Source of the DNA: Escherichia phage QL01
Sequence record: NC_028847.1
DNA length: 64,000 nucleotides
Strand: one strand, 5' to 3'
Part shown: one piece after another, positions 1 to 64,000 of the stretch
How positions within the stretch are numbered: position 1 is the first letter of the stretch
Layout of the letters: every line of letters begins with the position of its first letter
Translations under genes and position numbers: made by a program
Notes under the pieces: model-generated
What the model was told of the DNA's origin: nothing
The model's database searches: none
The model's input: the letters and a program-made list of their open reading frames with translations, nothing else

Positions 1-571
1 GCATCATTTTCATATTAGTTTTGTTGATAATGAATTTGAATTCAGGGCCATCATGATCTGCAACCACTAAGGAATACAATGGACGGGCCAGGTCCTTATC
101 ATCAACTTGTTTGTAGCCATTGATTACAATTTTACCATTGTCTACAGTAATAGCAAATGTATCAATACTCAGTCCAGAGGACACACGCATCAACTGCTGG
201 TAATCTTCGGCTTTAAGGTCAAAAATAACTTCAGCCACCGGGAACGGAATAGCTTTGCTTGGGAATGCAATTGTGCTTGGGTCGGCAATAGGCCACTTAA
301 TAGTTGAACGTTGGTCTTTAATAATTAAAGTGGTTTGGTCTTCACTTACCGAAACTTCAGCACTTTCAGATACCAATGACAGAATACTTAAGAAGCCGTT
401 CAGGTCGTAGATTGCGGCTTCGATATCAAAGGTGTCATTTACAGTAGCTTCACCATAACTTGCACCCGTTACTGAACGAGTTAGAATAGTGTTACCAGGT
501 TTAAGCATGATACCTGGGTTAATACCGGAGAAGTTTTTCAGAATGTTCAGAGTTTCTTTAGAGAATTTCAT
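1..571 (-). CDS. 45: DNA polymerase sliding clamp gp45, N-terminal ~190 codons (3' end lies beyond window start)
   Basis: Minus-strand ATG at 571-569 preceded by AAGGAAA; translation begins MKFSKETLNILKNF, T4 gp45-like; frame open to position 1; synteny with 46/47. Confidence 0.85.
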   Translation of the reverse strand, partial: MKFSKETLNILKNFSGINPGIMLKPGNTILTRSVTGASYGEATVNDTFDIEAAIYDLNGFLSILSLVSESAEVSVSEDQTTLIIKDQRSTIKWPIADPSTIAFPSKAIPFPVAEVIFDLKAEDYQQLMRVSSGLSIDTFAITVDNGKIVINGYKQVDDKDLARPLYSLVVADHDGPEFKFIINKTNMKMM

Positions 572-599
572 AATGTTTCCTTATCAAGTCAAAAATTAA

Positions 600-1013
600 T
601 TAAGCAATAACGATCATTTGTTTACGAATGGATTCAGGCAGAGATTCAATATACTCTGGAATCTGGGAAGCAACAATAGCACCAGCTTCAAGCAGTTGTT
701 CGTCAAAATCTACACAATAATCATCTTCGAGACGTTCAGAACCATCACGGTCGATAACCAGTTTAGCACCTGCGGCCAGTGAATCATTATAGTGGCGACG
801 CATAATTTCTACCCACTTATCGGATACGTCGTTATCAATGATACCGTAGAGCATGAACTTAGTTTCTTGTGGAAGAGACTGCAGACGACGTGCAGAGTCG
901 GTATCAATATTCAGTACCCATGATTTACGGATACGGTTTTGATTATGTGGGTTGGAATCAGTACGAATGGTTTTAACTTGGATATCTTTAACAGTAATAG
1001 CGTTAGCAAACAT
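600..1013 (-). CDS. rpbA: RpbA-like RNA polymerase-binding protein (start set at MFANAITV; ORF track extends to 1055)
   Basis: Position between 45 and 46 as in T4; purine-rich SD before ATG at 1013; identity by synteny only. Confidence 0.5.
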   Translation of the reverse strand: MFANAITVKDIQVKTIRTDSNPHNQNRIRKSWVLNIDTDSARRLQSLPQETKFMLYGIIDNDVSDKWVEIMRRHYNDSLAAGAKLVIDRDGSERLEDDYCVDFDEQLLEAGAIVASQIPEYIESLPESIRKQMIVIA

Positions 1014-1073
1014 AATATTTTCTCTCATTTGGTTGGTAGATGTATTATAAATCAATATTTTAAAGCACTTAAT

Positions 1074-1265
1074 TTAATCAAAGTATTCATAAACGAACCA
1101 GGCAGGATTCCTGTTCGACATGATTCTATCATACTCTGACTTAAAAGCATTTCGGAGATAATCTTCAGTAACAAGATGTTCGTCTCCAGAGAAGTTATTA
1201 ACTAAAACATACCGCTTTAGTTCAGGAACGGCCAACAAATGCTGGCCTGTTATAAAATCACTCAT
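1074..1265 (-). CDS. small early protein at T4 45.2 position
   Basis: 63-aa ORF directly downstream of gene 46 with 4-nt stop/start overlap. Confidence 0.45.
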   Translation of the reverse strand: MSDFITGQHLLAVPELKRYVLVNNFSGDEHLVTEDYLRNAFKSEYDRIMSNRNPAWFVYEYFD

Positions 1266-2944
1266 TCCATCACCGTGAATCGTCCAACTTTCTTCATTTG
1301 AAGATGTTGGCCATAAGCTTGTGGGTCATGGTCTCGGTGAGAGATAATGAACACGTTCGTATCCTCAAGGCTATTCAAGATGGTTGCAATGGTCTTAACG
1401 CCTTCAGCGTCAGTAGCACTGTCAAATACCTCATCAAGAATTAACGTGCTGATATTAACACCTGATACCTTAGAAGCAATATCGCGCCATGTAAAAAGTA
1501 GTGCGATATCAATACGTGCTTTCTCACCCTGTGAAAATGAAGCATAACTAAAGTCTTCACGTCCACGTGATTTAATCGTCTCATTGAACTCTTCGTCTAG
1601 TGTAAAGACGTAGTCGGCTTCCATAATCTTCAAATAAGAATTTATCTGCTTATTAAAGATAGGAATGTATTTCTTAATAATGGAACCTTTAATACCAGTA
1701 TCCTTCAACATTTCTGTCAGAATTCCACGATGGTATTTTTCCATTACCAAGGACGATTTGGTAGAGACGATTTTATCAAGCTCTGCTTGAAGCGCGGCAA
1801 TCTCTTCGGCATTACTTACGAACTCAGCAGCTGCTTGGTCGATTAATACTTTAACTTTTTTAGCTTTCTCTACGGCAGTAATGGCTTGTTGCTTATGAGT
1901 AGCTATCTGAGATTTAATAGCCAGAGCTTTATTACGTTGTTCGGTTACTTGGTCCTTAATGAGCTTGAGTTCTTGGTACTGTTCGTTAATCTTATCCAAA
2001 GATTTTTGAAGCTCAAAGTTCTTATCCTTAATTTTAGTAAGGATATTTCCATGCTCTTCCAGTCCTTGCATACATGTAGGACAACTACCACCGGTTTCGT
2101 ATAATTTCACGACCTTAGTAAAGGTTGCCATATCATTCTTGATTGCAAATCCTTTATTGCTCAGGTCACTCATAGAGTTGCTAGGGTCATCATCGACGAT
2201 GACATTGAGTAATTCATCAGTCAGTTTTTCTATATTGCCCTTCGCAGTCCTGGCTTCTTTAACGAGCTCATCGTACATTGTTTGTAGACGTGCTGCGTTC
2301 TCACCTGATAATTTACGCTGACGTTCTTCGTTGTCATTATAAATTTTAATTTGCTGGATAATAGAATCCTGTTTAACGTCGATTACTTGGATTTGGCTAT
2401 TAGTCTCACGAATCAAAGATTTGTTCAACTTGTCCATATCCGCTAATACAGAAACCTCTAAGAGGTCTTCCACAAGCTTTCGGCGCGCAGGGGTCGACAA
2501 ACCCATGAAAGGGGTATACCCTGCTGTACCAAGTACGACAATCTGTTTGAAACTGGTATATGACATTCCGATAAGCTGTTCAAATTCTGCTTGGAAGTCT
2601 TTACTGCTGGCAGATTCATCAAGACGTTCACCGCCACAAGAGATTTCAAAAACGTTCGGTTTTTGCCCGCGCTTGATATAGTATTCTTTGCCATCATATT
2701 CCATCCACAGTTCGACCAAAAGGTCTTTCTTATTACTTGAGTTAATCAACTGCCCTTTCTTAACATCACGAAAAGGCTTACCGAACAGAGCAAATGTAAC
2801 GGCTTCAAGGAACGTAGATTTACCAGCGCCGTTTTTACCGGTGACTAAGGTCTTTTGGACCTTATCAAGTTGGATTGTAATAGGTTGCTGGCCTACCGAC
2901 ATAATATTTTTATACGTTACTTTCTTTAACTTAAACGTTTTCAT
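1262..2944 (-). CDS. 46: recombination endonuclease subunit gp46 (Rad50/SbcC-like ATPase)
   Basis: 560 aa; Walker A GKNGAGKST near N-terminus, long coiled-coil middle, ABC-type C-terminal region; same length as T4 gp46. Confidence 0.92.
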   Translation of the reverse strand: MKTFKLKKVTYKNIMSVGQQPITIQLDKVQKTLVTGKNGAGKSTFLEAVTFALFGKPFRDVKKGQLINSSNKKDLLVELWMEYDGKEYYIKRGQKPNVFEISCGGERLDESASSKDFQAEFEQLIGMSYTSFKQIVVLGTAGYTPFMGLSTPARRKLVEDLLEVSVLADMDKLNKSLIRETNSQIQVIDVKQDSIIQQIKIYNDNEERQRKLSGENAARLQTMYDELVKEARTAKGNIEKLTDELLNVIVDDDPSNSMSDLSNKGFAIKNDMATFTKVVKLYETGGSCPTCMQGLEEHGNILTKIKDKNFELQKSLDKINEQYQELKLIKDQVTEQRNKALAIKSQIATHKQQAITAVEKAKKVKVLIDQAAAEFVSNAEEIAALQAELDKIVSTKSSLVMEKYHRGILTEMLKDTGIKGSIIKKYIPIFNKQINSYLKIMEADYVFTLDEEFNETIKSRGREDFSYASFSQGEKARIDIALLFTWRDIASKVSGVNISTLILDEVFDSATDAEGVKTIATILNSLEDTNVFIISHRDHDPQAYGQHLQMKKVGRFTVME

Positions 2945-3165
2945 GTATTGTTCTCACGAATTGTTTGTTCAGCATATTCTAGCATTTCTTCGGAAGAAGC
3001 AAACACGTCGTCAAGTTCCATGGCCCATGAAACACCTTCAGAATATTCAGAAGTGACATACATAGTTCCGGTATACCAAGAACCATCCACGTCCCATTCT
3101 ACATTACCGAACCAGCCATCGCCAATATGAAAATCATGTTTATACATTTTCATCATTATAAGCAT
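2941..3165 (-). CDS. hypothetical protein (between 47 and 46)
   Basis: Minus-strand ORF in tight operon packing, 4-nt overlap with gene 46 start. Confidence 0.4.
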   Translation of the reverse strand: MLIMMKMYKHDFHIGDGWFGNVEWDVDGSWYTGTMYVTSEYSEGVSWAMELDDVFASSEEMLEYAEQTIRENNT

Positions 3166-3403
3166 CCTTGATGCATGATTCAGCCATATGAATTAATGTT
3201 TCTGGAGTATCATCTACCATTACATTAAAGCTAAATTCCACAGCCCAATCAGTAGCAACATAAACTTTAATAAGCTCGTTGGTATCGCGAGTGCTCACGG
3301 CTTCAAACCAGAACTTAATGATATTCGTTTGGTTATCGTCATCAATAACGATGCAGTCGTGTTCTAGTTCAAGGCCTGATTTTTTGAATTCATCTAAAGT
3401 CAT
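3140..3403 (-). CDS. hypothetical protein (between 47 and 46)
   Basis: Minus-strand ORF, 4-nt overlap with gene 47 stop. Confidence 0.4.
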   Translation of the reverse strand: MTLDEFKKSGLELEHDCIVIDDDNQTNIIKFWFEAVSTRDTNELIKVYVATDWAVEFSFNVMVDDTPETLIHMAESCIKDAYNDENV

Positions 3404-4422
3404 CGTGTAACCTCATTATAAAGTTGTGCGGTCATAGTCTTAAGGGCTTTAACATCGTCTTCAGTGTGGCCATCAGGAAGGGCATCGATATAATCATACA
3501 TCATATCCAAGAGGGACTTAACTTCATCTTCCTCTTCAGAATCATCGATATCAACACTGTTATCTACCTTAGACACAATACGTAAAGAGTGAACAACCTT
3601 TTCAAGTTCAGATTCGAACTTGGTAAGCCCGTCATCAATTTTATCGACTATAACACGAACCGCAATATTTGTAAAATCTTTGTAATCGATAGTCGCATTC
3701 GGATAATGAATCTTACGATGCCAACAAGTTTCATTGATGATGAAATCCATTTTATGGGTTTCTGTATCGAAAATCCAGAAGCCACGAGGGTCGTTCTCAT
3801 CACCTGCAGTCAGGGTCCATGGCGTACCAATATACTTGACGTTTGCTGCATCAGAAATGGTGTGGAAGTGACCAGACCATACTTGCTTATACTTCTTAAG
3901 GAAATCAGGTTCTAAACCATGTGATTTCATTCCTTTATAGAAATAGAAACCATTTAATTCCCAGTGGCCAATACAGAAATCGGCAGTAGTATTTTTGATA
4001 TGGTCCATGATATCAGTCGTGTTTTCTTCACACATCCATGGAATCAAATCAATTTCTGTACCATCAAAGTTAACCGTAGTAGGTTTCTCAATAACCTTGA
4101 TATGGTCGTATTTACCCAGAACTTCAGAAGCAGCGTTCGGTGTCAAGGTATTTTTGTAGTGTGCATCATGGTTACCAACAACAGTATACATGGTAATGCC
4201 ATTTTCTTTAAGCAAATCTGAAATATGTCTGGCAAATTCCATGCACTTATGAGTAATTGCTTTACGAACATCAAAAATATCACCATACTGAATCCAGACA
4301 GTGATACCATTTGCTTTAGAATAATTGATGGCGTCTTTAATGCCTGCCAATTGAATATTTTGCACCCAAGGGTCGTCGTTCTTCACTCCAAGGTGCCAGT
4401 CACCCGTATTAAGAATTTTCAT
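3400..4422 (-). CDS. 47: recombination endonuclease subunit gp47 (Mre11/SbcD-like phosphoesterase)
   Basis: Begins MKILNTGDWHLG (phosphoesterase motif I), GNHD motif downstream; ~340 aa; start taken at internal Met of ORF 3400..4494. Confidence 0.9.
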   Translation of the reverse strand: MKILNTGDWHLGVKNDDPWVQNIQLAGIKDAINYSKANGITVWIQYGDIFDVRKAITHKCMEFARHISDLLKENGITMYTVVGNHDAHYKNTLTPNAASEVLGKYDHIKVIEKPTTVNFDGTEIDLIPWMCEENTTDIMDHIKNTTADFCIGHWELNGFYFYKGMKSHGLEPDFLKKYKQVWSGHFHTISDAANVKYIGTPWTLTAGDENDPRGFWIFDTETHKMDFIINETCWHRKIHYPNATIDYKDFTNIAVRVIVDKIDDGLTKFESELEKVVHSLRIVSKVDNSVDIDDSEEEDEVKSLLDMMYDYIDALPDGHTEDDVKALKTMTAQLYNEVTR

Positions 4423-5026
4423 TACGTATCCGTTCCCACATTTTGGAGGCTGCTTTAGAAGCAGAGCCAGGAAGTTTACCTTTGACCCACCCATCAGGAA
4501 TATTAGATGGGTTAATCAGTTTATGTTCTATTCCGTTATTATACCACTTCCTGCCCTTATTATGACTAGATGCTTTATAATTAGGTGAACGACCTTCTAC
4601 ATATCCTTCGGGGACTGTAGGTGCAAAGGTTTGTTCTAATGTAATAGGATTATAGGAATGAATATACCCTTTAGCATTATGAGAGCCGTAAAGAGGGTGT
4701 TGCTCTTTAGGTAGCGAAAGCCCAAAGAATCCTTTAGGAGCTGCGACAGCCCTATTAAAGAATAGAGGATTTTGGGCCGCATTGGTTCTTAACTGGTACA
4801 TTCTTTCAGCTTCTAAAGCCTCTTCTCTTGTAGGGTGTTCACTTACAATACATGAGTCAAATAATTCTGGATGCTCTAAAAGCTCATTTTTATAGATTTC
4901 TTTATATGCTTTAGAAAGGACACTCCCGTGATATCCTTTTAAATGCTTCTCTAAAGTGGTAGACCCTATATAAAACGGTGGAAGCTTAGTCCCGGAATAT
5001 ATTGTCAGGTATGTGATGTATTTCAT
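4409..5026 (-). CDS. GIY-YIG family homing endonuclease (Seg-like), free-standing
   Basis: N-terminal YLTIYSG...PPFYIGST resembles GIY-YIG catalytic motif; C-terminal basic NNGIEHKLINPSNIPDGWVKG typical of homing-endonuclease DNA-binding modules; overlaps gene 47 start by 14 nt. Confidence 0.65.
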   Translation of the reverse strand: MKYITYLTIYSGTKLPPFYIGSTTLEKHLKGYHGSVLSKAYKEIYKNELLEHPELFDSCIVSEHPTREEALEAERMYQLRTNAAQNPLFFNRAVAAPKGFFGLSLPKEQHPLYGSHNAKGYIHSYNPITLEQTFAPTVPEGYVEGRSPNYKASSHNKGRKWYNNGIEHKLINPSNIPDGWVKGKLPGSASKAASKMWERIRNENS

Positions 5027-5050
5027 AGATTTATTTTATCATCCGAATAT

Positions 5051-5076
5051 AAAGCAAAAAAGGAGCCTAAGCTCCT
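5051..5076 (-). terminator. putative intrinsic terminator (short stem GGAGC-loop-GCTCC followed by T-run on minus strand)
   Basis: Inverted repeat aggagc/gctcct on plus strand; A-run 5055-5060 gives U-run on minus transcript; sits between small ORF and GIY-YIG gene. Confidence 0.35.
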
Positions 5077-5240
5077 TTACCAACTAATACACCGTACAGA
5101 GGTTCGTGATTAGACCTGAACTTGATAGGCTTATAGGTAATAGTACCTTCATTTTCTGCTTTAATACGAGCGGCTTCAAATTGAAGTATCATCTCATTTT
5201 TGTCAGATTTAATCTTATCAAAATCCATCGAATTCGTCAT
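5067..5240 (-). CDS. possible 57-aa ORF (below ORF-track size cutoff); may instead be a degenerate promoter-cassette remnant
   Basis: ATG at 5240-5238 preceded by AAGAGG; open frame MTNSMDFDKIKSDKNEMILQ... to TAG at 5069-5067; contains core-like ttgataggcttatag. Confidence 0.3.
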   Translation of the reverse strand: MTNSMDFDKIKSDKNEMILQFEAARIKAENEGTITYKPIKFRSNHEPLYGVLVGKGA

Positions 5241-5482
5241 TCATACAACCTCTTAAACTTTTTCGTATTCGTCTTTCATTAGCCGCCTGTCCACGTTATC
5301 ATCGTTGCCACCATTTCTTAAGTTGATGAGAATCTACCCAAACCTTGGCTACGGGCTCAATCCGAAAAATTCCATCGGAATACTGGCCGACCATTTTATA
5401 TTCGGTTTCGGACTGCTTAATACAGATATTACCGTATGAGCGAAGTCTAAAGGCGGCTCCAATAAGAAGCCGTTTAAAGGGT

Positions 5483-5794
5483 TTATTTACTAGGGCCATT
5501 GACGATTTCCCAAATTTGTTTGCGGGTAGATTCCCACATCAATTGAACAAGTTCATCAGTAACAGGTTGACGGTAAATACCACGTAATTTAATTAAAGCG
5601 TACTTATATGCTTCAAAGTTGTTTTCAAGTACAGCGCCTTGGGCATGGAGATTTAAACGACGGATTTCACGAGCATTCTTCTTAAGAATCTTAGCCGCTT
5701 GAGAATTAGCTTCTTTAATATTGTGCTCTTCTAAACGTTGCTGGGCTTCTTCAATTTGCTCATCAGTCAATTGAGAAATGTCATGGCTTTGCAT
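5483..5794 (-). CDS. hypothetical protein
   Basis: 103-aa minus-strand ORF downstream of gene 55 cluster. Confidence 0.45.
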   Translation of the reverse strand: MQSHDISQLTDEQIEEAQQRLEEHNIKEANSQAAKILKKNAREIRRLNLHAQGAVLENNFEAYKYALIKLRGIYRQPVTDELVQLMWESTRKQIWEIVNGPSK

Positions 5795-5795
5795 A

Positions 5796-6062
5796 TTAAT
5801 CCTTTGGAGTCAATTCAATAGTGAAGTAGAAATTAGCGTTCTCAACATGATAACGGTAATCTACGTTATTGTCAGGAGAAGTGAATTCAATATTCCTGAC
5901 GTTAAGTGGGTCAATATCAATAGGAAGACCTTTAACATCCCGTAATATCAATTTAATAAAATAAGGGAGTGCTTCGAAGTCTTCCATTCCATCTAAAAGT
6001 GGAGTGATATTAATCTGATGTTCCATATAAAAAATCCAGTTCACCAACTTTAGGTTCGGCAC
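5796..6062 (-). CDS. hypothetical protein (true start probably internal; overlaps 3' end of gene 55)
   Basis: 88-aa minus-strand ORF; start uncertain. Confidence 0.35.
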
Positions 6063-6567
6063 TCTTATCAGACCCTGGTGCTTTAGTTAAAGAGGTTTCA
6101 TACTGAGTCATTTTGTCGTAGATATCTTGGATAAAGGTTTCATCTGCAATACCTACCATGTCGTCATCATTACTGTCATAGACATTATGGACGAAGTAGC
6201 TATATTTCTTTGCCATTTCTTTACGTTCTTTTTTGATACGCTGAACGAAGGCATTAAAACAAGCCATAGTGATATATGCATGTGGGTTGTCGTATTTTGT
6301 TTCGTCGAAGTTGTGAAGACCTTTAATCGAAGCTTCGATTCCATCAGCAATCATTTCTTGCTTCCAAGATTGGGTATATCCTGAGAAGTTGAAACGTTTA
6401 CTTAGTCCTTCAGCAATGAGCATAATAGCCAAGCCGATAACGTCGTTCTGGCGAACTATTTTATTAGGATCGGTATTTTCTCTGAGTTCTGTTTTCCATT
6501 GGGTGATAGCTTTCAGAAGCTCCTTATTATTTACATAGTTATTTTTAGTCAGTTTAATTTCGGTCAT
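6010..6567 (-). CDS. 55: late-transcription sigma factor gp55
   Basis: 185 aa, same length as T4 gp55; N-terminal NYVNNKELL and [45 protein letters not shown] block are T4 gp55-like. Confidence 0.88.
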
Positions 6568-6633
6568 TGTTACCTCAGATAACTCAAATCATAGGTCTAT
6601 TATATCATAGTATTTGAAGACCCTTTTAAAGCA
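6568..6633 (-). promoter_or_regulatory. candidate middle/early promoter upstream of gene 55 (MotA-box-like TGCTTTA, TACTAT/TATAAT -10 candidates)
   Basis: Minus-strand reading ...GATGCTTTAAAAGGG...TACTATGATATAAT...GAGGTAACAATG; spacing not ideal. Confidence 0.3.
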
Positions 6634-6897
6634 TCAACGGAGTAAGCAATAAGCCTGAAATACGGTTTCAAGGATTTGTGTGAACTCGGAATAAGAAATT
6701 GTATCAGTACATCCATGTTCAGACATATATCCACAAAATTCTTTAAAAAGACCTGGATATTCGCGATGGTTGTATTTGGAAATATGAGACTTCCATACTA
6801 AAGAAGTCTCACCACAAACAAACTCAACATCCATACAGTTATCTATTAAGAAAAATCCGAGACCTTCGTAGGCGAGGGTAGTGGATACAGGGGTCAT
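6634..6897 (-). CDS. hypothetical protein
   Basis: 87-aa minus-strand ORF, 4-nt overlap with upstream ORF. Confidence 0.4.
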   Translation of the reverse strand: MTPVSTTLAYEGLGFFLIDNCMDVEFVCGETSLVWKSHISKYNHREYPGLFKEFCGYMSEHGCTDTISYSEFTQILETVFQAYCLLR

Positions 6898-7160
6898 TGT
6901 AGGAATCGAGCTCCTTCTAGTGCGTCATCAAGATTATCAAACTCGTCGACATAATCAACACCGCCAACTTCGTCCTTCGCATAAAGCCAGTACTGTTTAA
7001 ATTCGTATTCGATGATGAAGTGGTCACCCTCAATCTGGAGAGCCCCATCACCATTAAATTGAACTGCATAACCGGTAAAGCGGACATCATTCAAGAGTTC
7101 TTCTTTCATAGCAATCATTTCCAAGTTTTTATCGTAATTAGAGAGTTTTATTTTAATCAT
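6894..7160 (-). CDS. hypothetical protein
   Basis: 88-aa minus-strand ORF, overlapping stop/start with neighbours. Confidence 0.4.
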   Translation of the reverse strand: MIKIKLSNYDKNLEMIAMKEELLNDVRFTGYAVQFNGDGALQIEGDHFIIEYEFKQYWLYAKDEVGGVDYVDEFDNLDDALEGARFLQ

Positions 7161-7486
7161 TTCGCTGCCTTAACAATTTTCAGGTCAACGAATTTTTTCT
7201 TACGTTGGTTTTTCATACGACGGATAGTTTTATCCGTGATTTCGCCAGGGCACCAAGCTTTGGATTCAACACCAAAGGCAGCGACATCGAATTCATCAAG
7301 GATATATTGAACCAGGATTTCACGAATACCGTTCTTACCAATTTTCTGGTCTTTAGAGTGCATGATTGGTAACAGTTCAGCAACCCATTGGTCAAGAACC
7401 TGAGGAGTTACAAAACCTGTTTTCATCAGTTCGTTTACTTTATCGAAAGCGAAAGAGTTCAGTACGTTTTTAATAGCTTGTGACAT
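7157..7486 (-). CDS. hypothetical protein, basic C-terminus (start MSQAIKNV)
   Basis: Internal Met of ORF 7157..7648 preceded by GAGGAAA; shares its RBS and first 5 codons with the gene at 13854..14696. Confidence 0.5.
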   Translation of the reverse strand: MSQAIKNVLNSFAFDKVNELMKTGFVTPQVLDQWVAELLPIMHSKDQKIGKNGIREILVQYILDEFDVAAFGVESKAWCPGEITDKTIRRMKNQRKKKFVDLKIVKAAK

Positions 7487-7556
7487 AATAATTTCCTCAG
7501 TTTTAAAGTTATAATCCGTAGGACCATTATACTCTGGTCCCAAGAGTTTGTAAACT
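7487..7556 (-). promoter_or_regulatory. T4-type early promoter cassette (GTTTAC -35, TATAAT -10) with inverted repeat GGACCA/TGGTCC flanking -10
   Basis: Plus-strand gtaaac at 7550-7555 and attata at 7526-7531, i.e. GTTTAC-18 nt-TATAAT on the minus strand. Confidence 0.5.
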
Positions 7557-7755
7557 ATTTTTGACTCATTGCACCTTTCCAGCCTTCGTACATAGATGCA
7601 GCTGAAATTAATAAAGCGCCTGAACAACTTGAATATTTGTGGTTCCAAAACCAGTTCAGAAAAACTTCGTCATCAATACCTTGGGCTATCATATTTTCAA
7701 AGAACTGACGACGAGCTTCAGCAATTCGCTGTGATAATTTAGATTCAGGATTCAT
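7555..7755 (-). CDS. hypothetical protein
   Basis: 66-aa minus-strand ORF ending at the -35 of the downstream cassette. Confidence 0.35.
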   Translation of the reverse strand: MNPESKLSQRIAEARRQFFENMIAQGIDDEVFLNWFWNHKYSSCSGALLISAASMYEGWKGAMSQK

Positions 7756-7894
7756 TTAAATTTTCCAATTGCCATTTTCATCAATGAATTTAACCCAGTC
7801 ATTTACCGACCACTTGGTTGTATCGCCTTTTGGAGCAACATTTAAGGTATATAACCCCTGCTTAAAAAGCATTCGTTTGATATTCATATTTTCC

Positions 7895-8188
7895 TCAGCT
7901 ATAACGATAACATTCGTTTGATTTACGTTTTGCAACTCGATGAGAAGTATTGTAATCAGGTTCATCGTCATTGTAAACATCTTTTTTCAGCTTTCTCACT
8001 TCTTTACGAAGCTGGCGGTTCATTTCGTTCTTAACTTCAGAATCAACACCGCGCATACGTTTCCACTTGTCGGAACGGAAGATATTTTCTTCAACCAGTT
8101 CCTGACTTACGCCGTCCGGTGCTTTACGACGTCCGGAATAATAAAAATCTTTTACAGACAATTCTTTACGACGAATAGTTTTACCCAT
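7895..8188 (-). CDS. hypothetical protein, highly basic
   Basis: 97-aa minus-strand ORF rich in K/R. Confidence 0.4.
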   Translation of the reverse strand: MGKTIRRKELSVKDFYYSGRRKAPDGVSQELVEENIFRSDKWKRMRGVDSEVKNEMNRQLRKEVRKLKKDVYNDDEPDYNTSHRVAKRKSNECYRYS

Positions 8189-8190
8189 AG

Positions 8191-8445
8191 TTACCTCAGC
8201 AGTTTGTATCCAATAAGATTTTTAATGTATTGGACATCTTTGACATCCAAATCTAACTTAATATCTTTCAGGCGGTCGCACAGGGTCAAAAAGGTTACAT
8301 GTTTCCAATTCTTCACTGGGCAGCAATAAGTTTTCGGGCCGTTGGCGATTTCAATATTCTTATCAGTGACGGTGAGAAAAATCAGGCGCTCATCATCCAG
8401 ATTAAGGGTAATGATATTTTTCATTGAATGTAATTTCAGACTCAT
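8191..8445 (-). CDS. hypothetical protein
   Basis: 84-aa minus-strand ORF; 4-nt overlap with downstream ORF. Confidence 0.4.
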   Translation of the reverse strand: MSLKLHSMKNIITLNLDDERLIFLTVTDKNIEIANGPKTYCCPVKNWKHVTFLTLCDRLKDIKLDLDVKDVQYIKNLIGYKLLR

Positions 8446-8624
8446 GATTTGATTTCCTTAGCTATTGAACAAAACACGCTACGGTCACATACCATCATTG
8501 GAATATTTCTATGGTCCAGTACACGATACCATACGTCTGAATCGCTAGCAGCAATTACACGAACCGCACGCCCATTCACCAAATAATACTGGTCGGCTTT
8601 AATTTCTTTATCTTGGATAGTCAT
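8442..8624 (-). CDS. hypothetical protein
   Basis: 60-aa minus-strand ORF directly downstream of a promoter cassette. Confidence 0.4.
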   Translation of the reverse strand: MTIQDKEIKADQYYLVNGRAVRVIAASDSDVWYRVLDHRNIPMMVCDRSVFCSIAKEIKS

Positions 8625-8682
8625 AATGTTCTCCTCATGTGTTGATAGGATAGACTATAACACGTGAGGAGAGGAAGTAAAT
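8625..8682 (-). promoter_or_regulatory. early promoter cassette with SD-sequestering inverted repeat (CTCCTCACGTG / CACATGAGGAG)
   Basis: Minus strand: ATTTAC-17 nt-TATAGT, then IR arm containing GGAG SD 5 nt before ATG at 8624. Confidence 0.5.
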
Positions 8683-8683
8683 A

Positions 8684-9001
8684 CTAATCTTCAATTAAAT
8701 CTTGGTCATAACCAAGTTCAATCAAAAGCGATTTGAAGGCAGGAATATTTTCTATTTTCTTATTATCGACAAATATGACAGGATAGCGTATCGCTAAGCT
8801 CTTGAAGCCTGCACGTTTGGCCAATGATACTATAAGAGGCTTGTCGTATACTGCGCCTGACGGCGTCTGGTTAATCACAGGATAGAAAGTATGTGGGATA
8901 GAAAGGGAATTTAGGAGCGATAGAACAGCAATGCACCCTGGACAGCGCATGACTGTCTCAGGGATACCGTAAATCTCAATTTTAGTTAACTTTTGGTCCA
9001 C
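8684..9001 (-). CDS. glutaredoxin/NrdH-like thioredoxin-fold protein
   Basis: CPGC active-site motif near N-terminus, downstream cis-Pro-like YPVIFVD; 105 aa; location between 55 and 49 where T4 has nrdH. Confidence 0.5.
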   Translation of the reverse strand: MDQKLTKIEIYGIPETVMRCPGCIAVLSLLNSLSIPHTFYPVINQTPSGAVYDKPLIVSLAKRAGFKSLAIRYPVIFVDNKKIENIPAFKSLLIELGYDQDLIED

Positions 9002-9278
9002 AGGAAATAACTCCTTGGTAGTCCCAGGTTTTTAGAACTTCGTCCTCATTAGTTCCATACGGGACGTAAATCTGGATAAGGAACCCGGTGTCATCAAAAG
9101 AGAAGTAGACAGTCGGTTTAATACCATGAATCTCTGACAGAGCATAGATGTCCTTGAGGTCGTCTTCCTTACCTTTAAAGAATTCAGGGTTCAGGTCACA
9201 GTCATGGAAGTACCAATCATCACCAAACTTGTCCCAAGCGGTCCAATTCAAAGCTACATATTCTTCAAAACGTTTCAT
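8982..9278 (-). CDS. hypothetical protein
   Basis: 98-aa minus-strand ORF. Confidence 0.4.
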   Translation of the reverse strand: MKRFEEYVALNWTAWDKFGDDWYFHDCDLNPEFFKGKEDDLKDIYALSEIHGIKPTVYFSFDDTGFLIQIYVPYGTNEDEVLKTWDYQGVISCGPKVN

Positions 9279-9502
9279 TCTTTCACCTTCATCATTTTTG
9301 CAATAACACTATGAACAGCCTGGATTCGTTTGTCGAACTCGGACCCTTCAAGACCTTTTTCAGTACTCAGAGCACCAATAATCATGAACAGCAATCCAAA
9401 CGGAATAGCCAGGATTAAAAGGCATACGATAAACAGAACCAATGTTATATTAGCCAGGATATCAGAAACAGCATTACGAAATTTATTCATTAAAGAACCC
9501 AC
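9275..9502 (-). CDS. hypothetical small membrane protein
   Basis: 75 aa with one long hydrophobic segment (ITLVLFIVCLLILAIPFGLLFMIIGAL). Confidence 0.4.
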   Translation of the reverse strand: MGSLMNKFRNAVSDILANITLVLFIVCLLILAIPFGLLFMIIGALSTEKGLEGSEFDKRIQAVHSVIAKMMKVKE

Positions 9503-9611
9503 ATGTTAGTTACAACAAATAACCATTGAGCAGGATACTCAACACCCATAATACGCACCGCATCATTCAGAGATTCGGCTAAAGCATAAAATGTGTAGCC
9601 ATAAAAATTAA

Positions 9612-10085
9612 TCATTTAAGCGATTTCCTCAGTTGTTTTTTAAATGAATCGACCATTTGTTTCTTAGTGTCAGATTCATTATAAGTCATTCCATGTGAAA
9701 GCATTTCAGCAATCATTTCTTCCTTACCTAACCTGCTGAACTCTTTGGTTTTATCAGGAACGAAATTAGGATGGATATTGTTTTCAGTATAATCAGCTTT
9801 CAGATAGACCAGCAAATTCTCTAACCATTCGAGGTAGTCAACGTTTTGACCTTTAAGACCAGAACGGTTGAACTTATGCTTCATTTGTCCTTCTGCAGCA
9901 TTGCACAGATTACATAGTAAACCACGAACCTTACCGGCTTTTGGCCCGTTCAATTCATGGTCGTGGTCAAGGTGGTTACTTTGAACATCAGGGTTTAATT
10001 CACGTTTACAAATCAAACACTTACCACATTGTGCATCATAAAGTTTTTGTTTTTCTTCTTTGTATAATTTGCCGGTCAACAACAT
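9612..10085 (-). CDS. 49: endonuclease VII (Holliday junction resolvase) gp49
   Basis: 157 aa, same length as T4 endo VII; N-terminal MLLTGKLYKEEKQK and zinc-binding CxxC...HDHELNGPKAGKVRGLLCNLCN block. Confidence 0.92.
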   Translation of the reverse strand: MLLTGKLYKEEKQKLYDAQCGKCLICKRELNPDVQSNHLDHDHELNGPKAGKVRGLLCNLCNAAEGQMKHKFNRSGLKGQNVDYLEWLENLLVYLKADYTENNIHPNFVPDKTKEFSRLGKEEMIAEMLSHGMTYNESDTKKQMVDSFKKQLRKSLK

Positions 10086-10120
10086 AATAAACCCTTACCA
10101 TTATTAGATAAGGGTATTTA
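10086..10120 (-). promoter_or_regulatory. hairpin (ACCCTTA/TAAGGGT) immediately upstream of gene 49 start, preceded by TAATAAATA (late-promoter-like, one mismatch)
   Basis: Plus-strand aaacccttaccattattagataagggtatttatt; parallels known hairpin control of T4 gene 49. Confidence 0.3.
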
Positions 10121-10330
10121 TTATTTTTCAAATGTACTATAAAACGAGCGATGCAACCGTTTAAATTGACGAATCATCTTTTTAGTAGGACGGGTGTATA
10201 ACCCTACACAAGTGGCCATAAACTGATCAGTAGGACTTCCTTTAATAAGAAGTTTCCAGACTTTACCGCCATTTAACTTTTCAGTATAAATCAGTTCAGT
10301 TTTCATAGTAAAACCCATATTCCATATCAA
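10121..10330 (-). CDS. hypothetical protein
   Basis: 69-aa minus-strand ORF. Confidence 0.35.
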   Translation of the reverse strand: MIWNMGFTMKTELIYTEKLNGGKVWKLLIKGSPTDQFMATCVGLYTRPTKKMIRQFKRLHRSFYSTFEK

Positions 10331-10437
10331 TTAAATCATTGTTTGAAGGTTCATTATACTCTATTTCGGAATCGTTGTAAACGGGTTCCTCTGGCTCGGT
10401 AGGTTCTATCGTATCCCACCGAGCGACATACCATGGC

Positions 10438-10815
10438 TTAACGGTCACACCACCAACTACTTACTTCAAAATCAGGTTCACCGTGTTCCCAGTACCAAGG
10501 ACCGACTGGATGCCAATCACCGTGTTCATCTTCTTCAAATTCTTCAGATTCAAGGCCAACGTATTGCCATTGGACTTCATAAGCAGTGCCGCCGATTACA
10601 ACAGTGTTCTCGCCATATGGATGGGCTACAGCAAAGTCTATACCTTCTGCTTTAGCCAACCAAACCATATATTCGTATAGTTTATATTCCAGGTCATCTT
10701 CGGTACCATCACCTAGAAAAATGGTTTGTTCGTTTAATTCAATCATTTGAAGTTCCAGAATGAAGCACCAACCAGAAATAAAGGCCAACAAATCATAGAC
10801 GTCAACCACCAACAA
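10438..10815 (-). CDS. hypothetical acidic protein (start uncertain)
   Basis: 125-aa minus-strand ORF, Trp/Glu-rich. Confidence 0.35.
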   Translation of the reverse strand: MLVVDVYDLLAFISGWCFILELQMIELNEQTIFLGDGTEDDLEYKLYEYMVWLAKAEGIDFAVAHPYGENTVVIGGTAYEVQWQYVGLESEEFEEDEHGDWHPVGPWYWEHGEPDFEVSSWWCDR

Positions 10816-10900
10816 AAGTCACCTGAATCATCTAATTTAGCTAGGGTCTTAGCATAACCAATACCGATGATAAGATACAAAACAACCAACATTAATTCAA

Positions 10901-11164
10901 TCATTTGAAATACGCTCGCAGTTGGTCAAAGCCACCAATATGACTTCCATCAGGGGCAAATACTTGCGGCATGGTCAAACCGATTTGAGATTCGCGACCA
11001 AGCGCAGCCAGGAGTTGAGCAATCTTCTCATCATCAAATACGCCTTTTTCCGGCATCACGTTAATGAATTCGTAAGGTTGTTTCTTAACATCAAGCAGAC
11101 GTTTGGCATTATCACAGAAAACACAACGGTGAATATTTGAATCATAACCATAAACTTTAAACAT
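10901..11164 (-). CDS. nrdC: glutaredoxin NrdC
   Basis: 87 aa; MFKVYGYDSNIHRCVFCDNAKRLL with CVFC active site; near-colinear with T4 NrdC. Confidence 0.9.
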   Translation of the reverse strand: MFKVYGYDSNIHRCVFCDNAKRLLDVKKQPYEFINVMPEKGVFDDEKIAQLLAALGRESQIGLTMPQVFAPDGSHIGGFDQLRAYFK

Positions 11165-11165
11165 T

Positions 11166-11402
11166 TTAAATTCCTAATATTTGTTTGAATGCTTCAGAAC
11201 GGTCAAGTTCTGTTCCATATTTTTCCATGTGCTCATATTTTAAATTATACACATCAGATAGTATATTATTATACGAGCGAGTTAAAGCAGATTTCAATAC
11301 TGAATAACTGTCCGGAAATTTACCATGCTCTTTATAATAAGCTAAAGTAAGTTCGCGGACTGCCTTATCGGCAGCCTCTACATATTCTTTACGCTTTGCC
11401 AT
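11166..11402 (-). CDS. hypothetical protein (start at MAKRKEY)
   Basis: Internal start chosen to remove 128-nt overlap with upstream ORF. Confidence 0.35.
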
Positions 11403-11700
11403 TTTCTTCTCGCTCAAATTTATGTTTACAATGGCGGCATTTGTAACGAAGATTACTAGTCTGCCAATGGACCAATTGAACCTGTTCTGTGCCGCACTTA
11501 GGACAGTTAGGAACATTCTTAGAAGCTTGTTCTCGTCGTGCGACCATAGCCATTACAGCATCCCAATTAACGGCATCATCATAATCATCACAACCATGAA
11601 TTTTACCAACCAATTCAACTTCAACATCCGCGGCTTTAATAAATTTCAATAAACCAGTATTAGATGCTGAAGCAATATCTTCAGCTAAACGTTGTTTCAT
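11389..11700 (-). CDS. hypothetical protein with C-terminal zinc-ribbon-like CPKC...CRHC
   Basis: 103-aa ORF; paired CxxC motifs 20 residues apart. Confidence 0.4.
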
Positions 11701-12707
11701 TTCAGCAGCTCCAGAGCCTGTTCAAGACGGTCTAAACGATTGGTAGACTCTTCCCAAAGTTTCTTGGCAGCAGTATATTGGCCAGTCAGTTTTTTGTTGA
11801 TAGCAAGGGCGTCTTTATACGCTTTTTCCAAGGCAACGACTTCCGGTAACTTGGATTTAGTAATTGGTGTAGGGGCCATGATAGGGCTGTTCAAGTCGTT
11901 AATCAAATCTTCTAATGTAGCAGGCTCTTTATCAGTGTTCACAATTTCCTCACATTTTTCTTTGTAAATTTCAGCATCAGTTTTTGGAACGGTACATTTG
12001 ATTTCACGGACTGTTACTAAGACCTCATATCCTTTCCAGCCTAAGTGGTGTTTAACTTCTTGGGTCTCATATTTCTCTACGGTATCCATCAGAGCTAAAG
12101 CTTGTTCGATAGTATTCAAGGTATCGTAAGCAATATCTTGATACTTTACAACTTCCGCATCATCTTTAGGTTTCCTATTAGGTGACCAAATAACAGAAAT
12201 AATAGCTTTTCCTTTATAACTATTTGTTTTAATCATGCAATTAGCCATCGGGTGAATAGTACGACAATCACCGGAAACTATAGTTTTAGAGGCCGCTTTG
12301 AGAATTAATGCAGAGTTAGCCTTGAATTCGCTAACCCAACGTTGCGGAAATAAACTATTAGGGTCCATACCTTTAATTTTGATATAACCTTTTATGGTAT
12401 CACCAAACCATTTGTAGCTAACAACACGGTTGGAACCTGGATATTTCTCTTTACCGAACTCAGAAAGGATGTCCTTATTGACCAGGCGCGAAAGCAGTCG
12501 AGAACCTTTAAATGTTTTAATGATATCATGAATGCACAAACGGCCTGCAATCTTTTCGATTTCAGCTTTGAAACAGCGCGATAATGCATCATCAATTTGG
12601 TCGACCCATTTATTGATATTAGAAACTATTACCTCGTATGGGGTTAACGGAGGGGTGTTGGTAGTGATATACGTAGTAAAGGCATTGATGTATTCAGTAC
12701 GAGTCAT
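11697..12707 (-). CDS. hypothetical protein, C-terminal coiled coil
   Basis: 336-aa ORF with own upstream promoter cassette; C-terminal heptad-like K/E/L-rich segment. Confidence 0.5.
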   Translation of the reverse strand: MTRTEYINAFTTYITTNTPPLTPYEVIVSNINKWVDQIDDALSRCFKAEIEKIAGRLCIHDIIKTFKGSRLLSRLVNKDILSEFGKEKYPGSNRVVSYKWFGDTIKGYIKIKGMDPNSLFPQRWVSEFKANSALILKAASKTIVSGDCRTIHPMANCMIKTNSYKGKAIISVIWSPNRKPKDDAEVVKYQDIAYDTLNTIEQALALMDTVEKYETQEVKHHLGWKGYEVLVTVREIKCTVPKTDAEIYKEKCEEIVNTDKEPATLEDLINDLNSPIMAPTPITKSKLPEVVALEKAYKDALAINKKLTGQYTAAKKLWEESTNRLDRLEQALELLK

Positions 12708-12763
12708 GATATTCTCCTCAGTAGATTTAAAAGATTATACTCCATCCATCCTTGGATGTAAAC
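12708..12763 (-). promoter_or_regulatory. T4-type early promoter (GTTTAC -35, TATAAT -10)
   Basis: Plus-strand gtaaac at 12758-12763; minus strand GTTTAC-17 nt-(G)TATAAT then GAGGAG SD. Confidence 0.5.
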
Positions 12764-12764
12764 A

Positions 12765-13658
12765 TTATTTTAGAGCTAATACTGCCGCGCGGAGCTTGTC
12801 ACGCTGGAGTTCCATGTTCTTGATGCGAATCAATACGTCTTGAATACTCTTTTTCTCATCTTCGATCTGGCCGTTTAAACGGTGGATTGATTCCTGGAGG
12901 TGGTCCTCATGATACTTCTCGATAGGTTTCATCGTAGGGTTAGTAACCACCAAAGAATTCTCGGGTTTAATTTTCCAATGATACGGTTCAGAATTGAATG
13001 GACTCGGTACAGCCGTGGTTTTGAATCTGTCATAGGCTGCATACTGGCCTACGCTGTCACATGATACTGCAGAGATACGACGTTCCATTTGTGGTTCCTT
13101 TTGTTGGGATTGATAAGGGGCATAAGACAAAAGATATTCACGAGTTAGTTTAATATTAAAATAAACTGCATCAGCCCGCTCAAAACAATCAGCATATTCA
13201 TCGGTTGTAACTTTATATGATTCTACTGCCTTAATACGGGTCATTGCCTCTCTGAATAAGGTTTCGAATGCTTCACGAAGAGCCTTATTGCCTTTTGAGG
13301 TGGGACGGAAACGAACTTGAATACCGTCAGGCAGAATATTAATGACTAGGTTACGAGCCGTAAAATTAATATTCTTGATATTGACAGGAACCGTAGAAAT
13401 ACGTCCTGCGGTAGCCAAGAGGTCTTTGATATTAGCTCGCAGTGTTGCACCAAATAAATGAGCAGGGCAACGGCAATAATCGTTCAAAGAACTAATATAA
13501 GTCCCTTTACGACCTACACCATAAGTATAATTACCATTACAAATATGGCCAAAGTCTGCCAGCCGATCGATAGCGATACGACGAGTCGTGTCATGGTCAT
13601 AGATGGAATATTCTTTACGTGTTTTAATGTTCATATCAGAGTCCAAATAATTTTTCAT
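12765..13658 (-). CDS. hypothetical protein, C-terminal coiled coil
   Basis: 297-aa ORF; C-terminal 50 residues heptad-like. Confidence 0.45.
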   Translation of the reverse strand: MKNYLDSDMNIKTRKEYSIYDHDTTRRIAIDRLADFGHICNGNYTYGVGRKGTYISSLNDYCRCPAHLFGATLRANIKDLLATAGRISTVPVNIKNINFTARNLVINILPDGIQVRFRPTSKGNKALREAFETLFREAMTRIKAVESYKVTTDEYADCFERADAVYFNIKLTREYLLSYAPYQSQQKEPQMERRISAVSCDSVGQYAAYDRFKTTAVPSPFNSEPYHWKIKPENSLVVTNPTMKPIEKYHEDHLQESIHRLNGQIEDEKKSIQDVLIRIKNMELQRDKLRAAVLALK

Positions 13659-13851
13659 AGAGTTTAGCGATAGGCCACAGAATTAGCATACATAACCAGG
13701 CAAAGCAAAATACTGGCCATACAAATGTAATGAATACCGCATCATAGCTTGATTCAATTTTAACCGGGTTCCACGCGCCTGTTTTATGCGCAATCAAAGC
13801 AGTAATAAATCCTATCACAAGATAAGCAAGAATAAAACCAATAATTTCCAT
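13636..13851 (-). CDS. hypothetical membrane protein (2 predicted TM segments)
   Basis: 71 aa, two long hydrophobic stretches. Confidence 0.4.
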   Translation of the reverse strand: MEIIGFILAYLVIGFITALIAHKTGAWNPVKIESSYDAVFITFVWPVFCFAWLCMLILWPIAKLYEKLFGL

Positions 13852-13853
13852 AA

Positions 13854-14696
13854 TTAATCCTTAAGAAGATTTAGGATATCGATATATTTTTGACGTTCAG
13901 CCTTGGCTTTAGCATTCAGACCAGAGAGTCGGAAAATCTCATCATCTTGTTGTTGAATTGTAACATTCAAGCAAGTAAGCAAATTGCTAAAATACTCAAT
14001 CTGGGCTTGATGCTTCTCATTGCTGCGCACTGGCACAGGTTCCGGTTTAGGAGCTTGTTCTGAATGCTCTTCAGCCAGGTCTTTAATTTTATAAAGTTTA
14101 ATACGCTGACCCACCCCAGTTTCGGCATCACCAAAACTAAGAACACCGTGCTGTTCTAATTCGGACAAGGCTAATCGGAGATGGAACTTCCAGTTGTCAT
14201 ATTGACAACCACTAAAAGTTGAAATGGTATACTCATTTTCATTTCTGGGGTGGTTAACAATACTAAAGATAATCCAATCACCTGAACCATTAGTCTTAAA
14301 GGTCATTTGTTTATCTTGACCTTTTGCAAGGCGAGCACCTAGTGCTAGTAGACGTCGTTGGTTGGCATGAAGGTCTTGAACCACTTCGTCAAATGACATC
14401 GCCGGGATTAAACGACCATAGAGGTCGTAGCCTTTGTTATAATTTTTAAGAATAATTTTGGCATTAGCACGAGACAACATACCTGTTTTACGAAGAGTTT
14501 TCATGACCCGGTCTTCTAAGGTAAACGACCTGGTCTTGTCAAAGATTTTAGTGAAGTCATCTTTAACAGTACAAACGTTGAACTTGTCCCACATCATATA
14601 TAGAACCTTTTCAACCACTTCTTTAGAACTCGGAATACGACCAAATTTAACAACTTTTTTAACTTCAGAACGAATTTGATTAATTGCCTGTGACAT
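13854..14696 (-). CDS. hypothetical protein, C-terminal coiled coil (start MSQAINQI)
   Basis: 280-aa ORF; RBS and first 5 codons identical to gene at 7157..7486. Confidence 0.5.
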   Translation of the reverse strand: MSQAINQIRSEVKKVVKFGRIPSSKEVVEKVLYMMWDKFNVCTVKDDFTKIFDKTRSFTLEDRVMKTLRKTGMLSRANAKIILKNYNKGYDLYGRLIPAMSFDEVVQDLHANQRRLLALGARLAKGQDKQMTFKTNGSGDWIIFSIVNHPRNENEYTISTFSGCQYDNWKFHLRLALSELEQHGVLSFGDAETGVGQRIKLYKIKDLAEEHSEQAPKPEPVPVRSNEKHQAQIEYFSNLLTCLNVTIQQQDDEIFRLSGLNAKAKAERQKYIDILNLLKD

Positions 14697-14760
14697 AATA
14701 ATTTCCTCAGTAAGTAATTAAGAACCTAGAACCATTATACCATCCTTGGTATAAAGCGTT
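14697..14760 (-). promoter_or_regulatory. candidate T4 middle promoter (MotA-box-like CGCTTTA, 12 nt, TATAAT)
   Basis: Plus-strand taaagcg 14752-14758 and attata 14734-14739. Confidence 0.35.
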
Positions 14761-15284
14761 TATGCGAGAACCGTCTTTAAACGCTCTTCAAATTTCTGAA
14801 GCAGAGCTTGGCGTTCAGCTCGTTGTGATTTGTACTGCTCGATACGACCTGAAGTGAGGGCGTACTGTTCGTTTACTGATTCCCGCATGAATTCAGGAAT
14901 CTCTTTACAAGCTTTGATTTCGTCAAACTTATCAATAACAGCTTGTTGTTCAGCAATCAGATTATCGAAATAAGCGATATCAGATTTAACGTTTGCCAGG
15001 TCAGATTCGGTAGGCATTAAACGTTTGTTACGTTCAGCTTGATAAGCTTGATTGGTTTCACGACTCCAGTGAAGAGTACGTTTTTTGTTAGTGTTTTTAT
15101 AGAGCTCTACAATACCAACTGAATCGATGACAACAATCCAGTTCCAACGGCTTTTGTAAATCTCTCCTCCAGATACAGTAATCTCATTACCACAAGCAAC
15201 GTCGTTAAAGAACTTGCTTTGTTTTTCGGATTTGAAATTACCATTGTTATAATTGATGAGTGAAAAAATATCTTTAGCGTTCAT
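14760..15284 (-). CDS. hypothetical protein, C-terminal coiled coil
   Basis: 174-aa ORF downstream of a core-bearing promoter cassette. Confidence 0.45.
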   Translation of the reverse strand: MNAKDIFSLINYNNGNFKSEKQSKFFNDVACGNEITVSGGEIYKSRWNWIVVIDSVGIVELYKNTNKKRTLHWSRETNQAYQAERNKRLMPTESDLANVKSDIAYFDNLIAEQQAVIDKFDEIKACKEIPEFMRESVNEQYALTSGRIEQYKSQRAERQALLQKFEERLKTVLA

Positions 15285-15339
15285 GTTAACCTCCAGTAGT
15301 TGATAGGTCTATAGTATCATTTCTACTGGAGATGTAAAC
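15285..15339 (-). promoter_or_regulatory. PeSL-like early promoter cassette (core ttgataggtctatagtatca; IR CTCCAGTAG/CTACTGGAG sequestering SD)
   Basis: Core at 15300-15319; gtaaac at 15334-15339; arms at 15291-15299 and 15323-15331. Confidence 0.6.
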
Positions 15340-15341
15340 AA

Positions 15342-15683
15342 CTAATAGAAACTTTTTTCACCGGCTTGACCACTAAACCATGCGGATTGAGTGTTCTCTT
15401 TCCGTTGGTGTTCAATACGAATGCGATATTCATTCCTGATGGCGCAGAGTTCATCTCGGAAGTCGCCTGCCAACTTTACCTGCTTGCGGTCTAGATTTAT
15501 TAAGGCCTGGGTGTTAACGGCCAAGCGCAGTCTCCTGAAGTCTCCTCCACTACACGGATTTTTATAGAATTTCTCAGAAAACTTAGTACTACATTCATTA
15601 GTATAGTCTTCAACAGACTGTTTCATAGCTTTGGAAAAAGTCTGACCTGCGTTATAAAGATTGTAAATAAATTGTTCAAACAT
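15342..15683 (-). CDS. hypothetical protein
   Basis: 113-aa minus-strand ORF. Confidence 0.4.
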   Translation of the reverse strand: MFEQFIYNLYNAGQTFSKAMKQSVEDYTNECSTKFSEKFYKNPCSGGDFRRLRLAVNTQALINLDRKQVKLAGDFRDELCAIRNEYRIRIEHQRKENTQSAWFSGQAGEKSFY

Positions 15684-15692
15684 AATTCACCC

Positions 15693-16673
15693 TTATTTCA
15701 GAAGTGTAACTTCAGCGATTTCGCTCCAGTCATTTTTATCGGTGGCAATGAAGTCCGCCAGATAAAGAGCTGTACGTAATGATACGTTACGAAGACGAGA
15801 TACATTAGCCTTCATCCATGCTAAAGCTTGGTAAGTCTCGGCATCAGTCAGACCACGGTTTTGCATCATATCAGTGGACAGGATAACGTCTTCAACACGA
15901 ACCATAATCTCTTCGTTCGAGTGAACTCCGAGGTCTAAGTAAACTGAACGCGATACTAAAGCCTGGAGGTGTGGAGCAAGTTTAGTTCCACGCTCTAATT
16001 CACGGTCAATATCAACGTTGGTGATGAACACGATGGTGCCTTCATACTCAAATTCTTTATCGATATTTTTATCATCAAGATAAGAACTTGAAGTGCTCCA
16101 GCACACCTTACGTTTTTCACCAGTATCCAATGCTGCTTTTAACAGGTTCAGGATATCCATATCAGAGAATACATCAACATCATCAATAAGAAGAACACTA
16201 TTAGGGCCGCGGTTATTCCAAAGCTGCTCGTAAAGACCGATTCCACTAATCTTTCCGTTGATTGATTTATATTCGATAGTTTCATTTTCGTGGGCATTCT
16301 GTAATGCTTTATCCAAAGAATATGTTTTACCAATACCTGCGGCACCAGAGATGATAAGGGAACGAATTTTACCATCGATGATTCCATTAGTCATCATGTT
16401 CATTACTTTAAAACGTTTGTTAATGCGATGTTTCATTTCTTCAGCGGATTCAGTAACAACTGCAGGAGCTTCAGCACCTTCCATTTCAACGTCACATTTG
16501 AACACCCATACACCACGTTCAACACCATCAATCTGTACAAATACCTTACCATCACCGAGGTGAGCTTCGGATTCATGAATTTTATTAGGGAACCAGGTTT
16601 TACCTGAACTCATGAACGTACCGGAGATTACATTACCGCGATAGATACCTTTGTTGATTTTGATAGTTAACAT
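15693..16673 (-). CDS. P-loop NTPase (Walker A GAAGIGKT, Walker B LLIDDVD), function unknown
   Basis: Start set at MLTIKINKG (internal Met of ORF 15693..16817) preceded by GGAGAA SD and promoter cassette. Confidence 0.55.
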   Translation of the reverse strand: MLTIKINKGIYRGNVISGTFMSSGKTWFPNKIHESEAHLGDGKVFVQIDGVERGVWVFKCDVEMEGAEAPAVVTESAEEMKHRINKRFKVMNMMTNGIIDGKIRSLIISGAAGIGKTYSLDKALQNAHENETIEYKSINGKISGIGLYEQLWNNRGPNSVLLIDDVDVFSDMDILNLLKAALDTGEKRKVCWSTSSSYLDDKNIDKEFEYEGTIVFITNVDIDRELERGTKLAPHLQALVSRSVYLDLGVHSNEEIMVRVEDVILSTDMMQNRGLTDAETYQALAWMKANVSRLRNVSLRTALYLADFIATDKNDWSEIAEVTLLK

Positions 16674-16739
16674 TATATTCTCCATTTCACTCAGTAGATT
16701 TGATAGGTCCATAATAACATGCTCTACGAAGGTGTAAAC
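16674..16739 (-). promoter_or_regulatory. PeSL-like early promoter cassette (core variant ttgataggtccataataaca)
   Basis: gtaaac 16734-16739; minus strand GTTTAC-17 nt-TATTAT; SD GGAGAA. Confidence 0.5.
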
Positions 16740-16754
16740 TCTTTTTTGCACTAA

Positions 16755-16780
16755 ACCCAAAAAAGGAACCCGAAGGTTCC
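16755..16780 (-). terminator. intrinsic terminator, GGAACC-UUCG-GGUUCC hairpin plus U-run
   Basis: Plus-strand aaaaaaggaacccgaaggttcc; perfect 6-bp stem, tetraloop, 6 U on minus transcript. Confidence 0.6.
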
Positions 16781-16968
16781 TAAATTGCGCTCCAAAAATT
16801 ATGGAAGCGTATATCATTTATAGCCCAGTTAACAAATTGTCTTGTCTGTTTAGGCGTAGGTTTGCACACGTACTTGATATTGACTCGACGTCCGGTTTCT
16901 TTACAGACAGCTTCAAGATACCAACGTCGGGTTTTATGGGGTCTTCCATATGATAAAAAGACCTTCAT
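16780..16968 (-). CDS. small basic protein (start MKVFLSYGRPHK; ORF track extends to 17022)
   Basis: 62 aa, K/R-rich; begins 7 nt after the stop of the upstream nucleotidyltransferase-like gene. Confidence 0.4.
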   Translation of the reverse strand: MKVFLSYGRPHKTRRWYLEAVCKETGRRVNIKYVCKPTPKQTRQFVNWAINDIRFHNFWSAI

Positions 16969-16975
16969 TTCTTCG

Positions 16976-17986
16976 TTATCGATAATAAGAGTTGTGGTTG
17001 TCAAGGTATACCTCTTCAACAAACTTGTCCCAGAACTTCATATCTACCTTAGCAGGCATACCGTTCTTAGATGCCTGGATGGCCAGGACTTCAACCAGGT
17101 CAACAGTGTCTTCAAGAAGTTCTTGGACCTCTTTAAATGGAAGTTCACCGGCCTTAATCAGCTTAATGATAGAGGCTTCGCGCAATGGGAATACCAGGTC
17201 GCCTGTTTGGTAGATTTCCAACAATTGATATCCAGCCCGATAAGCATGGCTCAGAGCTTTCCAATCGATACCTTCATTAGCTTCAGCCTTACGAGCACGT
17301 TCGCCATATTCAGCATCAAGCTTATTCAGAGATTGCTTGAGCTCGATTAAAGACAAAGTAGTTTGGTACTTACGTCCTAGAACAGTATAGAACGTTTGAG
17401 GGCCTGTTTTCTCATGGTTATGGAATACCCATTCACAGAACTCATTTTCAGGGAGTCTGTGTTTGATATCTTCTACCTTAGTACGACGAAGTCTATCAGG
17501 GATTCCTTCTTGATAGTCAACCCACTGTTCAGGAATCTGGTTAACGATTGCCAGTACACCACGCAGAGCAGCCAGACGAGAACCTTTAACACCATATTTA
17601 GAAGCTTGCTTACGGACGTACCCTAAATAGGCTTTCATGTTGGTTGTATAGAACCGTGAACGATTGTCTTGGATAAATTTCCATACATCAGGTAAATCAG
17701 ATTTAACCACCATTTCAGGTGGAGTGTGGAGCATATCCAGAGCAACGGTTTCGCCTTCAGCAGCCAGTTTAAAGAAATATTTCAGACTGTAAAGCTCGTG
17801 GTCAACATCATCTTTAGTGTTTTTGGAAGCAGTGTTATTCGTATTCAGGTTGGTATGGTTCATAGCCGTACCTAACAGAATATCACGCGGATGTGGAACA
17901 AAGATTTCTTTAAAATCAACATCAGATTCTGGAGTACTTGTTCCATAAAGGTGGCTACCGAAGTAGCCTTTCATAACTGTTCTCAT
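16976..17986 (-). CDS. nucleotidyltransferase-fold protein (Pol-beta superfamily motif GS-x11-DVD at residues 10-25)
   Basis: N-terminal GSHLYGTSTPESDVDF, further acidic DDVDHE; 336 aa; ATGA overlap with upstream membrane-protein gene. Confidence 0.5.
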   Translation of the reverse strand: MRTVMKGYFGSHLYGTSTPESDVDFKEIFVPHPRDILLGTAMNHTNLNTNNTASKNTKDDVDHELYSLKYFFKLAAEGETVALDMLHTPPEMVVKSDLPDVWKFIQDNRSRFYTTNMKAYLGYVRKQASKYGVKGSRLAALRGVLAIVNQIPEQWVDYQEGIPDRLRRTKVEDIKHRLPENEFCEWVFHNHEKTGPQTFYTVLGRKYQTTLSLIELKQSLNKLDAEYGERARKAEANEGIDWKALSHAYRAGYQLLEIYQTGDLVFPLREASIIKLIKAGELPFKEVQELLEDTVDLVEVLAIQASKNGMPAKVDMKFWDKFVEEVYLDNHNSYYR

Positions 17987-18441
17987 TCTTTGTCCTCGAA
18001 GTGGATTACCGGACAGACCTTAGATTTACGAGCTTTAATGTATTGAATAACGATATTTTCTTTAGTTTCTCGGCCTTCACGCTCAGCTTGAATACGTTGC
18101 CATTCCTTTTCTTCTCTACGGGCATCATACCATGCGTGTAAATTCATCGCACCGAATGCCAAACCAATGGATAGCGCAATAATAAGAGCTATTGCAACCA
18201 ATCCTAAAACAAACCCTAGACTCAACAGAACAGGGGTACTTAATACAAAGAAATGCTCTAATACACCAACACCTGCAACAGTTAATCCAAAAAGCGTACT
18301 ACCTGCAACAACAGCACAAGCAAAACAAGCCCAAACCATTTTCCAGAAGTAAGCACATAAAGAGTGCGGTCGAGAATGACTGTCATAAAAACGGTCATGA
18401 AGTTTAGCGTGCCAAGAGTTTGCATTGATAATCATAATCAT
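17983..18441 (-). CDS. hypothetical integral membrane protein (3-4 predicted TM segments)
   Basis: 152 aa with long hydrophobic runs; SD AAGGAAA; stop overlaps start of the nucleotidyltransferase-like gene. Confidence 0.5.
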   Translation of the reverse strand: MIMIINANSWHAKLHDRFYDSHSRPHSLCAYFWKMVWACFACAVVAGSTLFGLTVAGVGVLEHFFVLSTPVLLSLGFVLGLVAIALIIALSIGLAFGAMNLHAWYDARREEKEWQRIQAEREGRETKENIVIQYIKARKSKVCPVIHFEDKE

Positions 18442-18451
18442 AATATTTTCC

Positions 18452-19012
18452 TTAAGAGTTCATAGTTGGGATAACAGAGTTCAGATAAGAGACTAAAACT
18501 TTTAGTTCGTCTTTAGTAAATACCACTTCACTTTCACCATCGTGTCTTTGGGTCAAGGATAACAAATCACGGCCCTGATGTTGATACACGGTTAATTCAG
18601 TATCATAATTCAGTTCTTCTTCATCACCTTCAAAGGTTTCACTAGAACGAATCACGGCATCTTGGCCAGGGACTTTCCATTCAACTTCCGGCTTGCATTC
18701 TTCCTGGAACAGTTTGAAAATACAATCAAAGAATTTATCAGAATCGCTGATGCTCAGACATTCAATACCATTTTCCAGATTAAACCCGGTTTCATTTTTA
18801 TAGATATAGGCAAACATATCATCATTGATATCGATAGGAGCACTAGCCCGACCGTTAAGATAATCGTGTCTATCTAAAACCATTAAATCATAAAGCGGTT
18901 TAATATCAGCGATAGTCAGTACGATTTTATCGTCTTCTTGTGAAAGCTCAATTGCGTTATTAACTACTTCAGCGGACAGTTCGCCAAACAATTCAGTTGT
19001 TTCAATAATCAT
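18452..19012 (-). CDS. hypothetical acidic protein
   Basis: 186-aa ORF rich in D/E; stop embedded in SD of next gene. Confidence 0.45.
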   Translation of the reverse strand: MIIETTELFGELSAEVVNNAIELSQEDDKIVLTIADIKPLYDLMVLDRHDYLNGRASAPIDINDDMFAYIYKNETGFNLENGIECLSISDSDKFFDCIFKLFQEECKPEVEWKVPGQDAVIRSSETFEGDEEELNYDTELTVYQHQGRDLLSLTQRHDGESEVVFTKDELKVLVSYLNSVIPTMNS

Positions 19013-19022
19013 TTTCTATTCC

Positions 19023-19220
19023 TCAACGGTTATGTTTTAAAATACTATAAAGCTCTTCGACTTGGTCTGCATTCAGACAAATCATATCATTTTCTTGTTG
19101 GAGCGTGATTCCACCTTTTTCTTCCCAATCTTTAACAAAGACGTCATCGTCAGATTCTTCAACATCTGCTAAAAGGGCAATCACACCATCTTCAGAACAA
19201 CCATTTGGATCGTATAACAT
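19023..19220 (-). CDS. hypothetical acidic protein
   Basis: 65-aa ORF. Confidence 0.4.
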   Translation of the reverse strand: MLYDPNGCSEDGVIALLADVEESDDDVFVKDWEEKGGITLQQENDMICLNADQVEELYSILKHNR

Positions 19221-19316
19221 TTACAATTTCCTCACTAACCATGAAAAGAATAAACCGATTAAAATAGGGCCTATAATCATTGTTGACCAAGCCCAAGGTT
19301 CAAGATAGTAAATCAT
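19221..19316 (-). CDS. possible 31-aa hydrophobic peptide (MIYYLEPWAWSTMIIGPILIGLFFSWLVRKL), below ORF-track cutoff
   Basis: ATG at 19316-19314 with GGAG 9 nt upstream; TAA directly abuts ATG of next gene. Confidence 0.3.
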   Translation of the reverse strand: MIYYLEPWAWSTMIIGPILIGLFFSWLVRKL

Positions 19317-19341
19317 CTTCAGGCTCCTGTGCCATCAGCCA

Positions 19342-19524
19342 TTATGCTTTCAACTCATTAAGATACTCAACCAAGGCCGCTTTAGAATTAGCCAAATCTC
19401 GTTTACACTGCTCTATTCCGGAATATGAATAGCCTTCGCAATGTTCTACTGCACTATCATAAGAATCACGTTCAATAGCAGTAGCTAGTTTAAGGATTTG
19501 TTCAATCTGTTCAGTAGTTAACAT
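19342..19524 (-). CDS. hypothetical protein
   Basis: 60-aa ORF. Confidence 0.35.
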   Translation of the reverse strand: MLTTEQIEQILKLATAIERDSYDSAVEHCEGYSYSGIEQCKRDLANSKAALVEYLNELKA

Positions 19525-19528
19525 AATA

Positions 19529-19765
19529 TCACCAGTATTTGTTGATAGTAGAAATTAATTCTTGGGCTTGGGTAGTCTTCAGTTTACATCCACAACCCTT
19601 TAATGTGTCTTTAAGGAGCCACGGTTCCTTGAGCTCGTCCTTTTCTAGACGAATTCTGTATCCTCGATAATCAGCGAAGATACTTCGGTCGTCGAATATC
19701 TTAATCTCAAGGATACGACCGTTGATTTCATATTCTAATGAAACCGTAGTACTTGTAAGTTTCAT
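19529..19765 (-). CDS. hypothetical protein
   Basis: 78-aa ORF directly downstream of a core-bearing promoter cassette. Confidence 0.4.
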   Translation of the reverse strand: MKLTSTTVSLEYEINGRILEIKIFDDRSIFADYRGYRIRLEKDELKEPWLLKDTLKGCGCKLKTTQAQELISTINKYW

Positions 19766-19822
19766 ACTGTTCTCCTCATTAGTTGATAGGTCTATAGTAT
19801 CATGTTCCTAGAGGATGTAAAC
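19766..19822 (-). promoter_or_regulatory. PeSL-like early promoter cassette (core ttgataggtctatagtatca)
   Basis: Core 19783-19802; gtaaac 19817-19822; minus strand GTTTAC-17 nt-TACTAT. Confidence 0.6.
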
Positions 19823-19830
19823 ACCTAAAC

Positions 19831-19857
19831 GAAAAAAGGTCCCACCGAAGTGAGACC
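19831..19857 (-). terminator. intrinsic terminator, GGUCUCAC-UUCG-GUGGGACC hairpin plus U6
   Basis: Plus-strand aaaaaaggtcccaccgaagtgagacc, directly after stop of gene 19863..20246. Confidence 0.6.
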
Positions 19858-19862
19858 TTTGA

Positions 19863-20246
19863 TTATTCTAACGTCAGCAAATACTTAGTCTGGTAAAAGA
19901 CGCCAGTGATATCGTCCAAAGTCGACTGGATGGCCTTAGGAAGTGTATCATAGATTTTATCAGATGCTTTAAGAAGCTCGTCAAGGAAATCTACAGGGTC
20001 CTTAGGCAAGTCTGAAGCAGACGGTAATGATGCTTTATATTCTTTGCCACTGAATCCAAGATATTGCTCACTAAATTGGTCCAGCGGTCCTTGAACTTCT
20101 ACATAATAGAAGTCATACGCTTTGTGTCTTGCATAGCTTTTGGTTTCTAAATGGGCTGACTTAAAATAGGCTAAAGAAACCAGTAGCCAACCAATATAAG
20201 AATCCACTTCAGACCCTCGACTGGGTACGAAATCATTGAACTTCAT
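19863..20246 (-). CDS. hypothetical protein
   Basis: 127-aa ORF followed by intrinsic terminator. Confidence 0.45.
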   Translation of the reverse strand: MKFNDFVPSRGSEVDSYIGWLLVSLAYFKSAHLETKSYARHKAYDFYYVEVQGPLDQFSEQYLGFSGKEYKASLPSASDLPKDPVDFLDELLKASDKIYDTLPKAIQSTLDDITGVFYQTKYLLTLE

Positions 20247-20526
20247 CTTCCACCTTCATTAGTTTTACATAACGCTCTCCGATGGCCCGACCTTCAATTG
20301 AGCACGCTTCTATAGTCCGACAACTTGAAATCTTCCAGGAAGCCGTAACATAGGCCCAATAGTCTTCGGAGGCCTTTACGCTGGGTCTACTCATTTGCGC
20401 ATAAACAGGCATCGCACTACTAGCAAATGCATCCATCAATTTATCATTGGCACCATTTGCTAGTGAAACTGTAGGGCTTAAACATCCCGCCATAAGGATA
20501 CAAGCCGCTGTACGGAAAATATCCAT
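20233..20526 (-). CDS. hypothetical lipoprotein (signal peptide with lipobox-like LMAGC)
   Basis: 97 aa; N-terminal hydrophobic segment ending AGC. Confidence 0.4.
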   Translation of the reverse strand: MDIFRTAACILMAGCLSPTVSLANGANDKLMDAFASSAMPVYAQMSRPSVKASEDYWAYVTASWKISSCRTIEACSIEGRAIGERYVKLMKVEDEVQ

Positions 20527-20615
20527 ACAAAAGTCCTTTGTTGTTTTATACTATTTGCCTTTCGGCCTTAACCGATAGCGATTACCAAAAGCTAAAGCTC
20601 TACGGTTAGTATTAT

Positions 20616-20623
20616 TATTTATA
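20616..20623 (-). promoter_or_regulatory. candidate late promoter TATAAATA overlapping stop of the rI-like ORF
   Basis: Plus-strand tatttata at 20616-20623; exact match to T4 late -10 consensus. Confidence 0.3.
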
Positions 20624-20897
20624 GCTTTTTAAGCTTACGACAATAAGAATAGAACACGTCGTTAAAATTATATTCAACCCAATTCCTCTGTATAGGCGAG
20701 GTAATGGAAAGCATATAATGCGCTTTAATTAAATCCATCCCGTTTTTATTAGGACACTCTTTATTATTAGCATTATACGTCGCTGCTACAACCTCTATCT
20801 CTCTTTTGTAAGCCACATCATCCATGATAGGCGAAAGAACAATATAAGAAATAGCCACAGCGAACGCTAGAATTAAAATCTTTGAATTTAGGTCCAT
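20619..20897 (-). CDS. RI-like small periplasmic/membrane-anchored protein (lysis-inhibition regulator candidate)
   Basis: 92 aa, N-terminal signal-anchor ending VLSP, Cys-containing C-terminal domain; lies directly downstream of tk where T4 encodes rI. Confidence 0.35.
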   Translation of the reverse strand: MDLNSKILILAFAVAISYIVLSPIMDDVAYKREIEVVAATYNANNKECPNKNGMDLIKAHYMLSITSPIQRNWVEYNFNDVFYSYCRKLKKL

Positions 20898-20904
20898 AAT
20901 ACCC

Positions 20905-21477
20905 TCAACTCGTTATTTCTATCCAGTGCTTCCTGCACAATGACACGTAAGAATCGTTGCCACCTATAGAAACTTGGGCGCCGTCCTTAATTGCGATACC
21001 ATCCTGGACCCTAGCAGTCATAGTAGCTTTACGGCCACAATGGCACACACCTTTGTACTCAACGAGTTTATCTGCCGTAGCGAGTAATTCAGCAGAGCCA
21101 GGAAACAGTTTACCCTGAAAATCAGTTCTTAGCCCATAGCACATAACCGGAACATTATAATTGTCTACTATCTTTGCCAGTTGTTTTATCTGTGCAGGTT
21201 CTAAGAACTGTGCTTCATCCACAAATACACAGTGGATATCTTTTTGAGATTCAGCCCAACGATAGAACTCGTATAGGTCCATATCCGGAGTCACGGCATT
21301 AGCCTCTTGACTAATCCCTATACGAGACGAAATGCTATGGCTTGATTCTCTATTGTCTATCGCAGGCTTTAAAAGGAGTACACCCATACCGCGTTCTTTG
21401 TAGTTATGAGCGGCCGTTAGCAATGAAGCAGTCTTCCCGGAATTCATCGCCGCATAATGAAAATAAAGTTGAGCCAT
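20905..21477 (-). CDS. tk: thymidine kinase
   Basis: 190 aa; P-loop AAMNSGKTASLL, conserved VDEAQF and zinc-ribbon CHCG...C; colinear with T4 Tk. Confidence 0.9.
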   Translation of the reverse strand: MAQLYFHYAAMNSGKTASLLTAAHNYKERGMGVLLLKPAIDNRESSHSISSRIGISQEANAVTPDMDLYEFYRWAESQKDIHCVFVDEAQFLEPAQIKQLAKIVDNYNVPVMCYGLRTDFQGKLFPGSAELLATADKLVEYKGVCHCGRKATMTARVQDGIAIKDGAQVSIGGNDSYVSLCRKHWIEITS

Positions 21478-21486
21478 ATTACCTTC

Positions 21487-21681
21487 TTAAAGACTATTTA
21501 CATAAGCAATTAATTCATTTTCCTTTTTAGAAAACTCATCCTCTTCACCACCTCTCCAATCCCAATCCAGAGAGTTATCAAATTCACATTCTATGTTGAG
21601 TTCCATAAGCTCATGGATAAGCTCAAACAATTTATCTTTCTGTTCTTTACTCAGACTCATAACCATTGCACCTTTAAGCAA
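21487..21681 (-). CDS. hypothetical acidic protein
   Basis: 64-aa ORF. Confidence 0.35.
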   Translation of the reverse strand: MLKGAMVMSLSKEQKDKLFELIHELMELNIECEFDNSLDWDWRGGEEDEFSKKENELIAYVNSL

Positions 21682-21869
21682 TATTCTTCTACATGCTGTT
21701 TACGTTTATTTTTATCTATAAAAGTATATTCAACATATTCACCAATATACCATTTATCGGTGTTGTGTTGACTTTTTATAGGGCATTTAGTTACTCGTGT
21801 TTCGGTCCAGCGTCGAATAATTTCCGCTTTGTTTTTAGGGTCAAACGGATGCGGGTAATGGGCTTTCAT
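21657..21869 (-). CDS. hypothetical protein
   Basis: 70-aa ORF. Confidence 0.35.
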   Translation of the reverse strand: MKAHYPHPFDPKNKAEIIRRWTETRVTKCPIKSQHNTDKWYIGEYVEYTFIDKNKRKQHVEEYCLKVQWL

Positions 21870-22308
21870 AATCTACCACCACTAAATTAATATCAGGAGT
21901 AAACAAATTAATCAATTGGTAAACCTTGTCCCAATCACCACCAGCAATACCACAACCAATGCGAGGGATATAAATTCTTGGTTTAAACAAAAGACCTTTT
22001 GCTTGTTGATTTAATTCTATCATACAGTTTACTAAAGCACCATAATCAAGATTAGGGCCTGGTTCGTATTGGGTATATAAATTATAGCAAATTTGGCCAT
22101 TATTACCTGTGGCTTGAGTAAACGTGCCAAGTTTTGCCAAATTACCTAAATAAGTAGTTTTATCGATAGCGAGAATAGGCGGATAAGCCTTAGCTAATTG
22201 TCCAGCTACACCTGAACCCATTGTGTGGAAACAGTTGCACCCGTGTGCAACATTATTACCTTGAAGAAACAGGGCGACGATATCGCCCTTAATATAATCA
22301 ATAATCAT
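21841..22308 (-). CDS. macro-domain (ADP-ribose binding/processing) protein
   Basis: N-terminal GDIVALFLQGNNVAHGCNCFHTMGSGVAGQLAKAY matches macro-domain GD-I-x...N-x...G-G-G-V pattern; 155 aa. Confidence 0.5.
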   Translation of the reverse strand: MIIDYIKGDIVALFLQGNNVAHGCNCFHTMGSGVAGQLAKAYPPILAIDKTTYLGNLAKLGTFTQATGNNGQICYNLYTQYEPGPNLDYGALVNCMIELNQQAKGLLFKPRIYIPRIGCGIAGGDWDKVYQLINLFTPDINLVVVDYESPLPASV

Positions 22309-22661
22309 TTAGAGTTTAATCCTCGATTGTATGAGTCAACGAGTCTGTCTACCATAGACGCGCACATTTCTTTGTACTTTTTATCAGATGGAATACATTC
22401 AGTAACGTTTAGACGTTGCTCGTATCTTTTAGAAAGAGTTTTCTCTTTCATTCGGCGATGCTCTACGTCATTCTGGCCATCTTTAAAAGCAGCTGTGATT
22501 TTTGAACTGAATTCGATAATGCATTCAGTATTGCTCGGATGACAATAATCTTTTGCTGTACGGGTAGCATACTCGACAATTGAATTATTACTATCATCAA
22601 CTTGTGACGCTAATACTCCCGGAGCAATCAACATAAGCGCTATAGTCATCTGCTTAATCAT
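22305..22661 (-). CDS. hypothetical secreted protein (signal peptide)
   Basis: 118 aa; N-terminal MIKQMTIALMLIAPGVLASQ. Confidence 0.4.
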   Translation of the reverse strand: MIKQMTIALMLIAPGVLASQVDDSNNSIVEYATRTAKDYCHPSNTECIIEFSSKITAAFKDGQNDVEHRRMKEKTLSKRYEQRLNVTECIPSDKKYKEMCASMVDRLVDSYNRGLNSK

Positions 22662-23201
22662 TTAATACACCGCCTCAAACATCTTTTTAGATTTTAGGTA
22701 ATTGGCCTTTTCTAGAACTTCAGAAGCATATTTACTGCCTGCTTTGGCGTTCCAGCCCGCATTATAAGAAGCAATCGCTTTTCTCAGGTCACCTTTGTGA
22801 ACATCAATCCAATAAGACAGTTCAATGTAGGCCCAAGAGGCACTGTTCTGTCGTTTTTGGACCATACGAATTATTTCTTTGTCAGACATCTTCCAACCTA
22901 CCTGTTGAACACGACTTCTTAACGTAGGCAAGTAATTTTGGAACATGCCATAAGCATGGTGCTTATCTTTATTTAAACCCTGATTAATTCCGGCAGATGA
23001 TTCCTGCCATAGTAATCCGGCCATAATATATCCTAATCCTTTTTGATTAGGGTTTTCTTTGAACTTTCCCGACTTTTGGTATTGTTCACCGAAAGCATAC
23101 GCATAATGTAAATTATCGAGTTGTTCATTACTGAAAGTAGGCTCTACGCTATGGGCAGACATACTAACTGTCAATAGTAAAGTGGCTAATACTTTTTTCA
23201 T
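22662..23201 (-). CDS. secreted lysozyme-like/lytic transglycosylase-like protein (T4 vs.1 position)
   Basis: Signal peptide MKKVLATLLLTVSMSAHS; catalytic-like LWQESS and YGMFQ motifs; 179 aa. Confidence 0.45.
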   Translation of the reverse strand: MKKVLATLLLTVSMSAHSVEPTFSNEQLDNLHYAYAFGEQYQKSGKFKENPNQKGLGYIMAGLLWQESSAGINQGLNKDKHHAYGMFQNYLPTLRSRVQQVGWKMSDKEIIRMVQKRQNSASWAYIELSYWIDVHKGDLRKAIASYNAGWNAKAGSKYASEVLEKANYLKSKKMFEAVY

Positions 23202-23213
23202 GAGACCTCATTA

Positions 23214-23672
23214 TTAAAGATAGATTACTTTCGTGCTGGTTTTACCTTCTAAACGTTTAGAGTTAACAAATGCCATACGACATTTAAGGGAATATCCTTT
23301 ATCAGGATGTTTACGGTCTACTGTCATACCTAGCCATAAGGTTTTATCGGTAATTTCGAGACGCAATGGACGATACACTTTACCAGGGACAATTTCGGAT
23401 TCTACATCAGGTAGAGGTTCCTGGATTAAAAATTCATGAATTTCTTTAACATGGTTATGGAGTTGCTTGAATAAAGCAAAAACGTATTTTTCGTCGATTT
23501 CACGTTGGATAGCACGGTCCAACAAGTGATTAGAGTACTTAATAAAGAAGGCTGGGACTCCGCTCTTGATGGCGGCTTTTTTGATGGACGTATTCAGTTC
23601 ACGGAATTCGGTTTCGAACTGACGACGTAATTTATTGCGGCGGATGAATACTTCTGAATTAATTTCTGACAT
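23214..23672 (-). CDS. regB: RegB endoribonuclease
   Basis: 152 aa; FIRRNKLRR...HLLDRAIQREIDE...RLEITD...LWLG resembles T4 RegB; location between tk and denV as in T4. Confidence 0.75.
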   Translation of the reverse strand: MSEINSEVFIRRNKLRRQFETEFRELNTSIKKAAIKSGVPAFFIKYSNHLLDRAIQREIDEKYVFALFKQLHNHVKEIHEFLIQEPLPDVESEIVPGKVYRPLRLEITDKTLWLGMTVDRKHPDKGYSLKCRMAFVNSKRLEGKTSTKVIYL

Positions 23673-23729
23673 TTTGTAATCTCCTGTAGTTGATAGGTCT
23701 ATAGTACCACGTCTACAGGAGATGTAAAC
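23673..23729 (-). promoter_or_regulatory. PeSL-like early promoter cassette upstream of regB (IR CTCCTGTAG/CTACAGGAG)
   Basis: Core variant 23690-23709; gtaaac 23724-23729; arms 23681-23689 and 23713-23721. Confidence 0.6.
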
Positions 23730-23733
23730 TGCT

Positions 23734-23985
23734 TTATTCTTGGAATGGGGTAAGTTTTCCAGCAGCTGAACAAATTTCTACCAGTACAGGGTAAAACTCT
23801 TTCACTTGTTCAAGGCGTTGGGCTGCATACTGTACTTCACCTTCTTCGAGACAAGCCATTTGGTCGTCAAGCAAGTATTTGTGGTAGCCAGTACAGGCTT
23901 CACCGATGATACGCTGGAAATCTTGTAAACTTTCAATTTTCATCAGTATTTTTCCTCGGGTTGGAAAACGGAACGACACGCCCAC
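23734..23985 (-). CDS. hypothetical protein
   Basis: 83-aa ORF. Confidence 0.35.
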   Translation of the reverse strand: MGVSFRFPTRGKILMKIESLQDFQRIIGEACTGYHKYLLDDQMACLEEGEVQYAAQRLEQVKEFYPVLVEICSAAGKLTPFQE

Positions 23986-24221
23986 ATGCTTGCTTCTTTC
24001 AGACGGTCAATTGCATTACGAATCTGGGTGATGCGTTCATGAGCCTGGTCTAGTTCTTGTTCAGAAACCTCTTCGGTATCTAAGTTCATATAATGAGTAA
24101 CATGTTCTTCTTCCAGAGCTTTAAACATTAACCCAAGACGAACTTCAGCATCTTTGATAGCGTTTACTTTACCGATTTTATCGTCGGTATGCGGCTTATA
24201 ACCCTTGATATCTTCAATCAT
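23943..24221 (-). CDS. hypothetical small helical protein (in T4 vs.1-vs.8 position)
   Basis: 92-aa ORF, predicted largely helical from E/K/L-rich composition. Confidence 0.4.
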   Translation of the reverse strand: MIEDIKGYKPHTDDKIGKVNAIKDAEVRLGLMFKALEEEHVTHYMNLDTEEVSEQELDQAHERITQIRNAIDRLKEASMWACRSVFQPEEKY

Positions 24222-24436
24222 TTCACTTCCTCGCCAGTTGCGATATCATATTCTACCAAACGAAGGCCTTCAGTCCAACCTTGCACGGAGATATAGGTAG
24301 TCGGGTAAATCATTTCTTTACCATTCCACCGACCGCCATCCCAGACTTCCAGAAAGTCTTGTTCACCTGGTCCATTAAGCCATTCAACAAATCTTTTCAG
24401 AGCTTCTTCAGAACCTTCAATTGTCAATTTAGACAT
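24218..24436 (-). CDS. hypothetical protein
   Basis: 72-aa ORF, 4-nt overlaps with neighbours. Confidence 0.4.
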   Translation of the reverse strand: MSKLTIEGSEEALKRFVEWLNGPGEQDFLEVWDGGRWNGKEMIYPTTYISVQGWTEGLRLVEYDIATGEEVK

Positions 24437-24773
24437 ATTTTTTCCAATCAGAAATCATATGAATCTCTTGGTCATAAGTCAAGAGACTACGAGCAATAAT
24501 ACCCTTACAAGGCCCTGAGATGAACTCGAGAGTGAAGTAAGGAACCTGTTTCATTAATCGGATACTAGGAGCATGACATCTAAAACGAGAGCCCTTAAAG
24601 GGCCCTGTCATGAATACATATTCCAATGGGTAGAAATAAGCATATTCGAAATTTGCAGTAAGGTCCTCTCTTCGAACCTTACGTGAGAAATAACAGAACT
24701 CAAAAAGTTCTTCATCAGTCATCATTGCATTCCTATCACAAAGAACAGAGGCAAAGGCTTGTCGCCTTGGCAC
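24429..24773 (-). CDS. hypothetical protein (start probably internal)
   Basis: 114-aa ORF overlapping upstream gene end. Confidence 0.35.
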   Translation of the reverse strand: MPRRQAFASVLCDRNAMMTDEELFEFCYFSRKVRREDLTANFEYAYFYPLEYVFMTGPFKGSRFRCHAPSIRLMKQVPYFTLEFISGPCKGIIARSLLTYDQEIHMISDWKKYV

Positions 24774-25249
24774 ATAAATTTATTAATCATTACCTGGTAA
24801 GCTTCATAGAACTTATCCATCGCTGGAAGGCGCATTGGCTCTTCGATAATAATCAATAATCGAGTAACAGATAGTCCACGATACTTATGGAAATTGTCTT
24901 CATCAAGGAAACTGCGCACAGTATCATAGACAACAAAACCAGGACCTTCGACTTGGAGATGTGGGTGTGCCTTAGAAACCTGTTTTATTACATTACAAAT
25001 TTCTCGCGAGCGATGCGAAGAACTCGACATAACAATCACATCATTACCCTTGGAAACCCAATCAGCGGCGAACTGAGCAAGGGCACTTGTTTTACCTGTT
25101 TGGCGTCCGCCATCAAGTCGAAGAGTACCAAACTCTTGCATTCTTGAAGTAGGTTCATACCATGTGTATTGGTCTGAGTCTAAACGTTCAATGGCGCGTT
25201 CAGCGAAGGCGTGCATTAAGGTTAGATAAATGGGAGTTAAAAATTTCAT
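24722..25249 (-). CDS. P-loop-containing protein (GGRQTGKTS)
   Basis: 175 aa; Walker A-like motif at residues ~47-55. Confidence 0.45.
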   Translation of the reverse strand: MKFLTPIYLTLMHAFAERAIERLDSDQYTWYEPTSRMQEFGTLRLDGGRQTGKTSALAQFAADWVSKGNDVIVMSSSSHRSREICNVIKQVSKAHPHLQVEGPGFVVYDTVRSFLDEDNFHKYRGLSVTRLLIIIEEPMRLPAMDKFYEAYQVMINKFMCQGDKPLPLFFVIGMQ

Positions 25250-25409
25250 AGTAGTCTCTTAGTGGTGGGGCCATTCCTTGGCACATAATTCGTCCATGTA
25301 TCCGTATGTAAACCCTTTACCGCACTTGGGCTCGACCTTATTACAGGTAGGGAAAGGTCCATCACTCAGAGGACGCGACGTTCATGAGGAGAGGGCCGGC
25401 TTGCCTTTA

Positions 25410-25709
25410 TTAGAAAGAACCAGAACCTCTAATTGTGTTCTGGCGACCTTTATTTTCTAATTCGGAGTGGTCGATTTCATATGCTTGTGCTACGCCAAAG
25501 GCCTTTTTAACTTTAGCTAAAGAACCTTTAGATGTAACAATATTAAAAGTATTACCTTTGGTAAAATCAACAAAATCGACTTGTACGCCCTGTTTACCGA
25601 GGCTTGCTACAATAGCATCAACATATTCTTGGTCTAAATTGCCTTGAACTCCAATTTGAAATGCTTTAGGAGCTTTGGCTTCTGTGATAAATTCTTGATA
25701 AGTTTTCAT
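25410..25709 (-). CDS. internal protein with capsid-targeting sequence (ipII-like size)
   Basis: Begins MKTYQEFITEAK, the T4 internal-protein capsid-targeting sequence; 99 aa. Confidence 0.7.
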   Translation of the reverse strand: MKTYQEFITEAKAPKAFQIGVQGNLDQEYVDAIVASLGKQGVQVDFVDFTKGNTFNIVTSKGSLAKVKKAFGVAQAYEIDHSELENKGRQNTIRGSGSF

Positions 25710-25752
25710 TGTTATTCCTTAAGTTGATAGAAGTATTCTATCACGGATTTAA
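25710..25752 (-). promoter_or_regulatory. perfect 8-bp inverted repeat TGATAGAA-gta-TTCTATCA between denV and internal-protein gene
   Basis: Plus-strand ttgatagaagtattctatca; resembles the promoter-cassette core; followed on minus strand by AAGGAA SD. Confidence 0.35.
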
Positions 25753-26169
25753 TTAAGCGTAAATAGCCTTGCCATAATGTTTGTACCAGGTAGGACGCTG
25801 TGCAATTTTTTCATCCAAACGGGTCTGAGATATAGCAATAGAAGCTTCGTGTGGAGTATAGTCACCACGGAATTCCTGAGGAATGTCACTAATGTCCTGG
25901 ACAGTAGTATCCTTGATATTAAAACCACGTTTTAAACATTCGGCTATAAGCTCAATTTGTCGCTTACGTAAAAATTCAAGCTTATCGTAAAAGAATGTAA
26001 CATGGCCTGTGCCAAGGATAAAAGTAGGACTGATTTTGAAATCACGGACACGTTTACCATTAGCAACATGCTTACGAACTGCACCGAAAACACGTGGTAA
26101 TTCACGATATTCAGCCATTAAGTGTTGGTCAGCCAATTCAGATACTAAGGTAAGGTTGATACGAGTCAT
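25753..26169 (-). CDS. denV: endonuclease V (pyrimidine-dimer DNA glycosylase) DenV
   Basis: 138 aa; [34 protein letters not shown], colinear with T4 endo V. Confidence 0.92.
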
Positions 26170-26225
26170 TTTTAATCTCCTGTAGTTGATAGGTCTATAG
26201 TATCATGACTACAGGAGATGTAAAC
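26170..26225 (-). promoter_or_regulatory. PeSL-like early promoter cassette upstream of denV (IR CTCCTGTAG/CTACAGGAG sequestering SD)
   Basis: Core 26186-26205; gtaaac 26220-26225; arms 26177-26185 and 26209-26217. Confidence 0.6.
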
Positions 26226-26249
26226 AACTTTTATCAAGTATAGGCTTTA

Positions 26250-26846
26250 TTAATTACCACGGGCTGCATTAGCAACGGCGTAAGCGTACTGAATATTAGC
26301 GTCTTTAAACGTACCTTTAGAGGTATCTATCTCTGCCTTAAAGCCGCCTTTAACCATAACATCAGCAAATTCTTTACGGAAAGTCATTGCATCAAGACCT
26401 TTCCATGCGGATTTATGCTTGGCAAATTCAAGACCGGCGAAGTTAACTGCTTTAGCCAATTTATTATCAATAGTCCATTTACCTGCTTTAGGTACAAACA
26501 CCGGGCCTTTCTGTTTAGAGAACAGTTTTAAATTCCAGCGACGAAGGTCACCGTCAGCTTTAACAAAAGCTGCGTCCAAGTTACTAGCAACAACATCTTG
26601 GATATGGGCAAATTTAAGTCCATCAGCTTCAATATTTAGGTCGTTACGCCAGCGAAGTCCTTCCCAGGCGAAAGCTTTAAAATCAGAAGCTTTTGTAGCC
26701 AAGTACCGTTCAATAGGAGCTGTTTTAGCGTCAAAACCGTTTCCTGGGTTGTCAACGCCGTTTCCTTTGTAAGTCCACTCATCTTTATTAATGCCTTGGA
26801 CCTTTCCTACAGAAGCTTCGGCGATAAATTCTTTATACGTTTTCAT
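26250..26846 (-). CDS. internal protein with capsid-targeting sequence (ipIII-like size)
   Basis: Begins MKTYKEFIAEAS; 198 aa, Lys/Ala-rich. Confidence 0.7.
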   Translation of the reverse strand: MKTYKEFIAEASVGKVQGINKDEWTYKGNGVDNPGNGFDAKTAPIERYLATKASDFKAFAWEGLRWRNDLNIEADGLKFAHIQDVVASNLDAAFVKADGDLRRWNLKLFSKQKGPVFVPKAGKWTIDNKLAKAVNFAGLEFAKHKSAWKGLDAMTFRKEFADVMVKGGFKAEIDTSKGTFKDANIQYAYAVANAARGN

Positions 26847-26928
26847 ACGGGTTCCTTAAAGGAAAATATTTTAATTGGTCTGTTCAAGTAACTGTAGATA
26901 TACTATCACAATTCTAGGAGATGTAAAC
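26847..26928 (-). promoter_or_regulatory. T4-type early promoter cassette (GTTTAC-17 nt-TAGTAT) upstream of internal-protein gene
   Basis: gtaaac 26923-26928; partial core ctgtagatatactatcaca. Confidence 0.5.
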
Positions 26929-27327
26929 TTATTTATAGGTCTTCATCCAATTCTTGAACAAAGCCGCGACGTCTTTCTCTTTAACGTTCAGTTTAATGTC
27001 CAACATTTTACCACCCGCTGCTCTGGTTTGGCGAATCTTAGCAGTACCGGTTTCGCCATTCCACTCAACATAATACTGTCCAGTGTTCATTGCAATACCA
27101 TCACCGTAGTCTTCATTTTTAGAAGTGGTGAATGCTAGCTTCATAGTCTTAGATACACGAGCCTGCATGCCTGTCTGAAGGGCATTACGAACGCGAATAA
27201 CCTGAGGAGTGGCCTGGGTCAAGTTCTCATTCAGTTCTTCAGTGAACTCTTCAGATTCAAACATCGCCAAAAGTTCTTTAGATGCAGGAATTACATTCTC
27301 TGCGATAAATTCATTATAAGTTTTCAT
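26929..27327 (-). CDS. internal protein with capsid-targeting sequence
   Basis: Begins [12 protein letters not shown]; 132 aa; start overlaps end of gene e. Confidence 0.65.
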
Positions 27328-27808
27328 ATGCTTTCCAAGTACCTGTTTTAAATGTTGAAATCACGCGCTTAGCACGATTAGGAGTTTGTTTATACCAACG
27401 GGATTGAGCCAGGTTAACTGCCGCATCGTTCCAACGTTTCTGTTGGAGCATACGTAAAGAGTTAGTGAACCCTGCTACGCCTGCTTCACCCATTTGGAAG
27501 ACCATGTTAATTAAAGCACAACGACGAACTTCGTCCAGTACATCATAAACAGGTTTCAATTTAGGATTACGCAGAATAGCTCTACGAGCATTTTCAACCG
27601 ATTGGTTAAAGAGTTGTTCAGCTTCAGCCATAGTAATACGACCATTACAAACTCGACCCATAAGCTTATCAAGTTCAGCACGAGCAACATCTTTAGAAGG
27701 GTTCTTAGTAATCAATTGGCCAATACCAATAGTCCAATAACCTTCAGTGTCTTTATAAAGATTTAAATCAAGACCTTCGTCTTGACGTAACATATCAAAA
27801 ATATCCAT
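27314..27808 (-). CDS. e: endolysin (T4 lysozyme e family)
   Basis: 164 aa, colinear with T4 lysozyme; catalytic E11/D20/T26 equivalents in [30 protein letters not shown]. Confidence 0.95.
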
Positions 27809-27810
27809 AA

Positions 27811-27832
27811 TACCTCCTGAGTATAGGAGGTA
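27811..27832 (-). promoter_or_regulatory. SD-sequestering hairpin in endolysin leader (CCUCCU-loop-AGGAGG)
   Basis: Plus-strand tacctcct gagtat aggaggta: perfect 8-bp IR; the minus-strand AGGAGG arm is the SD 3 nt before ATG 27808. Confidence 0.6.
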
Positions 27833-27838
27833 TTTATA
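27831..27838 (-). promoter_or_regulatory. late promoter TATAAATA positioned to start transcription inside the endolysin hairpin
   Basis: Plus-strand tatttata at 27831-27838; same arrangement as described for T4 gene e. Confidence 0.55.
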
Positions 27839-28288
27839 TCAAAAGAGCGAATCTAAAACCTTAAACATCGACGGGCCCATGACATATTCCCATTGCGGAC
27901 GTTTAATCAAAGCGAACGCATCGAATTCAGGAATAGTACGACCATCAGGGAACGTATGGTAAGCCGTACATTTGCAATCCTTGAACTGCTCGTGTTCCAC
28001 AGGCACTGTATATAAGAACAGATGTAGATTCTTATTGCTTGAATATTTGAACTCACCTAGGTCTTTCAGGAACGCAGGATCGTATGCTGTGAATCCAATC
28101 TCTTCTTCGGTTTCGCGCATTGCCGCTTGAATGGGCTCTTCGCCTGGTTCGACATGACCCTTAGGAATGTCCCATTTATGACGCATATTCTCTGGATTAC
28201 GAGAGCCTGTTACACGGCCCATGACCAGTTCTTTATCAACGGTCATGAATAAAATACCGGCAGATAGTTCTTTCACTTTCTTACTCAT
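27839..28288 (-). CDS. nudE: Nudix hydrolase NudE
   Basis: Nudix box GHVEPGEEPIQAAMRETEEEIGF; start set at MSKKVKEL (internal Met of ORF 27839..28393); ~150 aa as in T4. Confidence 0.85.
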   Translation of the reverse strand: MSKKVKELSAGILFMTVDKELVMGRVTGSRNPENMRHKWDIPKGHVEPGEEPIQAAMRETEEEIGFTAYDPAFLKDLGEFKYSSNKNLHLFLYTVPVEHEQFKDCKCTAYHTFPDGRTIPEFDAFALIKRPQWEYVMGPSMFKVLDSLF

Positions 28289-28517
28289 CGTCTCGTTCCC
28301 ATGATTGTTTAAAAATATCTTGCATAATAATTTGAAGTCTATTTTCTGATGATGGACTTTCACTATCAGACACTTGAAGCATATAGTCACCAATAGGACA
28401 GAACATATCCATATCGCTTTCTAAGTCTTCTTTAATTTTCTCTTCTGATGTTCCGGTATCATAGGAATACAGGTAAGAATCACATGACTCAGATTTAATA
28501 TAAATTGCAATACTCAT
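28281..28517 (-). CDS. hypothetical acidic protein
   Basis: 78-aa ORF. Confidence 0.35.
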   Translation of the reverse strand: MSIAIYIKSESCDSYLYSYDTGTSEEKIKEDLESDMDMFCPIGDYMLQVSDSESPSSENRLQIIMQDIFKQSWERDDE

Positions 28518-29107
28518 TTACGGCATTCCTCAATAAACTCATTTAAATTCTGTTTGATTTTACCTTCGTCGTAAAGACGTTGTTGACGACGTAAACGCCA
28601 TGGCATTTCAATAGCCAAGCACCAAATACTTAAAGCAGCGCCAGCGGCGGCAAGGTTCATTAATCCAGCGCCAATAATAGTTCGTTCTAGCGCATCATTC
28701 CAGTTGGCATCGATTAAAAATGAACTCAGCACTAACATTGGAAGTAAAGTAATAAAATACGCTACAACATATCGTCCGAACGTAAGCCATTCAGTATCAA
28801 TGAGCCTGGCCTTTCCATCTTGGAGACAAATATACTTATCGTCAGTGCGAGTGATTTTCTTTACTGGTTGCCAGCCGTTTACAATATAGCCCATTTTATA
28901 TTCCTCAATTAAAAGCTGTTTCATTTCGGCAGTACAACCTGACCAATCTATTGTACTGGCTGAAATTCCTTCATCACCATCATCAATATTTCGCCAGGAC
29001 TTTTTAATAATCATAGTCTCACCACTTGGGATAATAATTCCAGCATTTTCCGACCGACGGATGAAGTTTGTATCAATACCCATACAACCAGGTTCATAAA
29101 GGGCCAT
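28514..29107 (-). CDS. hypothetical membrane protein (C-terminal TM segments)
   Basis: 197 aa; hydrophobic segments in C-terminal half. Confidence 0.4.
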   Translation of the reverse strand: MALYEPGCMGIDTNFIRRSENAGIIIPSGETMIIKKSWRNIDDGDEGISASTIDWSGCTAEMKQLLIEEYKMGYIVNGWQPVKKITRTDDKYICLQDGKARLIDTEWLTFGRYVVAYFITLLPMLVLSSFLIDANWNDALERTIIGAGLMNLAAAGAALSIWCLAIEMPWRLRRQQRLYDEGKIKQNLNEFIEECRK

Positions 29108-29793
29108 TACCAGCCCTCCATAGGGAATTCCAGATATACTTGAGCATTAACGCGGATTTCATTTGTAATCTTTTTAACACGGTCTGTATTACGAGACACA
29201 CGACCAAACCAGCGCCACCCGTTACTTACTGCACGAGAACCTGTATGCCATGTTTGCCAATCAAACTGGAGTAACGTGCGGTCAGGAGCATCCCACTTGG
29301 TTAATTCATTGGACTCAATTTTTTCCAGAACTTCTTTATGCCACTGGCGATAGATAAGTTCGCCTTCAGGAATCTGACTGAACTGTGCAGTTCCGGTTGC
29401 AAAATGAGTAGGACACACATCAGCGTTAACAAGACCAAGAATATGTTCAGAATGGTATCGAGGATTATCATAATCAGGTTGCCCTGCGGTAATAAAGTGT
29501 TGACCCACCGGAATATCCGGACGTGGTACATCATCATGGTGATAACCTGGGATAGCAGGATACCAGCCAGGCATTAACATGTGTACACGGGAATCAAATA
29601 CTACATCCGAGTCTTTCCAATCGTCAGGAAGATTTTGGATAAAGCTACGAGTAATTGGGCCGCCATTATCAAAAGCAAAATTCAAATCACAGTTAAAGAA
29701 CATAGGCTCGTTTTTAATCTGGTCGTTTTTAATTGCATGAGCAAAACCGCCTACTGCACGAGCTTGACTATTAAACACTTTAGAACTATTCAT
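29107..29793 (-). CDS. hypothetical protein (His/Asp-rich, possible metal-dependent enzyme)
   Basis: 228-aa ORF with SD GAGGAAA; no confident motif. Confidence 0.4.
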   Translation of the reverse strand: MNSSKVFNSQARAVGGFAHAIKNDQIKNEPMFFNCDLNFAFDNGGPITRSFIQNLPDDWKDSDVVFDSRVHMLMPGWYPAIPGYHHDDVPRPDIPVGQHFITAGQPDYDNPRYHSEHILGLVNADVCPTHFATGTAQFSQIPEGELIYRQWHKEVLEKIESNELTKWDAPDRTLLQFDWQTWHTGSRAVSNGWRWFGRVSRNTDRVKKITNEIRVNAQVYLEFPMEGW

Positions 29794-29807
29794 AATATTT
29801 TCCTCAC

Positions 29808-30020
29808 TTACTTTTTGTTGAAAAAGTACATTTTACCTTTAGGGGATAAGGATACACGAAGTGCGTTACCAATACCAACTGAACATTTAACCAGGTCAGC
29901 AGATTTCAATTCACCAAATGCTTGACGAAGGTCACCGTCACGAGTGTTAACCATCAGGCATTTAGCACCAGCTGCACGAACTTCGTTTAACATGTTGATT
30001 GCTTGGTTAGAAAGTTTCAT
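29808..30020 (-). CDS. hypothetical small protein (start MKLSNQ)
   Basis: Internal start preceded by GGAGAA SD and promoter cassette. Confidence 0.4.
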   Translation of the reverse strand: MKLSNQAINMLNEVRAAGAKCLMVNTRDGDLRQAFGELKSADLVKCSVGIGNALRVSLSPKGKMYFFNKK

Positions 30021-30086
30021 TTTATTCTCCATTTCACTCTGTTGTTTTGATAGGTCTATAGTATCACACCTATAGACCTTGTACAC
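30021..30086 (-). promoter_or_regulatory. PeSL-like early promoter cassette (core; IR AGGTCTATAG/CTATAGACCT flanking -10)
   Basis: Core 30046-30065; -35 variant GTGTAC (plus gtacac 30081-30086). Confidence 0.55.
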
Positions 30087-30098
30087 TGTTTTGTGCAA

Positions 30099-31058
30099 TT
30101 ATTTTTCGAAAGGACGAATTAAATGTTGGTTACGCTTAAACCGTTCAATGTAGTCGTTTTCACCTAAAGTCTTATACATATTCACTACAGCTTGGTAGTT
30201 TTCCCATGCATAAGTGCGGAACCAACCTGAAGTGATTGAGGTGCACACTTTCTCAAGGGCCATATAGAAACTTAATGATGGTGAAATATTGAAGTCATTA
30301 GGAACCTGTGAACGTTCTAGTGCCAGGACACAAGTTTCTTCATACACACCAGCCAGTTTAATAGCTTCAGGCAAAGCCTCGAACTTCTCACGAGAGGTCA
30401 TGACTTCAGAACCTTCCTTCATATAAAAGGTATATGCAGGGCGCCCTGCCAATGCCACTGCTTCATGAATAGAGTCATGGTCCAGCGTATAAATGGTATC
30501 ATTAAAGAACGATGATTTGTTTACGTCCAATTTAGGGTGAGAATAGCTCAACGTTTCTTTTTGACGTTGCAGCATAATTTCCTGGAGTTCTTCGTTAAGG
30601 GTGATACCTTTATTACGAAGGTATTTGATGTGTGACATAGTTTTCAAGAAGAACGGATTATTCTTAAGGAAACGATGAGAGGTTTTGATAGCCAGACAGA
30701 TATCAGGGGTGGCCCAATAGAAACCAGTAAGACGGTCCTTTTTAATATGATTTTCAGCATATTTCAGGAGACGATAGCTTGAAGTGAAATCTTCGTCTTG
30801 AAGCTCACCGGTAATTTCTCGTACGTTAGTCAGAGCACGAACGATATAAGCTTCAAAATAGGTTTCTTTACCATTATGCATACATTTGAAAGCCTGGACA
30901 TCAGGATTGTCAACGTGTACATGGGCGCCGAACATACGTGCTTTAAAGTGATTCCATGAGCCTTGGTCGGCAATGAAATCCCAATCAGAATTTTCGATAT
31001 GCTTACTTTCAATCAGACCAGCGTGGTGCAGTGCACGAGAACCAATAACTAACATCAT
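30099..31058 (-). CDS. hypothetical protein (start MMLVIGSRALHHAG)
   Basis: ~319 aa; SD GAGGAAA; no recognised motif. Confidence 0.45.
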   Translation of the reverse strand: MMLVIGSRALHHAGLIESKHIENSDWDFIADQGSWNHFKARMFGAHVHVDNPDVQAFKCMHNGKETYFEAYIVRALTNVREITGELQDEDFTSSYRLLKYAENHIKKDRLTGFYWATPDICLAIKTSHRFLKNNPFFLKTMSHIKYLRNKGITLNEELQEIMLQRQKETLSYSHPKLDVNKSSFFNDTIYTLDHDSIHEAVALAGRPAYTFYMKEGSEVMTSREKFEALPEAIKLAGVYEETCVLALERSQVPNDFNISPSLSFYMALEKVCTSITSGWFRTYAWENYQAVVNMYKTLGENDYIERFKRNQHLIRPFEK

Positions 31059-31077
31059 AATATTTTCCTCAGTAAAC

Positions 31078-31317
31078 TTAAATTTCAGCGACGTAATCGT
31101 TATGCAATTCCCACATATCATCAGAATTATTCTTAATGATAGGAATTATCTCATTAGAGATTTCTTCAGCATAAGGGTCATTGATACAGTGGGCATCTTC
31201 AAAACGAACACCGTAATCAGACTTCTTATAAGAGAAGCCATAAATCTTTTTAAACTTGGCGCGAGTAATGCGTACCGGTTCATTAGACTTATCGGACATC
31301 GGAGCGTAATACCACAT
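31078..31317 (-). CDS. hypothetical protein
   Basis: 79-aa ORF with upstream early promoter. Confidence 0.4.
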   Translation of the reverse strand: MWYYAPMSDKSNEPVRITRAKFKKIYGFSYKKSDYGVRFEDAHCINDPYAEEISNEIIPIIKNNSDDMWELHNDYVAEI

Positions 31318-31370
31318 ATGTTCTCCTCATGTTTGTGTAGGGTAATAGTAACATGATTTTCTAGAGTTGT
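31318..31370 (-). promoter_or_regulatory. T4-type early promoter (TGTACA -35-like, TGtTACTAT extended -10)
   Basis: Minus strand ...ATGTACAACTCTAGAAAATCATGTTACTAT...GAGGAGAACATATG. Confidence 0.4.
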
Positions 31371-31690
31371 ACATCACTTCTGCAATATTCTAAAAATAAT
31401 TTATCATTGTCTACTGTATCCCAACGACGCCAAGACGGGTTCCAGACCAAAGCGTTGTCACCACAATCATTGAGCTTAAAATGGTCGTAGTACATAGCTA
31501 TGTGTCTAGTCTCGTCACCAGAGAACCCCAGTATAGGCTCACCGCGGGTGTGATACATATGATGGTGCATTGAGAGGTCGCATTTGTAAAACATCTCACG
31601 TTTACCACGAACGAACAAGAAGGCCTGTCCATTCATATAGAATTCTTTATTTGTTTTCAAAAGATATTTGAATACTGAATCTTTATGCAT
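31361..31690 (-). CDS. hypothetical His-rich protein (start MHKDSVF)
   Basis: Internal start with AGGAGG SD; HHHMYH cluster. Confidence 0.4.
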   Translation of the reverse strand: MHKDSVFKYLLKTNKEFYMNGQAFLFVRGKREMFYKCDLSMHHHMYHTRGEPILGFSGDETRHIAMYYDHFKLNDCGDNALVWNPSWRRWDTVDNDKLFLEYCRSDVQL

Positions 31691-31720
31691 AAGTCCTCCT
31701 ACCACATCCATGTGGTTAAA

Positions 31721-31948
31721 TTATTTTCCTAACGAAATACGAGTAGGTTTTTTACCGAAATAGTCTTCATAAGAACCATCTAAACGACCTGCTTTAGACC
31801 GACAATATGAATCGTACTTTTTGTAATAAGTCATCTCAGTATTATAACGCGGGTGTCTATCAGCCATAATAATACTTAACGGCCAACCTTTGGCATAATC
31901 GCGAAGACCATTTATTTTACGAATGTATCTTTTCTTTAATTTTAGCAT
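31721..31948 (-). CDS. hypothetical basic protein
   Basis: 75-aa ORF; start overlaps stop of upstream paralog. Confidence 0.4.
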   Translation of the reverse strand: MLKLKKRYIRKINGLRDYAKGWPLSIIMADRHPRYNTEMTYYKKYDSYCRSKAGRLDGSYEDYFGKKPTRISLGK

Positions 31949-32166
31949 GAGCTCGGATACCAGATTTTACCATCGGCCTGAGCAACGAAGGTGCGACCAG
32001 CTTCTTCGCCATAACACGAGCTATTCAGCCAATCTTCGAGACGAACTTCACCGTCATAATCGTCGAGCTCAACACCAAAACTTTGAGCAGAAGCCATATC
32101 TTTTACTTTCTTATACAGTGCAGCCAGTTCAAGTGCAGCTTTTTCTAATTCATTAATATCAGACAT
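31942..32166 (-). CDS. small acidic protein, paralog family member 1 (C-terminal W-Y-P-S-S-C)
   Basis: 74 aa; ends GKIWYPSSC. Confidence 0.5.
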   Translation of the reverse strand: MSDINELEKAALELAALYKKVKDMASAQSFGVELDDYDGEVRLEDWLNSSCYGEEAGRTFVAQADGKIWYPSSC

Positions 32167-32177
32167 TTTTTATCACC

Positions 32178-32390
32178 TTAGCAAGACATAGAGGATGTAA
32201 ACCAGAAACCTTCACCTTCCGGAATACCGTAGTCATCACGGACCCATTCGTAATCATCATATTCCGGGTTCTTTGGAGAAATGTATTCTCCACGACCAGA
32301 AACACGGAACTCTTCACCCGTTTCGTCAGCCACAGACTGGCCTTTACGTACTAATTCACGGATTTGGTTTTCAATTTCATCAATAGTCAT
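32178..32390 (-). CDS. small acidic protein, paralog family member 2 (C-terminal W-F-T-S-S-M-S-C)
   Basis: 70 aa; ends GFWFTSSMSC; stop embedded in TAAGG SD of next gene. Confidence 0.5.
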   Translation of the reverse strand: MTIDEIENQIRELVRKGQSVADETGEEFRVSGRGEYISPKNPEYDDYEWVRDDYGIPEGEGFWFTSSMSC

Positions 32391-32399
32391 TTTATTTCC

Positions 32400-32681
32400 T
32401 TAACATTCAGAAGAAGAGGACACCCAACCACCATTTTCTAGGCTGGTAGTGTAATCATGTTGGTTTACAATAGCGTACTGAGCTTCACCGTATTCTTCCC
32501 AGTGGGCAAGGTCGGCTTTCAAGGCGCCAGGAGAATAATAGTCACCGCCCATACCGCGAGCAGGGTATATATTAAAATGAGTCTCATATTTGTTTGCAAT
32601 TTCCTCGGCACGACGAATAGCTTTATGGATATCATTTACTGCTTCAGCCAATTCTTTATTTTTATGGTAATCATTCATCAT
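32400..32681 (-). CDS. small acidic protein, paralog family member 3 (C-terminal W-V-S-S-S-S-E-C)
   Basis: 93 aa; ends GGWVSSSSEC. Confidence 0.5.
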   Translation of the reverse strand: MMNDYHKNKELAEAVNDIHKAIRRAEEIANKYETHFNIYPARGMGGDYYSPGALKADLAHWEEYGEAQYAIVNQHDYTTSLENGGWVSSSSEC

Positions 32682-32690
32682 AGCGTTTCC

Positions 32691-32981
32691 TTAGCACATT
32701 GCCGAAGAGGAGATCCAAGCACCAACTGTAACGACGCCATTTTCAACTTCACCACCGTTGTTTTCAATTTCATCTTTAAACCACTGGGAGCATTCATAAC
32801 CGACAGGATAATATGTACGGCCTGAACCATAATCACCAGTACCGAATTGGATACCATACTTATCGGCAATAGCTTCACATTCATGTTCGATGGTATTCAC
32901 TTTATTCAGAAGAGCATAGATAGCCTTTTCTGCAGATTTCTCGTCATTGTGTTCCGGGATTTCAATTTCAATTTTATTCAT
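32691..32981 (-). CDS. small acidic protein, paralog family member 4 (C-terminal W-I-S-S-S-A-M-C)
   Basis: 96 aa; ends GAWISSSAMC. Confidence 0.5.
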   Translation of the reverse strand: MNKIEIEIPEHNDEKSAEKAIYALLNKVNTIEHECEAIADKYGIQFGTGDYGSGRTYYPVGYECSQWFKDEIENNGGEVENGVVTVGAWISSSAMC

Positions 32982-33331
32982 GATTTACATTCCTTAATAA
33001 AGGTTTCAAGGTCATTACGTTTAGTTTGTTTTACATACTCATTATAATTAGCCATAGCTAAAGCATATCTCTTTTTACGTGGCTTGTTTATTTTATTAGT
33101 TTGGGCAATATCAAAGACCCATGGGATAAAAAATCCTATTAAAGCCGGAACCCAAATCCATGCAAGGCTCATATCTTCAAACGGATGGCGAGGCATACCA
33201 TTAATAATCCCACCGACAAGAAATCCAATTATCCCTGCAGTCATACTAGTAGCAATGCCGAGGAATAAGGAAATAGCTATATCATAATCTGCTAATGCGT
33301 AACCAGGGTCGGTTTTACTAGGCTTATGCAT
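32978..33331 (-). CDS. hypothetical membrane protein (2 TM; start MHKPSK)
   Basis: Internal start with AAGAGG SD; two long hydrophobic segments. Confidence 0.45.
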   Translation of the reverse strand: MHKPSKTDPGYALADYDIAISLFLGIATSMTAGIIGFLVGGIINGMPRHPFEDMSLAWIWVPALIGFFIPWVFDIAQTNKINKPRKKRYALAMANYNEYVKQTKRNDLETFIKECKS

Positions 33332-33788
33332 TTTGAACCTCTTTAGCGTATTCGCGACATTCAGTAATAAAACGATTAAGTTTACGTTGTTGTTTACGAA
33401 TCTCTGATGTATACTCATTGGCTAAAATAATAAGCTCATCTTTATCGTAATTTTTAATATCCGAATAACTCGGGCGGCGGTCGACCATACCAAAGTGGTC
33501 ACCATTTTCTAACATCAAATAGCATACTAAATGGTAATCATCGTCGGCATCAACAAGCTGTTTATAATCGCTTGGTTCATTTAAAGAGTATACTGAATAG
33601 CGTAGCTCAGCTAAAGCAAAGATAAAGGGTAATTTGGTAGTATGCTCACGGCTAGATGTTCTGCTTAAGAAATCGTTTGAATAGCCTAGGTCTTGGCGAA
33701 TTCTATAAAGAACTGAATTGGTTTCATGGGAAAGACCACTATTTTTAAACCAATCAATATTTGATATCAGGTCGTCGTATAAACTCAT
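33324..33788 (-). CDS. hypothetical protein
   Basis: 154-aa ORF. Confidence 0.45.
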   Translation of the reverse strand: MSLYDDLISNIDWFKNSGLSHETNSVLYRIRQDLGYSNDFLSRTSSREHTTKLPFIFALAELRYSVYSLNEPSDYKQLVDADDDYHLVCYLMLENGDHFGMVDRRPSYSDIKNYDKDELIILANEYTSEIRKQQRKLNRFITECREYAKEVQNA

Positions 33789-33804
33789 AATATTCTCCTC
33801 TCCT

Positions 33805-33829
33805 CCAAATAGGGAGACCGAAGTCTCCC
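33805..33829 (-). terminator. UUCG-loop hairpin (GGGAGAC-UUCG-GUCUCCC) after gene 33837..34430; weak U-tract
   Basis: Plus-strand gggagaccgaagtctccc; may be partial terminator or RNA-stability element. Confidence 0.4.
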
Positions 33830-33836
33830 GGTAACA

Positions 33837-34430
33837 TTACTTAAGTGAATTAATGTAGTCTTCGATATCAGCAGAAGTCGTATCCATTCCAACTTGCGGG
33901 CCTTTAAACGTTTCTACGCGCAGTAGGGTGTCTTCAATATCAATCTTGGTCAGTGCAGCGATTTCAACAACATCGTCGGCAGTAGCAATACCAAGGGCAG
34001 CCATATTACGAGTTTCACGGATGTACTCGAGCTTAACAGCCAGTTCCTGACGAGAGTCATCAAGTTCCTTAACCTTCAGTTTAATTTCATTACGCATTTC
34101 GATATAATCATCGGCTTTCTTCCGAAGCTGAGTAGCTGTACGACGATAAAGGAGACCGAGTTTAGCATGTACCTGGACATCAGAGCCTTCGGCAATCAGT
34201 TTACGAATTTCACGTTCTTTAGAAGCAGCGAGCTGGTCCTTTTCATTAGCCAAAGCACGAATACGTTTTTCTTCATTCACAGACTTAACATGAGCAGTCT
34301 GGAGTTCAGTGATTTTATCAATCAGAGTAGAAGCAGCTTTGGTGTATTGGTCTTCGATTGACAGGTTCTGAGTCATTGCGGTGCCCAGTTTAGAACGAAT
34401 GAATTCAACGATTTTCTTTAAAGTGTTCAT
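33837..34430 (-). CDS. hypothetical coiled-coil protein
   Basis: 197 aa, almost entirely heptad-like. Confidence 0.45.
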
Positions 34431-34503
34431 AGTATTTCCTTCAGTTGGTTAACGTTTTGTAATCCATGAGGACATTATACCCTGTCCTCTGAGGTTTGTA
34501 AAC
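34431..34503 (-). promoter_or_regulatory. T4-type early promoter (GTTTAC-17 nt-TATAAT) with IR GAGGACA/TGTCCTC flanking -10
   Basis: gtaaac 34498-34503; arms 34468-34474 and 34483-34489. Confidence 0.5.
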
Positions 34504-34506
34504 ATT

Positions 34507-34905
34507 TTATTTCATTTTTGCGAGGCAGATTTCATTGGCTTCCCATTGAGCTTGCTTAATAATAGCTTTGGATACAGGAACCCTTTGGCCATAAGTTTTT
34601 GATGTTGAGAGAACAATATGTTTGTTTGCTTCATTATGCCAGCCCCATGATTTTTCGCCATGAGTACCTTTAACTACAGCTGACACCTCAACAGAGCAAC
34701 CACCATCAGAAATCTTGGTTTCGACAACCCATTCATTTCTCTCGACAGCTTCAATTTCCAATCTAGTTTTTTCTTCATACATCGCGGCCCAATCAGTTTT
34801 TGCCAAGTTGAAAGCAAGAGCTTTCTCTAATTCTTTGGCATATTTTTGTTGTTCGGGTGTTAATGAATTATACAACTCTTGCATTTCTTTATCTTCGATA
34901 TTCAT
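34507..34905 (-). CDS. hypothetical protein
   Basis: 132-aa ORF. Confidence 0.45.
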   Translation of the reverse strand: MNIEDKEMQELYNSLTPEQQKYAKELEKALAFNLAKTDWAAMYEEKTRLEIEAVERNEWVVETKISDGGCSVEVSAVVKGTHGEKSWGWHNEANKHIVLSTSKTYGQRVPVSKAIIKQAQWEANEICLAKMK

Positions 34906-34961
34906 TATGTTCTCCTCAAATTATGGGGCTCATAATATCTTAATAATGAGCCCATGTAAAC
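34906..34961 (-). promoter_or_regulatory. T4-type early promoter (GTTTAC, TATTAT) with IR flanking -10
   Basis: gtaaac 34956-34961; near-palindrome atggggctcat / atgagcccat. Confidence 0.45.
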
Positions 34962-34964
34962 GTT

Positions 34965-35228
34965 TTATTTCATATTATTGAAATAATTTTCTGCATCAAA
35001 ATCACTACCATGGTAAACTTTGGTAGACGATTTGGCGTAACCTTCAGCTGAGAACATATTAATCACAACTTTAATTGTATACCACTGTCCATCTTCATTA
35101 CCCATTACTGCATAGGTTTCATACACCGGGTGTTCAGGACCGATAACCTTAATATCGTTAACTGTGGCACCAAATTCTTCCGGAACACATTTCATAAAGA
35201 AATTAAACACTTCACCATAATTATCCAT
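34965..35228 (-). CDS. hypothetical protein (start MDNYGEV)
   Basis: ATG start with AAGGAG SD; ORF-track start is a GTG 5 codons upstream. Confidence 0.4.
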   Translation of the reverse strand: MDNYGEVFNFFMKCVPEEFGATVNDIKVIGPEHPVYETYAVMGNEDGQWYTIKVVINMFSAEGYAKSSTKVYHGSDFDAENYFNNMK

Positions 35229-35292
35229 TTTACTCTCCTTCACTCTGTTGTTTTGATAGGTCTATAGTATCATGTTCTACGAAAGAGTAAAC
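35229..35292 (-). promoter_or_regulatory. PeSL-like early promoter cassette (core ttgataggtctatagtatca)
   Basis: Core 35253-35272; gtaaac 35287-35292. Confidence 0.6.
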
Positions 35293-35315
35293 ATCTTTTT
35301 TAAACCTTTTAGAAA

Positions 35316-35345
35316 CAAAAAAGGCCCAACCTTTCGGAAGGGCCT
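35316..35345 (-). terminator. intrinsic terminator (GGCCC...GNRA-loop...GGGCC plus U6)
   Basis: Plus-strand aaaaaaggcccaacctttcggaagggcct after gene end 35350. Confidence 0.55.
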
Positions 35346-35349
35346 AGAA

Positions 35350-35904
35350 TCAGTTCTTGTAGAACCGGAATGGGTTTATGTGGAAGGCTAACATAGCCTT
35401 AGGGATTTTACGAGACAAAAGGCTCTTAAGCTTCCAACCACAGTACACGCGAAGGTAAAAGGTAATCCCACCAACCTTAAGATATGGAACTGAAGCAAAT
35501 ACACCCCAGGCGTCGTCATTCCACATCCATAACCACCCGTGATGAGCTTTATCAGGAGAACCGGATTCCACGTCGGGATTACCTCGATAATGGAATTCCG
35601 AGCTACAATCACGACCGAGTTTATGGTAAGCAAAGTTATAAGCTTTATTTCGCCATAGCCAAGCTACTCTCTGAAGATAAACACCACCCGGCATTTTCCT
35701 GATGTTAGCCCAACGTTTAATATGACCTTTATCACCGTCAATTGGATTATCGTATGTCATCATCCAATCAAAGCCGTACGGTAATTTACCTGTCTTTTTA
35801 TTGTGGAAAGGAACCACAAATGGTGCAAGGATAACAGCCAGAACCATAGAGATAAAATCCAGTGGAACCAACAGAACCCAACTCAAATATTTTAAAAGTT
35901 TCAT
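35350..35904 (-). CDS. hypothetical membrane protein (N-terminal TM; start MKLLKYL)
   Basis: Internal Met directly after upstream terminator; ORF track extends to 36009 through the hairpin. Confidence 0.4.
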   Translation of the reverse strand: MKLLKYLSWVLLVPLDFISMVLAVILAPFVVPFHNKKTGKLPYGFDWMMTYDNPIDGDKGHIKRWANIRKMPGGVYLQRVAWLWRNKAYNFAYHKLGRDCSSEFHYRGNPDVESGSPDKAHHGWLWMWNDDAWGVFASVPYLKVGGITFYLRVYCGWKLKSLLSRKIPKAMLAFHINPFRFYKN

Positions 35905-35917
35905 ATATTTCTCTAAG

Positions 35918-35945
35918 TTAACCAAAAAGCCCCAGACGGGGCTTT
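35918..35945 (-). terminator. intrinsic terminator (AAAGCCCC-GUCU-GGGGCUUU plus U-tract)
   Basis: Perfect 8-bp stem directly after internal-protein gene stop at 35948. Confidence 0.55.
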
Positions 35946-35947
35946 CG

Positions 35948-36412
35948 TTATTTGATTTGTTTAGCAGACCAGATACGGTCTTTGATGATTTTCTGAATAT
36001 CTTCAACATACTCTAAGTCGTGAGCATGTGGATTATCTTTGAAGCTATGTGCTCGTGCCAGTTTCTGGCCTTCTGTTTTGATTACTAAAAGCTCTTTAAG
36101 AATTGCTTCATACTTAGAAATAATTCCTTTGGCGATATTTTTTTCTTGAGCGGCTTTAGGGTCCGCTTTTGACGCAGGTGCTTTACCTGTAGCTTTCTGG
36201 AACAATTCACCTGAGGCAGCTAGGCTTTTAAAAACTCGGCTAACAGTATTGGCATTAGTAAAACCTTCGGCTTTAAAATCTTTAATAAAACGGAAACGTT
36301 CTTCATCAGAGGCGTCTTTGTAAGAATATTTACCTGCTTGAATTGCTGCAATCGCAGCGGCTTTTACATCTGAACTAGATTGTTCAGTCAAAAATTCATT
36401 GTAAGTTTTCAT
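35948..36412 (-). CDS. internal protein with capsid-targeting sequence
   Basis: Begins MKTYNEFLTEQS; 154 aa, Lys/Ala-rich. Confidence 0.65.
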   Translation of the reverse strand: MKTYNEFLTEQSSSDVKAAAIAAIQAGKYSYKDASDEERFRFIKDFKAEGFTNANTVSRVFKSLAASGELFQKATGKAPASKADPKAAQEKNIAKGIISKYEAILKELLVIKTEGQKLARAHSFKDNPHAHDLEYVEDIQKIIKDRIWSAKQIK

Positions 36413-36438
36413 ATTATTTCCTAAGTTAGTTTACTACA

Positions 36439-36446
36439 TATTTATA
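36439..36446 (-). promoter_or_regulatory. late promoter TATAAATA upstream of internal-protein gene
   Basis: Plus-strand tatttata 36439-36446, ~27 nt upstream of ATG 36412. Confidence 0.5.
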
Positions 36447-36447
36447 C

Positions 36448-36478
36448 AAAAAAAGCCCAACCTTTCGGAAGGGCCTTT
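36448..36478 (-). terminator. intrinsic terminator closing the tRNA/ncRNA transcription unit
   Basis: Plus-strand aaaaaaagcccaacctttcggaagggcct; near-duplicate of hairpin at 35316-35345; U7 on minus transcript. Confidence 0.55.
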
Positions 36479-36857
36479 AACCTAGGGTAACCTTGTCGGG
36501 GTTCCACCTGCTAGGCAAGTGTTTGTACGAAACGCCGGGATTCGAACCCGGTTATTAAGTAGTTGACGCCACTCAATATTTTTAAAAGGCCATATCTCGA
36601 CCATATCCGAACGTTCCGTCAAAAACGCTACTCGGCTTACGGCAAAGATATTTCCTCGAATCGATAATTCGGTGCGCCGTTTCTGCTGTGATGTAAGGGG
36701 ACGTTAACAGATCGTAAAGATTTGTTAATGCCAGTCCTTACTCAGGGAACATCAGTCCGACGACTTACCGGTAGCGACCCGGTTTCTTGTTTGTTGCGCC
36801 GGTGAATGCTGGTAATCAGTCTTCATACGACGGCTTGACTATATAATAGTCTTCATT
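36479..36857 (-). ncRNA. structured non-coding region downstream of tRNA-Arg; contains tRNA-like T-arm CCGGG-TTCGAAT-CCCGG (36535-36551); possible counterpart of T4 small stable RNAs
   Basis: No ORF on minus strand; multiple stem-loops (e.g. GACTAT-TAT-ATAGTC); T-arm consensus without a complete cloverleaf. Confidence 0.35.
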
Positions 36858-36932
36858 TGGTATCCCGCCCTGGGATCGAACCAGGACCGCAAACTTAGAA
36901 GGATCGTATGCTATCCATTACACCAGCGGGAC
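36858..36932 (-). tRNA. tRNA-Arg (anticodon TCT), CCA encoded
   Basis: Minus strand GTCCCGC...anticodon loop CTTCTAA...T-arm CCTGG-TTCGATC-CCAGG...GCGGGAT-A-CCA; 7-bp acceptor stem with one G-U. Confidence 0.8.
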
Positions 36933-36937
36933 GTAGT

Positions 36938-37014
36938 TGGTGACCCAGACCAGATTTGAACTGGTAACCTTTCCCTTATGAGGGGACTGCTGCTAACCAT
37001 TGAGCTACAGGGCC
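36938..37014 (-). tRNA. tRNA with CAT anticodon (Met or lysidine-type Ile), CCA encoded
   Basis: Minus strand GGCCCTG TAGCTCAATGG...anticodon loop CTCATAA...T-arm ACCAG-TTCAAAT-CTGGT...CTGGGTC-A-CCA; one U-U mismatch in acceptor stem. Confidence 0.7.
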
Positions 37015-37019
37015 TTAAA

Positions 37020-37292
37020 TCAAACTACAAATCCAGCAGGAGCATTATCATCTTTAGCCATGTGCTGAATTGTATGATAAGTCATTTCTTCAGGAGCAAC
37101 CAGATAAGCCGCAGCGTTAACTAGTGGAATTATTTTTGGTTTGGCGAATGTGCTATCGGCAATTGCCATAAAGGGCTCGCCATCAGTCTCAACTTCGCCA
37201 AATTGACATTCATATGAAATAGAACAACGTTTGGTAGTTGTTGTCTTGGTTTCTGGGTCGTAAAAAGCTAATTTTAATACTAACATAAACAC
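37020..37292 (-). CDS. hypothetical protein
   Basis: 90-aa ORF ending 5 nt before the tRNA cluster. Confidence 0.4.
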   Translation of the reverse strand: MFMLVLKLAFYDPETKTTTTKRCSISYECQFGEVETDGEPFMAIADSTFAKPKIIPLVNAAAYLVAPEEMTYHTIQHMAKDDNAPAGFVV

Positions 37293-37460
37293 CTCAAATA
37301 AAATTAAGTAAAGTAAGTTTGATTAATAGACCTTGTCTATTATGAAAGGTTCTTTGAGGGAAGAACCTTTGGTAATAGAGGGTATTAATGATAGAGTAAT
37401 AATAACACATTACTCTTAAAGCATATTACTATTTTTAGGAATAGTCTGGTCAAATTTGAT
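37293..37460 (-). promoter_or_regulatory. 168-nt non-coding spacer with three inverted repeats (10-bp AAAGGTTCTT/AAGAACCTTT; 8-bp AGAGTAAT/ATTACTCT; TAGAC/GTCTA)
   Basis: No ORF; perfect IRs at ~37355-37380 and ~37395-37420. Confidence 0.3.
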
Positions 37461-37751
37461 TCATTGTGGCCACATATTAATGTAATCAAGTTTAATAGAA
37501 GCAATCTTCAAAGGATTTTTAAAGATGTCGTATTCGACCAACCCGTTTTCAGTTGCGGTGTAGAAAGTAAAGTTAACAGAATTATAACGGCGACCATTAA
37601 CTTTTAGTTTAACGTCGCTTGAACTACGACCAATATTAACCTGTTGGACATCAAGCACAGCACCTTTGCCAAAGTTGCGAATCAGTAGCTCTGCTGCAAC
37701 CTGGTCTGAATTATAGCCATTCTCTGGATTAGTAACCTTAACGTATAGCAT
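37461..37751 (-). CDS. hypothetical protein
   Basis: 96-aa ORF. Confidence 0.4.
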   Translation of the reverse strand: MLYVKVTNPENGYNSDQVAAELLIRNFGKGAVLDVQQVNIGRSSSDVKLKVNGRRYNSVNFTFYTATENGLVEYDIFKNPLKIASIKLDYINMWPQ

Positions 37752-38159
37752 TTAACCCTCGTCTACAATAGTATGGGTATTAGCATTAACAATCTGCCAC
37801 CAGTCACAGTCAAAACGATTAGAACCGTAACGAGGCTTTTTCTCATTTTCGTTAATAATATCACGTAGTTCGTCTTCAGAAAATGCTTTAGCGATTAAAT
37901 CGGTATAGCCGCCACGTGGATAATAGTTATCACCTGCGAACAGAAGGAAATTTACTTTACCAGAAGGAACATATGCTTCCTTAGGATACTTGTTTCCTGC
38001 TTGGTCTACCACTTCAATATAACGGTAAGGAATATCGGTACTTTCAACCCATTGCCAAGCTGCAGCAGGGGATTCAAAAGCATCTACACCTAAACGGTTA
38101 TCTTCATCTTTAGACGGATTATTTTCATAATCCGCATATACATAATATTCAATGTTCAT
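37752..38159 (-). CDS. hypothetical protein
   Basis: 135-aa ORF, abuts upstream ORF. Confidence 0.4.
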   Translation of the reverse strand: MNIEYYVYADYENNPSKDEDNRLGVDAFESPAAAWQWVESTDIPYRYIEVVDQAGNKYPKEAYVPSGKVNFLLFAGDNYYPRGGYTDLIAKAFSEDELRDIINENEKKPRYGSNRFDCDWWQIVNANTHTIVDEG

Positions 38160-38356
38160 TATTCACCTTTAGAGATTTTATCCATAACGAAAGAAATTGA
38201 ACCAATTAAGAATGCCACTACTAAAGAGATTATATTCTCGGAAGTTGAAAGCATATCGAGCATGAATCCTGCAAACATACTAAAGCCAAAAGCAGTAACA
38301 GCGGCCAGTGCAGTAACATTTCTAATTAATTCACAACGTTTCATTTTATTCTCCAA
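38159..38356 (-). CDS. hypothetical small membrane protein
   Basis: 65 aa with two hydrophobic segments; preceded by promoter cassette. Confidence 0.4.
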   Translation of the reverse strand: MENKMKRCELIRNVTALAAVTAFGFSMFAGFMLDMLSTSENIISLVVAFLIGSISFVMDKISKGE

Positions 38357-38410
38357 TCACTCATTTGTTTTGATAGGGCTATAGTACCATCACTAAAGCC
38401 CGTTGTAAAC
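38357..38410 (-). promoter_or_regulatory. PeSL-like early promoter cassette (core variant ttgatagggctatagtacca with compensating partner arm)
   Basis: Core 38370-38389; gtaaac 38405-38410. Confidence 0.55.
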
Positions 38411-38412
38411 AA

Positions 38413-38685
38413 TTATTTTAAATAAATTGCATATTTTTTATAACCAGCCGTCTCGTGGCGCAGCCCTTTTTCATTAGCAAAACGTTCAATATTGTTAATT
38501 TGATTCTGGTCGAGTTCTGAAGTATCAAATACAAAAAAGTTTCGCTTATTGCCTAAAGTTACGTGATTAGTCAAATCGATGTTATAGAGATGATTTATAT
38601 TATCAATCATGGTCTTAACAGATTTGTTAATTTTTACTTCTTCATTAAGAATAGATTCAGCGATAAATTCTTGGTATGATTTCAT
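38413..38685 (-). CDS. internal protein with capsid-targeting sequence
   Basis: Begins MKSYQEFIAESI; 90 aa. Confidence 0.6.
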   Translation of the reverse strand: MKSYQEFIAESILNEEVKINKSVKTMIDNINHLYNIDLTNHVTLGNKRNFFVFDTSELDQNQINNIERFANEKGLRHETAGYKKYAIYLK

Positions 38686-38686
38686 T

Positions 38687-38911
38687 TTATTCAGCGCCAG
38701 CGGCTTTCAAAAGTTTTTTAAGATTGGCTATGCCGCCAGCAGAAAACGTGACCTTGCCACCTTTTTCATTGATAGAGCCAGTCAATTTAGCAAGCTTATC
38801 ACTAGGGACTTTTTTAAAATCAGCCAGTGTGCCATCAAAGGTTTTTGTAACAATTGGCAGTTCATCTTCATGTCTTTTAGCTTCGGTGATAAATTCTTGA
38901 TAAGTTTTCAT
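38687..38911 (-). CDS. internal protein with capsid-targeting sequence
   Basis: Begins MKTYQEFITEAK; 74 aa. Confidence 0.6.
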   Translation of the reverse strand: MKTYQEFITEAKRHEDELPIVTKTFDGTLADFKKVPSDKLAKLTGSINEKGGKVTFSAGGIANLKKLLKAAGAE

Positions 38912-38977
38912 TTTGATTTCCGTTTGGTTAGTTTGTTTTGATAGGTCTATAGTATCATGCCTATAGACCTTGTAAAC
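38912..38977 (-). promoter_or_regulatory. PeSL-like early promoter cassette (core; IR AGGTCTATAG/CTATAGACCT)
   Basis: Core 38938-38957; gtaaac 38972-38977. Confidence 0.6.
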
Positions 38978-38988
38978 AACTTTTTAAA

Positions 38989-39681
<693 letters not shown>

Positions 39682-39689
<8 letters not shown>

Positions 39690-40443
39690 TTTTATTTCCT
39701 AATAATTTATCAATAGTGGTGTATAGTTCAGAAAGAGTGCCGTTATTTTCAACAACAACGTCACCAGGTAAAATTGGTAGACCCGCTTCAGTGATGTGCG
39801 AGTCTTGTACTTGACCGGTTTCAGCGCGAACTACATGAATAATCGTAGCACCCATCGCTCTGAGCGAATCAATTTCGTGTGTTTGACGAACATCAGGTAC
39901 GACATAGTATTTCGCATCAGAGTATATTTTATCAAAATAGTCTAAAGCGAACAACTTAACCCAATACATCTTATCAAATTGGTTAACAATAATATCAGTC
40001 CCAAGGGTCTGCATGAGACGACGTACTGACCAATTGTTATTTTTATTTATTACTTCAAACAGTTGGTCTTTTGTTTCTTCAGACAGATACTGGACTGGGG
40101 TAAGACCATAATGATATGCGGTACGAACATCCATTCCTGGAATAGGAAGGATATTATTCAGTTTGACAATAGCATTTTCAAAGATATCAATCACATCATA
40201 TGGTTTTAAAGGAATGATTTCTTCACGGTCGTAACCGATACCTTCAAAACAGTTAAAATCTAGTTTAGGCATGTAACTACGGTCGAATACAGGGTCATCA
40301 GAGATGTATTCATAGGCTTCAGCCAGATACTTTTTAATAGGACCTGCGAGCTGAAATTTTACCGAATCCATATTTTCGATTACATAGTTAGCAACGGTAT
40401 CCTTACCGCTACGTTTGATTCCTACAATTGATATTAGTTTCAT
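39682..40443 (-). CDS. 1: deoxynucleoside monophosphate kinase gp1
   Basis: N-terminal P-loop GIKRSGKDT; ...WSVRRLMQTLGTDIIVNQFDKMYWVKLFALDY... colinear with T4 gp1. Confidence 0.92.
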
Positions 40444-41033
40444 TATTTTCTCATAGATGGATGCATAGACATACGAGCCACTCGTTGTTCGGCATACGAA
40501 TCAATTTGTGGACGACCTGTAACTATTGTACCATCTATTTCTACAGCAAACGATTTGAAGTTGAATGTTGCTGTGGCGATAATCGCCGGGTCAGAATCCT
40601 CTTTATAAGAGTACTGGATTTCCGAGAGGTCGGATGGCCAACCATCGTAGTAATGAATGCTCATTACGATTTTCTGTTTGTTATTATCAAGGATGTGGAG
40701 GGTGATAGCTTCCGGTTGACCTTTAGGATGCCAGGCTTCTGAATCATGGGTTACATAGTTGTTTAATGACAACATCCACTTATAAACGTCAAGCCACGAT
40801 TTCAATTCACGGTCCACAAGAAAGTTCACAATCAATGGGTCGAATTCTACAGTAGAACCTGGCAGCTTAGCACGATGTATGCCCTGGGTCGATCCTGGGA
40901 CGTCTGAGACCGGAATATGGATACCCGGTAGTGTTACATCTTGTACGTTCAATTTGAATGCCTGTGTCATTCCTGCGTCACTAACCTCTAAGATAAAGTT
41001 AGTAGTGTTAGTTTGGTTAAATAAACCGTTCAT
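40443..41033 (-). CDS. 3: tail tube terminator / sheath stabiliser gp3
   Basis: 196 aa; position between 1 and 2 as in T4. Confidence 0.75.
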   Translation of the reverse strand: MNGLFNQTNTTNFILEVSDAGMTQAFKLNVQDVTLPGIHIPVSDVPGSTQGIHRAKLPGSTVEFDPLIVNFLVDRELKSWLDVYKWMLSLNNYVTHDSEAWHPKGQPEAITLHILDNNKQKIVMSIHYYDGWPSDLSEIQYSYKEDSDPAIIATATFNFKSFAVEIDGTIVTGRPQIDSYAEQRVARMSMHPSMRK

Positions 41034-41115
41034 AGGGTTCCTATATTGCTTAAGTCCCAGACAGTGTATAATGGTCCTAGGTCTGTTCCATTCAATAACT
41101 GGCTGGGATAATAGA

Positions 41116-41766
41116 TTATTTTATAAATTCACGTAGTCTTACTGGTGTCATAAAAGGCCATTTGGCTATAGTTGGTTTTATCCAGTATCTTTCGTGGCAT
41201 GTAGCTTTAAATGCCCGAACCATATCCTTGGCCTCTTCTATAGTATCCACACCAAATTGTTCACAAGTTTCCTTTCTGGCTTTATCCCATCTCCGTTTAG
41301 AAAGCTCCGCTTGGAGTTCTTTATTGGCAAAACGGCCATTATTCCTATCATGAGTGGTTCCTTTTGTAGGACTCCATCCTCGTCCCTTTACAAATCCTTC
41401 AGGAATCGGTTCACCCGGAAACAGCTTAATACACTTCTTGCCATTATTATAATAAACCTTTCCTGTTTGGGTTGCTGTGATATTCTCAGAGTGCTTACGT
41501 TTAAGCCAGCCGTAAAGCTTATTAGAACGACGAGGGCCTTGAGTCATTGTCATAGCTGCAAAAGTTAGACCAGGATGTCCTGGATGCATTTTAACTAATA
41601 GTTGATGTGCTAAATAATGTTCTTCAGGAGTTAAATCAACTAAGTTTGTAGATTCATCACCTCCACCCATACATCTAGGTAAAATATGATGAGATTCGGT
41701 ATAACAGGATAGTGCTCGTCCTTGAGCACGTGTAATTAATGAAGAATATATTTTCTGGTAATTCAT
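41116..41766 (-). CDS. HNH family homing endonuclease, free-standing between genes 2 and 3
   Basis: HNH motif ESHHILPRCMGGGDESTNLVDLTPEEHYLAH; C-terminal basic NNGKKCIKLFPGEPIPEGFVKGRG module; ATG overlaps gene 2 stop (TAATG). Confidence 0.75.
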   Translation of the reverse strand: MNYQKIYSSLITRAQGRALSCYTESHHILPRCMGGGDESTNLVDLTPEEHYLAHQLLVKMHPGHPGLTFAAMTMTQGPRRSNKLYGWLKRKHSENITATQTGKVYYNNGKKCIKLFPGEPIPEGFVKGRGWSPTKGTTHDRNNGRFANKELQAELSKRRWDKARKETCEQFGVDTIEEAKDMVRAFKATCHERYWIKPTIAKWPFMTPVRLREFIK

Positions 41767-42602
41767 TATGCCTTCTTCCAAACTTTCTGAGCTGAATAAC
41801 GCTTACCTTTCGATACAAATTGCTGAAGTGGTAATCCTATTACATTAGCCCAATCAGATGGTTTTATCTCTACTAAAGGTCCCTTAATATTTCCAGGGAT
41901 ATAAGCCTTAATCATCACGTCGGCGCCAGCGAATCCTTTTACCTTACTCCAATCGATTTTTAATTTAGTCGAGTTCGTAATGGTAGGCGTACTCGCGTAT
42001 TGCTTCAGCAATTCTTCCAGAAATTGCTGACGTGCTTTAGGTGGAATATAGTGTAAGTTCAGTCCGTACATTAAATTATGCTTACCTAACCCAAGATAAA
42101 TTATTAAAGGATATTTGTCCCAGTATGGTAGGGTATCCTTATGTTTGGCATCATAGATATAAGCATAAAGCTTACCAGGAGACGGTTTAGATACCTGGTG
42201 TCCACGAATTCCTTTCTTTAATGTTTCTGTAAACCATTTAGCTGATTTATTGTTTACGGCAGCGCCTTCGTTAGCAATCTTATCGCGAATACTCTTTCTA
42301 AAACTATTCACCAAAATTAATTGACGTTCGGCTTTGGTTAATTTATTGCCAGGTTTCTTCTGAAGTTTTTCAACCTGTACAGCAGTTTTAATTCGACTCG
42401 AGTATCGAGACATCGCAGATGTAAAGCTAGAATACTTGATGCCTTTATCTTCAGCGAATTTCTTAGCCGAAACACCTTTAGCCTTAGCGTTGGCATATTC
42501 AACGCCTAAAGTTATCCATTGTTGTTCTGAACGAGTAGGCTTGGAACCTTTTGTAGTTTCAGTAGCCTCGTTGATGTAAGAAAATATACTCATCCTTTCC
42601 AT
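41766..42602 (-). CDS. 2: DNA end protector gp2
   Basis: 278 aa, T4 gp2-like length and position. Confidence 0.8.
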
Positions 42603-43039
42603 CCTAATTTTTTCAGTGAGTTTTCGGTAATCAATCTGAAATTAATTCCCATTTTATCTGCTGTAGCTTTAGCAGCTTTCCATTTATCTTTATTTACACT
42701 CCATGTATAATGTTCGTTGATATATCTCTTTTTAGCAGCTGTAGTCATTTTAGCAGGCGCCGCTGGAGGATGGGTCTCTTTAAAAGGTTTGACTTCGAAA
42801 AAGAATTGTTGACCATTGTCGAACTTCACCCAGAAGTCCATAAAATACCGACGTTTCTTTCCATCAGCGTTACTAAAATATGGAATCACAACCTCTTCCG
42901 AGTTCCACTGGACGACATTAGGATGGTTGTCAAGCCAACGCATAAGCCATGCTTCCCAAGAGGAACGATATTGGATTTTCTTCCAATCACCTTTATATTT
43001 TTGTAAGTTTGTAGGTTTAAATTTCCCTGAGTAGGCCAT
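42590..43039 (-). CDS. 4: head completion protein gp4
   Basis: 149 aa; divergent from gene 53 across a shared late-promoter region as in T4. Confidence 0.8.
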
Positions 43040-43049
43040 AGTGCCTCCT

Positions 43050-43057
43050 TATAAATA
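43050..43057 (+). promoter_or_regulatory. late promoter TATAAATA for gene 53
   Basis: Exact T4 late consensus; 27 nt upstream of ATG 43085. Confidence 0.6.
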
Positions 43058-43064
43058 TTAATAT

Positions 43065-43072
43065 TATTTATA
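43065..43072 (-). promoter_or_regulatory. late promoter TATAAATA for gene 4
   Basis: Plus-strand tatttata; exact consensus on minus strand. Confidence 0.6.
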
Positions 43073-43084
43073 CTCGGAGGCACT

Positions 43085-43687
43085 ATGCTCTTCTCATTTT
43101 TCGATCCTATAAATTACGAATCAAAAACAGTCAAGCCAGATTCCGGCTCATTAACTGATGCCGATGTACTGAGCGTACCGATGACTGATATATTTAGAAA
43201 CTATAAAGAATATTTTGATAAAGTGGCTAAAAATTATACACTTAAAACATATTATATCAGTGGGGCCCCTCGTCCAGAAGAATTAGCCCATCAACTTTAT
43301 GGTAACGTGCAATTATATTGGGTTTTATTGATGTGTAATAACGTATATGACCCTTATTACGGCTGGATTACAGGCCAAGAATCTGCGTATCAAGCAGCTA
43401 TTCAACGTTATGCTACTGCAGGCGGAAACCAAGTCCTTTATCATGTCAATGAAAAGGGTGAGAAATTCTGGAATCTAGTAAATACTCCGGAAAATCCTTA
43501 TACTTGGTACGATAAAGGTGATACAGAAAAACGTTATCCTCAATATGAAGGTCCTTTGGCTGCAGTAGATATTTACGAGGACGCCATTCGTAAAAATGAA
43601 TATAAGCGCGAAATAAAGATTATAGACCCTAATGACATCGAGTCCTTTGTTTCCGCTTTAATTAGAGAAATGGAGAAAGCCCTCTAA
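43085..43687 (+). CDS. 53: baseplate wedge protein gp53
   Basis: 200 aa; first gene of plus-strand late module. Confidence 0.85.
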   Translation: MLFSFFDPINYESKTVKPDSGSLTDADVLSVPMTDIFRNYKEYFDKVAKNYTLKTYYISGAPRPEELAHQLYGNVQLYWVLLMCNNVYDPYYGWITGQESAYQAAIQRYATAGGNQVLYHVNEKGEKFWNLVNTPENPYTWYDKGDTEKRYPQYEGPLAAVDIYEDAIRKNEYKREIKIIDPNDIESFVSALIREMEKAL

Positions 43688-45429
43688 TGATTAACATGTC
43701 TGATAATGTAAGTTGGTTCGTCGGTGTAGTTGAAGACCGAATGGACCCACTCCAACAAGGCCGAGTACGCGTGCGCGTATGGGGTATGCATCCATATGAA
43801 AAAGTACAAGGCCCTGTAAAAGGCCTTCGTACAGAAGATTTACCATGGATGTCGGTATTAATGCCTACATCTTCTGCCTCTGTTTCAGGTATCCAAACCG
43901 CTATGACTGGTATGGTCCCCGGTACACAAGTTTATGGTCACTTTCTTGATAAGTGGAAATTAAACGGACTTGTCCTTGGTACATACGGTTCCGCTTCAAG
44001 ACAGAAGGCTAATCCTAATGAAGGGTTTAGTGACCCTACAGGCCAATATCCGCTTTATTTAGGTAACGATGCTGCTGCTTTAAACCGAGGTGGTGAAGTT
44101 GGATACGATGCCACTTCTAACGTAATACAAGATGCAAACACTGATGTAGGTATTAATCCTGACGGGTTGGATTTAAGTCAAGTCAAACCAGACGATAATC
44201 CTAATTTCACAATAGAAAACATGCTTCATCGTGATGAAGGGCTTAGACTGAAGGTATATTGGGATACCGAAGGTTATCCTACTATAGGTATAGGCCACCT
44301 TATCACACCACAACCTATTAGAGATATGAATCGAATAAACAAAATATTATCTAATCAGGTAGGACGAGAAGTTAAAGGTAACCCTGGTGCAATATCAATG
44401 GATGAGGCTTCTAAATTATTCCAAGAAGACCTTAAAAAAGTCCAAAACGATATAGGTCGGCATAGTGTTGTAGGTCCTGTTTACAATAAAGAAAACCGTT
44501 CAAGACAAATGGCTCTTGAAAACATGGCTTTCCAAATGGGATTAGGTGGATTGGCTAAATTCCGTGGAATGCTTAGTGCAATGCTAATAGGCGATTATAA
44601 AAAGGCATTTGAGGAAGCTCGTAATTCAGTATGGTTTAACCAAACTAAAGGTCGCGCATCAAGGGTGTCAATGATTATCCTCACAGGTAACATGGAATCA
44701 TATGGTATTATGGCCCCTAAAGAAAGGTCATTTAATGGCCGTTCGTATAGAATGATTCAAACCTTTGTGGCCCCTACAAATTCAGACCCTGCCGACCCGT
44801 GGACTCCAGAAGACACAAGGATTCTTTTTAAAGAACCTGATTCTAGTTATAAAGGCGAATATCCATATGTCCAAACCATGCAAACTGAAGGCGGGCATAT
44901 CCAAGAATTCGATAATACCCCAGGGCAAGAACGATACCGTTTAATCCATCCTACCGGTAGTTATGAAGAAGTTGCTCCTGATGGACGTAAAACTTCTAAG
45001 ACGGTAGCCGATGGTTATTATATGACCCAAGGCGATTCAAATACTTATGTTGGTGGTAATAATAAAGTCAACGTTGGTGGCGATGAAACCTATTATAATA
45101 TGGCAAACGTGCGTCGTCAGACTGATGGAAACGAAACCATCCATATTCGCGGTAATGAAGAGAAAACTGTAGAAGGTAATGGCACCCTTCGTGTTAAAGG
45201 TAATGTTACTGTTATTGTTGAAGGAAATGCTGATGTTACTGTTAAGGGTGATGCAACTACCTTAGTTGAAGGTAATGAAACTCGTACGACCAATGGTAAT
45301 TTAAATTGGACAGTAAACGGTACCGTTTCTTGGACTTGTGCAGGTGCGTGGTCCGAGACTATGGCTTCAATGAGTTCTATTGCATCTGGTCAATATACTA
45401 TTGATGGTTCGAGGATTGACATTGGCTAA
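43687..45429 (+). CDS. 5: baseplate central spike with lysozyme domain gp5
   Basis: 580 aa; internal T4-lysozyme-like domain (HRDEGLRLKVYWDTEGYPTIGIGHL); C-terminal VxGNxxV beta-helix repeats. Confidence 0.93.
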   Translation: MINMSDNVSWFVGVVEDRMDPLQQGRVRVRVWGMHPYEKVQGPVKGLRTEDLPWMSVLMPTSSASVSGIQTAMTGMVPGTQVYGHFLDKWKLNGLVLGTYGSASRQKANPNEGFSDPTGQYPLYLGNDAAALNRGGEVGYDATSNVIQDANTDVGINPDGLDLSQVKPDDNPNFTIENMLHRDEGLRLKVYWDTEGYPTIGIGHLITPQPIRDMNRINKILSNQVGREVKGNPGAISMDEASKLFQEDLKKVQNDIGRHSVVGPVYNKENRSRQMALENMAFQMGLGGLAKFRGMLSAMLIGDYKKAFEEARNSVWFNQTKGRASRVSMIILTGNMESYGIMAPKERSFNGRSYRMIQTFVAPTNSDPADPWTPEDTRILFKEPDSSYKGEYPYVQTMQTEGGHIQEFDNTPGQERYRLIHPTGSYEEVAPDGRKTSKTVADGYYMTQGDSNTYVGGNNKVNVGGDETYYNMANVRRQTDGNETIHIRGNEEKTVEGNGTLRVKGNVTVIVEGNADVTVKGDATTLVEGNETRTTNGNLNWTVNGTVSWTCAGAWSETMASMSSIASGQYTIDGSRIDIG

Positions 45430-45439
45430 TATTTTACCT

Positions 45440-45961
45440 ATGAGCACAGATTTAGGAGACTCCATGGAAGGAGCCTCAATCGATGTTACGTTTACTGCTC
45501 AATTAGAAACAAACGAAACATTAGTTGAAATAAATATAACAGAATATGAGCCTACAGAAGGCATTATTGTCGATGGAGCTCATTTATATGGAACCTACGA
45601 ATCGGTATTTGGATTCTCTGAAGATGCCTTGAAATATCGATTAAACGATGAATTTAAAACAGCCGGTTCATGGAAAGACTTACCAGGCGATAGTAACACT
45701 CAATTATACCTCTGGAAAGCCCCTAGTAATCTCCAGAAGACGTTTTCTTACACAGTCACATTAATCTATGACTTTCAAGAAGAGTCATCAGGAGGTGATA
45801 CAGGGAACTCAGGCGGTAGTAATTCTAGGGCCGGTAGCGAAATAGACCCTCCTCCGGCTCCTGTAAGAAAAACCCTTACTAAGGTTTATACCAAGGTTAT
45901 TGTCGGTAATTGGTCCAAATGGGCAAATCAATTAAGAGAATACGTATATGCGAGGCCATAA
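45440..45961 (+). CDS. 5.1: gp5.1-like baseplate-associated protein (start MSTDL; alternative ATG at 45464)
   Basis: Position between 5 and 5.4; ~173 aa. Confidence 0.6.
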   Translation: MSTDLGDSMEGASIDVTFTAQLETNETLVEINITEYEPTEGIIVDGAHLYGTYESVFGFSEDALKYRLNDEFKTAGSWKDLPGDSNTQLYLWKAPSNLQKTFSYTVTLIYDFQEESSGGDTGNSGGSNSRAGSEIDPPPAPVRKTLTKVYTKVIVGNWSKWANQLREYVYARP

Positions 45962-46255
45962 ATGTCAGGCTTAAGTTATAACCAATGCGTAACAGCAGGT
46001 CATGAAGCGTGGCCTCCTACAGTAATAAATGCCACTCAAGGTAAAGTATTTACAGGTGGTATTCCTGTATTAGTTGCAGGAGACCCTATTACAGAACACA
46101 CAGAAATTAAAAAACCATATGAAACCCATGGTGGGGTAACCCAACCTAGAACATCAAAGGTGTATGTTACAGGCAAAAAGGCTGTCCAGATGGCAGACCC
46201 TATTTCGTGCGGAGATACAGTCGCACAAGCCTCATCTAAAGTATTCATAAAATAG
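45962..46255 (+). CDS. 5.4: PAAR-repeat spike tip protein gp5.4
   Basis: 97 aa, same length as T4 gp5.4; begins [10 protein letters not shown]. Confidence 0.8.
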
Positions 46256-46263
46256 GAATTAAA

Positions 46264-48222
46264 ATGGCTACTCCTACGAATTACCAATTAACAAGAACCG
46301 TTAACGCTATCCCAAAAGTATTTGTGGGAGCTACGTTTGAAGAGATTAAAAAGAATATTATCGATTGGCTTTCTAGCCAGGACGAATTTAAGGATTACGA
46401 TTTCGTTGGTTCGCGAATGAATATCCTGATTGACATGCTAGCTTACAACACCCTGTATATGCAGCAGTTTGCTAATACTGCAGTATATGAATCTTTCATC
46501 GGTACTGCTAACTTGCGTTCCTCCGTCGTCCAGGCTGCACAGGATAACGGCTATTTGCCAAGTTCTAAATCAGCAGCCAAAACAAGTATCATGTTGACCT
46601 GTACTCAAGCCCTGAATGAAAAGAATATTCGTATCCCACGTGGTACTAAATTCCTGGCCTATGCTCGTGATACTTCAGCGGACCCATACGCTTTTGTTAC
46701 CACGGAAAACGTTATTGCCGTACGTGATGTTAATAACCAATATCTTCCTATCGTATCTTTAGCACAAGGCCGTATTATTCGTACCGAACTTAAGTATGAC
46801 CCTAAAACTCCTATTCTTATTCGTGACCCGGATATTGATAGACAGGAAGTTAAACTTTATGTCGATGGCGCAGAATGGACTAACTGGACTAATAAATCCA
46901 TGGTTCATGCTGGTAGTACATCAACAATTTACTATATGCGTGAAACCGTAGATGGTAATACTGAATTCTTCTTTGGTGAAGGTGTTGCTGAAAAATCAGT
47001 TGCAGGTGGGGTATTAGAAGCTAATTATATTGGTGGTTTAAAACCTGTTAAAGATGCTACTATTGTTATAGAATATCTTCGTACTGATGGCGAAGTTGCT
47101 AACGGGGCGGTGGACTTTAGTTATGCGGATTCTTTGGCATATATTACGGTTGAAAAAATTACAGAAAACTACGATGAAAATCCGGATTATGTAGGTGCTG
47201 ATGGTGGTGGTGACCCTGAAGATATTGAACGTATTCGCGAATTGGCTGTAGTTAAACGTGAAGCCCAGATGCGTGCTGTAACTGGTACAGATTATGATAC
47301 ATTCGTTTCGGAGCGATTTGGGTCTATTGTACAAGCAGTACAAACCTTTACGGACCCAAATAAACCAGGTTACGCCTTTGTTACCATTAAACCTAAATCA
47401 GGATTGTATTTGACGGCAGTACAACGTGAAGATATCCAAAATTATCTTTCAGAATTTAACTTGGCACCTATTACCCCTTCGGTTATTTCTCCTGACTACT
47501 TGTTCTTGAAGCATAAAATTAAGGTTTCATATGCACTGAACAAATTACAGGAATCCGAACAATGGTTAACGGCTCAAATCCTTTCTCAAATAGACCGTTA
47601 TTATATTAACGAAGTTGAAATATTCAACCATGGATTTGCCAAGTCTAAAATGTTGACTTATATTGATAATGCAGACCACAGTATCCTTGGCTCTTCGGCT
47701 ACGGTAACAATGGTTCGCGAGGTATTAAACTTCTTCAAAACACCTGAAGCGGGTATTAAATACTATAATCAATACACCAACCGTTCTGTAACTTCTAGTG
47801 AATTTGAGTTCGTCCCAACAAACGTATCCGATGTTGTTAAATCTTACAACGTACGTATTGTTGCCACAGATAAAGACGAACGAGGCGATGGTAAAATGGT
47901 TATAGGTCCTTTCCGACCTGGCGATGTAATTGAAAACCAATACATCCAACCTTACACCGGAGATGACTTCGATAAAATGGCAGCGCCTGCAGACCAATCG
48001 GTCTACTATGTTATTGGCGAAATTGATTATTACTCGGACTTTATTTTCTGGGATATCGCCGCAATAGGCCTTACTTCCGACCGTTTTGAAGTCCAGTCTA
48101 TTGAACTTTATGCAGGGCCAGACCAAGACAACATCTTTACCAAAGACGGTTCTTTAATCGTATTTGAAGATGACCTTCGTCCTCAGTACACAACTATAGA
48201 GTTGGAACCAATTACAATATAA
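46264..48222 (+). CDS. 6: baseplate wedge protein gp6
   Basis: 652 aa; synteny 5-6-7. Confidence 0.9.
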   Translation: MATPTNYQLTRTVNAIPKVFVGATFEEIKKNIIDWLSSQDEFKDYDFVGSRMNILIDMLAYNTLYMQQFANTAVYESFIGTANLRSSVVQAAQDNGYLPSSKSAAKTSIMLTCTQALNEKNIRIPRGTKFLAYARDTSADPYAFVTTENVIAVRDVNNQYLPIVSLAQGRIIRTELKYDPKTPILIRDPDIDRQEVKLYVDGAEWTNWTNKSMVHAGSTSTIYYMRETVDGNTEFFFGEGVAEKSVAGGVLEANYIGGLKPVKDATIVIEYLRTDGEVANGAVDFSYADSLAYITVEKITENYDENPDYVGADGGGDPEDIERIRELAVVKREAQMRAVTGTDYDTFVSERFGSIVQAVQTFTDPNKPGYAFVTIKPKSGLYLTAVQREDIQNYLSEFNLAPITPSVISPDYLFLKHKIKVSYALNKLQESEQWLTAQILSQIDRYYINEVEIFNHGFAKSKMLTYIDNADHSILGSSATVTMVREVLNFFKTPEAGIKYYNQYTNRSVTSSEFEFVPTNVSDVVKSYNVRIVATDKDERGDGKMVIGPFRPGDVIENQYIQPYTGDDFDKMAAPADQSVYYVIGEIDYYSDFIFWDIAAIGLTSDRFEVQSIELYAGPDQDNIFTKDGSLIVFEDDLRPQYTTIELEPITI

Positions 48223-48249
48223 ACCTCTTCGGAGGTTTAAGGAGATTTA
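48223..48249 (+). promoter_or_regulatory. UUCG-tetraloop hairpin (AACCUC-UUCG-GAGGUU) between genes 6 and 7, followed by AAGGAG SD
   Basis: Plus-strand acctcttcggaggtt right after gene 6 stop; no U-tract, so probably not a terminator. Confidence 0.35.
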
Positions 48250-51200
48250 ATGTCTGTACAAGCGCCTTATGTTACTAGTCTGAGAATTGATAAACTCTCG
48301 GCTAACCATGTGAGCATTCTTTGGGATGACGTAGGCGCCAACTTCTATTATTTCGTAGAACTGGCCCAAACGAAGGATGCGGGTGTAGAAATTCCCGACG
48401 ATAGATTATTTTGGAGAAATTTAGGTTACACCCCTAATAACGAATGGTTTGAAGAGGCATTCATTTCTCCTAATTCATTTTATAAAATGCGAGTTGCGGT
48501 GGCCGCCCAGGGGTTTGAGCAGTCTGAATGGGTTTACACTGAAGAATTTGAAACTTTCTCTACCAACGCATATACATTTGAGCATATGCGTGAATTCACT
48601 TTGTCTAATAAATTTATTGAAGAAAAATTCACAAAAAATAATCAGAATTATGTGAACTTTAATACCGATGCCATTATGGCTTCCTTAATGACGGAAGATT
48701 TTAACTTTACGCCGGCGTATTCGCATTTGTCATCTATATCAAATTATGTTTTAAAAGCAGACCGATTCCATGAAATCCAAGGAAGCATCCAAGCGGTTTG
48801 TAAAGACCCTAAACGTTCTATTTTAATGGAACTTGGTGGTGTACTTTACCTTTTAGAAAGATTCCAAAGTACTGCTAAGGTTTCTAATGATAAAGGGCAG
48901 AACTGGCATTATATCCGTTTGTTTAATGACCGAGTAGGTAACCCTGTTTCGCGTACAGCACATTACCAAACTGAAACTACTACGTATGTTCTAGGTTATG
49001 ACCAAATATTTTACGGACGTAAATCAAGTGATATTCGTTGGTCTGCTGATGATGTCCGTTTTAGCTCCCAAGATATAACATTTGCTAAAATAGGTAGTGA
49101 TATCGACCTTCCATTTGAAATCGAGATATTTGGGTCATATGCAAAACTTCCTTTGCCTATTTCCACTATTGCTGAAGCTATATGCGCTTCTGATGATTTC
49201 ATTTATGTTGCAGGTAGAGACAGAGTTTATAAAGCAAAAACATCTGAGGCCCCTATAGACACCGACCCTAGTTCTCCGACTTATGGAGAGAAGATATTTG
49301 AAAGCAGATATTCGACTATCACAGGGAACCCTAAAGCTGTTTGTTATAAATTAGATTCTATCCAAGGCCATACATTTGCTTTAATTACAGGTGAAGTTAA
49401 AGAAGAAAAAATGGACCCTACGGTCGAATCCAATGTGGTTGATTCTGAATCCAAAGGTGTTTATTGGTTAGACACTTCAACTGATACATGGACCCGTGTA
49501 TTTGGAAACACTGAAGAAGAACGTCGTCGTATAGAGCATGGATATACCAGCATGTCTACTGATGGAGAGGAATTATTTTTCAGTTCAAGCAACTTTAGAT
49601 ATGAAGTAGAGGTTGATTCTGAGCTTCCTTTGGAATACCCTGAAATTGTCACCTCCGCCGTTAAATATGTTAAAGATGAACAATGGATTCACGATAAACA
49701 TTATTTGATGATGAGTTTTAGGTCTAACTCTAAATCCGATTTCAAAGAATTTAAACCTGGGCGTATGGCTTATTATGCCGAACCATTCTTTAGTTGGTCT
49801 CGACGCGATGGAACCCGTTCATGGATTACCACTGGTGACCATGCGATGGTTGTTTATAACGATGCTTTATACCAGAAAATTATCGACCTGAACAGTGGTT
49901 CTTCACCTGAACGTATTGTTCATGAGATTTGGAATAAAGGTTTTTGTAAAGTCACATCTCCTAATATAGAGTTCAACGGCTTTAAGAAATATTCTTCTGG
50001 AATGATGATTCACAAATCTACAGGTGAATTGGTTGGATATTTTGAATTCGACTATCGTGTACGCGATGAAGTCCGTGTTATTTGGAAGCCTAAAGAAATT
50101 ATGTTTACGGCTGAATTGCAAAACCAAGAACATGAAATCCCGTGGAAACCTAAAGAGGAAGTTGGTGAGCAAGACCCGGACCTCCAGCCTTTACTGGTTA
50201 AAATGATTCCAGATAGTTATTTGCTTCAAGATAGCAACTTTGAAAAATTCTGTGAATACTATCTCCAATTTATTAGTGATGGCTCAGGTACACACTATAA
50301 TAATTTGTTGAATCTTATTCGTAACCAATACCCACGTGAAGAAGATTCATGGGAATATTTGTGGTCGGAAATCTATAAGCGTAACATCTATTTGTCGAAA
50401 GAAAAACGCGACGAAGTAGTTCGTTTTTTCCAGGCGCGCCAAACCGATTTTTGGTCTACAAAAGGTACCGAGGCTTCATATAAATTCCTGTTTAAATTGC
50501 TTTACAATGAAGATGTAGAAATTGATATCGAGTCCAAGAACTCTATCGAATATGATATCATCGTAGAATCTGATAATATCAGTGAAGATATCGTAGGCCA
50601 AACGATTTATACTCCTACAGGTCGTAGTAATGTTACTTATATAGAACGAAATTACAAAGATGGTAAACTGCAATGGCGTTTAACCATTCATAATCTTTTA
50701 GGTCGTTTTATAGTCGGACAGGAAATTAAATCTGAACGTACTTCGTTCAAGGGTATGATTGTTCAGGGCGTACGTGGTAAAGAGCTTTTGAGTAACAATA
50801 TCGACTATATCAACCGTAACCGTTCTTATTATGTGATGACCATTAAGTCTAATCTCCCTACTTCTCGTTATCGCAACGATGTTTTGAGATTTGTTCATCC
50901 AGTAGGTTTCGGCTTTGTAGGTATAACTTTGCTTTCTATGTTCGTTAACGTAGGTTTAACGCTAAAACATACAGAAACTATTATTAATATCCTTAAGAAC
51001 TACAAATGGGACTCAGGTTTGCCATCTGAATGGTATGATAGAGTTGCTGTAATAGGTTTTGATGGTAATATAGAACGAGACCCTAGAACAGGACTTCCGG
51101 TTTATAACGTTGGACCTAAAGCAGGAGAACCGTTTGATATCCCTGCAGATTATGATGCGGAAAATGATTTCTCTGTATTCCAAGGTCAATTACCACACAA

Positions 51201-51345
51201 ACGTATTAAAAAGCATAGTCCATTGTTTGACCAAAGTGCTGTGACCTTTGCCAATTGGCGTGCACTGGTTGATAAGCGTCTTAAAGACGATATTGGAAAT
51301 CCTAGAGACCCTAAAGTTCCAACTCAGGTAAAAATTAATGATTAA
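48250..51345 (+). CDS. 7: baseplate wedge protein gp7
   Basis: 1031 aa (T4 gp7 is ~1032 aa). Confidence 0.9.
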   Translation: MSVQAPYVTSLRIDKLSANHVSILWDDVGANFYYFVELAQTKDAGVEIPDDRLFWRNLGYTPNNEWFEEAFISPNSFYKMRVAVAAQGFEQSEWVYTEEFETFSTNAYTFEHMREFTLSNKFIEEKFTKNNQNYVNFNTDAIMASLMTEDFNFTPAYSHLSSISNYVLKADRFHEIQGSIQAVCKDPKRSILMELGGVLYLLERFQSTAKVSNDKGQNWHYIRLFNDRVGNPVSRTAHYQTETTTYVLGYDQIFYGRKSSDIRWSADDVRFSSQDITFAKIGSDIDLPFEIEIFGSYAKLPLPISTIAEAICASDDFIYVAGRDRVYKAKTSEAPIDTDPSSPTYGEKIFESRYSTITGNPKAVCYKLDSIQGHTFALITGEVKEEKMDPTVESNVVDSESKGVYWLDTSTDTWTRVFGNTEEERRRIEHGYTSMSTDGEELFFSSSNFRYEVEVDSELPLEYPEIVTSAVKYVKDEQWIHDKHYLMMSFRSNSKSDFKEFKPGRMAYYAEPFFSWSRRDGTRSWITTGDHAMVVYNDALYQKIIDLNSGSSPERIVHEIWNKGFCKVTSPNIEFNGFKKYSSGMMIHKSTGELVGYFEFDYRVRDEVRVIWKPKEIMFTAELQNQEHEIPWKPKEEVGEQDPDLQPLLVKMIPDSYLLQDSNFEKFCEYYLQFISDGSGTHYNNLLNLIRNQYPREEDSWEYLWSEIYKRNIYLSKEKRDEVVRFFQARQTDFWSTKGTEASYKFLFKLLYNEDVEIDIESKNSIEYDIIVESDNISEDIVGQTIYTPTGRSNVTYIERNYKDGKLQWRLTIHNLLGRFIVGQEIKSERTSFKGMIVQGVRGKELLSNNIDYINRNRSYYVMTIKSNLPTSRYRNDVLRFVHPVGFGFVGITLLSMFVNVGLTLKHTETIINILKNYKWDSGLPSEWYDRVAVIGFDGNIERDPRTGLPVYNVGPKAGEPFDIPADYDAENDFSVFQGQLPHKRIKKHSPLFDQSAVTFANWRALVDKRLKDDIGNPRDPKVPTQVKIND

Positions 51346-52342
51346 TTCTACAGTAGTTTATCGTTCTATTGTTACTTCAAAATTTAGAACGGAAAAAATG
51401 TACAACTTTTACAGAACAATAGGTGATGGTGAAGACCAGAACACCATGTATGTATCTTTCGGAAGGGCCCGACCATGGGCCGATAACGAAAACGACCCTG
51501 GTTTTGCCCCGCCTTATCCTGTAGATGATTCTGAGGGCGTAGAAGACGTCTGGACAAACATGATGGGTTGTGTTAAGGTTTATAAGAGCATGTTGGATTG
51601 TGTTGTCCCGCGCAAAGACTGGGGCGATACCTCTTATCCTAATCCGTTTACTTTCCAGATTGGTGAAATTGTAGTGGCGAACAGCCAGCCGCAAAACCGT
51701 ACTGATGTCGGTGCCGGGTGGATGGTTTATCGTTGTGTAGATATCCCAGAATCAGGTACATGTTCTATTTTGTCCCTTGATAATAAAACCGAGTGTATTA
51801 AACTTGGTGGTAAATGGACCTCAAATGTACAGTCGGTTAAAGCCCCTGCAGGACAAGGCGATACGGAAGGTATGGTTGATACGGGTGATGGGTATCTCTG
51901 GGAATATTTGTATGAGATTCCACCTGATGTAAGTATTAACCGTTGCACTAATGAATATATTGTAGTACCATGGCCAGAAGAAATTGCCGAAGACCCTGAA
52001 CGTTGGGGATACGAGAATAATCTTACTTGGCAGCAAGACGATTATGGATTGATTTATCGTATTAAAGGCAATACCATTCGTTTTAAAGCATTCTTAGATT
52101 CAGTTTACTTCCCTGAATTTAGTCTTCCTGGTAACAAAGGATTTAGACAGCTTTCGATAATTTCTAATCCATTAGAAGCTAAAGCTCACCCATCCGATCC
52201 GATCATTAAAGCCGAAAAAGAGTACTATGATGTTATAGACCTCTCCCGCCATTCAGGTGAAATGATTTATATGGAAAACCGTCCTCCGGTTATTCGTTCC
52301 ATGGACCAAACAGAAGAAATTAACATTATCTTCGAATTCTAA
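51338..52342 (+). CDS. 8: baseplate wedge protein gp8
   Basis: 334 aa; ...IVTSKFRTEKM... and NEYIVVPWPEE blocks T4 gp8-like. Confidence 0.92.
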   Translation: MINSTVVYRSIVTSKFRTEKMYNFYRTIGDGEDQNTMYVSFGRARPWADNENDPGFAPPYPVDDSEGVEDVWTNMMGCVKVYKSMLDCVVPRKDWGDTSYPNPFTFQIGEIVVANSQPQNRTDVGAGWMVYRCVDIPESGTCSILSLDNKTECIKLGGKWTSNVQSVKAPAGQGDTEGMVDTGDGYLWEYLYEIPPDVSINRCTNEYIVVPWPEEIAEDPERWGYENNLTWQQDDYGLIYRIKGNTIRFKAFLDSVYFPEFSLPGNKGFRQLSIISNPLEAKAHPSDPIIKAEKEYYDVIDLSRHSGEMIYMENRPPVIRSMDQTEEINIIFEF

Positions 52343-52345
52343 TAA

Positions 52346-52369
52346 GGGCCGCAAGGCCCTTTCGGGTTT
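52346..52369 (+). terminator. hairpin GGGCC-GCAA-GGCCC with interrupted U-tract after gene 8
   Basis: Plus-strand gggccgcaaggccctttcgggttt. Confidence 0.45.
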
Positions 52370-52403
52370 AATAAATACAGTATATCAATAATGAGGCATA
52401 CCT

Positions 52404-53264
52404 ATGATTAAGCAAACTGGTAAAGAACTAATTGACGTCGGTGAAATTGGTAATGCCAGCACCGGCGACATTCTTTATGATGGCGGTGTTAAACTGAACA
52501 CTGACTTAAACAACATATATAATACTTTCGGCGACCAACGCAAAACTGCTTTAACTGGTGAATTAACCGGTCAGAAATTACACGCTACAGGTTATTATCA
52601 AAAATTTGGTGATATGGACCAAGCAAGCTCAGTAGATTTAGGCTCTTTGGTGGATATCGATGCTTCTACCGGTTCTATCGTATTAACCACTGTAAAAGGT
52701 GCAGTCGGTGAAGGAATCGAGATTATCAACTCTAACGGGAGTATTTCTTCCACTAATTATCTTGAAATCCGTATATTGGATACTTTTGCAAGCCATTCAA
52801 CTTCGACTTTGCGTATCGTAACACCCTATACACGGGTTCTTTTATGGTGTGTATCGGATACAAACGGCGTTGCAGTATGGGATTATTCAATTGAAAGTAT
52901 GTTTGGTGATAAACGAGTTCCATTAAATAAGACATATAATATATCTTCTGTCGCTCGTGATATTCCGGTGGTTTATTCCGGCCAGTATTCATTGGTCAAA
53001 CTTTTAGTTACGGCAGTGAATGCCAACGAAACCATTTACAAAGCTTCAGAATATCTTGTGTTTATCGACAACCAAGCTAAAAAGATTTATTCCACCGAAT
53101 ACGCTGTTATTAAACGTGGTCAAACTTCAGATGATGACGAAATTTATTCCCTAGATTTTAAATTCGATACATCAAACTATATTATCGCGACCGCTTCTTC
53201 TGTCAATCCTATGAGGCTTGCAATTAAGGTCGTAGAAACCCAAACTATTGGAGTTCCAGTATAA
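52404..53264 (+). CDS. 9: baseplate wedge / long-tail-fiber socket protein gp9
   Basis: 286 aa; ...DVGEIGNASTGDILYDGG... T4 gp9-like. Confidence 0.92.
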   Translation: MIKQTGKELIDVGEIGNASTGDILYDGGVKLNTDLNNIYNTFGDQRKTALTGELTGQKLHATGYYQKFGDMDQASSVDLGSLVDIDASTGSIVLTTVKGAVGEGIEIINSNGSISSTNYLEIRILDTFASHSTSTLRIVTPYTRVLLWCVSDTNGVAVWDYSIESMFGDKRVPLNKTYNISSVARDIPVVYSGQYSLVKLLVTAVNANETIYKASEYLVFIDNQAKKIYSTEYAVIKRGQTSDDDEIYSLDFKFDTSNYIIATASSVNPMRLAIKVVETQTIGVPV

Positions 53265-55075
53265 TGAAACAAGACTTAAAAGTAGGTTCCGCTGTTGATG
53301 ACGGGTCCGGTGATTACCTGCGTGCAGGTGGTCTTAAAATTAATAACAACTTCAATGAGCTTTATTACCAATTAGGTGATGGCAACAACCCTCATGCAGC
53401 AGGCGCTTGGAAACAGCATTCTACTGCAGATGGTGCTTTGTTGAACGCTGTAATGGGTCATAGCTATACCCTTAATACTCAAGGTGGGCGTATTAACGTT
53501 CAGCTTCCTAAAGGCTCTCCTGAAGAATATAACTTTGTTATCCGTGTACGTGATGTGTATTCCTCATGGCAAGCTAACCCTGTAACCCTAATCCCTGCCA
53601 CGGGTGATACCATTAAGGGTTCAGCTACTCAAGTAGAAATTGCTCGCAACTTCTCGGACCTTGAATTAGTTTATTGTGCCCCAGGACGATGGGAATACGT
53701 TGAAAATAAGCAAGTAAACCGTATTCCAAATAACGACCTCGCTACTGTAGCAACTAAGCAGTTTATTGCCACTGAAGGCCAAACAGATTTTCTAGACATT
53801 TTCCCAGGGCTTTCTTATAACGTAGCAAGTTTAAGCGTTTCGCAACGTGGTAACAATTTGTTCTACGGTGTTGATGATATTTTTGATGCGGCTACTGCAG
53901 AGTTCGGTTCTCCGGGTGCTCAACCAGGCGAATTGGTTGCCTTGAATGGTAAAGACATCCGTTTAAAATATCCTTGTGAAGCAGGTGATACTGTTATTAT
54001 CAAATCATATAATGACGGGCTTGCTCAATGGCGCAGTTCTTATAACCGCCGTGATATAACAATCCAAAGTTCAGAATTGACTAAAAACGTTTCTGTTCCT
54101 GGTTCTTCTTTCGTGGCTGATTTGAATACTTCGCATGTTATATCGGCCGCAGATTTGAATATTTCTGTTAACAGCCCTATCAACCCAAATGCTTGTCAAG
54201 TCATGCTTAATAGCACATTACTTCATCAAGCGGGTACAGCAGGACTTCCTTCGTTTTATTGTGAAGGTGCTGATGGTCGTACTGCTACCGAGTGTTTTAA
54301 TGCTGGTGGTCAATGGACCCAATCTAAATCAGATTATATTTTTAATTTGACTCCTGAAGACAAGATTGAATCTATTGAATTTGGACGTAACTTTGAACAC
54401 GGCGATATTCTTACAGTAATTTGGTACAATAATGATATCGGTACCACCATGGAAATTGATGAGATTTTGGATTATACCAACAACATCTATATTTCTAAAG
54501 GGCCTTCTATCGATATAACAGGTCAAGTTCGTATCACTGATGTAGACAATCCTTTTGCACCTAACGTTGAACCGGTCGCCGCGTCCAATATTACAATAGA
54601 TACAGCAGCAACGTTTTTTGATTTGGTTTATCCAATAGGAACCATCTATGAGAATACGGTGAACCCTAATAACCCTAAAACTTATATGGGCTTTGGTTCA
54701 TGGAAGCGTTTATCTGATGTGTTCTTGGTAGGTTGGTCTCCTGACGCTAGTTCTTTGTTTAATGCAAATAACAACGATCTGGATTCTGCCGGTATTCCAC
54801 AGTCAACTGCTGGCGGTACTGGTGGCGCTCATGTGGCTAATTTGAAATATGAGAATATCCCTGAACTTAATACCGATGATAAAGTCCTTATTGCTGATAA
54901 CGATGGCCCTATTTTTGTAGGTGGGTGTTTAGTTGACCCTGATTCACAAGGACCGGCTTATACAAAATATCGTGAAGATAAAGCCAGTATTAATAAGGCT
55001 CAAGGAACCACTCCTATCCCGGTTAATACTCTACCGCCATACTTAACTGTTCATCGCTGGATGAGGATTGCATAA
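53264..55075 (+). CDS. 10: baseplate wedge tail-pin protein gp10
   Basis: 603 aa; synteny 9-10-11. Confidence 0.9.
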   Translation: MKQDLKVGSAVDDGSGDYLRAGGLKINNNFNELYYQLGDGNNPHAAGAWKQHSTADGALLNAVMGHSYTLNTQGGRINVQLPKGSPEEYNFVIRVRDVYSSWQANPVTLIPATGDTIKGSATQVEIARNFSDLELVYCAPGRWEYVENKQVNRIPNNDLATVATKQFIATEGQTDFLDIFPGLSYNVASLSVSQRGNNLFYGVDDIFDAATAEFGSPGAQPGELVALNGKDIRLKYPCEAGDTVIIKSYNDGLAQWRSSYNRRDITIQSSELTKNVSVPGSSFVADLNTSHVISAADLNISVNSPINPNACQVMLNSTLLHQAGTAGLPSFYCEGADGRTATECFNAGGQWTQSKSDYIFNLTPEDKIESIEFGRNFEHGDILTVIWYNNDIGTTMEIDEILDYTNNIYISKGPSIDITGQVRITDVDNPFAPNVEPVAASNITIDTAATFFDLVYPIGTIYENTVNPNNPKTYMGFGSWKRLSDVFLVGWSPDASSLFNANNNDLDSAGIPQSTAGGTGGAHVANLKYENIPELNTDDKVLIADNDGPIFVGGCLVDPDSQGPAYTKYREDKASINKAQGTTPIPVNTLPPYLTVHRWMRIA

Positions 55076-55740
55076 TGACTTTAACTGAAATGAAAAGCGG
55101 GCTAAAATCCCGCTTAGCCGATTATTTGGAATTATCTTACACTAGTGACAAGCCTACTGCTGTCGCTGACCAACGTCCTATCGGTGGTCCTTCTGCAAAC
55201 CAAACTCAGAAGGGTGTTTATTTTCCTACGGTCCAAAGTGCAATAGATGATATTGCATTTAGAACAGAGCTTCCTGTGAACTCTGTTATTATTACCACAG
55301 AAAACAGAGCACCTGGATTTATCCAGCAATCTGATAAAATTACATTTACCGGTTCTATTTCTTCAGGCGGTGAACTTGGCGACCCGGTTATTATTAAAGT
55401 GTTCGGACTTCCTGTAGAGGTCTTAGTTGGCGATTCATCTGTATTGGTTGCATCTAAAGTAAATGATGTGTTTTTAGACGCTATTGCTAATAGCTATATT
55501 TTAGCCGAAACTGCTATTGATGCCTTAGACCAATCTACCTTGAATATTAAATACAATGACTATCAGAATCATATTTTTTCACCATATAAACAATCGGGTT
55601 GTACAATTTCCCATACTATAGTCCAACAGCCAAGGGCTGGATACGGTAAGTGGGAATACTTAGGTAACTCTACCCAATCGTTAGCAGGTGGTACAGTTAA
55701 CGGCACGATTCCTTTATATTACTATAAGAGATTATATTAA
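55075..55740 (+). CDS. 11: baseplate wedge protein gp11 (short-tail-fiber attachment)
   Basis: 221 aa; synteny. Confidence 0.88.
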   Translation: MTLTEMKSGLKSRLADYLELSYTSDKPTAVADQRPIGGPSANQTQKGVYFPTVQSAIDDIAFRTELPVNSVIITTENRAPGFIQQSDKITFTGSISSGGELGDPVIIKVFGLPVEVLVGDSSVLVASKVNDVFLDAIANSYILAETAIDALDQSTLNIKYNDYQNHIFSPYKQSGCTISHTIVQQPRAGYGKWEYLGNSTQSLAGGTVNGTIPLYYYKRLY

Positions 55741-57266
55741 TGTCAACAAACACACTAAAACACATTAGTGATAAATCGGAATTCAAATCATTCGACCCTA
55801 CTGGGTCGAATTTCCCGCCTGATATTACTAATGTTCAAGAAGCATTGGCAACTATTTCATTAATCGGCGTCACAGGTAATGTTCCTTCAGCTACAGAAAC
55901 GTCCCAAGGCATTATTCGTCTTGCCACAACACAAGAAGTAATGGATGGTCTGGATGCTTATAGTGCAGTGACACCGGCAACTTTAAAAGCCCGTTTAGAT
56001 ATTCCTACTCAGGCAACAGAAACTTATGTAGGTATCACCCGTTATGCTACTAACGCTGAAGCTATAGCAGGCACAGAGCCCCAGGCTGCAATCGTAGCAA
56101 CTTCTTTGAAAGCGGTAATGGATTATACATTTGAGAACCGTTTATCAACAGAGAACGCCACAGGCGTTATCAAGATTTCAACTACACCTGCCGCATTAGC
56201 TGGTACCGATGATACCACAGCAATGACCCCACTTAAAGTATCTCAGGCAATTGGTGCAGCGACGGCCGCGTTACCGGTTTATTCTACAGCAACGACTACA
56301 AATGAAGGTTTAGTTCGTTTAGCGACCAATGCAGAGGTTGGTAATGGAAGTCTTTCGGTAGGTATCGCTATTTCTCCGGCAGGATTAGCCACATTAACTT
56401 CCACCGAAGAACGAAGCGGTATTATTAAACTCGCAGGTTGGGATATGGTATCTAATGGTACCGACCATACCGCCGCAGTTACACCGGCTTCTTTGTTAGC
56501 TCGTACAGGTAATACTGGACGTATTGGGTTGGTTCGTTTATCTACTACTGTAGGCCAAGGCGATGGTAATACGGCGCTGGCTTATAATGCTAACGTTATT
56601 TCTACTTCAGGCGGCGAAATATGGGGTACTTTAAACGTTAATGGAGCATTACGTCGTAATGGTGTTGATGTTGTTACCCATGACCAATTATCAGATAGCG
56701 TTCCGGTGGGTACTATTTGCATGTGGGGTGGCAATGAAGGTAATATACCTGGTAAATGGCGTGCTTGTGTAGGTGGGACTTACACTGGTGGTGCATATTT
56801 AAATGCTGTTGGTGGGCGTTGGGGATGGTGGGGTGCTATTCCAGATTTCCGTGGATTATATCCTCGTGGCGCTAACATGGTCGGTGGATATTCTGAAGGC
56901 GAAGTTAACCCGCATATTGCCGGTAACCGAGGAGAAGACGGTAAAGGTAAAGCCCGTTTAGGTAATGGTGTTGGTTCTTTCCCGCAATCTTCCGTTCAAG
57001 CCCAAGCATTACGTTATCATAAACATGCTGGTGGTTTTGGTGAACATGATAACTATGGCGCTTTTGGTAACACCGCTAACTCCGGATATGTTGGTACTCG
57101 TAAAGGCCTTGACTGGGATAACCGTAGTTATTATACCAACGAAGGTTTTGAGACCACCGATCCTTGGAACCGTGATGGACATACCACATTGAATAGTGAA
57201 GGTCTTATTGCCAACGAAACACGTCCATGGACAATGTCCGTTCTTTTTATTATTAAAGTAGAATAA
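55740..57266 (+). CDS. 12: short tail fiber protein gp12
   Basis: 508 aa; N-terminal ...FDPTGSNFPPDIT... and C-terminal ...HKHAGGFGEHDNYGAFGNT...GLDWDNRSY...NETRPW... blocks T4 gp12-like. Confidence 0.93.
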   Translation: MSTNTLKHISDKSEFKSFDPTGSNFPPDITNVQEALATISLIGVTGNVPSATETSQGIIRLATTQEVMDGLDAYSAVTPATLKARLDIPTQATETYVGITRYATNAEAIAGTEPQAAIVATSLKAVMDYTFENRLSTENATGVIKISTTPAALAGTDDTTAMTPLKVSQAIGAATAALPVYSTATTTNEGLVRLATNAEVGNGSLSVGIAISPAGLATLTSTEERSGIIKLAGWDMVSNGTDHTAAVTPASLLARTGNTGRIGLVRLSTTVGQGDGNTALAYNANVISTSGGEIWGTLNVNGALRRNGVDVVTHDQLSDSVPVGTICMWGGNEGNIPGKWRACVGGTYTGGAYLNAVGGRWGWWGAIPDFRGLYPRGANMVGGYSEGEVNPHIAGNRGEDGKGKARLGNGVGSFPQSSVQAQALRYHKHAGGFGEHDNYGAFGNTANSGYVGTRKGLDWDNRSYYTNEGFETTDPWNRDGHTTLNSEGLIANETRPWTMSVLFIIKVE

Positions 57267-57275
57267 GGGTAAAAA

Positions 57276-58865
57276 ATGATTAACAAATTGGAACTTAGTG
57301 AGTTACCATTTGTTGACGGCGTACCTGATGCTCCTCAAAAGCGTATCCAATGGATACGCGAGGGTGATTGTATGTCTGCAGCAAAAACAAAATACGGCAA
57401 TGAAGGTAATTTGAACGCTGCTGCTTTAGGAGTTCAGAAAAACGTTGAAGCTCTTGATGCGAATGATTTGAAAACCGCAGATAAAGTTAACGAACTGGTA
57501 GAAAACGTTAATAATATCAATGATGCCTTAGAAATGGCTACGGATATTTCCGTCATCCAACAAATTGAGAAAAACCGTGTTGATATCGTAGAGCTTAAGA
57601 GAGTAGAAGGCGAAACCACTACTGGGCTAAACAATTTAACCATAAATTTAGACCACCTAAAAGAAGACGTTGGTTACCATGACCCTTTACAAGATGGCCC
57701 ATATTTAACTGTACGTGAAAATATTGTTCTTCTTAAAACCGAAATAGGTCATTATGAAAACCAGGATATAAATGGTAATCCGTTGCCTCCTGGTGAAACC
57801 AGCGAAGCCACCGGTATGAAACGTCGCATCATTGATAATACCACTCAATTGGTCGACCATCGTCTTCGCATTGATACCCTTGAAAGGAATTATGAAGATT
57901 CTGACGTCGGGCAACTAGGTATTAAATTAAATGAAATTCGTGCTGAACTCGGGCCCCATTCCGATACGGTAGGTAAACAACAGGCTTATACCCGAATTTC
58001 TGTATTAGAAACGGCTGCAATTAATTTCAATACATCTATCGACGAAATTAAGACTAATATTGATTTCTCCGGTATGCCTATAAAGGACCGAGTAACTACT
58101 TTAGAAAGCAAAACTCTTACCCTAGAAAATTCAGTCAACGTTGATTTAAAACCTCGTGTAACATCAATTGAAACCCAAATAGGTTCTGAATCAACTCCTA
58201 CTTCTATTAATGGACGTTTAAGCGGTCTTCGTACTGATGTAAATGACCTTAAAACCATAGTGGGTGTTAGTTCAAGTGATGGCTTACGTTTCCAAGTTAC
58301 TGATATCAACCGCCGTTTAGGTAGTGAAGTATCTCCGGCAGCTGGGACCATTAATAAGCGTTTAAATGACGTTATTATCCAAGCAAACCAATCTACTTCA
58401 TCTATCCAGGATATTCAAGTAGAAATTGGAAATAACCAATCCGGTATTAAGGGTACTTTACTTAAACTCACCAATAAGGTTGACGGGACAAACCCTAACG
58501 GTACTACTGTAGAAGAACGTGGTCTTATTAACGCGGTTACTTCTTTAGAAACCCAGATGTTAGGTAAGTTGAATGATGCCCCTTCCGATGGTAAGCTTTA
58601 TGCTCGTCGTAATGCTACGTGGACCGAAGTTCCTAACGTTTCTACTGAAATAGGGACCGTTAAAGCTGATTTAGTTGTTACCGATGGTAATGTGGCAGCT
58701 TTAACTTCTAGAGTTACTACAGCAGAAGATAAAATCACTGCATTAGAAACTGAACTTGCTAAACGTCCACCAGTGGCTCCAGTTGCTGATGGACTTCCAT
58801 ATGTTCTTGTTGATAATGCGTGGGTGCTATTGTCAGATTTTGTGACTTTAAACCCAGCACCATAA
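57276..58865 (+). CDS. wac: fibritin (whisker) Wac
   Basis: 529 aa; N-terminal ...LPFVDG...; long segmented coiled coil; C-terminal foldon-like ...DGLPYVLVDNAWVLLSDFV. Confidence 0.9.
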   Translation: MINKLELSELPFVDGVPDAPQKRIQWIREGDCMSAAKTKYGNEGNLNAAALGVQKNVEALDANDLKTADKVNELVENVNNINDALEMATDISVIQQIEKNRVDIVELKRVEGETTTGLNNLTINLDHLKEDVGYHDPLQDGPYLTVRENIVLLKTEIGHYENQDINGNPLPPGETSEATGMKRRIIDNTTQLVDHRLRIDTLERNYEDSDVGQLGIKLNEIRAELGPHSDTVGKQQAYTRISVLETAAINFNTSIDEIKTNIDFSGMPIKDRVTTLESKTLTLENSVNVDLKPRVTSIETQIGSESTPTSINGRLSGLRTDVNDLKTIVGVSSSDGLRFQVTDINRRLGSEVSPAAGTINKRLNDVIIQANQSTSSIQDIQVEIGNNQSGIKGTLLKLTNKVDGTNPNGTTVEERGLINAVTSLETQMLGKLNDAPSDGKLYARRNATWTEVPNVSTEIGTVKADLVVTDGNVAALTSRVTTAEDKITALETELAKRPPVAPVADGLPYVLVDNAWVLLSDFVTLNPAP

Positions 58866-58866
58866 T

Positions 58867-58889
58867 AAAAGGGCTTCGGCCCTTTTTTG
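58867..58889 (+). terminator. intrinsic terminator after wac (AAAAGGGC-UUCG-GCCCUUUU plus U-run)
   Basis: Plus-strand aaaagggcttcggcccttttttg. Confidence 0.7.
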
Positions 58890-58890
58890 C

Positions 58891-58898
58891 TATAAATA
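58891..58898 (+). promoter_or_regulatory. late promoter TATAAATA for gene 13
   Basis: Exact consensus 22 nt upstream of ATG 58920. Confidence 0.6.
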
Positions 58899-58919
58899 CG
58901 GTTATTAGAGGAATAAACC

Positions 58920-59855
58920 ATGGCAAGTGAATCATATAACCCTAAGCAACTCAAGGACGCAATCCTGCGCCGCCTGGGTGCACCGATTACGAATATTGAA
59001 GTAACTACAGACCAAGTGTACGATTGCATCCAGCGCGCCCTGGAGCTCTACGGTGAGTATCATTATAACGGCTATAACAAAGGTTATCAGGCTTTTTATA
59101 TAGGCCATGATGACGAAGAAAAATTCCGTAACGGCGTATTTGACCTTAAAGGCCGTAATATATTTGCAGTAACACAAATTTTAAGAACTAATGTAGGTTC
59201 TTTAACATCTATGGATGGCCAAGCGACTTATCCATGGTTTACTGATTTTGTATTAGGCCTAGCTGGTATTAACGGCGGTCTTGGAACTTCTTGTAACAGC
59301 TTTGGGCCTAATGCCTTTGGTGCTGACCTCGGGTATTTTACACAATTAATGCAATATCGTTCTATGATGCAGGACCTTTTGGTTCCATTGCCTGATTATT
59401 GGTATAACGATGCCACTGAACAGTTGAAGGTAATGGGTAACTTTGTTAAAGGCGATTTTATTGTAATTGAAGTTTATACTCGCTCTTTTAATGGGGTCGA
59501 TTCTATGGTAGGAAATACCGCAGGATATGGATATGCCTCTGGTGGGTGCGACGAAAATGAATGGAGCCCCGGAGCTATTTGGGATAACCCGGCTCGTCGT
59601 ATTTCAGGTATGAGGGCAGGTGAAGACCTTGGTTTGCAAGATGGTTCATATAATAACCGTTGGGTCAAAGATTATGCGACGGCATTGGTTAAAGAAGTCA
59701 ATGGTAATATTTTGGCCAAACACCAAGGCATGCAACTTGCGGGTGGAACCACTGTAGATGGTATTCGATTGATTGAAGAAGCTCGTTTAGAAAAAGAACG
59801 CCTTCGCGAAGAATTAGATTTACTCGACCCACCAACACCTATTTTAATTGGATAA
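58920..59855 (+). CDS. 13: neck protein gp13
   Basis: 311 aa; synteny wac-13-14-15. Confidence 0.88.
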
Positions 59856-59857
59856 TT

Positions 59858-60631
59858 ATGGCTACTTTCGATTCGAGTTTATTTGCCAAGCTGGAAAATA
59901 ATACCGGCTATGCTAACACGAACGAAACTGAAATAATGAATCCGTTCGTCAACTTCTACAAGCATGAGAATACCCAAACATTGGCTGATGCTTTAGTTGC
60001 TGAGTCTATTCAAATGCGTGGTATTGAGCTTTATTATATACCACGTGAATACGTTAATCCAGACCAGCTATTTGGCGAAGACCTTCAGAACAAATTTACT
60101 AAAGCCTGGAAATTTGCAGGTTATTTGGATTCCTTTGAAGGTTATTCCGGTGACAATACTTATTTCAGTAAGTTCGGTATGATGGTTAATGATGAAGTAA
60201 CAATCACAATTAACCCTAACCTTTTTAAACATCAATGCAATGGCACTGAACCTGTTTCAGGTGATTTGATTTATTTCCCAATGGACAACAGCCTATTCGA
60301 AATTAACTGGGTACAACCTTACGACCCATTCTATCAAGTAGGAGCTAACGTCCAGCGGCGCATCACCGCTACCAAGTTCATTTACAATGGTGAAGAACTT
60401 CGCCCTGAATTACAGAGAAATGAAGGTATTAATATCCCTGAGTTTAGTGAGCTTGATTTAATGCCTGTTAAGAATATCGACGGATTGGCTGATATCTCTG
60501 ACATTCAATACGAAGAGGTCAATGAGATTAATGCTGAAGCGGCTGAATTCGTACATCCTTATGTTGTAATTAATGGACGAGGAGAGGATGCTCCTCCTAC
60601 AGCATTTGATGATGCTTTTTTAGATGATTAA
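59858..60631 (+). CDS. 14: neck protein gp14
   Basis: 257 aa; synteny. Confidence 0.88.
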
Positions 60632-60635
60632 ATAA

Positions 60636-60660
60636 TACATGGCGCATGGTGCGCCATTTA
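60636..60660 (+). promoter_or_regulatory. hairpin ATGGCGCA-tgg-TGCGCCAT between genes 14 and 15, immediately 5' of AGGAGG SD
   Basis: Perfect 8-bp IR. Confidence 0.3.
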
Positions 60661-60669
60661 GGAGGTTTG

Positions 60670-61532
60670 ATGTTTGGACATTGGTATAATAGTTCGCTAC
60701 GTCGCTATATTGTTTTGATGGGTGATTTATTTTCCCATGTTCAAGTAGCACGTCAAAGAGAAGATACGGGACTTAAATTTATTAAGGTCCCTATTACGTA
60801 TGCTTCTAAAGAAAGATTTATGGCAAATTTGGGTAAATGGACGGCAGTACAGAATATTCCAAATCCTAATATGACAGCTAAAGAACGGGCCGAACAAAAA
60901 GCTAAAGTGGAAACAGTTCTTCCGCGTATGAACCTCCAAATGGTTGATATGCTTTACAACTCACAATATAAAACAGCCCTTCAAAACAGAACACAAATTC
61001 AATTTGAGAATGGCGACCCACGTAAGCGTGTCAGCCAATATTCTCCTACTCCGGTTAAAATGATTTTCGAACTGGGTATTTACACTAGAACCCAAGATGA
61101 TATGTTCCAAATTGTAGAACAGATTATGCCTTATTTCCAACCTCACTTCAATACAACTATCACTGAACTCTATACAAACGAAATTAAATTTGACCGTGAT
61201 ATCCGTATTGTGTTCCAATCTATAGCAATGGATGAACAATTAGAAGGTGATACCACTTCTAGACGTCGCTTAGAGTGGTCTATGATGTTTGAGGTTAATG
61301 GTTGGTTATATCCTCCTGTGAAGGAAATGGAAGGCGAAATTAAAACCATTTATCTTGATTTCTTTGCCAACTCAAAGGAACTCGCTCCTGAAGGTAATTT
61401 CGAATCGGTTGATAGCGAAGTGGTTCCTAGAGGTGTAGAAGAAAAAGAATGGGACGGTAAGTCCATTCAAACATATTCACAAGATATTCCAGTGCCTGTC
61501 GAGCCAGCGCCTCCAGCACCAAGGAGAAACCC

Positions 61533-61536
<4 letters not shown>
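60670..61536 (+). CDS. 15: tail sheath stabiliser / tail completion protein gp15
   Basis: Start MFGHWYNSS with AGGAGG 4 nt upstream (ORF track starts 8 codons earlier); ~288 aa. Confidence 0.88.
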
Positions 61537-63843
<2,307 letters not shown>

Positions 63844-63875
63844 ATAACAATAAAGCATAACCAAGAGGATTCAAA

Positions 63876-64000
63876 ATGGCTTTATTATCACCGGGCATTG
63901 AGCTCAAAGAAACGTCCGTACAGAGTACTGTCGTTCGTAACGCAACGGGTCGTGCAGCGCTGGTTGGTAAATTCCAGTGGGGCCCTGCTTTCCAGGTAAC
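63876..64000 (+). CDS. 18: tail sheath protein gp18, first 41 codons (continues beyond window end)
   Basis: MALLSPGIELKETSVQSTVV... matches T4 gp18 N-terminus; SD AGAGGA. Confidence 0.88.
   Translation, partial: MALLSPGIELKETSVQSTVVRNATGRAALVGKFQWGPAFQV

Follow-up and report, generated by a model that had tools for sequence, protein, structure and literature searches.

What is encoded behind the two tRNA genes of a T4-like phage that has given up most of its tRNAs? The window analyzed here, 64,000 nucleotides of Escherichia phage QL01, carries these genes on its minus strand, followed by a stretch (36479–36857) for which a first-pass annotation, made from the sequence alone, had considered either small stable RNAs like those of the T4 tRNA region or a decayed tRNA. 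A consensus T-arm within this stretch had seemed to lack both an acceptor and an anticodon stem.

The stretch behind the tRNA genes is orthologous to T4 rnaD and rnaC

A 701-base query around the locus is 100% identical to Escherichia phage WG01 (KU878968), a T4-like phage of the genus Dhakavirus (Straboviridae, Tevenvirinae), whose name stands for the window's copy in the comparisons below. The same query matched more than 1000 records of T4-like phages; roughly 800 phage records contain the locus. In the GenBank record of WG01, only CDSs are annotated at this locus, and rnaC and the other RNA genes are unannotated.

ARAGORN and Rfam agree over the 64 kb on two tRNAs only, at the positions and on the strand assigned to them before (Table 1), and neither program finds a further one in the window (Rfam at gathering thresholds). 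The contrast drawn to the homologous T4 locus, which contains eight tRNAs, is also correct, and the CCA ends ascribed to both genes can be read directly in the sequence. The 74-nt body of the tRNA with the CAT anticodon is identical to T4 tRNA-Ile (CAU; L001:1503–1576, named in the T4T record), but the T4 gene does not encode CCA. The tRNA-Arg of the window is identical to T4 tRNA-Arg across the aligned length.

The stretch following tRNA-Arg was described as free of ORFs and structured. It contains only TTG-start ORFs of at most 46 amino acids, which are not conserved in relatives, and a 421-nt fold has a z-score of –4.95, with none of 100 shuffled sequences folding as well. No Rfam family reaches its gathering threshold within the stretch and, besides the two tRNAs, matches up to E = 10 are just noise.

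In the T4T record, two misc_RNA genes are annotated after tRNA-Arg: rnaD (“species 2 RNA”, 119 nt; L001:2364–2482) and rnaC (“species 1 RNA”, 139 nt). The stretch aligns with both of them. The rnaC copy agrees with T4 in 137 of 139 bases (nhmmer against T4, E = 6e-39) and the rnaD core in 106 of 121 bases (E = 6e-25). The gene order tRNA-Ile, tRNA-Arg, rnaD, 6-nt spacer, rnaC, trailer of ∼47 nt, and terminator, all on the same strand, agrees with that of T4. The stretch is orthologous to the two T4 genes, syntenic with them, and conserved in its secondary structures, and it very probably represents the 3′ half of a phage tRNA operon carrying rnaD and rnaC.

Since the stretch aligns with T4 rnaD and rnaC, the earlier guess of small stable RNAs was strictly right, down to the order and position of the genes, and the suggested comparison with the tRNA regions of related phages leads to a feature that is already known. 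It is the rnaD–rnaC pair of T4, whose presence in a T4-like phage will not surprise a specialist. In phage T4, knowledge of the RNA C/RNA D family dates back to the 1970s. By RNA-seq, both RNAs belong to the late class of T4 transcripts, with Northern blot validation using an RNA C probe (PMC9697503), and their function is described as unknown in reviews and recent papers (PMC3014915, PMC9697503, PMC12685909). During adaptation of a T4-like phage to the host ECOR34, one convergent SNP inside rnaD was found in all lines (PMC12685909), hinting at a possible host-related role of rnaD. Our search for the structure or function of T4 species 1 or tRNA-like RNAs found nothing in the searchable literature.

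Table 1. Features of the locus in the order of the minus strand (window coordinates)
Feature	Position	Strand	Basis or remark
tRNA, CAT anticodon, encoded CCA	36938..37014	–	ARAGORN; Rfam RF00005, 53.9 bits; T4 alignment
tRNA-Arg (UCU; TCT anticodon), encoded CCA	36858..36932	–	ARAGORN; Rfam, 48.8 bits; T4 alignment
66-nt spacer, WG01 lineage only	36792..36857	–	Alignments
rnaD orthologue, conserved core	36671..36791	–	T4 identity; nhmmer; RNAalifold; T4T annotation
rnaD 5′ hairpin, ACCGG-GUCGCUA-CCGGU	36767–36783	–	
6-nt spacer GAAUUA, rnaD 3′ end to rnaC 5′ end	36665..36670	–	Alignment to annotated T4 RNA ends
rnaC orthologue (T4 species 1 RNA), 139 nt, tRNA-like	36526..36664	–	T4 identity; covariance model; covariation
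rnaC acceptor stem	36657–36664 with 36527–36534	–	Compensatory changes; single-sequence minimum-energy fold
rnaC long arm, capped by hexaloop UUGACG	36582–36656	–	Covariation; RNAalifold
Hexaloop 1, UUGACG	36617..36622	–	Proposed 6-bp kissing-loop partner of hexaloop 2
rnaC A-rich linker	36579–36581 and adjoining bases	–	
rnaC second hairpin, hexaloop CGUCAA	36553–36578	–	Covariation; RNAalifold
Hexaloop 2, CGUCAA	36563..36568	–	Exact reverse complement of hexaloop 1
rnaC T-arm	36535–36551	–	
rnaC discriminator-like A	36526	–	
Conserved 3′ trailer, 47 nt	36479..36525	–	T4 alignment; fold
Intrinsic terminator, stem GGCCCUUCC / GGUUGGGCU, GAAA tetraloop	36448..36478	–	Sequence; fold

The trailer behind rnaC consists of a hairpin (CACUUGC-CUA-GCAGGUG), the single-stranded GAACCCCGACAAGG, and a small hairpin ACC-CUA-GGU, which is replaced by GCC-GNRA-GGC in T4 and Cronus. 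It is conserved with T4, shares a 36-nt piece with the distant Erwinia phage Cronus at 91.7% identity, and persists in phages VR5 and CLB_P2 despite the loss of rnaC. Presumably, the trailer is removed during maturation. The strong terminator proposed at its end is indeed present as a hairpin (36455–36475) followed by a U7 tract (36448–36454), but its stem is imperfect: with –13.8 kcal/mol and two U·U mismatches, because of which a simple consensus terminator scan missed it, it differs from its perfect T4 counterpart (–20.3 kcal/mol).

The conserved core of rnaD begins at AGAAACCGGG. Its 5′ hairpin ACCGG/CCGGU is closed by an A-U, G·U, or G-C pair among the homologues, and the long stem-loop combines a conserved to invariant base (GUCGUCG / CGGCG-C-AC) with a tip that occurs in at least three unrelated versions, differing between phage groups. 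RNAalifold predicts 22 pairs for rnaD, five of them changed on both sides. rnaD is not tRNA-like. T4 rnaD shares the 5′ hairpin, the basal stem, and the position between tRNA-Arg and rnaC, but lacks the 66 extra nucleotides that separate tRNA-Arg from the rnaD core in the window. Due to this insertion, the 5′ end and length of RNA D (about 121–187 nt) are not predictable for the window. The spacer itself folds with –16.4 kcal/mol (z = –3.2). In T4, VR5, and AV113, the rnaD core directly follows tRNA-Arg; in RB69, HY03, L017, and others, a small ORF is located between them. Local alignment of the spacer to the 3′ ends of this type of ORF gives a z-score of about 3, with 3–10 of 500 shuffles scoring as high, and because of this weak similarity we regard a remnant of the ORF's 3′ end only as a tentative possibility. 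The spacer could also be the 5′ leader of an rnaD precursor.

A covariation-supported model of RNA C

The T-arm motif CCGGG-TTCGAAT-CCCGG is located exactly where it was first seen, at 36535–36551, but it does have an acceptor stem: the eight bases directly 3′ of the T-stem (36527–36534) pair with the first eight bases of rnaC (36657–36664), ∼125 nt upstream. This pairing shows compensatory changes across 21 distinct homologues and is also part of the single-sequence minimum-energy fold of WG01. In the T4T record, rnaC is annotated as starting at the first base of this stem and ending one base past its last pair.

The homologues were gathered from a phage collection, IMG/VR, and metagenomes and aligned with MAFFT. 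The resulting alignment A3 contains 21 distinct rnaC sequences with an identity to WG01 ranging from 98.6% down to 54%, derived from Tequatro-, Dhaka-, Mosig-, Gapriver-, Karam-, Kanagawa-, Winkler-, Teguna-, and Marfavirus as well as from metagenomic contigs. In the acceptor stem, the third inner pair (columns 7/141) is G-C in 14 and A-U in seven T4-like sequences, and two adjacent U·U mismatches are kept in 20 of the 21, the exception being Yersinia phage TG1 with U-A and C-G. The stem (columns 4–11/137–144) is contiguous with a 5-bp T-stem (columns 120–124/132–136) and a 7-nt UUCGAAU T-loop, again with compensatory changes. The sequence encoded after it is A-CAA instead of a CCA end, and the CAA is invariant throughout A3 (21/21).

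Between the two strands of the acceptor stem, a long irregular arm (columns 12–83) ending in the hexaloop UUGACG is followed by a variable linker, which ends in a conserved A-tract, and by a 10-bp hairpin with the loop CGUCAA, which stands one base before the T-arm. For the whole structure, 89.9% of the alignment cells are paired, compared to 38–47% if the partners are slid by one to three columns. The model comprises 28 pairs changed on both sides, and the observed values are reached by none of 500 column shuffles. Without a supplied structure, RNAalifold arrives at these helices too (38 pairs, of which 24 show a compensatory change), as does the minimum-energy fold of the single WG01 sequence (–49.9 kcal/mol, z = –4.25). 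A covariance model built from A3 detects a single copy in the window (36523–36667, 161 bits). Its matches to genuine tRNAs are weak (E about 1e-5 to 1) and presumably come via the acceptor stem and T-arm.

The T4 orthologue has the same length and is likewise the last gene of its tRNA operon before the terminator. The two copies differ by two substitutions only, both within helices: one in the internal loop region of the long arm (column 70), the other changing an A-U to a G·U pair in the second hairpin (column 101). According to this covariation-supported model, RNA C is a tRNA look-alike, which corrects the reading of its T-arm as an orphan. The model, with its acceptor stem formed by the 5′ and 3′ ends and its co-varying hexaloops, was not found in the searchable literature and is without an Rfam family; it may therefore be undescribed so far.

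The two hexaloops are predicted to pair with each other through all six bases. All six pairs are standard in each of the 21 sequences of A3, and the only hexaloop substitutions are matched ones, corresponding to two independent double changes. The Klebsiella MY02 group combines UUGGCG with CGCCAA, replacing an A-U by a G-C loop pair, and TG1 combines UUGAUG with CAUCAA, replacing C-G by U-A. The calculated energies of the matched loop duplexes are –5.5 (WG01), –7.6, and –4.1 kcal/mol, compared to –0.4 kcal/mol for one mismatched combination. Pairing of UUGACG with GUACAA of the 3′ tail was considered as well, but was dropped in favor of the CGUCAA loop, with its exact complementarity and co-variation. 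Taken together, these observations indicate a kissing-loop contact, for which the evidence is good but thin, since it includes just two independent compensatory events. The contact could be formed within one molecule or, by dimerization, between two copies; both fit the data.

RNA C resembles several known RNAs without matching any of them. With a class II tRNA, it shares the acceptor stem placed directly onto a 5-bp T-stem with the canonical UUCGAAU loop, and its long hairpin one nucleotide before the T-arm is comparable to the variable arm; the spacing of rnaC within tRNA arrays is also that of a tRNA gene. Unlike a tRNA, however, it has no D-arm or anticodon arm, is 139 nt long, carries two conserved U·U mismatches in the acceptor stem and CAA in place of CCA, and is missed by both ARAGORN and Rfam RF00005. 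In tmRNA (SsrA), which is processed by RNase P, the 5′ and 3′ ends likewise form an acceptor stem on a T-arm and a large insertion replaces the remaining tRNA. RNA C differs from it by the absence of G3·U70 (the 3:70 pair is A-U or G-C), of an encoded ACCA, of a resume codon and tag reading frame, and of the tmRNA pseudoknots, as well as by its size (∼140 compared to ∼360 nt), and neither ARAGORN nor Rfam finds a tmRNA in the window. In the kissing complexes of HIV TAR–TAR* and ColE1 RNA I/RNA II, hairpin loops of 6–7 nt pair through all of their bases. The two loops of RNA C are similar in this respect, but both are located in one RNA, where they would close a tRNA-like four-way junction.

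Genomic setting, proposed maturation, and possible function

Using the covariance model, we later also found rnaC in Gelderlandvirus, Kosakonia phage 305, and Citrobacter phage Ursula. A pattern scan of metagenomes yielded three real variants and one false positive in a coding region. The same kind of scan in GTDB gave two matches in unrelated high-GC bacteria, where the covariance model finds nothing, and a bacterial origin was rejected. Copies of rnaC that lack an accompanying rnaD are located inside tRNA arrays in Karam-, Winkler-, Teguna-, and Gelderlandvirus and in Citrobacter phage Ursula. Where such a copy has tRNAs on both sides, it is a few nucleotides away from each, spaced like another tRNA gene, and in Karamvirus and Gelderlandvirus rnaC is located in the middle of the array rather than at the 3′ end. 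The opposite case, rnaD without rnaC, is found in VR5 and CLB_P2, which belong to the same genus as WG01, and in TH40 and pEC-M719. In VR5 and CLB_P2, rnaC is cleanly deleted without a replacement and the trailer is kept; rnaC is therefore dispensable at least in some hosts. Other phages kept both rnaD and rnaC where most or all tRNAs were lost (WG01; HY03). Judged by the sequences collected here, rnaC is a family of its own in the tRNA arrays of at least 10 genera of enterobacterial T4-like phages.

Based on the anatomy of rnaC and the knowledge of T4 tRNA maturation, we infer the following processing steps. Both tRNAs, rnaD, and rnaC would be co-transcribed from the minus strand, with transcription stopping at the terminator hairpin and its U7 tract (36448–36478). 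RNase P would then cut 5′ of each tRNA and 5′ of rnaC, the latter because of the tRNA-like “top half” formed by an acceptor stem of 7–8 bp stacked on a canonical T-arm. This cleavage, presumed by analogy with T4 to occur at the 3′ border of the GAAUUA spacer, would at the same time free rnaD on its 3′ side. Once the 3′ trailer is trimmed, the discriminator-like A and the conserved CAA would be left. In place of the D and anticodon arms found in a tRNA, mature RNA C would have the long irregular arm and the 10-bp hairpin, whose hexaloops UUGACG and CGUCAA would pair and close the molecule into a compact, nuclease-resistant shape, probably explaining the stability of RNA C. In the T4 literature of the 1970s–80s, the dimeric precursor of the species 2 and species 1 RNAs is a substrate of RNase P.

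As a speculative best guess regarding its function, RNA C would imitate the acceptor/T half of a tRNA and thereby engage a tRNA-binding factor of the host or the phage; we do not expect it to serve in decoding or in regulation by base pairing. In its full form, this proposal describes RNA C as a dedicated, trans-acting mimic of the tRNA top half that is locked by an intramolecular kissing loop and occupies a host factor recognizing acceptor ends, and we consider it quite unlikely that all of this applies. The target of such a mimicry might be EF-Tu, an enzyme that processes tRNAs or adds CCA, or an anti-phage toxin acting on tRNA 3′ ends by modification or cleavage.

Alternatively, RNA C and RNA D could be devoid of any function in trans and serve in cis as structured spacers that guide processing and shield the tRNAs from 3′ exonucleases. 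We regard this as unlikely, while giving it some weight. Both RNAs are encoded within the tRNA operon, neither has a known trans target, T4 deletion mutants lacking the region are viable, and VR5 and CLB_P2 have lost rnaC. A pure spacer, however, needs neither invariantly complementary hexaloops nor an A-tract linker nor ∼100 nt of covarying helices maintained across at least 10 genera. The mid-array position of rnaC in Karamvirus and Gelderlandvirus, away from the 3′ end, also speaks against a pure spacer, as does the retention of rnaD and rnaC in WG01 and HY03, where most or all tRNAs have been lost. Moreover, T4 RNA C and RNA D last until late in infection, unlike spacers, which are degraded (PMC9697503).

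Third-tRNA and small-protein readings and significance of the locus

The 3′ part of the stretch could also be read as a decayed or unusual third tRNA of ∼93 nt, class II or Sec-like, in which an internal strand, ACGGAACG (36612–36619), pairs with CGUUUCGU (36527–36534), the 3′ strand of the acceptor stem. Exactly this stem is used by a weak match to the Rfam tRNA-Sec family (16.6 bits, E = 2.3), it is paired in 85% of cases across A3 (columns 49–56 with the 3′ strand), and in the PG7 homologue ARAGORN calls a 95-nt tRNA-Met, as annotated in the PG7 record. With the Rfam gathering threshold at 47 bits, however, the tRNA-Sec match falls far short, and it is the best one that Rfam offers; ARAGORN calls no tRNA in 36479–36857 and nothing at this position in WG01, T4, and the other relatives scanned whole, and RF00005 has no match in the stretch even at E ≤10. 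No third canonical tRNA is detected. As a conserved fold, the internal stem was rejected: none of its pairs is changed on both sides, it fails in TG1, and it is unpaired in 12 of the 21 sequences at one position and in eight at another. It also excludes the better-supported hairpin P4 (five compensatory pairs), the kissing loop, and the acceptor stem with the 5′ end, and the 5′ end of RNA C annotated in T4T lies 45 nt upstream of it. We regard the internal stem as a by-product of shared CGU/ACG motifs. The supposed anticodon, a variable triplet between CCUU and AAAA, was likewise discarded; it shows no pattern between phages (UUA, CAU, CUA, UGA, ACA, AUA), the segment varies from 3 to 5 nt, and no anticodon stem flanks it. 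A third tRNA in this form is very improbable. The decayed tRNA considered at the outset does not fit either, since decay would not preserve the acceptor stem, T-arm, both extra arms, and loop-loop pairing through compensatory substitutions, as is seen in many genera.

Small proteins encoded by the stretch have next to no chance of being the explanation: there is a 46-aa ORF with a TTG start at 36482–36622, and numerous related GenBank records show “hypothetical protein” CDSs across the matching region, but such ORFs start with TTG only, are not the same in T4 and WG01, and are missing from PG7, substitutions between genera compensate each other in RNA helices instead of being synonymous, and RNA C and RNA D were detected as RNAs in T4 infection (PMC9697503).

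The reading as orthologues of T4 rnaD and rnaC has consequences for annotation. In WG01 and hundreds of T4-like genomes, the locus is blank or filled with “hypothetical protein” CDSs where it really encodes RNAs D and C, and in PG7 a tRNA-Met takes the place of rnaC. While the rnaD–rnaC pair itself was already known, what is added here is a model of RNA C supported by covariation, together with the corrected view of the “orphan” T-arm, and rnaC could become an Rfam family. The model also provides testable handles: the acceptor/T minihelix with its two U·U mismatches, the invariantly complementary hexaloops, and the A-tract linker. Few non-coding RNAs of phages have been known for as long as RNA C and RNA D, and the proposed mimicry, if true, would provide a function for a phage RNA that has been without one for 50 years.

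Acceptor-stem mismatches and annotation of rnaC and rnaD

Based on A3, a MAFFT alignment of 21 distinct homologues of rnaC (the gene for T4 species 1 RNA), we identified two neighbouring U.U mismatches midway along the acceptor stem, which are kept in 20 of the 21 sequences and replaced by Watson-Crick pairs in TG1 only. Such strict conservation of non-canonical mismatches suggests that they form a recognition element.

In existing records, the rnaC homologue of the Enterobacter phage PG7 is entered as a tRNA-Met of 95 nt, and many T4-like records place between one and three CDSs labelled "hypothetical protein" in the region of rnaC and rnaD (the species 2 RNA gene). In both cases, the RNA genes appear to have been mis-annotated.

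An ORF-free spacer in Erwinia phage Cronus

The spacer between two tRNA-Met genes of Cronus starts with the trailer element found 3' of rnaC in WG01, the phage identical to QL01 over the window (CACUUGC-CUA-GCAGGUG...CGACAAGG). It ends with the T-arm-like sequence GGGUUCGAGUCCC followed by GCGAGGGG, which is able to pair with an upstream CCCCUC. This spacer gave no match to the covariance model built from A3 and none to any Rfam family; it may represent a further structured RNA that has escaped annotation.

Features in the RNA gene region of WG01 and loci of other phages (L001, T4; L004, PG7; L008, Cronus)
Feature	Position	Record or strand
Two adjacent U.U mismatches, mid rnaC acceptor stem	A3 columns 8-9/139-140; window 36659-36660 with 36530-36531	
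ORF-free spacer, ~400 nt	L008:1150-1500	NC_055743
PG7 rnaC homologue	L004:1254-1348	NC_023561
T4 tRNA-Ile	L001:1503-1576	
CAT-anticodon tRNA	36938-37014	
WG01-lineage insertion	36792-36857	minus
Near-repeat of AUGAAGACU	36847-36855 and 36818-36826	
Terminator-like signal	36767-36783	plus
Late-promoter consensus TATAAATA	36439-36446	minus
Next ORF	35948-36412	

Surroundings of the two RNA genes in WG01

The body of the CAT-anticodon tRNA is identical to that of T4 tRNA-Ile, but its 3' CCA is encoded, whereas that of T4 is not (GGGUCACCA vs GGGUCAUA). In T4, the homing-endonuclease gene segB separates tRNA-Ile from tRNA-Arg; WG01 lacks segB, and the two tRNA genes lie 5 nt apart.

The 66-nt insertion contains the near-repeat of AUGAAGACU and shows weak similarity to the 3' end of an ORF at the same site in RB69, HY03 and locus L017. 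A terminator-like signal, probably incidental, was also picked up on the plus strand; it consists of the rnaD 5' hairpin, read as its reverse complement, and then TTTCTTGTTT. Immediately past the terminator U-run lies a T4 late-promoter consensus, and the ATG that opens the next ORF follows ∼27 nt downstream of it; the motif occurs nine times in the whole window against 7.2 expected, which is not above chance.

Absence of rnaC in Dhakavirus relatives

In the Dhakavirus members VR5 and CLB_P2 (loci L025 and L026), rnaC is precisely missing around locus position 1120, and the trailer (ACACUUGCC...) directly abuts the 3' end of rnaD (GGCGCACC GAAC). Close relatives of WG01 thus manage without RNA C.

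Follow-up and report, generated by a model that had tools for sequence, protein, structure and literature searches.

The closest described systems for the gene considered here are the Mob proteins of phage T4, which have an HNH domain in common and differ in their C-terminal domain (PMC2988022). Among them, MobE nicks a neighbouring conserved gene, and a bipartite target has been proposed for this enzyme, consisting of a conserved block bound by its C-terminal part and a polymorphic stretch at the nick; the mobE gene is promoterless and depends on upstream transcription (PMC2790892). The occurrence of common DNA-binding modules in HNH and GIY-YIG homing endonucleases is an established concept, designated NUMOD (PMC1564403, PMC2988022). 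In a survey of 2010, the phages JS98 and JS10 were listed without homing endonuclease genes (PMC2993671), whereas later isolates show that the JS98-type phage group does carry such genes.

We analysed a window of 64,000 nucleotides (the whole stretch of DNA under study) from Escherichia phage QL01 (NC_028847.1), which is a Dhakavirus, i.e., a JS98-like T4-type phage. The closest match to the stretch is phage E33, which is 98.4% identical across 93% of a query of 25 kb, and judged by such alignments the stretch is a mosaic relative of known isolates. The genes at the locus are arranged as follows.

41116..41766, minus strand: free-standing homing endonuclease gene of the HNH (Mob) type, coding for 216 aa and a stop codon (ORF call, PHROG 655, identity with the E33 protein)
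41766..42602, minus strand: gene 2 (gp2, DNA end protector), from the annotation of E33 and LHE83 and from alignment; its conserved 3' end abuts the insert
40443..41033, minus strand: gene 3 (gp3, tail completion/sheath stabiliser), the downstream neighbour of the endonuclease gene
42590-43039, minus strand: gene 4 (gp4), from the annotation of near-identical phages
39682-40443, minus strand: gene 1 (gp1), from the annotation of near-identical phages

According to near-identical annotated phages, genes 53 and 5 are located on the plus strand and are thus divergent from the minus-strand genes 4, 2, 3, and 1. Positions 41768-41764 of the coding strand read TAATG, so that the ATG of the endonuclease gene at 41766 and the stop codon of gene 2 have one base in common. 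Both the 216-aa ORF between genes 2 and 3 and its TAATG overlap with the gene 2 stop had been described in an earlier reading based on the nucleotide sequence without database searches (hereafter the sequence-only reading), and they were confirmed by the ORF call and the annotation of the neighbours. Phage E33 encodes a protein with 100% identity to the QL01 endonuclease, annotated as 'putative site-specific intron-like DNA endonuclease'; the element is already known at annotation level and is an ordinary selfish gene.

The distribution of the insert was surveyed with a 2160-bp query extending from gene 3 to gene 2, which matched 50 phage records with an identity of at least 90%. The insert is present in seven of them (E33, LQ5, ABTNLS3, C6, 04086, SHP1, and dhabil), and the other 43 match the query in two pieces, each without exactly 650 bp and with an intact, conserved empty site. 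In a base-level alignment of the coding strand, insert-free genomes read ...GTATGGAAGAATTCATAAT followed directly by CTATTATCCCAGCC..., and insert-bearing genomes read ...GTTTGGAAGAAGGCATAAT, then the insert GAATTACC...TTTATAAAATAAT, and then CTATTATCCCAGCC..., which defines the following elements.

41764..41769, minus strand: left junction with the gp2 stop/endonuclease start TAATG; left ATAAT copy at 41765-41769
41115..41119, minus strand: right junction with the right ATAAT copy, 650 bp from the left copy
41034..41115, minus strand: conserved spacer of about 83 bp from the endonuclease stop to gene 3, the same with or without the insert

Where insert-free genomes have the gp2 stop, insert-bearing genomes have the stop codon TAA of the endonuclease gene; genes 2 and 3 are both intact in the absence of the insert. 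At the homologous point, T4, which does not carry the insert, reads ...TCAAATATCTAA followed directly by TTCTATTATC..., and RB32 reads ...AATAAATTAA followed directly by TTCTATTATC... after its copy of the gene. The endonuclease gene is free-standing between conserved genes, outside any intron or intein; the region showed no RNA family match that would indicate an intron or RNA element, the Rfam scan of 40300-43200 yielding one chance miRNA match. The 650-bp gene is an insert resident in a minority of Dhakavirus phages and cleanly absent from most relatives. The empty site in 43 of the 50 close relatives bears out the insertion between genes 2 and 3 postulated in the sequence-only reading, which had named as contrary evidence the presence of the ORF in all relatives combined with the lack of an empty site, a pattern that the comparison of the 2/3 junction in the 50 records did not give.

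The spacer downstream of the endonuclease gene is near-invariant in 13 Dhakavirus genomes (pi = 0.010) and partly kept in T4 and RB32 (ATTGAATGGAA..GAC.TAG.ACCCATTATAC). A hairpin is predicted within it at 41055-41108 on the minus strand (-22.2 kcal/mol, z = -1.9); it has no Rfam match and might serve gene 3 in processing, stability, or translation.

The endonuclease is a modular protein with a 'beads on a string' layout, in which an HNH (beta-beta-alpha-metal) core is followed by a basic beta-hairpin module and this in turn by a C-terminal four-helix domain; the encoding segments are as follows.

41542..41766, minus strand: N-terminal HNH nuclease core, residues 1-75 (AlphaFold2 pLDDT about 97; homology to MobB)
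41605-41691, minus strand: HNH motif HHILPRCMGGGDESTNLVDLTPEEHYLAH (HH..N..H..H) within the N-terminal core
41380..41463, minus strand: basic beta-hairpin module TGKVYYNNGKKCIKLFPGEPIPEGFVKGR, residues 102-129, with predicted strands at 104-107 and 112-115
41119..41331, minus strand: C-terminal four-helix domain, residues 146-216, presumed locus-specific DNA-binding domain

Residues 1-107, and only these, can be aligned with T4 MobB (48% identity, 9e-29) and T4 MobC (38% identity, 6e-19), and the protein matches the 'homing endonuclease' family PHROG 655 (7e-56); this homology places it among the free-standing HNH endonucleases of the T4 Mob group. The HNH motif claimed in the sequence-only reading is upheld by the residues H26, H27, N41, H50, and H54, which are invariant across 74 relatives, and by an AlphaFold2 model (mean pLDDT 89.9) in which strand 24-27, strand 42-45, and helix 47-60 form a strand-strand-helix arrangement at residues 24-60, although Pfam is silent on the QL01 protein itself (no HNH domain, no match at E up to 1). 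The NCBIfam scan of the protein also gave nothing meaningful. At E up to 0.01, the Pfam HNH model PF01844 (PF01841-class) is matched by 39 of the 74 relatives and HNH_5 (PF14279) by 16; the family profile matches the McrA HNH domain (E = 0.006) with the HH...N...H residues aligned, and the motif also aligns with the HNH motif of a group II intron maturase. Beyond the core, the model comprises a helical stretch, the beta-hairpin (104-115), and a helical domain (149-215), the latter preceded by a disordered linker (135-145). The C-terminal part is basic, as had been noted before, with pI values of 10.3 for residues 76-135 and 9.7 for residues 136-216. Structure searches with the whole model gave no significant match.

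When modelled alone, the C-terminal 74 residues form four helices (pLDDT 88.5). Foldseek found nothing better than E = 3 for this domain among solved structures, and the weak likeness to HMG-box and Fur-like proteins in these searches was not trusted. More than 1600 database proteins match the QL01 endonuclease (E up to 0.001). About 85-100% of its length is covered by the top 25 or so clusters and about 45-65% by most of the 95 listed after them. Relatives that match only in the N-terminal part carry a NUMOD3, NUMOD1, helix-turn-helix, or I-TevI DNA-binding domain instead and sit at other loci, such as nrdA, helicase genes, and the gene for a topoisomerase II subunit. Among the records inspected, the four-helix domain was seen only in copies located at gene 2; on this basis, it is presumed to specify the target and regarded as a putative DNA-binding domain.

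In our view, the gene is probably a Mob-type free-standing HNH homing endonuclease gene which would spread by nicking or cutting empty alleles close to the 3' end of gene 2. During mixed infection with an insert-free relative, binding of the enzyme to the spacer between genes 2 and 3 or to the conserved gene 2 end would be followed by a nick or cut in the insert-free genome near the bound site; repair of this lesion by recombination with the endonuclease-bearing genome would place a copy of the 650-bp gene, together with a short flank, in the empty site.

The lineage to which the gene belongs is not confined to Dhakavirus but extends to other Tevenvirinae genera. Full-length relatives were detected by tblastn in 143 phage records, and the DNA end protector gene adjoins all of the full-length homologues listed, that is, the 60 best matches and four from a spread sample. 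Amino acid identity to the QL01 endonuclease is 79% for Kosakonia phage 305, 71% for Serratia phages X20 and LC53 and Erwinia phage Gravdalen, 64-66% for Klebsiella and Citrobacter phages, 61% for RB32, RB33, HY03, and many Tequatrovirus phages, and 52% for Acinetobacter phage Maestro. The identity of gene-2-adjacent copies, which ranges from 52 to 100%, tracks that of their flanks: in dhabil, the endonuclease is 94% identical and the flanking genes 95-97%; in RB32, the values are 61% and 46-69%; and in Kosakonia phage 305, the endonuclease (79%) falls within the range of gp4, gp2, and gp3 (73-83%), with gp1 at 46%. As the G+C content of the gene also equals the genome average, this parallel divergence indicates that the gene has probably resided in the phage group for a long time. 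Codon differences are mostly synonymous (34 synonymous to 12 non-synonymous against dhabil, 77 to 45 against Kosakonia phage 305), so the gene is under purifying selection. The presence of the insert is not predicted by the similarity of the flanks: when the surroundings of the site are compared in 250-bp bins, most bins of insert-free LHE83 are 100% identical to QL01, and insert-bearing dhabil is only 85-97% identical, and the occurrence of near-identical flanks with opposite insert status points to recent gain or loss.

Parallel divergence from gp2, gp3, and gp4 across genera and an average G+C content would also be expected if the gene were an old resident that is vertically inherited and repeatedly lost, whether through deletion or through recombination with phages that have the empty site, and that is inactive or decaying and no longer spreading. 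Precise deletion could occur via the 5-bp repeat ATAAT found on either side of the gene, and the last gp2 codons of insert-free JS98 (AAC GCA) are the same as those of insert-bearing dhabil, which fits such losses. A decaying gene is, however, at variance with the intact ORF in the copies examined and the full-length matches in so many records, and the invariance of the catalytic residues and the predominance of synonymous changes argue for a function under selection. In addition, LHE83 differs from QL01 in three flanking SNPs at the junction despite the near-identical flanks, unlike the product of a simple slippage deletion. We consider this history unlikely.

Variation at the junction was compared among seven occupied and six empty Dhakavirus genomes, and two features of gene 2 stand out.

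41811..41849, minus strand: polymorphic patch of gene 2, covering roughly codons 15-27 counted back from the stop and located 45-85 bp upstream of the insertion point
41781, minus strand: fully linked SNP, T in insert-bearing and A in insert-free genomes, in a synonymous Val codon (GTT vs GTA)

The highest nucleotide diversity of the gene 4-gene 1 block (pi = 0.141, vs 0.00-0.09 elsewhere) is reached in a 60-bp segment immediately upstream of the insertion. WG01 is 100% identical to QL01 across gp2, gp4, and gp53 (41943-43692) except for about 18 SNPs at 41811-41849, which makes the patch a mosaic boundary between otherwise identical genomes. Its gp2 alleles IGL, VML, VMM, and TLL (non-synonymous) are shuffled independently of the surrounding sequence and show no correlation with insert status. 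The patch may hint at repeated recombination or selection near a target, which is not the same as proof. Position 41781 is the only site without a shared allele between the two groups of genomes, and the last two gp2 codons are also changed beside the insert. As a general immunity determinant, 41781 was rejected, because Kosakonia phage 305 carries the insert with GTA.

Further variable segments are found in the surroundings of the locus. Two small adjacent ORFs starting with MKSYQEFIAE and MKTYQEFITE are located at 38413-38911 on the minus strand; this segment behaves as a replaceable cassette, with an identity to relatives of about 48% to 99% between flanks of 97-100%. The two starts resemble the conserved leader of T4-type internal head proteins. 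Phage IME540 has an annotated Seg-like homing endonuclease gene (6595-7230) between genes 53 and 5, at a site corresponding to QL01 position 43687; QL01 and most relatives do not have this gene, which makes the site, only about 2 kb from the HNH site, another polymorphic endonuclease locus. At the 3' end of gene 5 (45193-45442), the identity to near-identical relatives falls to 49-81%, and in the gene 57A region (39443-39692) two allele classes occur (about 71% vs 96-100%); these drops in identity indicate mosaic exchange.

The sequence-only reading had also pointed to a likeness between the C-terminal segment YYNNGKKCIKLFPGEPIPEGFVKGR (YYNNG...PEGFVKGR) and part of another endonuclease encoded in the window.

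4409..5026, minus strand: second free-standing endonuclease gene, GIY-YIG-like, with two tandem copies of the module (4589-4660 and 4478-4546)

The resemblance was found again by BLASTP, with 13 of 28 residues identical (E = 0.001 for the pair), and by profile-profile comparison of the two families with hhalign (93.5% probability, E = 2e-7). The module is conserved both in a 74-sequence alignment of the HNH family and in an 18-sequence alignment of the GIY-YIG-like family, and the product of ORF 4409-5026 shows the repeat pattern N-x-G...P-x-G-[WFY]-x-x-G-[RK]. T4 SegB, which has a different nuclease core, carries the same module at its C-terminus (...WIHSLDEKVSKRIKKTDPIPEGWFKGRKMKF). SegB and the QL01 HNH protein have the consensus G-x-x-[WY]-x-N-x-G ... 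P-E-G-[WF]-x-K-G-R in common, which also occurs twice in the product of ORF 4409-5026. Both the profile-profile match and the presence of the module in SegB, a characterised GIY-YIG enzyme, support the earlier proposal that the module is common to different nuclease cores, in which it would presumably bind DNA. There is little chance that the likeness is merely coincidental or compositional, as may happen with short basic glycine-rich segments: the pairwise match is indeed short, with 28 residues at E = 0.001 in a single comparison, and Pfam has no model for the module, but the profile-profile result, the conservation of the motif in both alignments, its tandem occurrence in the GIY-YIG-like protein, its presence in SegB, and the confident beta-hairpin in the QL01 model all speak for a common module. 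This question concerns the module claim only. No Pfam model matches the module in the QL01 protein, and no published name was confirmed for the hairpin.

The GIY-YIG label of ORF 4409-5026 itself is weakly supported by sequence comparisons. PF01541 scores 18.4 bits, below the curated cutoff of 22.6, and is matched by 14 of 18 relatives at E up to 0.1 (best 5.5e-4); the N-terminus of T4 SegB shows weak similarity (E = 0.01), and comparison of the family profile with solved structures gave no GIY-YIG structure and nothing relevant. By longest-ORF call, it extends into the 5' part of the ORF of gene 47 (3400-4494).

It is very unlikely that the HNH protein serves the phage, either as a nuclease against co-infecting phages or satellites or in a DNA-end or gp2-related role that would explain its location: adjacency to the DNA end protector gene is kept across several genera, the gene is under purifying selection, and homing endonuclease domains have been reported in phage-satellite conflicts (PMC10448857), yet the gene is dispensable, being absent from most close records and from T4, its homology is to Mob homing endonucleases and not to packaging-associated HNH proteins, and an empty site of such precision is the mark of a mobile insert.

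For the homing endonuclease gene, a more specific scenario may be put forward tentatively, although we are inclined to doubt it: the gene-2-adjacent Mob lineage might be unusually old and site-faithful, having kept to one junction during the divergence of the Tevenvirinae genera, with a previously undescribed type of four-helix domain reading the end of gene 2 or the spacer hairpin and the nick placed in the polymorphic patch. If this were true, the lineage would provide a natural system for the co-evolution of an endonuclease and its target, and selection for resistance would be recorded in the patch. A literature search found no activity or target data for any member of the gene-2-adjacent lineage, none of which appears to have been characterised so far. 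QL01 or E33 on the one hand and LHE83 or WG01 on the other form near-identical pairs differing by the 650-bp gene, which are ready for homing crosses and nick mapping. Otherwise, the gene is one more copy of an annotated selfish gene, with a modest value as a clean natural example of the Mob lineage.

Regarding expression, the nearest exact match to the late promoter motif for the block of gene 4, gene 2, the endonuclease gene, and gene 3 is located upstream of gene 4.

43065..43072, minus strand: T4-type late promoter TATAAATA

A second exact TATAAATA is present at 43050-43057 on the plus strand, so that the two stand back to back between genes 4 and 53. No exact TATAAATA that could serve as a dedicated late promoter was found between gene 4 and gene 3, and sigma-70-like promoter matches were not above shuffle expectation. 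The start of the endonuclease gene is preceded by a weak Shine-Dalgarno-like sequence (GGAAG/GAAGG). Most likely, the gene would be read from the late gene 4-2 transcript, and its translation is probably weak and coupled to the gene 2 stop in TAATG. A hairpin sequestering the ribosome-binding site, as known for mobE, is not predicted, as the start region folds no better than shuffled sequences (z = +0.67). The palindrome CCAGGACATCCTGG at 41570-41583, which is followed by a T-rich run and has a terminator-like score on both strands, was rejected as an internal terminator of the mobE kind, being unconserved in dhabil, Kosakonia phage 305, and RB32, and is probably due to chance.

Compared with the described systems, the QL01 gene resembles the T4 Mob genes (MobA-E) in its position between conserved genes, its sporadic distribution, and its family-specific C-terminal region (PMC2988022, PMC2790892). 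T4 MobB and MobC have an N-terminal HNH part homologous to that of the QL01 protein, whereas the C-terminal halves are unrelated; mobB is located at alpha-gt/alpha-gt.2, and the QL01 gene at the gene 2/gene 3 junction, which is empty in T4. The late, low-level, coupled expression presumed for the QL01 gene would be comparable to that of promoterless mobE (PMC2790892). The conserved internal terminator described for mobE has no conserved equivalent in the QL01 gene, and a start-sequestering hairpin is likewise not predicted there. The target layout proposed for MobE may serve as a model for QL01, where a conserved gp2 block lies beside a polymorphic patch. The nearest counterparts are RB32ORF146c and the genes of RB33, HY03, Kosakonia phage 305, X20, and Maestro, which belong to the same full-length lineage (52-79% identity) and are located directly after gene 2; the start of the endonuclease gene overlaps the gene 2 stop as ATGA in RB32 and as TAATG in Kosakonia phage 305, as in QL01. 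In the RB32 record, the gene is annotated as 'similar to mobB; not conserved from T4 position'. The RB32-type counterparts reside in other genera than QL01 and have diverged about as far as their flanking genes, and the QL01 gene is no departure from this known kind.

Follow-up and report, generated by a model that had tools for sequence, protein, structure and literature searches.

The 45-bp spacer that separates genes 4 and 53 in Escherichia phage QL01 is very probably the orthologue of the T4 4/53 spacer, a minimal bidirectional late control region for which the extended arms of its palindrome would not be required. It lies in a 64,000-nucleotide stretch of sequence record NC_028847.1 (the window), and would hold four functional pieces and little else, namely two late promoters and two ribosome-binding sites. 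The TATAAATA boxes of the promoters would be recognised by RNA polymerase carrying gp55, together with gp33 and the gp45 sliding clamp, and the outer inverted repeat would come from two strong Shine-Dalgarno (SD)-AUG regions that point away from each other. The observation behind the original prediction, a palindromic spacer with a late-promoter motif on each strand, was confirmed, and its interpretation was supported in part.

The 1.3 kb around the spacer matches Escherichia phage LQ5 at 100% identity and WG01 at 99.9%, and by its sequence the source phage is a T4-like coliphage of the JS98/WG01 type, genus Dhakavirus. To the left of the spacer, gene 4 (42590..43039, - strand; annotated as gp4 in WG01) encodes a head completion / head closure protein of 149 aa, with 62% identity to T4 gp4 and matches to phrog_218 ('head closure', E 2e-63) and PF08722. 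To the right, gene 53 (43085..43687, + strand) encodes the baseplate wedge subunit of 200 aa (PF11246 Phage_gp53, E 9e-73; phrog_232; WG01 annotation), and gene 5 follows it. The identity with T4 gp4, the Pfam and PHROG matches and the WG01 annotation bear out the assignment of genes 4 and 53 as the two neighbours. Each of them leads one of two diverging late blocks in the WG01 annotation. The window also contains gene 55 (6013..6567, - strand), found by tblastn with WG01 gp55 at 99.5% identity over 185/185 aa, whose product is the late sigma factor that would read both boxes in trans, and the N-terminal 190 aa of the gp45 clamp (2-571, - strand). The PF08722 match of gp4, annotated as a 'head completion' protein, is to a TnsA-like endonuclease N-terminal domain (E 3e-24), and gp4 is named head completion nuclease in some database records.

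The spacer reads CAT-AGTGCCTCC-T-TATAAATA-TTAATAT-TATTTATA-CTC-GGAGGCACT-ATG. The left arm, AGTGCCTCC, and the right arm, GGAGGCACT (43076-43084), are perfect 9-bp inverted repeats, as had been predicted; the left arm occupies 43040-43048, one base more than the 43041-43048 first assigned to it. When the start codons CAT/ATG are included, the arm complementarity comes to 12 bp (43037-43048 / 43076-43087). Each arm is the SD and start region of the gene on its side, again as predicted, and reads GGAGGCACU-AUG in both: the left arm is the translation initiation region of gene 4 (43037..43048, - strand), with the SD GGAGG 4 nt before the AUG, and the right arm is that of gene 53 (43076..43087, + strand). 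The 12-mer GGAGGCACTATG has two sites in the 64-kb window, and both are the palindrome arms. With 21-nt arms that are 86% complementary, the palindrome ranks first among the local inverted repeats of the window. Imperfect complementarity (43028-43096) was observed to reach as far as codon 4 in both genes (ATGGCCTACTCA versus ATGCTCTTCTCA, 6/9 after the ATG). The second-ranked local inverted repeat is at 37336-37379, with 19-nt arms (TCTATTATGAAAGGTTCTT / AAGAACCTTTGGTAATAGA), 89% complementary, and a 6-nt loop.

Between the arms lie two TATAAATA boxes, present in the sequence exactly where they had been placed. The box at 43050..43057 on the + strand, taken as -13 to -6 from its sequence and its likeness to T4, is assigned to a putative rightward late promoter for gene 53 (P53), and the box at 43065..43072 on the - strand, where the + strand reads TATTTATA, to a putative leftward late promoter for gene 4 (P4). 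The boxes are on opposite strands, 7 bp apart, within a 45-bp spacer between two late structural genes, and together with the gap they form a 23-bp core of A/T only (43050..43072). The segment just 3' of the + box (43058-43064) is A/T throughout, and no conserved -35 element was found.

Late promoters of T4 consist of an 8-bp box on the non-template strand, at -13 to -6 (PMC1524935), and show a preponderance of A/T downstream (PMC2988020). The two sites of the window resemble these gp55/gp33/gp45-dependent promoters in the 8-bp box at -13 to -6, the lack of a -35 element, the A/T-rich downstream segment and the place 5' of virion genes; the boxes are perfect, their position is conserved, and gp55 and gp45 are encoded. 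They differ in that the two promoters, known here from sequence, are interleaved, each lying in the initial transcribed region of the other. The identification as late promoters was thus upheld: by position and conservation both boxes fit the T4 type, from which we infer promoter activity.

Conservation of the boxes was evident from an alignment of 16 types of 4|53 spacer, collected from protein-anchored loci in T4, Dhakavirus, Gaprivervirus, CC31-like phages, Tegunavirus, Krischvirus and Acinetobacter T4-like phages. No block of this alignment is invariant except the two boxes, and the mean column identity is 57%. On the + strand, TATTTAT is unchanged in 16/16 spacers, and the + box is kept as [T/A]ATAAATA in every T-even lineage examined, several lineages having AATAAATA. 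The T at -13 of the late box is poorly conserved in T4 relatives (PMC1524935), and A at -13, found at 9/50 T4 late promoter sites, is the commonest natural variant (PMC2988020). A facing box pair with a gap of 6-14 bp occurs in Dhakavirus, Gaprivervirus, CC31-like phages, Krischvirus, Acj9, Acj61 and other lineages. Two wider searches added no T4-like sample: the matches listed by an IMG/VR scan for TATAAATA-N5-13-TATTTATA were unrelated contigs, many of them giant-virus bins, and an alignment-based gp4 search returned mostly distant environmental relatives in which an adjacent gp53 was not detected.

The T4 4/53 spacer (NC_000866, 77338-77384) has orthologous flanking genes, opposite-strand TATAAATA boxes 7 bp apart with the rightward box on the left, and strong SDs flanking the boxes, in 47 bp as compared to 45 bp in the window. 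In T4 and RB51 it reads CAT-tggattctcc-t-TATAAATA-gataata-TATTTATA-aac-aggagggccc-ATG. It differs in its arms, which share only CTCC(T)/(A)GGAG, and in its weak hairpin (-14.6/-16.6 kcal/mol). Both T4 sites are reportedly in the published list of T4 late promoters of Miller et al. 2003. No promoter features were found at the 4/53 spacer in the T4 GenBank and RefSeq records, and full-text literature searches found no paper that discusses the 4/53 promoter pair. As judged by these sequence comparisons, the layout shared with T4 is ordinary, conserved T-even genome organisation and is already known.

With the + box to the left of the - box, the two promoters are face-to-face and overlapping, and not 'back-to-back' as had been proposed. 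If each box is -13 to -6, the left box (43050-57, +) would start the gene 53 mRNA at an A at ~43063 and the right box (43072-65, -) would start the gene 4 mRNA at an A at ~43059, so that transcription from 43063(+) and from 43059(-) is predicted to cross over 5 bp. The predicted leader of gene 53 is the 22-nt AUUAUUUAUACUCGGAGGCACU, that of gene 4 the 20-nt AAUAUUUAUAAGGAGGCACU; both are A/U-rich, and at their 3' ends a strong SD, GGAGG, precedes the AUG by 4 nt. The claim that the two leaders would be nearly identical agrees with these predictions (AUUAUUUAUACUC-GGAGGCACU-AUG for gene 53 and AAUAUUUAUAA-GGAGGCACU-AUG for gene 4). The other boxes in the window give leaders of 16-24 nt to an SD-preceded start, and the predicted 20 and 22 nt are within this range. 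Because the promoters face each other with their starts inside the palindrome, each predicted late mRNA carries one arm only.

The same geometry would make the promoters compete, each box doubling as the A/T-rich melting and initial transcribed region of its partner. gp55 reads the flipped non-template bases -12, -9 and -8 in the open bubble (PMC7892883), and therefore the two bubbles must overlap. Open complexes at P4 and P53 should then need the same DNA, from which we infer mutual exclusion, with one direction firing at a time. The polarity of the gp45 clamp on DNA decides which transcription direction is activated; at the 4/53 spacer, clamp orientation and not a repressor may set the direction of firing. 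Overlapping face-to-face promoters of bacteria and plasmids are similar in that the starts cross and RNA polymerase at one excludes the other, but the promoters in the window are -10-only and of a type activated by a tracking sliding clamp. Face-to-face is the usual layout in the sample and is not obligatory. The sole exception found is in one lineage (L277/L278), where the boxes are back to back with a 4-bp overlap (TATTTATAAATA) in a 66-bp spacer.

The 4-53-5 junction was also observed to be a hot spot for homing endonucleases across relatives (L122 KpV477, L123 phiR1-RT, L002 IME540 and L034). An HNH gene separates 53 and 4 in KpV477 and phiR1-RT, IME540 carries a Seg-like gene in the 53-5 interval, and the 4-53 interval of L034 is enlarged by a 665-bp insertion. 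The endonuclease gene of phiR1-RT begins at the usual gene 4 start position, with the palindromic promoter spacer retained (CAT-AGCTGCCTCC-tt-AATAAATA-ctattat-TATTTATA-ctt-cGGAGGCTGT-ATG). The window has a homing endonuclease ORF of 221 aa elsewhere, at 41116-41781 (- strand) between gene 3 and gene 2 (phrog_655, E 2e-56). WG01, despite its 99.9% identity around the 4/53 spacer, has a gap of just 82 bp at this position. Over its first 111 aa, the ORF product shares 45% identity with the HNH endonuclease of Yersinia phage phiR1-RT.

In the arms, complementarity of CCTCC with GGAGG is automatic for two diverging strong SDs. Beyond this core the palindrome is, on the comparison of relatives, lineage-specific, and any function of it is putative. 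Imperfect arms were found in the Dhakavirus phages JS98, Bp7, ESCO10, UP19, AnYang, dhaeg and CLB_P2 (AGTTGCCTCC / GGAGGCCCT), in VR5 (AGTCGCCTCC / GGAGGCTCT) and in IME341 (AGTCGCCTCC / GGAGGCCCT), and arms identical to the perfect ones of the window were found only in the WG01/MX01/IME540 group within the genus. T4 arms have only CTCC/GGAG in common. The proposed comparison with T4 and its relatives therefore held for the box layout, which is shared, but not for the perfect 9-bp arms, which are absent from T4 and imperfect in most Dhakavirus. The arm-arm duplex energy is -22.7 kcal/mol in the window, -12.4 in T4, and -3 to -9 in CC31-like phages, L251, Acj9 and Acj61. The arm changes in sister taxa are uncompensated, which argues against strong selection for pairing. 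In vB_EcoM_005 the arms are AGTCGCCTCC / GGAGGCACT; since they differ from those of the window by one single-base deletion, in the left arm, a perfect palindrome is one mutational step away. The perfect 9 (12)-bp arms of the WG01/MX01/LQ5 sub-lineage would then most likely come from a single-base change 'correcting' an imperfect palindrome.

Perfect arms were found in one other lineage. In Krischvirus (pEJ01 and L249) they are 14 bp long and of unrelated sequence, CATTTTAGCACCCT / AGGGTGCTAAAATG (AGGGTGCTAAA-ATG), and evidently arose independently of those in the window; in Krischvirus L250 the arms have one uncompensated mismatch. Given the SD, chance identity is expected at ~1/256 for the 4 extra bases of the window and at <1e-4 for the ~7 extra bases of Krischvirus, and two independent perfect-arm cases among ~15 lineages are therefore more than chance. 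Some mutational (templated correction) or selective force may thus act on the arms, and to call them a 'by-product' may be an understatement. A common optimal start-region sequence was rejected as the source of identical arms, as GGAGGCACTATG occurs nowhere else in the 64 kb and the Krischvirus arms differ.

The broader proposal, that in WG01-type Dhakavirus and in Krischvirus the diverging ribosome-binding regions were made exact reverse complements of each other non-passively, we regard as possible but rather unlikely. Two causes are candidates. One is selection, in which a 12-14-bp helix would keep gene 4 (and 53) from being translated from any RNA running across the spacer. The other is mutation templated by hairpins, occurring repeatedly at the palindrome of the promoters. 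In T4, mutations that 'correct' imperfect palindromes on a hairpin template form a known class. A mutational cause of this kind is favoured in our analysis because the box pair already forms a hairpin and T4 shows templated palindrome correction; templated mutations by strand switching have been described (PMC3016281). If the proposal is true, the spacer would show in nature how a palindrome can grow outward from a facing promoter pair, and if the arms were selected, it would amount to the T4 'late promoter inside a hairpin' switch in a symmetric form that works both ways.

Selection for pairing would be expected if the palindrome were a bidirectional translational gate, in which a hairpin in read-through RNA would bury the downstream SD and AUG and the late RNA would be translatable. 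The predicted structures fit such a gate. RNA that spans the spacer folds at -27.9 (+) and -27.7 (-) kcal/mol (z ~ -7), and 0/200 shuffles were as stable. This hairpin is possible only in RNA reading through the spacer, as the late RNA would start in the loop and lack the 5' arm, and where it forms it could hide the start site of gene 4. The 15-nt start region has a mean pairing probability of 0.8-0.9 in the read-through RNA versus 0.37-0.57 in the predicted late RNAs, which are weakly structured (-5.4 and -7.6 kcal/mol). The expectation of a strong hairpin in read-through RNA was thus borne out by folding; the two SDs would not pair with each other, as had been suggested, but one SD would pair with the complement of the SD of the other gene. 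An Rfam search matched the region to no family, the best model being a generic miRNA-precursor hairpin at 20.8 bits versus a threshold of 60. Termination was rejected as a role for the hairpin: a bidirectional intrinsic terminator is not consistent with a loop region of 27 nt, with no T run abutting either arm, and with a terminator scan that did not report the palindrome.

The gate would have its precedent in T4 genes e, soc, 49 and I-TevI, for which the paradigm is documented, with an anti-SD arm 5' of the late start, the SD/AUG arm 3' of it, and a late RNA without the 5' arm (PMC3014915). In the window, genes e and 49 carry late-box/anti-SD hairpins of this kind, with local stems of 10 and 9 bp as compared to 12 + 8 bp at the 4/53 spacer. 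There are differences from the T4 cases: the anti-SD arm of the 4/53 spacer is the complement of the SD of the neighbouring gene, so that the arrangement is symmetric; the arm is 5' of the box, and not between the box and +1; and the hairpin is not conserved in relatives, in a place where read-through RNA is only putative. Genes 4 and 53 are also absent from the published list of hairpin cases (PMC3014915).

The details of the e and 49 sites are as follows. Upstream of gene e (27808-27838, - strand), the late box TATAAATA is followed by the anti-SD arm CCUCCU (TATAAATA-CCTCC...AGGAGG-N4-ATG), and upstream of gene 49 (10085-10122, - strand) the late box AATAAATA is followed by the anti-SD arm CCCUUAUC; each arm follows its box directly and pairs with the SD. 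T4 translational control at e and 49 seems, from these sequences, to be conserved in QL01. At denV (start 26180), a hairpin with 17-nt arms (26170-26224, - strand; -22.8 kcal/mol, z -5.4) buries the denV SD and embeds a sigma-70-like promoter, TTTACA-16-TACTAT, with the predicted transcript start inside the loop. This site looks like the logic of a 'promoter inside an inhibitory hairpin', here with a non-late promoter.

A source of read-through RNA can be suggested in one direction. Early and middle T4 transcription is all in the direction of gene 4 (PMC2988020), and a consensus scan gave a candidate sigma-70-type promoter, CTGACG-17-TATAAT, inside gene 5 (45092..45120, - strand), from which transcripts could run toward gene 4. 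It is at the T4 oriE-equivalent position; a T4 TTGATG-17-TGtTATAAT site beside the annotated oriE has the same gene 5 offset. For gene 53, in contrast, no rightward early transcription is known. A terminator-like hairpin in gene 53 at 43150-43132(-) was considered as a block to read-through and rejected, as a variable pair is C:C or U:C in relatives and T4 has none comparable. An antisense ORF in the 5' end of gene 5 (43691-43846, - strand) resembles T4 repEB (44% over 45 aa), a likeness that may reflect only conservation of gene 5 on the opposite strand.

The comparison with relatives speaks against the gate. The weak T4 fold has z-scores of only -0.7 and -2.2, several lineages have almost no arm pairing and show little difference between read-through and late RNA, and uncompensated mismatches occur in sister taxa, both in JS98-type phages and in Krischvirus L250. 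Conservation of the structure in relatives, which is a criterion for an inhibitory hairpin, was not found, as arm pairing ranges from -22.7 to -3.4 kcal/mol across lineages. The CCTCC/GGAGG pairing would be expected at any two diverging strong SDs. Even with the independent evolution of perfect arms in Krischvirus in its favour, we consider the gate improbable; it would be at most a lineage-specific bonus and not the reason for the region, which is better accounted for by the minimal late control region proposed above.

A role of the palindrome as DNA is very improbable. It would act as a cruciform or be bound by a dimeric protein, for instance an A/T-binding protein of late promoters such as DsbA or a factor of replication or recombination, and might be linked to the nearby oriE-equivalent origin and the strand switch. 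The palindrome outranks every other local inverted repeat of the window, with a centre rich in A/T that would make extrusion easier. The cumulative GC skew, profiled over 30-56 kb, has its minimum at the 4|53 spacer, and the AT skew changes sign there (~42000-44000), at the point where the coding strand switches. T4 oriE is ~2 kb to the right, with origins lying near transcription switch points (PMC3016281), and DsbA sites overlap two T4 late promoters (PMC2988020). However, the change of coding strand explains the skew switch, and no protein is known to need the palindrome. The arms vary freely in close relatives and the boxes and SD cores are kept, a pattern that fits promoters and ribosome sites and not an operator.

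It is scarcely credible that the boxes are chance A/T-rich sequence and that genes 4 and 53 are transcribed from elsewhere: TATAAATA occurs 9 times in the window versus 7.15 ± 2.85 expected from shuffles, with no enrichment, so that the count, being that of chance, has no evidential weight, and several copies lie inside genes without a plausible target, but both boxes are conserved among spacers of such low average identity, the spacer is only 45 bp long and flanked by the first genes of diverging late blocks, and the leader lengths agree with those of the other boxes in the window.

These results leave the present picture of late gene expression in T4 unchanged. Their value for annotation is that the records of the WG01, LQ5 and JS98 group are without promoter features, and predicted late starts and leaders are now given. 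The perfect arms and their Krischvirus counterpart are a small evolutionary curiosity, which may reflect either correction of the palindrome from a template or selection to mask the start regions. As a pair of putative late promoters, the spacer offers a clean example from nature of two promoters, both -10-only and clamp-activated, that face each other within 23 bp of pure A/T, and it would be a convenient template for testing the choice of direction by clamp polarity and mutual exclusion.
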